A DNA stretch of 32,000 bases from an uncultured bacterium (lineage in GTDB: Bacteria > GCA-001730085). The position numbers and the translations under genes were made by a program. This document shows positions 1 through 32,000 of the stretch, piece after piece. Where the stretch lies: NCBI GenBank assembly GCA_964565945.1, contig CAZMGY010000003.1, positions 43,680 to 75,679 of the forward strand. Reading direction: 5' to 3'. Each line of letters opens with the position of its first letter. Position 1 is the stretch's first letter. Under the pieces are notes generated by a model. The model was not told where the DNA came from. It did not search any database and saw only the letters and a list, made by a program, of their open reading frames with translations.

Positions 1-68
1 GTGAAAAAGTTGTGGTGGCTTCGGTTCAAGAAGCGAGAACCATTAAGGCAATGTGTCCTTACCTCTAG
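1..68 (+). CDS. rpmI: 50S ribosomal protein L35, C-terminal end only (gene begins left of the window)
   Basis: The frame beginning at nt 3 reads EKVVVASVQEARTIKAMCPYL, then TAG at 66-68. The tail ending in PY(L) and the position directly upstream of rplT fit the conserved rpmI-rplT pair. Only 21 codons are visible. Confidence 0.5.
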   Translation, partial: EKVVVASVQEARTIKAMCPYL

Positions 69-121
69 ACTGTGTCGACCAGGTTTTAAAATAAGACCCT
101 TTGCAAGCAAGGAGAAAAACA

Positions 122-481
122 ATGCCCAGATCAACCAATGCGGTGGCTTCGCGTCGCCGTCGGAAACGTGTGCTTAAAAAAGCGAAAGGTTATCGCGGAG
201 GCCGTAGTCGCTTGTTTCGTACGGCTGTCGAAGCGGTTCGTTGCGGGATGGCGTATTCGTTTGCGCATCGTCGTAAGAAAAAAGGTGACTTTCGTTCCCT
301 ATGGGTTACGAGAATCAAAATTGCGGCCAATCAACGGGGTTTGAGTTATAACCGTTTGATCCATGGTCTTGCTCAAGCCAATATTGCCCTCAATCGTAAG
401 ATGTTGGCGGATGTTGCTGTCAATGACCCTAAAGGATTTGATTTAATTGTTGAGCAAGTGCAAGCCTCTCTTGCGGCTTAA
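122..481 (+). CDS. rplT: 50S ribosomal protein L20
   Basis: ORF-track frame 101-481. The likely start is ATG 122, preceded by AGGAG at 110-114 with a 7-nt spacer. The product (MPRSTNAVASRRRRKRVLKKAKGYRGGRSRLFR...GDFRSLWVTRI...LNRKMLADVAV) is a full-length L20. Confidence 0.95.
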   Translation: MPRSTNAVASRRRRKRVLKKAKGYRGGRSRLFRTAVEAVRCGMAYSFAHRRKKKGDFRSLWVTRIKIAANQRGLSYNRLIHGLAQANIALNRKMLADVAVNDPKGFDLIVEQVQASLAA

Positions 482-505
482 AGCAAAGCAAAAATAATCT
501 TATTT

Positions 506-541
506 GAAAAAGCCCCTGATATTATATTAGGGGCTTTTTTT
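506..541 (+). terminator. Rho-independent terminator after rplT
   Basis: AGCCCCT (511-517) pairs with AGGGGCT (529-535) across an 11-nt loop. Flanking A-run and a T6 run (536-541) follow, 25 nt after the rplT stop. Confidence 0.8.
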
Positions 542-572
542 ATGGCATCAGTTATCATCAGTCATTTTAGAG

Positions 573-599
573 CCTTTTCAAGTTCTACAAACGGAATGA
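573..599 (+). repeat. Copy 1 of a 27-bp direct repeat in the purQ leader
   Basis: CCTTTTCAAGTTCTACAAACGGAATGA matches 728-754 (CCTTTTTAAGTGCTACAAATGGAATGA) at 24 of 27 positions. Both copies end in GGAATGA, which contains an ATG. Confidence 0.7.
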
Positions 600-605
600 T
601 TGTCT

Positions 606-767
606 ATGATTTCGTTAGTTTATGGTCGATATTTTGTCATCTCGCGGCTTGACCGCGGGATCAATATGTCCACGGCTTTTAACAAAGCAATCTCTTCCCA
701 AAGACGACTTAATTTAGGGTACAATAACCTTTTTAAGTGCTACAAATGGAATGAAAGAAAGTATTAA
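606..767 (+). CDS. 53-codon ORF abutting purQ (TAA 765-767, then ATG 769); possibly a degenerate purS, otherwise spurious
   Basis: Reads MISLVYGRYFVISRLDRGINMSTAFNKAISSQRRLNLGYNNLFKCYKWNERKY. It occupies the slot where purS precedes purQ in split-PurL organisms. Resemblance to PurS is only loose (LD.G...A..KA...LGY) and it is about 30 residues too short. Confidence 0.15.
   Translation: MISLVYGRYFVISRLDRGINMSTAFNKAISSQRRLNLGYNNLFKCYKWNERKY
728..754 (+). repeat. Copy 2 of the 27-bp direct repeat, overlapping the first ATG of the purQ ORF
   Basis: See copy 1. The ATG at 751 lies inside this copy. Confidence 0.7.
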
Positions 768-1449
768 GATGAGCAAAAAAGTGCGTTTTGGGATTGTTGT
801 GTTTCCTGGGTCAAATTGCGATAGTGATTGTTTTCATGTGATTCAAAATGTTTTAAAGCAAGAAGCGGTTTATTTGTGGCATAAAGATACGGATTTGCAA
901 AATGTTGATGCCGTAGTGTTGCCTGGGGGGTTTTCGTATGGGGATTATTTGCGTTGTGGCGCAATTGCCCATTGTTCGCCGATTATGGAGTCGATCAAAA
1001 CCTTTGTCGCCCAAGGTGGTTTGGTCTTAGGTATTTGCAATGGGTTTCAGGTATTGTTGGAAAGCGGTTTGTTGCCAGGTGCGATGAAACACAATACCTC
1101 CCGTAAGTTTATTTGCAAATATGTTGATTTGGTGGTCAATTATAATGAGACACCTTTCACCAATCAATATCAGGTGGGTGAGACCATTCGTATTCCCATT
1201 GCGCATAATGAAGGCAATTATCATCCTGTACCAGGTCAGGAGTCTTTGGCCGAGTCCAAGCGGTTGTTTGCGTATGCAGACAATCCCAATGGGGCGTATG
1301 CCGATATTGCGGGCTTAACCAACGAACAAGGCAACGTGCTTGGTATGATGCCGCATCCCGAGCGTTGCAGTGAGGCAGATTTATTGGGCGAAGATGGATT
1401 TAAGATTTTTCAAAGTATGGTTGTGCACTTGCAACGTGTTGCCGTGTGA
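751..1449 (+). CDS. purQ: Phosphoribosylformylglycinamidine synthase, glutamine amidotransferase subunit
   Basis: Motifs VFPGSNCD, the catalytic-Cys motif GICNGFQ, and MPHPER near the C-terminus. It sits immediately upstream of purL. The start could be ATG 769 (MSKKVRFGIVVFPGSNCD) rather than 751. Confidence 0.93.
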   Translation: MKESIKMSKKVRFGIVVFPGSNCDSDCFHVIQNVLKQEAVYLWHKDTDLQNVDAVVLPGGFSYGDYLRCGAIAHCSPIMESIKTFVAQGGLVLGICNGFQVLLESGLLPGAMKHNTSRKFICKYVDLVVNYNETPFTNQYQVGETIRIPIAHNEGNYHPVPGQESLAESKRLFAYADNPNGAYADIAGLTNEQGNVLGMMPHPERCSEADLLGEDGFKIFQSMVVHLQRVAV

Positions 1450-1479
1450 TTGAAGACGTTGTTGAGGGGATAAAACATC

Positions 1480-3705
1480 ATGAAAAAAATTACCCTTTCT
1501 AAAGAAATTATCGAAGGGCATGGACTGAGTAAATTGGAATACGAGTTGATTTTGAAACTTTTGGGGCGTGAACCGAATATTACAGAGCTTGGTATTTTTT
1601 CGGTGATGTGGTCGGAACATTGCAGCTATAAAAACTCGAAACCGCTTTTAAAACTGTTCCCAACACAGCATGAGCGTATTTTGATTGGAGCTGGCGAAGA
1701 AAATGCTGGAGTGGTTGATATTGGTGATGGCTGGGGCTTGGTGTTTAAGGTGGAATCGCACAATCATCCATCTGCGATTGAGCCATATCAAGGGGCTGCC
1801 ACGGGTGTTGGGGGCATTATTCGCGATATTTTTACGATGGGTGCTCGTCCGATTGCCTGTATGGACTCTTTGCGTTTTGGTTCCCTGAGCGATGAGCGAG
1901 TGAAATTTTTATTGAAAGGTGTGGTCGAAGGGATTGCTGGATATGGCAATTGCATTGGGATTCCAACGGTTGGTGGCGAAATTATGTTTGACGAATCCTA
2001 CCAAACCAATCCTTTGGTTAATGTGTTTTGCTTGGGTGTGGTGAAGCATGAAGACATTGCCCGTGGTGTGGCTTCGGGTGAAGGCAATCGAGTGCTTTAC
2101 GTAGGGCCTCCAACTGGACGTGATGGTATTCATGGGGCAACCTTTGCATCGGATGATTTGACTGAAAAATCCTCAGAAAAAAAATCCGCAGTGCAAGTGG
2201 GGGATCCCTTTATGGAAAAACTTTTACTCGAGGCGTGTTTGGAAGTGATTCAAAAAGGCCTTGTGGTGGGGATTCAAGATATGGGAGCGGCGGGCTTAAC
2301 CTGTTCGACCTGTGAAACGGCTAGTCGCGGGAACAGTGGTATTTCTATTGATGTGGCCAAGGTGCCTCAACGTGAAACGGGCATGACACCATATGAGATT
2401 ATGCTTTCGGAATCCCAAGAACGAATGTTATTGATTGTGGAACCTTCCAAAGTGAAGGATGTGCAAGCCGTGTTTGAGCGGTGGGATTTGTATGCTGAGG
2501 ATATTGGGCAGGTCCAAACTGGAGATCGGATGAAAGTGTTTAACCATGGTGAATTGGTGGCCGATATGCCAGTGGACGCCTTGGCGGAAAAAGCACCTAT
2601 GTATGTGCGCGAAGAGGAAGAGCCCGCTTATTTGAAAGATTTACCTCAAGTGGATGAGGCAAAAGTGGCTCAAAAGCAAGATTATGAAGCATCGATTAAA
2701 CAATTGTTGGCTGTGCCTAATATTGCCAGCAAGGCTTGGGTCTATGAGCAATATGATCATATGGTAGGCACGAATACCGTGTCTTTGCCAGGCTCGGATG
2801 CGGCGGTGATTCGGGTTAAAGATACCGATAAATTGGTGGCGATGAAACTCGATGGACAAGGTCGCTACTGTTATGTTGATCCCTATGAAGGTGGCAAAAT
2901 AGCTGTGGCCGAAGCGGCCCGTAATGTGGTTTGTTCGGGGGCACGTCCGATTGCGGCGACCGACTGTTTGAATTTTGGAAATCCGATGCACCCCGAAGTA
3001 TTTTGGGTGTTTCATCGTTGTGTGGAAGGTTTGGCTGAGGCTTGCCGAAAGTTGGATACTCCGATCATTGGGGGGAATGTGAGTCTTTATAATCAAAACC
3101 CCGATGGTGCGATTTTCCCGACACCGATTGTTGGTGTTGTTGGTGTGATGAATGATGTTTCTCAGGTGCAACAACGTGTGAATACCCAGTGGTTCAAAAA
3201 CGAAGGCGATGTGATTATGCTTTTGGGTGAAACCAAAAATGAAATCGGAGCGAGTGAGTTTTACAAAACTGTTTTAGGTGAAACCGTGGGGCCTTGTCCT
3301 AAAATCAATCTGCAAGTCGAACATAATCTTTATGAAGCGGTGATTTCTGCGAGTGAGCAAGGTTTGTTGCAGTCGGCGCATGATTGCGCCGAAGGTGGTT
3401 TGGCGGTAGCCTTGGTCGAATCATGTATATCTGGTCCCGAAGCCTTGGGTGCGACGATCTCTTTTGCCGAATCCTTTGAGCCCAATGTACTGCTGTTTGG
3501 CGAAAGTCAAAGTCGGATTATTGTGTCTTGTCGTGCGAATGATGAAGCGACTCTGCATAACTTGTGCGAACAACACGGTGTTCCAGTTCAAAAACTAGGA
3601 CAGGTTGGTGGCGCACAGCTAACAATTAATGACTGGATCAGCTGTGCTGTGCAAGACTTGCAGACAATTTGGACCGAAAGTTTCGCATTATTATTGAATG
3701 CCTAG
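1480..3705 (+). CDS. purL: Phosphoribosylformylglycinamidine synthase subunit PurL (small, 741-aa form)
   Basis: Motifs [28 protein letters not shown], and the duplicated AIR-synthase-like halves typical of PurL. The length fits the split PurLQS type. Confidence 0.96.
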
Positions 3706-3706
3706 A

Positions 3707-3730
3707 CCTTTTTGTAGGACGTGTAAGGTA
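3707..3730 (+). repeat. Left copy of an imperfect direct repeat bracketing the accessory segment
   Basis: CCTTTTTGTAG-GACGTGTA-AGGTA. The same three blocks recur at 8986-9009 as CCTTTTTGTAG-AGGTA-GACGTGTA. Confidence 0.5.
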
Positions 3731-4035
3731 TGAAGTATTTTGGTGGTATAAGTATAGCTTTGCTTGTGGTTAGTGTTGGATGTTCATCTCGAGCGATTTA
3801 TCGGCCATTGATCAATATTACTCCGTATCCACCGTCGCCAGAAAAAACCTTTGAGTTGCAGGTTAAAGAGGATGCTTCTCCTGTGAGTCCGATTGAGCCT
3901 TTTCGCTTGAGAACAATGTATGGAGGCTACGATCACTCGTCTAATCTGATCAAGAGTACGTTTGGTTATGGCGTTCGTTTGAAAGGAAAACGTGATCATA
4001 CAGGGATTGACTTTGTGGCACCGATCGGTGTTTAG
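3730..4035 (+). pseudogene. Truncated M23 (LytM-type) metallopeptidase lipoprotein; only the N-terminal 101 codons remain
   Basis: It has a signal/lipobox-like N-terminus (ALLVVSVGCSS). It runs into the first M23 zinc motif (DHTGIDFVAPIGV) and then stops. The GTPV...HxH part of the domain is absent, and the stop overlaps the 3' end of the convergent gene by 4 nt. Confidence 0.6.
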
Positions 4036-4526
4036 GCTTTTTGGAGTTGGGTCCACTTTCTCAAGTGGTGTTGCATATAGGGCTGTTTCTTGGGATCGAA
4101 ATAAGTGAGGACCAAATCACCCTGTTCAAGTCTTTCGAGGTATTTGGGCTCTGTCCCTAGGCGACTTTGTGTGACATAAGAAATCGAAATCTGAGTGCTA
4201 TCTTTTTTGCTGCGCACCACATTGAGAATGCCTGCTTGAGGAAAGGCATAGGTTGTATTGAGGGGAATGTTGTCAAAAATCATCACACTCATATTGTCTA
4301 AAGGTTTATCGGTGGCATAATTTCGCATATATCCTTCGTTAGTGAACTCAAATAGTTGATAAGGGGCAAAAAGGATCAAATCTTTGGGCATATCGGGACG
4401 AATACCTTGAAAAACCATTTGCCAGCGCCCCTGGATATCTTCGGACTGAGCGGGACGAAAGCCTTCTTGAGCCCAAGCCGAACTGACCAAGAGACCGATC
4501 CAAAGTATAGAGCGCAAAAGCGACAT
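4032..4526 (-). CDS. Hypothetical secreted protein (164 aa)
   Basis: Clean signal peptide (MSLLRSILWIGLLVSSAWA/QEG). GAGGG lies 9 nt upstream of the ATG, with a TTGTCA-17-TAAAGT promoter upstream. No family recognised. Confidence 0.6.
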   Translation of the reverse strand: MSLLRSILWIGLLVSSAWAQEGFRPAQSEDIQGRWQMVFQGIRPDMPKDLILFAPYQLFEFTNEGYMRNYATDKPLDNMSVMIFDNIPLNTTYAFPQAGILNVVRSKKDSTQISISYVTQSRLGTEPKYLERLEQGDLVLTYFDPKKQPYMQHHLRKWTQLQKA

Positions 4527-4562
4527 GATGAGTAACCCTCATTAGTATTCAACACTGGGACT

Positions 4563-4591
4563 ACTTTAACATGATTGAATATACTTGACAA
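4563..4591 (-). promoter_or_regulatory. Putative sigma70-type promoter of the secreted-protein gene
   Basis: On the minus strand: TTGTCA (complement of 4586-4591), a 17-nt spacer, then TAAAGT (complement of 4563-4568). Its -35 overlaps the -35 of the divergent plus-strand promoter. Confidence 0.4.
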
Positions 4592-4634
4592 AGGATCGTG
4601 GGTTTATTATCGTAAATAGAAATATTTTCTATTT
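4585..4634 (+). promoter_or_regulatory. Putative promoter plus palindromic operator upstream of the Fur-family relic and the ATPase
   Basis: TTGACA (4585-4590), 17-nt spacer, TATCGT (4608-4613). This is followed directly by the perfect inverted repeat AAATAGAAA-TAT-TTTCTATTT (4614-4634). Confidence 0.45.
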
Positions 4635-4639
4635 AGGGA

Positions 4640-4885
4640 ATGGTGCTGGAGTATTTGATTCAGCAATTGCAACAATCGGATTAGAAAGTGACTCCTTGGC
4701 GCAAAGCCTTGCTGGCTCTTTTTAAGAGCCAGTCGAAAGCTTTAAGTGTCGGAGGGGTCTACCAGCATTTTAAGTAAAAATTTGATCCTGTTGGCTTGCC
4801 AAGTGTCTATCGTAATTTGGATGCTTTGTGTGATTTAGGTCTGTTATATGTCATGTGTTCCAATGACGGTCGCCATAAAGTGTAA
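4640..4885 (+). pseudogene. Fur/Zur-family transcriptional regulator relic (DNA-binding half only, two internal stops)
   Basis: Reads MVLEYLIQQLQQSD*KVTPWRKALLALFKSQSKALSVGGVYQHFK*KFDPVGLPSVYRNLDALCDLGLLYVMCSNDGRHKV*. This is collinear with the Fur winged-helix domain (GLKVTxxR..IL ... GLATVYRxL ... G). There are in-frame TAG 4682-4684 and TAA 4775-4777. The metal-binding/dimerisation half is missing. Confidence 0.75.
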
Positions 4886-7800
4886 TGTTGAAGGCCTCTG
4901 TGGGGATTGCAACGATGAATCGATATCTATTTAAAAAAATTAAGTGTCTTACGGCACTCATTCTTGTTCAGCTATTGGTGTGGCAGTCGGTGTCGTATGC
5001 GCTTAGTCCAGGCTCACATGTGGTGGATATGTATGCTGAGTTTCAGCATAAAGTGCAGCATGGAGTGCCATGGGCATTGATGAATCAGTCGGCGAAGGAG
5101 CATGCGCATGCTCCCGCAAAGCCCGAACAAAAACCTGTTCCTAAACACGAGCATAAACATGATCATAAGCATGAGTACAAAAAAGTTGAGACCCTTAAAT
5201 TATTTTATTCCATTCCCAGTGAATGTTTTGCTTTGGGTTTAGTTATTCTGGTGCTGGCAGTGGTCTTTACTGGAGGATCTTATTGGTTTTTAATGCTTGG
5301 TCTGCCTTTACTGATACAGGTGATATATGACATGGAAGTTACCTTAGAGCTTTATTGGAATAAGAGTGCTCTCAAAAAAGTCTATGATTTTATGCAAAAT
5401 AGTGCTGGGGTTGTGATTATTGCGATTGTGCTGTTTGGTTTGATGGAGATATTAGGCCACTTGGTGATGGTTGGTGCTGCGGCGACACCTCTTTTTTGGA
5501 CCTTCACGGTAATTTCTCTGATTGGAGTGATTGTTTATGCTCTTCCTGAGATGAACAATGGATGGAAGGCTGTTTTTAAAGCCATAGATTTTGGTCGTCA
5601 AGGCAAGAACCCCATGAGAGCCTTGGGTATGAGCTTTGTTCGGGGGTTTTCGCTATTTTTATTTATACTTTTACCTCTTTTGGGGATTGTTCATTTAAAC
5701 CTTGCCTTAGTGGTGTTAATTGCAGCGTCTGTCCAATTTGCTTATATTTTGAAACGTCAAGCTCGCGAATACCAAATGGAAGCCATGGGGCAGTTGAAAA
5801 ATCGAGAAATTCCCCGAAATATTGTGGTGGTGGCGCTGAATGGAGCAAAACTCCAGCAAAAAGTGATCCTGACCGAAGAAGAGGTTCAGGATATGTTAAA
5901 TCAAGGGATCGAGGTGACGGCTTATGTGGCTCAAAATACGTGGGTGCCTCGCATGGATGGTTTGATTGAAGCTGTAATCAATCAAAAGCAGGCCTATGTT
6001 GATGAGTCGGAGCTTAATGGGGAAGAGCAGCTTAAGCTAGTTAAGACCAGTGATCAAATCAAGGGAGGGACTTTTTTGACAGGAGCGCCTATTCATGTGC
6101 GCATTTTGCAGGTTGGCGAGCAAAGCGAAATTGGTCATATTGAATGCTCTCTCAAACGATTTAGCAGCAAAGGTGTGTCGCGAATAGAACGATTTTCTGA
6201 TAAGGTTGGGCAGTATTTTATCTACACCGTGTTCTTTTTTGCTATCGTTGGTTTTTTGGTGAGTTATTTGACTGTTGGCTCCATAACGACAGCATTAATT
6301 GGGGCTCTGACCGTCTTTGTAATCATATGTCCTTGTGCCTTTTTGATTGGGCAACCTTTAGCCTTTAGTGCTGCGCGCCAGAACTTGGCGGCGACGCATA
6401 AGATTAGCGTCAATGACGATCGTTCGTTTTTAGTGCCGCGTGTGATGGTGTTCGATAAAAGCAATACGATCACCGATGGGGTTGAAATTGATCGTGAGAA
6501 GCCTTGGGTGTCATTAGGTGCCGATATGGATGATGAAAAAGAGAAAGAGCGTATTTTGAAATGGGCCGCGATGGCTGAGTACCCTTATGCACAAAATCAG
6601 TATGCTCAAGAGGTGATTGAGTTGGCAATTCACCATGGTGCCACAGACCGTTTAAAGTTGGAAAATCATAAGAATTCTGTGAAAAGTCAGATTTATGAGA
6701 GTGGCAAAGGTCTTAAAGCGATCATCAAGGAACCTCATTATGGACATGCTCATGATCAGGAGGTTTACTTGGGGAACTTAGAAACGCTTTTGACAATGGT
6801 GACCACAATTCCCGAAGAGCAACAGCAAGCTTTGCGCAGACAAGTGGATGAAGTTGTTAATGCTGATTCGGACCAGGTTGTTACACCGATTGTGATGTAC
6901 GATATTACTCATGAGAAGCCTTTGCTCGTTTTTCGGATTATTAATCGAATTCGTCCCAAGGTGAAAGAATTTTTGGAGGATTACCGCAACATAGCGAAGC
7001 GCAATCCTTATTACACTTTTTTAAATGGAGTGTCACGTTTATTGTTCCGAACAGATTCTTTTCCTTCACAAACTTTGGCAGTGGTGGCATCGGGTGACCG
7101 CAAAGAAGCAGTTCGAAAAATTGTTAAAAAAATAGATATCAAGTTAGCTTTGGCCGAAGTGAGCCCTTCGGAAAAAGCTTTGTTTGTGTTACTGCTTAAA
7201 CATGGTGGATGGCTTGGAAAGTTCCAAAAAGATTTGGAAAAACGAAAGGATCCCCTGATTTTAACCTATCAAGAATTTCGCACCTATCTTATGGACAAAA
7301 GGTATGCCACGAAGAAAGAGGTTAATGACCTTGAGCAAATTTATCTTAAAGAGCATCAAGGGCCCGAAGATCATGCTTTAAAAACCAATGTGGTTTTCTT
7401 TATGGGCGATGGTAGCAACGACCGTCAGGCCATGCAAGTGGCTCATGCGGGAATTTCGTTCAATGGAGCACGTTCGGTTGGGCAGGGAGATATTCTTTTG
7501 GGAGCCGACAAAAAAGAGCAACCGCTTTTTTCACAGGTTAGTTATATTATAAAAACTTTTCGGCGCACCTATGGCATCATTCTAACCAATATTTTCTTGA
7601 TAGCCTTTGTTTGGAATATTGTGATACTCACTTTGATTTTTGCAGGAGTGTTAGGACCAGGGTGGGCGGCTCTAATGCATGCTTTGAATACGCTATTTGT
7701 TGTGATTTTGGCAATGAAACTAATGGCGAAACCCAAAGAATTTTTTAAACAAGAGTTTAAAAATATGTTTAAAGGTAAGGTATCTCATGTCGATAAGGAG

Positions 7801-8712
7801 CCGAAACACAAATCTCAAAAAAAGGCTGTTCAGAACCCTAAAAGCAATGTGGCGCAATTGATGACTAAAGAAGGGGTTCGCCCGCAGGCGCTATTTCAGG
7901 ACGATTGCTGTAGGTCTAGGTTTCGTGGTCGTGCCCAAGGGGGGCGTGGCGGGCATCATCATGATGATGCTGAAGTCGACCATTGTTGTTCGTCACCAGT
8001 TGTCTATCGGCCTCAGTATTATCGAGTTCCAGGCCTTTATGAAAGTAGGCCAGTTTTAACAGTTGCACAGTTACTAGGTGGTCAAGTTACTGCATGGCAG
8101 CAGTGGGCGGGTGCAATAGCGGATATGAGACAACTGTTAACCACAATGCAGCAACGCAGAAATAGCAAGCAAGCGAATATTACTTATATGATGGGGCCTC
8201 TTTTTGATGACTATGTTCTTGATGAAGGTGTCTTTATGGATTGGGTGATGACTCATGCCAATAAGATTCAGTTGATACCCAGTGCCACAGTGGGGGCGAT
8301 GCACTGGAAAGATGCGCAAGGCATTTATCGCATTCATATCGATCCTCGGTTGCTTAAAGATAGCGGTATGCAAGGCGTTTTAGCGAGTGAGTTATTGCAT
8401 GAGCTTTTGGAGATTTATTTTGTGACGCATGCGCGTGCTCAGGAGCCAATTTGGCATGAGGCCTATACGATAGAGAACCTGGATAAGGCCTCCTTTGAAG
8501 CGTCGATATTTGCGTTGCAAATTCAACTGCTTCAAGCGTGGGGAATGGATATGAATCGTATTCGTAATGGGTATATTTCTGTGGAGCAACAGTTTTTTGA
8601 TGGCCGAGCATTTTTTAGTACTGGTTTTGATGAGATTAATTCGTCTGTCGCTTCTTCTCGGCCACTTCAAGAGGTGGTTCAAAGTCAGTTTCAAGTGCTT
8701 TTTGTCGCATAA
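4885..8712 (+). CDS. Divergent P1B-type (heavy-metal) P-type ATPase homologue with N- and C-terminal His/Cys-rich segments and an extra C-terminal domain
   Basis: Uninterrupted 1275-codon ORF; the likely start is ATG 4915 (MNRYLFKKIKCLTALILVQLL...). It is collinear with P1B pumps. Shared elements: VDESELNGEE, CPC in a TM helix (6328-6336), FDKSNTITDG (6451-6480), AEVSPSEKA, GDGSNDRQAM (7405-7434) and terminal TM helices. The motifs deviate from TGE, DKTGT, HP and TGD. Confidence 0.85.
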   Translation: MLKASVGIATMNRYLFKKIKCLTALILVQLLVWQSVSYALSPGSHVVDMYAEFQHKVQHGVPWALMNQSAKEHAHAPAKPEQKPVPKHEHKHDHKHEYKKVETLKLFYSIPSECFALGLVILVLAVVFTGGSYWFLMLGLPLLIQVIYDMEVTLELYWNKSALKKVYDFMQNSAGVVIIAIVLFGLMEILGHLVMVGAAATPLFWTFTVISLIGVIVYALPEMNNGWKAVFKAIDFGRQGKNPMRALGMSFVRGFSLFLFILLPLLGIVHLNLALVVLIAASVQFAYILKRQAREYQMEAMGQLKNREIPRNIVVVALNGAKLQQKVILTEEEVQDMLNQGIEVTAYVAQNTWVPRMDGLIEAVINQKQAYVDESELNGEEQLKLVKTSDQIKGGTFLTGAPIHVRILQVGEQSEIGHIECSLKRFSSKGVSRIERFSDKVGQYFIYTVFFFAIVGFLVSYLTVGSITTALIGALTVFVIICPCAFLIGQPLAFSAARQNLAATHKISVNDDRSFLVPRVMVFDKSNTITDGVEIDREKPWVSLGADMDDEKEKERILKWAAMAEYPYAQNQYAQEVIELAIHHGATDRLKLENHKNSVKSQIYESGKGLKAIIKEPHYGHAHDQEVYLGNLETLLTMVTTIPEEQQQALRRQVDEVVNADSDQVVTPIVMYDITHEKPLLVFRIINRIRPKVKEFLEDYRNIAKRNPYYTFLNGVSRLLFRTDSFPSQTLAVVASGDRKEAVRKIVKKIDIKLALAEVSPSEKALFVLLLKHGGWLGKFQKDLEKRKDPLILTYQEFRTYLMDKRYATKKEVNDLEQIYLKEHQGPEDHALKTNVVFFMGDGSNDRQAMQVAHAGISFNGARSVGQGDILLGADKKEQPLFSQVSYIIKTFRRTYGIILTNIFLIAFVWNIVILTLIFAGVLGPGWAALMHALNTLFVVILAMKLMAKPKEFFKQEFKNMFKGKVSHVDKEPKHKSQKKAVQNPKSNVAQLMTKEGVRPQALFQDDCCRSRFRGRAQGGRGGHHHDDAEVDHCCSSPVVYRPQYYRVPGLYESRPVLTVAQLLGGQVTAWQQWAGAIADMRQLLTTMQQRRNSKQANITYMMGPLFDDYVLDEGVFMDWVMTHANKIQLIPSATVGAMHWKDAQGIYRIHIDPRLLKDSGMQGVLASELLHELLEIYFVTHARAQEPIWHEAYTIENLDKASFEASIFALQIQLLQAWGMDMNRIRNGYISVEQQFFDGRAFFSTGFDEINSSVASSRPLQEVVQSQFQVLFVA

Positions 8713-8860
8713 ACCGTTTTTTAGGGCTAGTCCGACTCAAAGAGCCATCGCGACCTTTCCTTTGGAAAGATATACATTTACCTATTAAAACCACCCTTTG
8801 TCAAAAAATATCTTTAGGTAAATGTTTTAGAACATTAGGCATAGCGTAAAATTGTCTCTT

Positions 8861-8890
8861 TTAAAAAAGGCTAGTATCTCTCTACTAGCC
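8861..8890 (-). terminator. Intrinsic terminator oriented for a minus-strand transcript, with no annotated gene feeding it
   Basis: Minus strand reads GGCTAGTA-GAGAGA-TACTAGCC followed by TTTTTTAAAAG. The stem is 8 bp (8869-8876 with 8883-8890). The plus-strand orientation has no T-run. Confidence 0.6.
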
Positions 8891-8985
8891 CTATATGAAA
8901 AACTCCACTCAAGAATACTTTTAATCCGAGGTTATATAATCAATTTCCATTTCTTTGCATCCGCAATCATGGAAATAGCTAAAAA

Positions 8986-9009
8986 CCTTTTTGTAGAGGT
9001 AGACGTGTA
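8986..9009 (+). repeat. Right copy of the imperfect direct repeat bracketing the accessory segment
   Basis: CCTTTTTGTAG-AGGTA-GACGTGTA. The 11-mer and the 8-mer are identical to 3707-3717 and 3718-3725, and the 5-mer AGGTA is transposed. Confidence 0.5.
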
Positions 9010-9033
9010 TCGGGCATTATATAGTGTTAACTG

Positions 9034-9093
9034 TTAGGATAAATGAACGCTTGCAACTATTACAGTAATAACGAAAGCTATTGCAATACGCAC
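9034..9093 (-). CDS. Candidate 19-aa hydrophobic peptide (MRIAIAFVITVIVASVHLS)
   Basis: GTG start (complement of 9091-9093), with GAGGA (complement of 9103-9107) 9 nt upstream. It lies on the same strand as, and about 145 nt upstream of, the orphan terminator. Such a short ORF in AT-rich DNA could be chance. Confidence 0.2.
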   Translation of the reverse strand: MRIAIAFVITVIVASVHLS

Positions 9094-9136
9094 AGGCTTT
9101 TTTCCTCTAAATAATCGATACACTGATTTTTTTGAC

Positions 9137-9164
9137 TTGGGAACAATTTAGATACTGTTATAAT
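9137..9164 (+). promoter_or_regulatory. Putative promoter for purM-purN-mfd
   Basis: TTGGGA (9137-9142), 16-nt spacer, consensus TATAAT (9159-9164), about 83 nt upstream of the purM ATG. Confidence 0.35.
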
Positions 9165-9246
9165 GGCTCTTGCGCAACCGCCATAATTGATTACAAATAT
9201 ATTAATGACATAATGGGGTTTTCCAAAGAGAGGGATTGTTTTTGAC

Positions 9247-10257
9247 ATGGAAGCACAAGATGCCTATAAAGAAGCCGGTGTTGATATTGAGGCTGGCAAT
9301 CAATTTGTTGGTAAAATTAAACAGTCAGTTAAGAGCACCTATCGTCCAGAAGTGTTAGGGGATTTGGGAGGTTTTGGAGGTTTGTTTCAGTTAGATGTGT
9401 CTCAATATACACAGCCTATTTTGGTGAGTGGAACCGATGGGGTTGGAACCAAGATTCGCGTGGCTCAGATGGCGGGCAAGCATGATACGGTGGGTATCGA
9501 TTTGGTGGCGATGTGCGTGAATGACATTATTGTTCAAGGGGCGGAGCCGTTGTTCTTTTTGGACTATGTTGGTGTGGGTCAATTGAATCCAGATGCGATG
9601 GCTCAGGTGGTGGAGGGGATTGCTGAGGGCTGTCGTCAGGCGAGGTGTGCTTTGATTGGTGGAGAAACGGCCGAAATGCCAGGTATGTACCGTGGCGAAG
9701 ATTATGATTTGGCAGGTTTTTCTGTTGGAATCGTTAATAAAGACCAAATGATCACGGGCGAAACGATTCAAGATGGTGATGCTTTATTGGGCTTGCCTTC
9801 GTCGGGTATTCATAGCAATGGTTATTCTTTGGTGCGCAAAATAATATTTGAACAAGAAGGCCTATCTTGTGACGATGTTCTTTTTGATGATTTAACGGTG
9901 GGGCAAGTGCTTCTTGAGCCTACACGGATTTATGTGAAGGCTTTACTAAGCTTAATGAAGAAGGTCGATGTAAAAGGTTTGGTGCACATCACTGGCGGTG
10001 GTTTCACCGAAAATATTCCGCGTGTTTTGCCCGAGGGCTTGCATTTTCAATTAGACGAAGAGGCTTGGCCGAGCTTGCTTATTTTCGAGTACTTGCAAGA
10101 CAAAGGTCAGTTGAGCCAAGATGAAATGCGCCGGACCTTCAATTGTGGTGTGGGCATGGTTATTGTGCTTGCGAAAGAACAGGCCGATTTAGCACAACAG
10201 ATTTTGAAGGAGCAGTGTGAGGCTTCATACCGGCTCGGTCGCGTAATTAAGAGGTAA
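9247..10257 (+). CDS. purM: Phosphoribosylformylglycinamidine cyclo-ligase (AIR synthetase)
   Basis: Motifs GLGGFGGLF, SGTDGVGTKI, DLVAMCVNDI and GGETAEMPG are PurM hallmarks. Full length (336 aa). Confidence 0.96.
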   Translation: MEAQDAYKEAGVDIEAGNQFVGKIKQSVKSTYRPEVLGDLGGFGGLFQLDVSQYTQPILVSGTDGVGTKIRVAQMAGKHDTVGIDLVAMCVNDIIVQGAEPLFFLDYVGVGQLNPDAMAQVVEGIAEGCRQARCALIGGETAEMPGMYRGEDYDLAGFSVGIVNKDQMITGETIQDGDALLGLPSSGIHSNGYSLVRKIIFEQEGLSCDDVLFDDLTVGQVLLEPTRIYVKALLSLMKKVDVKGLVHITGGGFTENIPRVLPEGLHFQLDEEAWPSLLIFEYLQDKGQLSQDEMRRTFNCGVGMVIVLAKEQADLAQQILKEQCEASYRLGRVIKR

Positions 10258-10260
10258 TCG

Positions 10261-10803
10261 ATGCATTGGTTGGGCATATTGGTTTCGGGTCGTGGTTCGA
10301 ATATGGATACAATTATCGCAGCGTGTGAAGAGGGTCGTCTTTTGGCGGAAGTGAAGGTTGTGATTAGTAACAAGGCCGATGCTCCTGCTTTGGATAAGGC
10401 GTGCAAAAAAAACATCGAAACATTTTGCCTTCAAGATGAAGATGCTATCGTCTCCTGTTTGCAAGACCATCGAGTCGACTTGGTTTGTTTGGCTGGTTTT
10501 ATGAAGATCATTAAGCAGCCGCTTTTGCAAACTTATCCGAATAGGGTTGTGAATATTCATCCTTCGTTGTTGCCCAAATTCCCTGGCTTAAACACCCATC
10601 AAAGAGTGTTAGATGCGGGAGAGTCCGAAAGTGGTTGCACCGTCCACTATGTGGATAAAGGTATCGACACTGGACCGATCATTGCTCAGGCGGTGGTCCC
10701 CGTTGCTACGAAAGACACCTTCGAAACTCTAGCCGTGCGGGTGCTTAAAGAAGAGCATCGCATTTACCCCGAAGCCATCCAAAAGGTTTTGGAATCAATC
10801 TGA
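10261..10803 (+). CDS. purN: Phosphoribosylglycinamide formyltransferase
   Basis: Motifs ILVSGRGSNMD, LAGFMKI, NIHPSLLPKFPG and TVHYVDKGIDTGPII. It starts 3 nt after purM. Confidence 0.93.
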   Translation: MHWLGILVSGRGSNMDTIIAACEEGRLLAEVKVVISNKADAPALDKACKKNIETFCLQDEDAIVSCLQDHRVDLVCLAGFMKIIKQPLLQTYPNRVVNIHPSLLPKFPGLNTHQRVLDAGESESGCTVHYVDKGIDTGPIIAQAVVPVATKDTFETLAVRVLKEEHRIYPEAIQKVLESI

Positions 10804-13800
10804 TGATGAAACAACGCCTCTTGTCTCATATGGTCGAATCTCGTTGCCTATCTAAGGTGCGCGCGCACTTGATTCAGAATCGGCCATTGCACCTTTCGGG
10901 GCTTTATGGCTCTTTTGTGGGTGCGTTACTTGCGGCTATACATCAAGATCAAAAAATGCCTTTATGGGTGATTTGTGAGAGTGATGAAGAAACGGAAACT
11001 GTGGCGCAAGATATGAGCGTTTGGATGAAAACGCCTCAAGTTTTTGTTGAGCGAGATGTTCAGGATATGGCTAGTTTGGTTCGGCGTGCTGAGGCCTTGT
11101 CTTCGTTGGCACAAAGCGATAGCGATAGTTTTGTTGTTTCGTCCAAAGCACTTTTTCAGGCGATGCCAGACCCTCTTGTGTTTCAGCAAGGGTGTTGGTC
11201 GCTTAAGTTTAATCAAAATATCGAACGTTCGTCCGTGTTAGAGAAGTTGGTCAAGAGTGGTTATCAACGTTGTGACATGATTGATGCTCTGGGAGAATTT
11301 GCGGTGCGTGGCGGGATAGTCGATGTGTTTCCTTTGGGCTACGAAGATCCTGTGAGAGTGGAGTTTTTTGACGAAACGATTGAAAATATGTGGGTGATTA
11401 ACCTAAGCACGCAGCGCTCTAAGGAGACGATTAAAGAGGTGTCTATTGCTCCTGTTTGGGAACTAAATCCAGATCAACACGCATGGACGTATCGCCTATG
11501 GGATCATATTCCTTCGCAAAGTATTCTTGTGTTAAAGGACCCGATGTCGGTGGAGCGCACCTTGGGTTCTGTGGTGGGAGAAAGCGCTTGGGTGGATCAG
11601 TGGTTCCATAAGGCGGCAGAGGGCAAGCTAACATTGGCTCTATTAACACCCGAGGATCATTGGCTCGAAGAAGAATTGATGATGCATATGCATGCTACCG
11701 AAATTCTCGATCATGATGCCGCTGCTTTACGACGTCATTTGGATAGCTGGAAAGAGTTGAATTTGGAGCGCGTGGTGGTTTGCCAGCATGACAAAGAGCG
11801 ACGCCATTGGAATGATTTTATCGAACAGCATTCGCTGCAAGAGTGGGTGGAGGGTGTTGAGGTAAGGATTGGTTCGATCAGTTCTGGTTTTGTGGTCGAA
11901 GAGTGTGGTGTAGCGGTGCTTGCTGCTTCGGATGTGTTTCCACGTCGTGACGAAGTGTCTAAGAAAAAAGCGCGTAAGCACAGCAGCTTGCCCATTACAA
12001 GTTTACTTGATCTCCAATTAGGGGATTACGTGGTTCATTTGGGGCAGGGGATTGCTCAGTATCAAGGTTTGCATCGTTTAGATAACGAAGGGGCTCTTCG
12101 AGATTATATTAAGTTGGAGTTTCGTGAGGAAGCTATTTTGTATGTGCCGATTGAGCAAGTTGATTTGATTCAAAAATACATTGGTTTGGATTCGGCCCGA
12201 CCTAAACTGCATAAGCTGGGTGGTCGATCATGGGACAAAGAGAAACAAAAAACTGAAGAGGCCATCAAAGATTTGGCTGCGGACATAATTAAGGTGCAAG
12301 CGGAAAGAAATATGCGCCAAGGGTTTGTTTATAATCAGTCCAAAGAGCTGGAAGAGCTCTTTGCCAATAGTTTTCCTTACGAGGAGACCGAAGATCAGCA
12401 AAAAGCCATTGATGATGTGTATGCCGATATGGAGTCGCAATGCCCCATGGATCGTTTGATTTGTGGAGATGTAGGTTATGGGAAAACCGAAGTGGCTATG
12501 TGTGCCGCTTTTAAGGCTGTGATGCATCATAAGCAAGTGATGGTTTTGGTTCCCACAACGGTTTTGGCTTTTCAGCATTTTCGTAATTTTGAAGATCGAA
12601 TGAAAGATTTTCCGATTAAAGTCGAAATGCTTTCGCGTTTTCGTTCGCGCAGTGAGCAAAAAGAGATCATTGAACATCTTAAATTGGGTCAAGTGGACAT
12701 TGTGATTGGGACGCATCGTCTTTTGCAAGATGATATGGGCTTTCGTGATTTGGGCTTATTGGTGATTGATGAAGAGCAGCGTTTTGGTGTGGCTCATAAA
12801 GAAAAGATTAAGAGATTTCGCAGTGTGATTGATATTTTGACAATGTCGGCAACACCCATTCCACGAACCTTATATATGTCTTTGACGGGAATGCGTGACA
12901 TGAGTGTTATTCATACGCCGCCACGTGAGCGTTTGCCTGTGCATACCGAAGTCTGTGGCTTTGATGAAAAGGTGATTGTGCGTGCCATTCAGTTTGAAGT
13001 GAACCGCCAAGGTCAGGTTTTTGTGCTGCATAATCGGGTTAAAAATATTGATAAGTTTTCCAAGAAAATCGCTCAATTAGTTCCACAAGCGCGTGTCAAG
13101 TATGGTCACGGACAAATGACGGAAAAACAACTGGAATCGACCATTATAGATTTTGTGGGTCATAAGTTTGATGTATTGGTATGCACAACCATTGTGGAGT
13201 CGGGAGTCGATATCCCTAATGCCAATACTATTATTATTAATAATGCCGACCTTTTTGGTTTGGCCGATTTGTATCAATTGCGTGGACGTGTCGGGCGAAG
13301 CAACCACAAAGCATACGCCTACCTTATGGTGAATCCTAACAAGCATTTGCCCAGCGATGCCCAGCAACGTTTGCAAGCGATTAAGGAGTATTCTGGTTTG
13401 GGTGTGGGGTATCGGATTGCCATGAGAGACCTTGAGCTGCGAGGGTCGGGAAACTTGTTGGGCCAGGAGCAAAGTGGTCATATTGCACGGATTGGTTTTG
13501 ATTTGTATTGCTCTCTCTTACGCAGGTACACCAAACAAATGAAAGGAGAGGTTCCTGATGTGATACCGGCGTCGGTTGATCTTAAAATGGATATTACGGT
13601 TGAGCCCGAGTTTATTCCTTTGATGGGGGAACGTTTGGATGTCTATCGTCGGATTGCCAGTGCGGCTAGCGAACAGGAGTTGCGTGAGGTGAAAATTTTT
13701 GTCGAAGATCATTATGGGCATCATTTGCCCGAAAATCTGTTACTATTGTTTGAACTTTCCAAACTGAAGATTGTGGCGGCGATGGAAGGTTACACACACA

Positions 13801-13919
13801 TTGGACGCCGACGCAATCTTCTTGATTTAGTTAAACCAGAAAAGCACCAAGTGGAAATTTTACCAGATGCATCGATGGATCCGCGTGCTTTGCTCGATTT
13901 GATTTGGAGTTTGCTCTAA
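10803..13919 (+). CDS. mfd: Transcription-repair coupling factor
   Basis: RNAP-interaction/CarD-like segment GDYVVHLGQGIAQYQGL. Helicase motifs GDVGYGKTEVA, DEEQRFGV, SATPIPRTL and QLRGRVGRS. Its ATG overlaps the purN stop. Confidence 0.95.
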   Translation: MMKQRLLSHMVESRCLSKVRAHLIQNRPLHLSGLYGSFVGALLAAIHQDQKMPLWVICESDEETETVAQDMSVWMKTPQVFVERDVQDMASLVRRAEALSSLAQSDSDSFVVSSKALFQAMPDPLVFQQGCWSLKFNQNIERSSVLEKLVKSGYQRCDMIDALGEFAVRGGIVDVFPLGYEDPVRVEFFDETIENMWVINLSTQRSKETIKEVSIAPVWELNPDQHAWTYRLWDHIPSQSILVLKDPMSVERTLGSVVGESAWVDQWFHKAAEGKLTLALLTPEDHWLEEELMMHMHATEILDHDAAALRRHLDSWKELNLERVVVCQHDKERRHWNDFIEQHSLQEWVEGVEVRIGSISSGFVVEECGVAVLAASDVFPRRDEVSKKKARKHSSLPITSLLDLQLGDYVVHLGQGIAQYQGLHRLDNEGALRDYIKLEFREEAILYVPIEQVDLIQKYIGLDSARPKLHKLGGRSWDKEKQKTEEAIKDLAADIIKVQAERNMRQGFVYNQSKELEELFANSFPYEETEDQQKAIDDVYADMESQCPMDRLICGDVGYGKTEVAMCAAFKAVMHHKQVMVLVPTTVLAFQHFRNFEDRMKDFPIKVEMLSRFRSRSEQKEIIEHLKLGQVDIVIGTHRLLQDDMGFRDLGLLVIDEEQRFGVAHKEKIKRFRSVIDILTMSATPIPRTLYMSLTGMRDMSVIHTPPRERLPVHTEVCGFDEKVIVRAIQFEVNRQGQVFVLHNRVKNIDKFSKKIAQLVPQARVKYGHGQMTEKQLESTIIDFVGHKFDVLVCTTIVESGVDIPNANTIIINNADLFGLADLYQLRGRVGRSNHKAYAYLMVNPNKHLPSDAQQRLQAIKEYSGLGVGYRIAMRDLELRGSGNLLGQEQSGHIARIGFDLYCSLLRRYTKQMKGEVPDVIPASVDLKMDITVEPEFIPLMGERLDVYRRIASAASEQELREVKIFVEDHYGHHLPENLLLLFELSKLKIVAAMEGYTHIGRRRNLLDLVKPEKHQVEILPDASMDPRALLDLIWSLL

Positions 13920-13926
13920 GCTTTCT

Positions 13927-15149
13927 AACGGCCTTAATGTTCACAAACTCGCGGAATCCCAAAGTGCAACAGTTCGAAGGCAAAGCTGGACTCTTTGATT
14001 CCTCCAAAGGGAAGGCGTGGGTCGGACTTGACAAAGCTATTCACAAAACAAGCTCCAGCATCCAGTTGTTCACGGGAAAAATTAAGCCCTTTTGGCTAGG
14101 TCTTTGGTGAATATCGCCGAACCTAGGCCAAAGGAGCTTTGCTTAGCGAGTTGAATTGCTTCGGCCTCATCCTTGGCTTTGATTAAAGCGCCCACTGGGC
14201 CAAACAGTTCCTCGTTGAAAGCCACCATGTCCAGTTTGACGTCTCCCAGCAATGTGGCGGGGTATAAGGCTCCAGGATGTTCGGGTAAAGTTCCTCCACA
14301 GAGTAAGGTTGCACCTTGCTCCAAATAACGGGTGACTTGGTCGTGCAGTTTATCGCGTAGAATCGACACGAGCCATGGGGGCAATCGTGGTGGGGATCCA
14401 GAAGTTCTCCCAAACCTTGTGATTTAAAGAGCTGTGTCATCTTTTCGGCAAATGCGTCATAAAGCGATTCTTCGATAATAAATCATTTGGCTACAATACA
14501 ACGTTAGTCTCCATTGATCAGGCGAGAGGCTGTGCAGGTTTGTGCCGCAAGTTCAATATCTGCATCAATCAAAACGACATAGGGGTCGCTGCCTCCTAAT
14601 TCGAGAACCGACTTTTTAAAAACGGCACTGGTTTCGAGGACCACGTTTTTTATCACCAGTGCTGAACCGACCATATTGGAAAGATGTTTGAGCAGGTCAG
14701 TGTTACCCGCTATTAGGGCTGGAGCAAGAAAACGGAATACTTGCCACAAAGGGCAATTCCAGGGCATGACCGCCAAAATGGTACCTAAAGGTTGGTAGCT
14801 AATAAAACTGGTGGTGTTGGCAATATCGACGGGTTCATCGGCCAAAAACTGAGTGGCATGTGTGGCGTAATATTCATAGACCATGGCGCACTTTTCGACT
14901 TCACCCTTGGCGTGTGACAAAGGTTTTTCCATTTCGGCCGTGATGAGTTCTCCATAAACTTGGGTGTTATCTTTGAGGAGTTAGGCCATTTGATTTATCA
15001 GTTTGGAGCGATTTTCGAACGAAGTGGTTTTCTAGCTGGCAAACACCTTGTGAACTTCTTGCATGATTGTATGGATACCGTCTGTCGAATGAGTCTCCTA
15101 GATGGCAAGGGTTTTTGAGTGTGTAGGGCTTAAGGGCTGTCATAGGCAT
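13927..15149 (-). pseudogene. Aldehyde / succinate-semialdehyde dehydrogenase family pseudogene, heavily decayed
   Basis: ALDH-like pieces lie in several frames: MTALKPYTLKNP, EVHKVFAS*KTTSFENRSKL, EMEKPLSHAKGEVEKCA...PWN.PLWQVFR, LELGGSDPYVVL, NGD*RCIVAK*FIIEE, FGPVGALIKAKDEAEAIQLA and PFGGIKES...EFVNIKAV. Internal stops fall at 15098-15100, 15032-15034 (at the position where I expect a conserved Trp), 14981-14983 and 14504-14506. There are at least three frame changes and about 55-60 codons are missing between KHLSN and LELGG. Confidence 0.85.
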
Positions 15150-15361
15150 GAGAGAGCACCTTTCTTATGCAGAAAACTATTATTTAAGTTTTTCCACAAG
15201 TTCTTGATCGACAGCAGTGTCGACATCGACAATCACAGCGGTTCCTCACATCTCAATAAACTTAAGTCATTCCGACTATTGTACTTTAACTTAGGTTGCT
15301 TCTCAATGCAGATGCTTACAAATCTCTAGGCGTTTGTTGTGTTTGAAAGGCTAAGGCTTAG

Positions 15362-15390
15362 GTGACTCCAGACATAAAATAGGCTAGAAT
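15362..15390 (+). promoter_or_regulatory. Putative promoter of the glycan operon
   Basis: GTGACT (15362-15367), 17-nt spacer, TAGAAT (15385-15390), 28 nt upstream of ATG 15419. GGAGAGG serves as the SD. Confidence 0.35.
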
Positions 15391-15418
15391 AGGTTTTTGA
15401 GAGTTTTATGGAGAGGTT

Positions 15419-16438
15419 ATGATGAGTTCTAAAGTTTGTTTAGCGATGATAGGCCTGGGTTATTGGGGGCCTAATATTTTACGTAATTTTGGTCAGATTA
15501 AAAATGTTGAGGTTAAGTATATTTGCGACTTAAATGAGGTTAAGCTGAATGAATACGCAAAAAGATACCCAGAATCTCATAAAACACAACGCTATTCCGA
15601 TGTGCTTTATGACCCTGATGTGCAAGCGGTGGTGGTGGCCACGGCGGCGTCGTCTCATTTTGAGTTGGCTTCACAAGCGCTAAAGGCTGGCAAGCACGTG
15701 TTTGTCGAAAAACCACTTACCTTGGATTCAGCCGAAGCCGAACAATTGGTGATTTTGGCCCGAGAGCAGCAAAAGCAGTTAATGGTGGGGCACCTATTAA
15801 TGTATCACCCCGCTGTTGAGTACATGAAAAGCTATATGCAAAGTGAGGAGTTTGGTGATTTGTGTTACATATATACCACCCGTGTTAACTTGGGCAAGGT
15901 ACGCTCTGTCGAAAATGCCCTATGGTGTTTAGCCCCTCACGATATTTCGGTCATCTTGCATTTGACTGGAATGGTTCCCGAGCAAGTCTTTGCCCAGGGA
16001 GAGTCTTATTTGCGAAAAGGTGTGGAAGATGTGGTGTTTTGTTCGATGCGTTTTCCTAATCAAGTGATGGCTCATATGCATGTGAGTTGGTTGGATCCGC
16101 ATAAAATTCGCAAAATGACAGTGGTGGGCTCCAAGCGCATGTTGGTGTTTGATGACATGCAACCAGTTGAGAAAATCAAAATTTATGACAAAACCTTTGT
16201 GGCTCAGGCGGGATTTGATACTTACGATGAAGAGTATTTAACTATGTCCAATGGCGGTGTTTATATTCCTGAGTTGCGCCGAGATGAACCTTTGCGTTTG
16301 GAATGTGAACATTTTATTCAATCCATCACTCAGAATACTTCGCCTTTGAGTGATGGTCAAAACGGTTACGAAGTGCTAAAAGTTTTGGTGAATGCGCAAA
16401 AGTCGCTTAGCGCGACAATGCTTTCGAAAGAGGTTTGA
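15419..16438 (+). CDS. Gfo/Idh/MocA-family NAD-dependent sugar-nucleotide 3-oxidoreductase (WbpB/WlbA-like)
   Basis: N-terminal Rossmann motif IGLGYWGPN, then VFVEKPL. Its position upstream of the acetyltransferase, aminotransferase and 2-epimerase is the wlbABCD order. Confidence 0.85.
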   Translation: MMSSKVCLAMIGLGYWGPNILRNFGQIKNVEVKYICDLNEVKLNEYAKRYPESHKTQRYSDVLYDPDVQAVVVATAASSHFELASQALKAGKHVFVEKPLTLDSAEAEQLVILAREQQKQLMVGHLLMYHPAVEYMKSYMQSEEFGDLCYIYTTRVNLGKVRSVENALWCLAPHDISVILHLTGMVPEQVFAQGESYLRKGVEDVVFCSMRFPNQVMAHMHVSWLDPHKIRKMTVVGSKRMLVFDDMQPVEKIKIYDKTFVAQAGFDTYDEEYLTMSNGGVYIPELRRDEPLRLECEHFIQSITQNTSPLSDGQNGYEVLKVLVNAQKSLSATMLSKEV

Positions 16439-16441
16439 TTT

Positions 16442-17140
16442 ATGGTGCAACAGATTGCAGTAACAGCTGTGATAGATCCCAGTGTGGTCTTGCCTGAAAC
16501 GGTGACGATCAAAGACTATGCCGTGATTCATTCTGGTGTGGTTTTAGATGAGGCTGTGGTGATTTCGGAACATGCGGTAGTTGGTAAGTCCGTGCAGTTA
16601 TCTGGGGCATCTACAGTTGAACGACCTTCGGGGGAATTAATTACTATGATTGGTGCGGGCAGTACTGTTGGGGCCCAGAGCGTGATTGTGCAATCGGCTC
16701 GTATTGGCCGTGCTTGTGTGATTGCCGATATGGCATTTGTGCGAGAACGTGTGGAAATAGGTGACCGAGTAGTTGTTGGCCAGTTGGTCACGGTGGAGAA
16801 TGATACGCAGATTGGATCGGGTACCAAGATTCAGGCCAAAGCTTATGTGACGGCTTACTCCGAAGTAGGGCAAGACGTGTTTTTGGCTCCCTGCGTGGTG
16901 ACCACTAATGATAATTTTATGGGGCGAACCGAAAAACGTCACGCTCTTAAAAAGGGAGCTGTGATTAGGGATCGAGCTCGCATTGGTGGAGGTGCAGTTC
17001 TTTTACCAGGTATCGAAATAGGAGAAGAGGCGGTGGTGGGTGCGGGATCCGTGGTGACGCGTTCGGTGGAGGCTGGCCAAGTAGTTTGGGGGAATCCTGC
17101 TCGAGTTCAACGCAATGTGCCTAATGAGGAAAAGTTATAA
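16442..17140 (+). CDS. Left-handed beta-helix (hexapeptide-repeat) N-acetyltransferase (WbpD/WlbB-like)
   Basis: Multiple [LIV]-G-x4 hexapeptide repeats and a C-terminal VWGNPAR motif. Confidence 0.85.
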   Translation: MVQQIAVTAVIDPSVVLPETVTIKDYAVIHSGVVLDEAVVISEHAVVGKSVQLSGASTVERPSGELITMIGAGSTVGAQSVIVQSARIGRACVIADMAFVRERVEIGDRVVVGQLVTVENDTQIGSGTKIQAKAYVTAYSEVGQDVFLAPCVVTTNDNFMGRTEKRHALKKGAVIRDRARIGGGAVLLPGIEIGEEAVVGAGSVVTRSVEAGQVVWGNPARVQRNVPNEEKL

Positions 17141-18250
17141 ATGAAATTTTTTGATCCTAAACCAGAGTACGAAGCCTGTCGTGAAGCCATTGATCAAGCG
17201 ATGCGAGCTGTGATTGAACGAACCTCCTTTATTCATGGACCCGAGGTAGTGCAATTTGAAGAGTCCGTGGTTAATTATTTGAATTTTGTTCAGCAAGGTC
17301 ATGCGGTGGCGGTGTCTTCGGGAACCGACGCATTGGCCTTAGCGCTGGATGCGGCGAATATTGGGCGTAGTGATGAAGTGATCACCACGCCGTTCACCTT
17401 TATTGCCACTATCGAAACCATTGTACAAGTGGGAGCGACACCTGTTTTTGTCGATATTGACCCCGCAACATTTAATTTGGACTTGAAAGCTTGGGCATCG
17501 AAAATTACACCTGCCACGAAAGCGGTGGTTCCTGTGCATTTATTTGGTCAAGCGGTCAAGATGGATCAGCTGGTTAGAGAGGCCGAACAATACCAAATTT
17601 GTGTGATTGAGGATGCGGCTCAAGCGATGGGAGCTATGTGCCAGGGTCGTCAGGTTGGGACCTGGGGTGCTATGGGCTGTTTTAGTTTTTTCCCTAGCAA
17701 AAACTTGGGAGGTTTTGGTGATGCTGGTTTGGTGAGTTGCCAAAGCGAGGAACATGCGATCAAGGTGAAGGCCCTACGCGTTCATGGATCTTATGTGAAA
17801 TATGAGCATCATGATTGGGGTTATAATTCGCGGATGGACACTTTGCAGGCGGCTGTGTTAATAGAAAAACTTAAGCATTTGGACGTTTGGATTAAGCAGC
17901 GCCAAGCCAATGCGACTTATTATTTGGAGCAACTTGAAGGCTGTGGCGATCTTGTTTTGCCGCAAACGGCGGAATCTTGCACACACACCTACAATCAATT
18001 CTCGGTGCGAACGATGCGTCGCGATGCTTTGCACTCTTATTTGAAAGAGAAAGGTGTTCCCTCGATGATTTACTATCCCAAACCATTACATTTTCAACCT
18101 GTCATGAAGGCCATGGGATGTGGCGAAGGAGATTTTCCTGTGAGTGAACAGGTGTCGCACGAAATTTTATCTTTACCCATTTATCCGTATTTTACAAGGG
18201 ATGAACAGGAGAAGGTGATTCAGGCTATTCAAACTTTTTTTGAGGGCTAA
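17141..18250 (+). CDS. DegT/DnrJ/EryC1-family PLP-dependent sugar aminotransferase (WbpE/WlbC-like)
   Basis: Motifs SGTDALALAL, PFTFIAT, DAAQAMGA and the PLP-lysine motif FSFFPSKNLGGFGDAG. Confidence 0.9.
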   Translation: MKFFDPKPEYEACREAIDQAMRAVIERTSFIHGPEVVQFEESVVNYLNFVQQGHAVAVSSGTDALALALDAANIGRSDEVITTPFTFIATIETIVQVGATPVFVDIDPATFNLDLKAWASKITPATKAVVPVHLFGQAVKMDQLVREAEQYQICVIEDAAQAMGAMCQGRQVGTWGAMGCFSFFPSKNLGGFGDAGLVSCQSEEHAIKVKALRVHGSYVKYEHHDWGYNSRMDTLQAAVLIEKLKHLDVWIKQRQANATYYLEQLEGCGDLVLPQTAESCTHTYNQFSVRTMRRDALHSYLKEKGVPSMIYYPKPLHFQPVMKAMGCGEGDFPVSEQVSHEILSLPIYPYFTRDEQEKVIQAIQTFFEG

Positions 18251-19333
18251 GTGGTGCATAAGATTTTAACTGTGGTGGGTGCTCGACCTCAATTTGTGAA
18301 AGCTGGTGCGTTGTCTCCGACCTTGCGGCAACATTTCGAGGAATGCTTGGTACACACGGGGCAGCATTACGATGCACAAATGTCGGATGTTTTTTTTCAG
18401 GACCTCAATATTCCTGACCCTAATTATTCCCTAGGGATTGGTTCGGGATCGCATGCCACGCAAACAGCCGAGATGATGAAAGCTTTAGAAACGGTTATGC
18501 TCAGCGAGCAACCTCAGGCCGTGTTGGTCTATGGCGACACCAACTCCACTTTGGCGGCGGCTTTGGTGGCGGTTAAGTTGCATATCTCTTTGATTCATGT
18601 GGAGGCGGGTTTACGTTCGCACAATTTAGCGATGCCCGAAGAGGTAAACCGGGTGATGACCGATCATGTGGGGCAACTTTTGTGTGCCCCTACACGCGAA
18701 GCGATGAAGCATTTGCACAACGAAGGTTTAGCCGATAAGGCGTGCTTAACTGGAGATGTGATGTGTGCTGCCGTAGTTAAACTGGTTCAAGACGATCGCT
18801 TGCAATCGGATGTTGTGTCTCATTTGAATCTGTCCTCTAAACCTTACGCGGTGGTGACGTTGCATCGTGCCGACATGACAGCTCATCAAGAGAGGATGAG
18901 CCACATATTGAATGCTTTGCAGGCGTTTCCTGGTGAGTTAATTTTCCCTGTTCATCCACGCACAAAACGATGCTTGCAAGAGTGGGGTATGTGGGACGAT
19001 ATGCAAAGTCGAGATCAATGGTATTTGATTGAGCCATTGGGGTATTTTGATTTTTTGTGTTTGATGTATCGGAGTGATGTGATGATTACGGATTCGGGAG
19101 GGGTACAAAAAGAATCGGGTCTGCTAGGTGTTCCTACATTAACTCTGAGAGAAGAAACTGAATGGGTCGAAACGGTCGAAACGGGTTGGAATCAATTGAT
19201 AGGATATGCGCCAGATGTGTTGCAACGTGTTTTGGAGCAACCGTTACAAAAGCCTGATGTGAATTTGGCCTCGTATTACGGTGAAGGGAAAGCTTCAGAA
19301 AATATTGTCGAAGCAATAAGGAGTTTGCTATGA
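18251..19333 (+). CDS. Non-hydrolysing UDP-N-acetylglucosamine-type 2-epimerase family (WecB/WbpI/WlbD-like)
   Basis: GTG start. Motifs GARPQFVK, HTGQHYD, VYGDTNSTLA, HVEAGLRS and TDSGGVQKES. Confidence 0.9.
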   Translation: MVHKILTVVGARPQFVKAGALSPTLRQHFEECLVHTGQHYDAQMSDVFFQDLNIPDPNYSLGIGSGSHATQTAEMMKALETVMLSEQPQAVLVYGDTNSTLAAALVAVKLHISLIHVEAGLRSHNLAMPEEVNRVMTDHVGQLLCAPTREAMKHLHNEGLADKACLTGDVMCAAVVKLVQDDRLQSDVVSHLNLSSKPYAVVTLHRADMTAHQERMSHILNALQAFPGELIFPVHPRTKRCLQEWGMWDDMQSRDQWYLIEPLGYFDFLCLMYRSDVMITDSGGVQKESGLLGVPTLTLREETEWVETVETGWNQLIGYAPDVLQRVLEQPLQKPDVNLASYYGEGKASENIVEAIRSLL

Positions 19334-20298
19334 AGTTGAAAGCGTTGGTCACTGGAGTGGCGGGATTTGTTGGATCGCACATGGCTTACAAGTTGATGGA
19401 TGAAGGATTTGAAGTTGTGGGTATCGACAATTTGTCGCAGGGGTTTGAGCGCAACATTTCCCCTTTGAAGAAACTTGAGGGATTTTCGTTTCATCAAGTG
19501 GATGTTCGAGACTTGGATGGACTGCACAAAGTTAGTGAGGGTATTTCTCATATCGTTCATTTGGCTGCCTACAAAATTCCTCGCTATGGTGGAGCTTTAG
19601 ATACCTTGCATATTAACACGAAAGGAACCGAAAATTGTTTGGAATTGGCGTGTCAGAAAGAAGGCGTCAAAGTTTTGTTTTCGTCCACTTCGGATATCTA
19701 TGGTAAAAACCCAGACCTTCCCTTTAATGAAGAATCGTCTTCGGTGGTGGGTTCTCCCAAAGTGAAGCGTTGGAGCTATGCTATTTCTAAAATGTTTGAT
19801 GAACAATTATGTTTTGCTTACCATGAAGCCTATGACATTCCCATCTCTGTGGTTCGCTATTTCGGGGGTTATGGCCCTCATCAAAATCCAAGCTGGTGGG
19901 GTGGACCTCAAGCGGCCTTTATGGCGGCTATTTTGGAAGGGAAAACCATAGAAATTCATGGCGATGGTTTGCAAACGCGAAGCTTCACTTATATCGACGA
20001 TATGGTTCAAGGTACGTATTTGGCTTTGGTGCATGACAATTCGCACAATAATGTTTTTAATATTGGCGATTGTCGTGAGATAACTATTTTGGATTTAGCT
20101 CAAAAAGTTTGGGAGGTCGCAGGTCAATCGGGCGATGTCCCTGTTGATATGATCCCTTATGAAAACTTTGGGCGCTATGAAGATGTGCGGCGTCGTGTGC
20201 CAGATATTGCTAAGGCGCAATCTCAACTGGGTTTCCAGCCACAGATGTCGCTAGAAAAAGGTTTAAAGATAACCTTTGAGTGGCAACGCCAGTTATGA
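19330..20298 (+). CDS. Extended-SDR NAD-dependent nucleotide-sugar epimerase/dehydratase
   Basis: TGVAGFVGSH Rossmann motif, catalytic YAISK (YxxxK), about 320 aa. It overlaps the upstream gene by 4 nt. Confidence 0.9.
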   Translation: MKLKALVTGVAGFVGSHMAYKLMDEGFEVVGIDNLSQGFERNISPLKKLEGFSFHQVDVRDLDGLHKVSEGISHIVHLAAYKIPRYGGALDTLHINTKGTENCLELACQKEGVKVLFSSTSDIYGKNPDLPFNEESSSVVGSPKVKRWSYAISKMFDEQLCFAYHEAYDIPISVVRYFGGYGPHQNPSWWGGPQAAFMAAILEGKTIEIHGDGLQTRSFTYIDDMVQGTYLALVHDNSHNNVFNIGDCREITILDLAQKVWEVAGQSGDVPVDMIPYENFGRYEDVRRRVPDIAKAQSQLGFQPQMSLEKGLKITFEWQRQL

Positions 20299-21338
20299 GT
20301 TTAACGCGTTGTCTGCAAGATAGGCCTCGGCCTAAGGGTATTCTTGTTGTTAAGTTGAGTGCAATTGGGGACGTGGTGCAAAGCTTGCCTGCGTTGTACG
20401 CGCTTAAACAACAGTGGCCCGATGCTACCATTGATTGGTTAGTTGAAGATAAGGCCCAGCAAGTTCTTGAAGGACATCCCGATATCGATCGTTTGATTGT
20501 GTTTAAGCGTTGCGAGAAAAATCTGTGGTCTTTGTTGTGTCAGCTAAGAGAGACTTCTTATGATTGGGCGATTGATTTACAAGGAACGTACAAAAGTGCT
20601 GGATTTATGCGAATGGCTCGTGCCCAATGGAAAATTGGTTACGACCAGAATCGTGAGCCCTGTCAATTTTTATACAATGCGCACGCTAAACTTAAGACAC
20701 AGGATCAATTGCCTGTTGTGCGTAATTTGGATATTTTAAAGCAGCTTGGTGCCGAGGTAAACTCGGTACAGTACCATTTCCCTTTGGGGCAAGAGGATTT
20801 TGATTGTGTTGCACGCATCGTGCAAGTGCATCAAGTGGGAGCCGCGTATGCCGTGTTGAGTGCTGTGACGAGCTGGCTGACGAAGTGTTGGGGTCGTGAA
20901 AAGTTTCGACAATTCTTGCAAAAGTTGCCCGAACATTACCGTGGTACAATTTTTGTGGTCGGAGGCGCTCAAGACAAAGAGGTTCACGCCAAACTGTGTG
21001 ACGGTTTGGATCATGTGGTCGATTTAACTGGAACCTTGAATTTAAAGCAATCAGCGGCGCTGATGCAAGATGCTGATTTTATGGTGTCGGGAGATACGGG
21101 GCCGTTGCATTTAGCCGTTGCGGTGGGTTGCCCTGTGTTTGGTATCTATGGCTCCACAAATCCTAAGCGTACTGGGCCTTTTCAAGAGGAGGCTTGTGTT
21201 GTGCAAGGGAAGCTGGATTGTCAGCCTTGCTACAAAAATGAGTGTCCTTTAGGGCATCATCGTTGTATGGAAGATTTGTCTGTGGACTATGTGTTAGAAC
21301 AATTTATTGATTTTTGGAAGCAAAGGAGAGAGTTATGA
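20295..21338 (+). CDS. Glycosyltransferase family 9 (heptosyltransferase-like)
   Basis: ILVVKLSAIGDVVQSLPAL near the N-terminus and SGDTGPLHLAVAVGCPV near the C-terminus are GT9 hallmarks. ATG 20295 overlaps the upstream TGA (ATGA). The ORF-track start at 20280 is less likely. Confidence 0.8.
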   Translation: MSLTRCLQDRPRPKGILVVKLSAIGDVVQSLPALYALKQQWPDATIDWLVEDKAQQVLEGHPDIDRLIVFKRCEKNLWSLLCQLRETSYDWAIDLQGTYKSAGFMRMARAQWKIGYDQNREPCQFLYNAHAKLKTQDQLPVVRNLDILKQLGAEVNSVQYHFPLGQEDFDCVARIVQVHQVGAAYAVLSAVTSWLTKCWGREKFRQFLQKLPEHYRGTIFVVGGAQDKEVHAKLCDGLDHVVDLTGTLNLKQSAALMQDADFMVSGDTGPLHLAVAVGCPVFGIYGSTNPKRTGPFQEEACVVQGKLDCQPCYKNECPLGHHRCMEDLSVDYVLEQFIDFWKQRREL

Positions 21339-22114
21339 TTAAATTAGAGCGTCCTTTAGTAGTTTTTGATGTAGAAACGACTGGAACGAGTCCTGCGCAG
21401 GATCGGATTGTTCAGTTAGCGGCTATTAAAATTCATCCCGATGGTAAGGAAGAAGAATTCGAATGGATGGTGAATCCTGAATGTTCGATTCCCGAAGATG
21501 CTCGAGCTTTGCACGGGATCACCAATGAAGATGTGATGTTTGCATCTCCTTTCAAAGAATTGGCCTATGAGGTTTTAAGTATTTTTAAAGGCTGTGATCT
21601 TTCGGGTTACAACGCAACTAAATTTGATGTTCCCTTGCTTGCCAACGAATTTAAACGCGCAGGTATGGTGTTTCCTCTGGAAGGGATTGTGATTGTGGAT
21701 TCTTATGTGATTTATCGTACCTTTGAACCCCATACTTTAAGTAAAGCCTATGAACATTATTGCCATAAAACTTTAGAAAATGCCCACTCGGCGTTGGCCG
21801 ATACGCGTGCCGCCTGGGAAGTTTTGAAAGCACAGGCACAATATTATGAGCAATTGCCTAATCAAGTGAATGAAATTGTGAGCTATTGCAGTGAACAGCG
21901 CCGAGGTAATTCTTTCGATGATGATGCTCGTTTGAGTTGGGTGCAGTCGGAGCTAGCAATCAATTTTGGAAAATACAAAGGCAGCACTTTGCGTCACTTG
22001 GTTAATGCCGATCCTGGTTATCTGGAATGGATCATGAGCCAAGACTTTTCGGATCAAGTGAAAAATGCTATTCGTGAAGCGCTCAAAGGAAAGTTTCTTC
22101 AAAAGCAATCTTAA
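21335..22114 (+). CDS. DEDDh 3'-5' exonuclease (DnaQ/ExoX-like) with an ExoX-like C-terminal domain
   Basis: ExoI motif VVFDVETTG, ExoII GYNATKFDVPLL, ExoIII HSALADTRA. The C-terminal part reads FGKYKGSTLRHLVNADPGYLEWIM. ATG 21335 overlaps the GT9 stop (ATGA). Confidence 0.85.
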   Translation: MIKLERPLVVFDVETTGTSPAQDRIVQLAAIKIHPDGKEEEFEWMVNPECSIPEDARALHGITNEDVMFASPFKELAYEVLSIFKGCDLSGYNATKFDVPLLANEFKRAGMVFPLEGIVIVDSYVIYRTFEPHTLSKAYEHYCHKTLENAHSALADTRAAWEVLKAQAQYYEQLPNQVNEIVSYCSEQRRGNSFDDDARLSWVQSELAINFGKYKGSTLRHLVNADPGYLEWIMSQDFSDQVKNAIREALKGKFLQKQS

Positions 22115-22120
22115 GTGTGT

Positions 22121-23221
22121 TTACGAACGTTGAATCTTGAAGAAAAAGTAGAGGCCGAGTACCCCGATGATTATATTGGGTAACCACATGGCTAAAATGG
22201 GATTCAGGGTGCCTTCGTTGGCGAGTGTTTTTCCAATACTAAACAGAAGGTAGTAGATGGTGGCTAGAGTCAAAGTGAGTCCGATGCCAGACGAGCGATC
22301 GCCACGTTTGAAGCGAATGGCCAAAGGAATGCCAATCAGTGCAAAAATAAAGCTGGCCAGTGAAAAGGAAAATTTTCGCTGAAATTCAGCACGATGACGA
22401 TTGGTTGATAAGCCTTTTTCTTCAAGCTGTTTCATTTCCTCTTTGATTTCTTTCAGACTCATTTCTTTCAGACGTTTGTACTTCAATTTGATCTTTCGGC
22501 TGGCTTGATCCAGTTCGAGAATAATGGGAAAGGATTTGAAGTGCATTTTGTAAAAATTTTGGGTGTTGTTGGGGTTGGGCATCTCGGCGGTTCCGTTCAC
22601 CAGGTGCAAGATGAGCCCGTCTTTACTTTCGGGAATTTCGAACAGGCCCTCTTCGGCTATAATGGTGCGAATGGTGTTATTTTCTAAAGATTCATAGATG
22701 ATGATTTGCTTGAGTTTTTTGCCATCAATCTCTTTGATATGGAAGATGTAGCGGTTAAAGGCGGCAATGAAGCGCCCTGGTTCGAGAAGGGCTTCGGGTT
22801 TTTTATAGCCCAGGTCCAGCAAGACCATTCGCATTTTGTAGTGGGCTTTGGCCACAATAGGCATGTTGATAAACATGGAGAAGAGACTAATTCCGAGAGA
22901 AAAGAGGAGAACGGGGTACACGATGCGGTACAGGCTGATGCCGCTGGCGTTAAGCGCGACAATTTCATTATCTTGAGATAGCCTACCAAAAGCGATAGTG
23001 ACCGCTGCCAATAACGATATGGGCAAGGTGTAAGAGAGGAGGTAAGGAGTTAAATAAAGGAAGAGTTCAAGAATAGTAAAAAAATTCACACCTTTGTTGA
23101 TGATCAGATCGGATAATTTAAGAAAGTTACCGCTAAGTAAGGAAAAAGTAAACACTGTAAGTGATAGCAGAAGAGGAGTAAATGTCTCTTTTAAGATGTA
23201 ACGAGTGATAATTTTTAGCAT
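22121..23221 (-). CDS. LPS export ABC permease, LptF/LptG (YjgP/YjgQ) family
   Basis: 366 aa. Family-typical N-terminus (RYILKETFTPLLLSLTVFTF), about 6 TM segments and a large periplasmic loop between TM3 and TM4. It sits next to lpxK. Confidence 0.85.
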   Translation of the reverse strand: MLKIITRYILKETFTPLLLSLTVFTFSLLSGNFLKLSDLIINKGVNFFTILELFLYLTPYLLSYTLPISLLAAVTIAFGRLSQDNEIVALNASGISLYRIVYPVLLFSLGISLFSMFINMPIVAKAHYKMRMVLLDLGYKKPEALLEPGRFIAAFNRYIFHIKEIDGKKLKQIIIYESLENNTIRTIIAEEGLFEIPESKDGLILHLVNGTAEMPNPNNTQNFYKMHFKSFPIILELDQASRKIKLKYKRLKEMSLKEIKEEMKQLEEKGLSTNRHRAEFQRKFSFSLASFIFALIGIPLAIRFKRGDRSSGIGLTLTLATIYYLLFSIGKTLANEGTLNPILAMWLPNIIIGVLGLYFFFKIQRS

Positions 23222-23238
23222 AGCGCACTCATTGTAGC

Positions 23239-24270
23239 ATGCCCTTAATTTACGCTATAATGATGTTTATGAAAATGTTTTTGTATATGACGGCGTGGCC
23301 TTTAAGAGTTGTCTTGTCGTGGGTCTTTGCGGGTGTTGTTTGTCTGCGTAATAAGTCTTTTGACTTTGGTTTACGTGTGCGGAGTGTGTCTTGTCAGGTT
23401 GTGTCGATTGGAAACCTAAGTGTTGGAGGAACAGGTAAAACGTCTTTGGTGATAACGTATGTTCACAGGCTGCAAGAGCAAGGTTTGAAAGTAGCGGTTT
23501 TGAGTCGTGGTTACAAAGGCGTCCAGACAGAAGAACTGCTATGTGTGAGTGATGGTTCACAGATGTTGATGAGTGTCGCACAAGCTGGAGATGAGGCTTT
23601 TATGTTAGCGCAAACCCTGCCAGGCGTGTCTGTTTATGTAAATGCTTCTCGTTATAAGAGTGCACTACGAGCTATTGAGGAACATCAAGTGGATGTGTGT
23701 GTCTTGGATGATGGTTTTCAGCATCGTTTTTTGCATCGCGATAAGGACATTGTGTTGTGGCATGCGCTAGATAAGCTTAATACGCAACATGTGATGCCTT
23801 GGGGACGCCTGCGAGAGCCCTTATCTTCCCTAAAGCGAGCCGATCTTGTAATAGTGAGCAAAGCGCAACTTATTAATTCCTCGCAGAGAGAAGAGCTTGT
23901 GAGGTCGTTGTCGGCTTTCAATGCGAACATCGAAGTTGTTTGTGATGAACCTCGACATTGGGTGATTCATCCGAGTGGGAAGCAGGTGCCTCTTCGGGAT
24001 TTTAAAGGGAAATCTTGTGTTGTCTTCTGTGCTTTAGGTCGTCCCGAAGGGTTTATGCGGATGGTGCAAGGACTAGGGCTTGTGGTGCAAAAACAACGCA
24101 TTTTTCTGGACCACTATGCCTACACCCAAGCGGATGAAGCGGATCTGACAAAGTTGCAACATGAATTTGGGGCGGACTATTTGATTTGTACCGAAAAAGA
24201 TCGTGTGAAATTGTCTTCTGACTTTGTCTGTTCTGTGTTGAAAATTGGGATGAACGCCCCTTCGATGTGA
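23239..24270 (+). CDS. lpxK: Tetraacyldisaccharide 4'-kinase
   Basis: P-loop GNLSVGGTGKT preceded by the hydrophobic N-terminal helix, then VLSRGY and LDDGFQH. The true start may be one of the Met codons at 23260-23290. Confidence 0.88.
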   Translation: MPLIYAIMMFMKMFLYMTAWPLRVVLSWVFAGVVCLRNKSFDFGLRVRSVSCQVVSIGNLSVGGTGKTSLVITYVHRLQEQGLKVAVLSRGYKGVQTEELLCVSDGSQMLMSVAQAGDEAFMLAQTLPGVSVYVNASRYKSALRAIEEHQVDVCVLDDGFQHRFLHRDKDIVLWHALDKLNTQHVMPWGRLREPLSSLKRADLVIVSKAQLINSSQREELVRSLSAFNANIEVVCDEPRHWVIHPSGKQVPLRDFKGKSCVVFCALGRPEGFMRMVQGLGLVVQKQRIFLDHYAYTQADEADLTKLQHEFGADYLICTEKDRVKLSSDFVCSVLKIGMNAPSM

Positions 24271-24324
24271 CACTGGTCCCCTAAAAAGACCTTTGTTTTC
24301 GTACTCAGCAAAATCTGCAAAAAG

Positions 24325-24333
24325 TGATATACT
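24325..24333 (+). promoter_or_regulatory. Possible extended -10 element (TGATATACT) for the sugar-transferase operon
   Basis: TG-N-TATACT lies 31 nt upstream of GTG 24364. A strong AAGGAG SD is at 24351-24356. The -35 is poor. Confidence 0.3.
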
Positions 24334-24363
24334 GTATGTCCTCGTAAATTTAAGGAGATTAAA

Positions 24364-24993
24364 GTGGGATTGATTTGTATTCAAGCGATTCAAAACTGTT
24401 ATGAGTCACCTTGGCGGCGCTTGTTTGATGGATTTTTGGCCTTCTGTGGTTTGGTTGTGCTCAGTCCGTTGGCGTTGGCCATTGCTCTTGCAATCAAGCT
24501 AGAAGATCGTGGGCCTATATTTTACGCCCAAGAAAGAGTTGGGCGAGGAGGGCGTGTGTTTAAATTGTTCAAGTTTCGTTCGATGGTGACCGATGCGGAA
24601 TCCCAAACAGGTCCTGTTTTGTCCTCAACGCGAGACAATAGGATAACTCGGGTGGGGGCTTTTTTGCGTGCGACAGCTTTGGATGAGTTGTCGCAGTTAT
24701 GGAATATTTTCAAAGGTGATATGAGTTTTGTGGGGCCCCGATCTGAACGACCGTTTTTTGTTGAGAAGTTCAGCAAAGATATACCAGGCTATTGTTTGCG
24801 TCATCAAGTTCGCCCAGGCTTAACGGGTATTGCACAAATTTTTGGTCGTTACAACACGACAGCCAGGGATAAGTTGCGTTACGACATGATCACAGTAAGT
24901 CATCCTAAAATATTGTTTGAACTTTATTTAATCGCGGTTTCTTTTAAAATTACCTTTACAGGTAAATGGACAAGTATGGAAAAGGATCGGTAG
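24364..24993 (+). CDS. Small monotopic polyprenyl-phosphate phosphoglycosyl transferase (bacterial sugar transferase family, PglC/WbaP C-terminal type)
   Basis: One N-terminal reentrant helix, then FKFRSM, ALDELSQLWN, GDMSFVGPR and PGLTG motifs. GTG start with a good SD. Confidence 0.88.
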   Translation: MGLICIQAIQNCYESPWRRLFDGFLAFCGLVVLSPLALAIALAIKLEDRGPIFYAQERVGRGGRVFKLFKFRSMVTDAESQTGPVLSSTRDNRITRVGAFLRATALDELSQLWNIFKGDMSFVGPRSERPFFVEKFSKDIPGYCLRHQVRPGLTGIAQIFGRYNTTARDKLRYDMITVSHPKILFELYLIAVSFKITFTGKWTSMEKDR

Positions 24994-24997
24994 GACG

Positions 24998-32000: not shown

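What the first reader, a model, noticed from the sequence alone, without database searches (positions are those of the whole stretch)
4885..8712. Intact 1275-codon P1B-type ATPase homologue in which most catalytic signatures are rewritten
The protein is collinear with heavy-metal pumps. Shared elements are the actuator segment VDESELNGEE...GGTFLTGAPIHV, CPC in a TM helix (6328-6336), FDKSNTITDG (6451-6480), AEYPYAQ, VASGD...AEVSPSEKA, GDGSNDRQAM (7405-7434) and two terminal TM helices. However, TGE is NGE (6016-6024), DKTGT is DKSNT, the His of SEHPL is Tyr, and TGD is SGD. About 60 extra residues (HGGWLGKF...HALKTN) precede GDGSND. The N-terminus has a signal-peptide-like helix (from ATG 4915) and a His-rich run, HAHAPAKPEQKPVPKHEHKHDHKHEY (5101-5178). 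By eye there are about six helices before the actuator domain rather than the usual four. After the last TM helix comes DDCC...GGHHHDD...DHCC (7900-7989). The ORF is unbroken even though three neighbouring genes are relics, so it appears to be under selection. It is either an undescribed P1B subgroup (Zn/Cd-like judging by the CC/His tails) or a pump fold repurposed as a sensor or scaffold.
Basis: partly seen in the sequence, partly recalled or inferred. Interest (0 to 1): 0.75.

Follow-up and report, generated by a model that had tools for sequence, protein, structure and literature searches.

The report
Divergent metal-pump ATPase, new small subgroup
The gene is an intact but very unusual relative of bacterial heavy-metal export pumps, one of a tiny uncatalogued subgroup with a rebuilt metal-binding site, and it most likely still works as a pump.

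Summary
The likelier start codon is ATG 4915, giving 1265 aa.

It is a true P1B-type ATPase by sequence profile and predicted fold. It falls far below every curated P1B subfamily cut-off.

An exhaustive search of 1.84 billion protein representatives found four relatives at 26-37% identity, then a sharp drop to ordinary copper pumps. One relative sits in the same purL|X|purM slot of a distantly related genome and shares NGE and DKSNT. Two paralogues keep canonical TGE and DKTGT.

"Most catalytic signatures rewritten" is overstated:
- SGD is the majority form among the nearest ordinary pumps.
- NGE occurs in a few of them.
- The nucleophile Asp, Lys, Thr, the motif-III Lys, GDGxND and the Gly-Glu of TGE are all kept.

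What is distinctive, and shared by all five family members:
- loss of the N-domain His-Pro (here Asn571-Gln572, not Tyr566)
- a rebuilt membrane site (Cys484, Trp-Asn in M5, His-x-x-Asn in M6)
- a signal-peptide-like N-terminus
- two extra helices
- two P-domain inserts

A dead Fur-family regulator gene with a promoter and palindrome lies directly upstream.

Best reading: a working but derived divalent-metal efflux pump of an undescribed P1B subgroup. Catalysis and substrate are untested.

The parts
4915..8712 (+). P1B-like ATPase gene. Probable start is 4915 (1265 aa). The longest ORF starts at 4885 (1275 aa), and residue numbers in this report follow the 1275-aa ORF.
   Evidence: Pfam PF00122 E 1.9e-23. 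The database gene call uses 4915. Identical in 5 assemblies.
4924..5016 (+). Signal-peptide-like N-terminus. A basic n-region (MNRYLFKKIK, from 4915) precedes the hydrophobic helix (residues 14-40), an SYA|L small-x-small site and the family-invariant L40-x-P42-x-S44 motif.
   Evidence: Hydropathy. Family alignment invariants L40, P42, S44. Low-confidence helix in the model.
5101..5178 (+). His-rich run HAHAPAKPEQKPVPKHEHKHDHKHEY, predicted disordered. The orthologue P0067 has a His/Cys-rich segment at the same place.
5218..5358 (+). Two extra hydrophobic helices (a: residues 112-128, b: residues 134-158) N-terminal to MA. Absent from canonical P1B pumps.
   Evidence: AlphaFold helices with pLDDT 56-67. 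Unaligned to canonical sequences.
5404..5799 (+). Helices MA, MB (with platform), M1 and M2.
5800..6174 (+). Actuator domain. VDESELNGEE at 5998-6027; NGE at 6016-6024, with Gly379 and Glu380 invariant.
   Evidence: Pfam PF00122. Alignments.
6181..6399 (+). M3-M4 with CPC at 6328-6336. Only Cys484 and Pro491 are invariant in the family.
   Evidence: Lowest-but-one pN, 0.33.
6454..6468 (+). Phosphorylation loop DKSNT. Asp524, Lys525 and Thr528 are kept; Thr526 is Ser and Gly527 is Asn.
6517..6954 (+). Nucleotide-binding domain. Glu565 is kept. His-Pro is replaced by Asn571-Gln572 (6595-6600). Tyr573 is family-invariant. SGKGLK (6700-6717) keeps the GxG motif.
7003..7077 (+). Family-specific P-domain insert 1 (NPYYTFLNGVSRLLFRTDSFPSQTL). 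Asn714, Ser717, Phe721 and Pro727 are invariant in the family.
   Evidence: pLDDT above 90.
7090..7176 (+). SGD (7090-7098) and AEVSPSEK with the motif-III Lys764 (7153-7176).
7201..7389 (+). Family-specific P-domain insert 2 (~62 aa, HGGWLGKF...HALKTN). Phe798 is invariant in the family. Modelled as helices.
7405..7422 (+). GDGSND (HAD motif IV). Both Asp and the Asn are kept.
7525..7716 (+). M5-M6. Trp910-Asn911 (7612-7617) replaces Tyr-Asn. His932-Ala-Leu-Asn935-Thr936 (7678-7692) replaces Met-x-x-Ser-Ser. Trp, Asn, His and Asn are invariant in the family.
   Evidence: Lowest pN, 0.30.
7900..7989 (+). Cys/His-rich cytoplasmic tail DDCC...GGHHHDD...DHCC, predicted disordered.
8062..8709 (+). 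C-terminal domain of unknown function. It is shared weakly and collinearly only with P0068.
   Evidence: No Pfam or NCBIfam hit. No homologues. BLASTP to the P0068 tail 24% over 92 aa, E 0.003. Model pLDDT 52. No significant fold match.
4640..4885 (+). Relic of a Fur-family metalloregulator gene. Only the N-terminal DNA-binding half remains, with in-frame stops at 4682, 4775 and 4883. It is co-oriented with the ATPase and ends 30 nt before its start.
   Evidence: Pfam PF01475 E 6.6e-7, 29.9 bits (cut-off 23.1), profile positions 5-69 of 121..
4585..4635 (+). Promoter-like site (TTGACA-17-TATCGT) followed immediately by a perfect 10-3-10 palindrome, TAAATAGAAAtatTTTCTATTTA (4613-4635). Candidate operator of the lost regulator.
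   Evidence: no match in any of 100 shuffles.

Best explanation
The gene encodes a functional but strongly derived P1B-type (heavy-metal) P-type ATPase. It belongs to a very small, previously uncatalogued subgroup that branched from copper-pump-like ancestors.

**Mechanism (inferred).** It runs the usual Post-Albers cycle. ATP phosphorylates Asp524. GDGSND and Lys764 hold Mg2+ and phosphate. Glu380 of the NGE loop dephosphorylates the enzyme. A metal ion bound between M4, M5 and M6 is moved from the cytoplasm to the periplasm.

**Substrate (inferred).** The membrane site has been rebuilt. Cys484, with Cys482 in this protein, sits in M4. Trp910-Asn911 sits in M5 and His932/Asn935/Thr936 in M6. 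This replaces the Cu(I) set of Cys-Pro-Cys, Tyr-Asn and Met-x-x-Ser-Ser. A mixed S/N/O site suits a borderline divalent metal (Zn, Fe, Mn, Co or Ni) better than Cu(I).

**Accessory segments (inferred).** The His-rich N-terminal segment and the Cys/His C-terminal tail are probably metal-binding regulatory or delivery segments.

**Regulation (inferred).** The gene was once transcribed with, and probably controlled by, an adjacent Fur-family metalloregulator. That regulator is now a pseudogene, so expression from the upstream promoter is probably de-repressed.

**Shown:** fold, homology, family membership, retention of catalytic residues, conservation pattern, the regulator relic. **Inferred:** activity, substrate class, direction of transport, regulation.
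For: **Homology and fold**
- PF00122 E 1.9e-23. TIGR01525 (generic P1B) E 6.6e-45.
- hhalign of the family against canonical pumps: probability 100%, E 3e-54 over 594 columns.
- AlphaFold pLDDT 79, pTM 0.78. Best Foldseek hits are LpCopA 4bbj (E 3e-29), AfCopA 7r0g and ZntA 4umw.

**Catalytic residues**
- All 17 columns invariant across 74 aligned P1B sequences are kept. These include Gly-Glu of TGE, Asp-Lys-x-x-Thr-x-Thr, Gly-Asp of TGD, the motif-III Lys, GDGxND and the M5 Asn.
- SGD is the commonest form in canonical pumps, and NGE and SGE occur naturally.

**A real family**
- Four relatives at E 8e-153 to 1e-58, then a gap to 8e-23.
- Two of them keep canonical TGE and DKTGT, so the clade descends from working pumps.
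- This protein keeps as many canonical positions (43 of 79) as those two do (42 and 36).

**Maintenance**
- A positional orthologue sits in the same purL|X|purM slot. It shares NGE, DKSNT, CPC, WN and HALNT, although flanking proteins are only 51-83% identical.
- pN 0.43 is below pS 0.74. pN is lowest in M5-M6 (0.30) and M3-M4 (0.33).
- GC3 is like the neighbouring genes.

**Metal link**
- Fur-family relic plus promoter and palindrome directly upstream.
- His-rich and Cys-rich tails.
- His and Asn in M6 recall the P1B-6 hallmark N-X18-H-N-X-(S/T) described for CtpC (PMC13460109).
Against: - No activity data exist.
- DKSNT fails the strict P-type signature. 144 of the 145 nearest pumps have DKTGT and none has Asn at the Gly position.
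- The N-domain His-Pro, important for ATP binding in known P1B pumps (established knowledge: ATP7B His1069, AfCopA His462), is lost in the whole family.
- PF00702 is not detected, and every curated P1B model scores far below its cut-off.
- The gene evolves 1.5-4 times faster than its neighbours at non-synonymous sites.
- The M4 motif is not conserved in the family (CPC, CAC, SSC).
- The signal-peptide-like N-terminus conflicts with the even number (six) of helices before the cytoplasmic actuator domain, so the topology is not understood.
- The regulator link rests on a pseudogene in one species. No comparable gene or operator was seen next to the relatives.
Confidence: 0.6

Rival explanations
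1. Pump fold kept, catalysis lost or crippled. The protein no longer completes the ATP-driven cycle because of DKSNT, NGE and the lost His-Pro. It is retained instead as a metal-binding membrane sensor, scaffold, chaperone or passive pathway, using the conserved membrane site and the Cys/His tails.
For: - DKSNT (this protein and P0067) and DKTDT (P0068) are essentially unseen among canonical pumps: 144 DKTGT and 1 DKSGT among 145.
- His-Pro is lost.
- PF00702 is undetected.
- Non-synonymous evolution is fast.
- There is a large extra C-terminal domain of unknown function.
- The three members with altered DKTGT also have NGE, which suggests a coordinated change.
Against: - The residues that would be free to drift in a non-enzyme are all invariant over 23-35% identity: Asp524, Lys525, Thr528, Thr530, Gly-Asp of SGD, Lys764, both Asp and the Asn of GDGxND, and Glu380.
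- Ser for Thr keeps the hydroxyl. Asn and Asp are the residues that best replace a positive-phi Gly (general structural knowledge, inference here).
- Loss of His-Pro is shared with the DKTGT/TGE paralogues, so it does not mark inactivation.
Confidence: 0.22
2. A decaying gene. The ORF is open by chance or only recently released from selection, in a genome that is losing genes nearby.
For: - Pseudogenes lie on both sides: the Fur relic at 4640-4885 and Aldedh fragments at 14082-14932.
- The two amino-acid variants seen within the species are, by definition, non-synonymous.
- It has the highest dN among the syntenic genes.
Against: - 3.8 kb without a stop, identical in five assemblies.
- The orthologue is intact, in the same slot, after divergence deep enough to saturate synonymous sites.
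- pN is well below saturation and lowest in the ion-pathway helices.
- The unusual motifs are shared with that orthologue, so they are old and maintained.
Confidence: 0.06
3. An ordinary Zn/Cd (P1B-2, ZntA/CadA-type) or Cu (P1B-1, CopA-type) exporter that merely looks odd because of lineage-specific drift.
For: - CPC in M4.
- The nearest sequences and structures are CopA-type.
Against: - M5 and M6 ligands match neither class. Trp-Asn and His-x-x-Asn-Thr stand in place of Tyr-Asn and Met-x-x-Ser-Ser. By general knowledge they also differ from the Lys and Asp-x-Gly of Zn pumps.
- Bit scores against curated cut-offs: TIGR01511 101 vs 397; TIGR01512 90 vs 313.5; ZntA model 36 vs 1240; CopA model 57 vs 1316.
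- There is no HMA domain.
Confidence: 0.08

Closest known systems
P1B-1 Cu(I)-exporting ATPases (CopA of Archaeoglobus fulgidus and Legionella pneumophila; ATP7A/B)
   Same: - Best sequence and fold matches.
- MA/MB plus M1-M6 core.
- CPC in M4 and the M5 Asn.
- A, P and N domain order.
- SGD, AEVxPxxK and GDGxND motifs.
   Different: - Tyr-Asn is Trp-Asn, and Met-x-x-Ser-Ser is His-x-x-Asn-Thr.
- His-Pro is lost.
- DKTGT is DKSNT, and TGE is NGE.
- No HMA domain.
- A signal-like N-terminus and two extra helices.
- Two P-domain inserts (25 and about 62 aa).
- A 300-aa C-terminal extension.
- Scores are about a quarter of the curated cut-off (101 vs 397).
P1B-6-like ATPases (for example M. tuberculosis CtpC), as described in PMC13460109
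   Same: - A His and an Asn plus Ser/Thr in M6, together with an M5 Asn, giving a mixed N/O/S site.
- CPC is possible in M4.
- No CxxC domain.
- Linked to divalent metals.
   Different: - The hallmark is N-X18-H-N-X-(S/T). Here it is N911-X20-H932-x-x-N935-T936.
- No sequence comparison with a P1B-6 member could be made. None was among the best 150 hits, which were all CPC/YN/M..SS types.
P1B-2 Zn/Cd/Pb ATPases (ZntA, CadA; plant HMA2/4)
   Same: - CPC in M4.
- His-rich and Cys-Cys-containing tails resemble HMA2/4 tails (general knowledge).
   Different: - The M5 Lys and M6 Asp-x-Gly signature is absent.
- ZntA structures and models score much lower than CopA ones.
The four family members found here (P0067, P0068, P0069, P0070)
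   Same: - Signal-like N-terminus with L-x-P-x-S.
- Extra helices and both P-domain inserts.
- SGD, Trp-Asn and His-x-x-Asn.
- Loss of His-Pro, with Tyr573 invariant.
- P0067 is the positional orthologue.
   Different: - P0069 and P0070 keep TGE and DKTGT.
- M4 is CAC or SSC in P0068-P0070.
- The C-terminal domain is shared only, and weakly, with P0068.
- His-rich N-termini occur only in this protein and P0067.

Membership tests
P-type ATPase superfamily | Phosphorylatable Asp in the strict signature D-K-T-G-T-[LIVM]-[TIS] | tested here: not met
   The sequence is DKSNTIT. Asp524, Lys525, Thr528 and Thr530 are present. Positions 3 and 4 differ: Ser and Asn.
P-type ATPase superfamily | HAD-type catalytic set: nucleophile Asp, motif II Ser/Thr-Gly-Asp, motif III Lys, motif IV GDGxND | tested here: met
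   Asp524, Ser736-Gly-Asp738, Lys764 and Gly841-Asp-Gly-Ser-Asn-Asp846 all lie in invariant columns of the 74-sequence alignment.
P-type ATPase superfamily | Actuator domain with the TGE loop (catalytic Glu) | tested here: met
   PF00122 scores 83 bits against a cut-off of 28. Gly379-Glu380 are invariant. Thr is Asn, a variant seen in 3 of 145 canonical pumps.
P-type ATPase superfamily | Overall fold (A, P and N domains plus the membrane domain) | tested here: met
   AlphaFold pTM 0.78. Foldseek E 3e-29 to 4bbj, and all top 50 hits are P-type ATPases.
P-type ATPase superfamily | Formation of an acyl-phosphate intermediate and ATP hydrolysis | not testable with these tools
   Needs biochemistry.
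P1B (heavy-metal) subfamily | Two extra N-terminal helices MA/MB before M1-M6, with a Cys-containing xPC/CPx motif in M4 | tested here: met
   MA, MB and M1-M6 are identified by alignment and model. CPC is at residues 482-484. Two further helices are additional.
P1B (heavy-metal) subfamily | His-Pro dipeptide in the nucleotide-binding domain | tested here: not met
   It aligns to Asn571-Gln572 in three independent alignments. It is lost in all five family members.
P1B (heavy-metal) subfamily | Score above the curated cut-off of NCBIfam TIGR01525 | tested here: not met
   154 bits against a cut-off of 346.
P1B-1 (Cu+) | M4 CPC, M5 Tyr-Asn, M6 Met-x-x-Ser-Ser; usually an HMA domain | tested here: not met
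   CPC is present, but M5 is Trp-Asn and M6 is His-Ala-Leu-Asn-Thr. There is no HMA domain. TIGR01511 scores 101 vs 397.
P1B-2 (Zn/Cd/Pb) | M4 CPC with M5 Lys and M6 Asp-x-Gly (signature from general knowledge); curated models | tested here: not met
   There is no Lys or Asp-x-Gly at the aligned positions. TIGR01512 scores 90 vs 313.5 and the ZntA model 36 vs 1240.
P1B-6 | N-X18-H-N-X-(S/T) between M5 and M6 (PMC13460109); SCA or CPC in M4 | tested here: inconclusive
   Here the pattern is N-X20-H-x-x-N-T. The ligand types are similar but the spacing differs. No reference P1B-6 sequence was available for alignment.

The most novel reading that the evidence does not exclude
The family is a P1B pump with a topology or role not seen before. 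A cleavable signal peptide would export the conserved L-x-P-x-S motif and the His-rich segment to the periplasm. One of the two extra hydrophobic helices would then be a re-entrant or interfacial element. The pump would carry an outward-facing metal-binding domain, for example for receiving or handing over metal, or for import. The altered DKSNT/NGE loops would give a modified, slower or gated cycle.
Probability: 0.15. Interest if true: 0.75.

Novelty: new variant of a known kind. Interest (0 to 1): 0.5.

Why it matters
P1B pumps are classified, and their metals predicted, from a handful of signature residues in M4-M6 and from the DKTGT, TGE and His-Pro motifs. This family breaks several of those rules at once while remaining under selection.

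If it is active, three things follow:
- The Gly of DKTGT and the His-Pro of the nucleotide pocket are dispensable.
- A new Cys / Trp-Asn / His-x-x-Asn metal site is defined, whose substrate is unknown.
- A natural series becomes available, from DKTGT/TGE paralogues to DKTDT/NGE and DKSNT/NGE, for asking how far the phosphorylation loop can drift.

If it is inactive, it would be a rare example of a conserved pseudo-pump.

In practice, automatic annotation will label it only "E1-E2 ATPase" or "hypothetical", and metal-resistance predictions for this lineage would miss it or mis-assign it.

Tried and rejected
**Source organism (not established)**
1. I suspected Coxiella burnetii from the GC content, clonality and pseudogenes. 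The window's PurN matches PDB 3tqr only distantly (E 3e-39). I recall 3tqr as C. burnetii PurN. The split purQ / small purL is also atypical for gammaproteobacteria. Rejected.
2. Ribosomal protein L20 against PDB ribosomes gave no discriminating match.
3. Cluster look-ups returned no names.
4. Accession searches in the literature found nothing.

**Search for more family members**
5. The GTDB scan with the protein found no relative.
6. The GTDB scan with PurM found nothing above 59% identity (57% over the full length), from scattered phyla. That scan depends on shared 8-mers, so it carries no taxonomic signal.
7. The metagenome scan with the family profile found only canonical pumps.
8. Word-index searches found no family member beyond the gene's own cluster.

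**C-terminal domain**
9. No Pfam, NCBIfam or sequence homologue.
10. The AlphaFold model is weak (pLDDT 52), and Foldseek found nothing significant. The top weak hits were zincin-like peptidases at E about 0.1. The HELLE motif is not HExxH and is not conserved in P0068. Not claimed.

**Other checks**
11. Within-species dN/dS is impossible because the gene is identical in all assemblies.
12. dS between orthologues is saturated, so only pN against pS and regional contrasts were used.
13. A shared operator upstream of the relatives was not found. Only chance AT-rich palindromes appeared.
14. The 534-nt spacer to purM shows no recognisable relic by eye in a six-frame translation.
15. Rfam found nothing in the window.
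16. A literature search for DKSNT, DKTDT and DKSGT found nothing relevant.
17. The key P1B classification paper (PMC4119550) is not held in the library.

Full report
**1. The observation**

Window 4885..8712 (+) is one open reading frame of 1275 codons.

The same sequence, base for base, is present in five independent SRA assemblies. Hidden frameshifts from sequencing error can be dismissed.

The protein database holds it as a 1265-aa product starting at ATG 4915. A GGGGA sits 8 nt upstream of that ATG, and the relatives begin at the equivalent position. So 4915 is the likelier start. I keep the 1275-aa numbering below.

**2. What it is by sequence and fold**

- Pfam detects only the E1-E2 ATPase (actuator/membrane) family, at residues 362-502, E 1.9e-23. 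The HAD hydrolase family PF00702, which every ordinary P1B pump hits, is not detected.
- NCBIfam's generic P1B model scores 154 bits against a cut-off of 346. The Cu, Cd, CopA and ZntA models are all far below their cut-offs.
- The best solved relatives are A. fulgidus CopA (E 1.5e-22), then L. pneumophila CopA, HMA4 and ZntA.
- A profile-profile comparison of the family with 24 ordinary pumps gives probability 100%, E 3e-54, over 594 columns from MB to M6.
- An AlphaFold model of residues 11-1005, built on a 74-sequence alignment, has mean pLDDT 79 and pTM 0.78.
- Its best PDB matches are CopA (4bbj, E 3e-29; 7r0g) and ZntA (4umw).

The homology to P1B pumps is therefore secure. The protein lies well outside the curated families.

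**3. How "rewritten" are the signatures?**

I aligned it with 14, then 69, then 145 ordinary P1B pumps.

All 17 columns invariant across the 74-sequence alignment are retained:
- Gly379-Glu380
- Pro491
- Asp524, Lys525, Thr528, Thr530
- Glu565
- Gly737-Asp738
- Lys764
- Gly-Asp-Gly-x-Asn-Asp 841-846
- Asn911

Among the 145 nearest ordinary pumps:

| Motif | Counts among 145 |
|---|---|
| TGD position | SGD 93, TGD 52 |
| TGE position | TGE 124, SGE 17, NGE 3, QGE 1 |
| DKTGT position | DKTGT 144, DKSGT 1 |
| M5 | YN 139, WN 1 |

SGD is therefore normal, and NGE is rare but natural. DKSNT is truly unusual.

The His-Pro of the nucleotide-binding domain aligns to Asn571-Gln572 in HMMER, MAFFT and hhalign. 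The His is lost either way.

In the membrane, Tyr-Asn of M5 is Trp910-Asn911. Met-x-x-Ser-Ser of M6 is His932-Ala-Leu-Asn935-Thr936.

Of 79 positions that are at least 90% conserved in 69 ordinary pumps, this protein keeps 43.

There are two inserts in the P domain, both modelled with high confidence:
- 25 residues at 707-731
- about 62 residues at 773-835

**4. It is not an orphan**

Word-index searches found only the gene's own cluster. The exhaustive HMMER scan of 1.84 billion representatives found four relatives:

| Protein | Identity | Length | E-value |
|---|---|---|---|
| P0067 | 37% | 1080 aa | 8e-153 |
| P0068 | 33% | 1197 aa | 1e-122 |
| P0069 | 30% | 1073 aa | 4e-87 |
| P0070 | 26% | 936 aa | 1e-58 |

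The next hit is an ordinary pump at 8e-23. A scan of 241 million metagenome records with the family profile found only ordinary pumps. The family is rare.

All five members share:
- the signal-like N-terminus ending in a small-x-small site, followed by invariant Leu40-x-Pro42-x-Ser44
- the extra helices and both inserts
- SGD, Trp-Asn and His-x-x-Asn
- loss of His-Pro, with an invariant Tyr573

| Motif | Window and P0067 | P0068 | P0069 | P0070 |
|---|---|---|---|---|
| TGE position | NGE | NGE | TGE | TGE |
| DKTGT position | DKSNT | DKTDT | DKTGT | DKTGT |
| M4 | CPC | CAC | CAC | SSC |

The clade therefore descends from pumps with canonical loops. The altered loops are a derived state of one branch.

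**5. Maintained, not decaying**

- P0067 lies in assembly GCA_001730085.1 (GC 37%), in the same slot between purL and purM. The flanking order is identical: nrdA, thrS, infC, rpmI, rplT, purQ, purL, X, purM, purN, mfd. It is a positional orthologue.
- Flanking proteins are 51-83% identical between the two genomes. The ATPase is 34% identical.
- Synonymous sites are saturated (pS 0.74). pN is 0.43 for the ATPase against 0.15-0.33 for its neighbours.
- Within the ATPase, pN is lowest in M5-M6 (0.30) and M3-M4 (0.33), and highest in the tails.
- The gene therefore evolves fast but under constraint, and the constraint is strongest on the ion pathway.
- NGE and DKSNT are shared by the two orthologues, so they predate that deep split.
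- GC and GC3 match the neighbouring genes.
- The same assembly, or its read set, also carries P0069 and P0070 at unrelated loci. That organism therefore has three paralogues.

**6. Context**

The window is from a Gram-negative organism: lptF/G, lpxK, a heptosyltransferase and Wzi are present. It has 44% GC, strong GC skew and strong gene-strand bias.

Immediately upstream of the ATPase, on the same strand, is the wreck of a Fur-family regulator gene:
- It starts at ATG 4640 and has in-frame stops at 4682, 4775 and 4883.
- Only profile positions 5-69 of 121 remain (PF01475, E 6.6e-7, above the cut-off).
- In front of it is a promoter-like site, TTGACA-17-TATCGT at 4585-4613.
- Abutting that is a perfect 10-3-10 palindrome at 4613-4635.

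This looks like an autoregulated metalloregulator-pump operon whose regulator has died. It is the only contextual clue to function. It points to divalent metals, since Fur-family members sense Fe, Zn, Mn, Ni or peroxide (general knowledge).

I found no equivalent next to the relatives.

Aldehyde-dehydrogenase fragments at 14082-14932 are a second relic.

**7. Mechanism**

The most likely reading is a working pump.
- The substitutions in the phosphorylation loop are the mildest possible. Ser keeps the hydroxyl of Thr. Asn (or Asp in P0068) is the residue that best tolerates the backbone geometry of a conserved Gly. This is an inference from general structural knowledge.
- The loss of His-Pro cannot by itself mean inactivity, because the DKTGT/TGE paralogues share it. 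The invariant Tyr573 may take over adenine contact (speculative).
- The membrane site mixes Cys, Asn and His. It resembles in kind, but not in spacing, the N-X18-H-N-X-(S/T) hallmark reported for P1B-6-like pumps such as CtpC (PMC13460109).
- I therefore predict a borderline divalent metal rather than Cu(I). I cannot choose among Zn, Fe, Mn, Co and Ni.

**8. What remains unexplained**

(a) Topology. The N-terminus has every feature of a Sec signal peptide in all five proteins. Yet the model and hydropathy give six helices between it and the cytoplasmic actuator domain. The positive-inside rule, applied by eye to the sequence, places the His-rich segment in the cytoplasm. Either the first helix is not a cleaved signal, or one of the extra helices does not span the membrane.

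(b) The 300-residue C-terminal extension. It has no detectable relatives except a weak collinear match in P0068. Its model is low-confidence, and the only fold echoes, of zincin-like peptidases, are insignificant.

(c) The source organism is unknown. It is not C. burnetii, on the PurN comparison.

**9. Verdict**

This is a real and intact gene. It is a new variant of a known kind: a member of a tiny uncatalogued P1B-type subgroup. The subgroup has a rebuilt metal site, a lost His-Pro, extra N-terminal membrane elements and conserved P-domain inserts.

"Most catalytic signatures rewritten" is overstated. "Undescribed P1B subgroup" is supported. "Zn/Cd-like" is not established. "Repurposed pump fold" stays a minority possibility until biochemistry is done.

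Noticed in passing
window 4640-4885 (+), with 4585-4635: Pseudogene of a Fur-family metalloregulator. Only the N-terminal DNA-binding half remains, with three in-frame stops. It is preceded by a promoter-like site and a perfect 23-bp palindrome, TAAATAGAAAtatTTTCTATTTA. It ends 30 nt before the ATPase start.
   Followed up: yes
window 8909-8950: A 42-bp insertion/deletion polymorphism in the ATPase-purM spacer. It is present in the window and absent from five SRA assemblies that are otherwise identical here. There is also a single T/G SNP at 1956 in purL in two of them.
   Followed up: partly
window 14082-14384 and 14504-14932 (-): Two ORF fragments of one aldehyde dehydrogenase gene (Pfam Aldedh profile positions 317-407 and 81-176). 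This is a pseudogene between mfd and the polysaccharide gene cluster.
   Followed up: partly
L042 10001-13243; L045 10001-13222; L046 10001-12811: Three paralogues of this ATPase family are recovered from one source: assembly GCA_001730085.1 (GC about 37%) carries P0067 and P0069, and its apparent read set SRR4020083 carries P0067 and P0070. One is in the syntenic purL|purM slot. One is next to ftsH-folP-cdaA. One is between ubiA and surE. The last two keep canonical TGE and DKTGT.
   Followed up: partly
L044 57-3650: The fourth relative (P0068: DKTDT, NGE, CAC) is on a 9-kb contig of 42% GC. It comes from the same SRA series as two runs that contain the window's species. It is the only relative sharing the C-terminal domain. 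Whether it is a second copy in a sister species is unknown.
   Followed up: no
window 3730-4035 (+) and 4032-4526 (-): Two ORFs (101 and 164 aa) between purL and the Fur relic have no Pfam or NCBIfam match. They are absent from the syntenic locus L042. They may be lineage-specific genes or further relics.
   Followed up: partly
window 751-3705: Purine synthesis uses the split PurQ plus small PurL (741 aa) form rather than the single large PurL typical of gammaproteobacteria. No PurS ORF of 100 aa or more lies nearby. This is a hint about the unknown taxonomy.
   Followed up: no
window 31001-32000: GC drops to 34% and GC skew changes sign (-0.20). The region contains a 130-aa minus-strand ORF (31115-31507) with no family match.
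   Followed up: no
window 8398-8412 (residues 1172-1176): HELLE lies in a long predicted helix that follows a small beta-sheet in the C-terminal domain. This superficially resembles a zincin active-site helix. It is not HExxH, and the His and first Glu are not conserved in P0068.
   Followed up: partly
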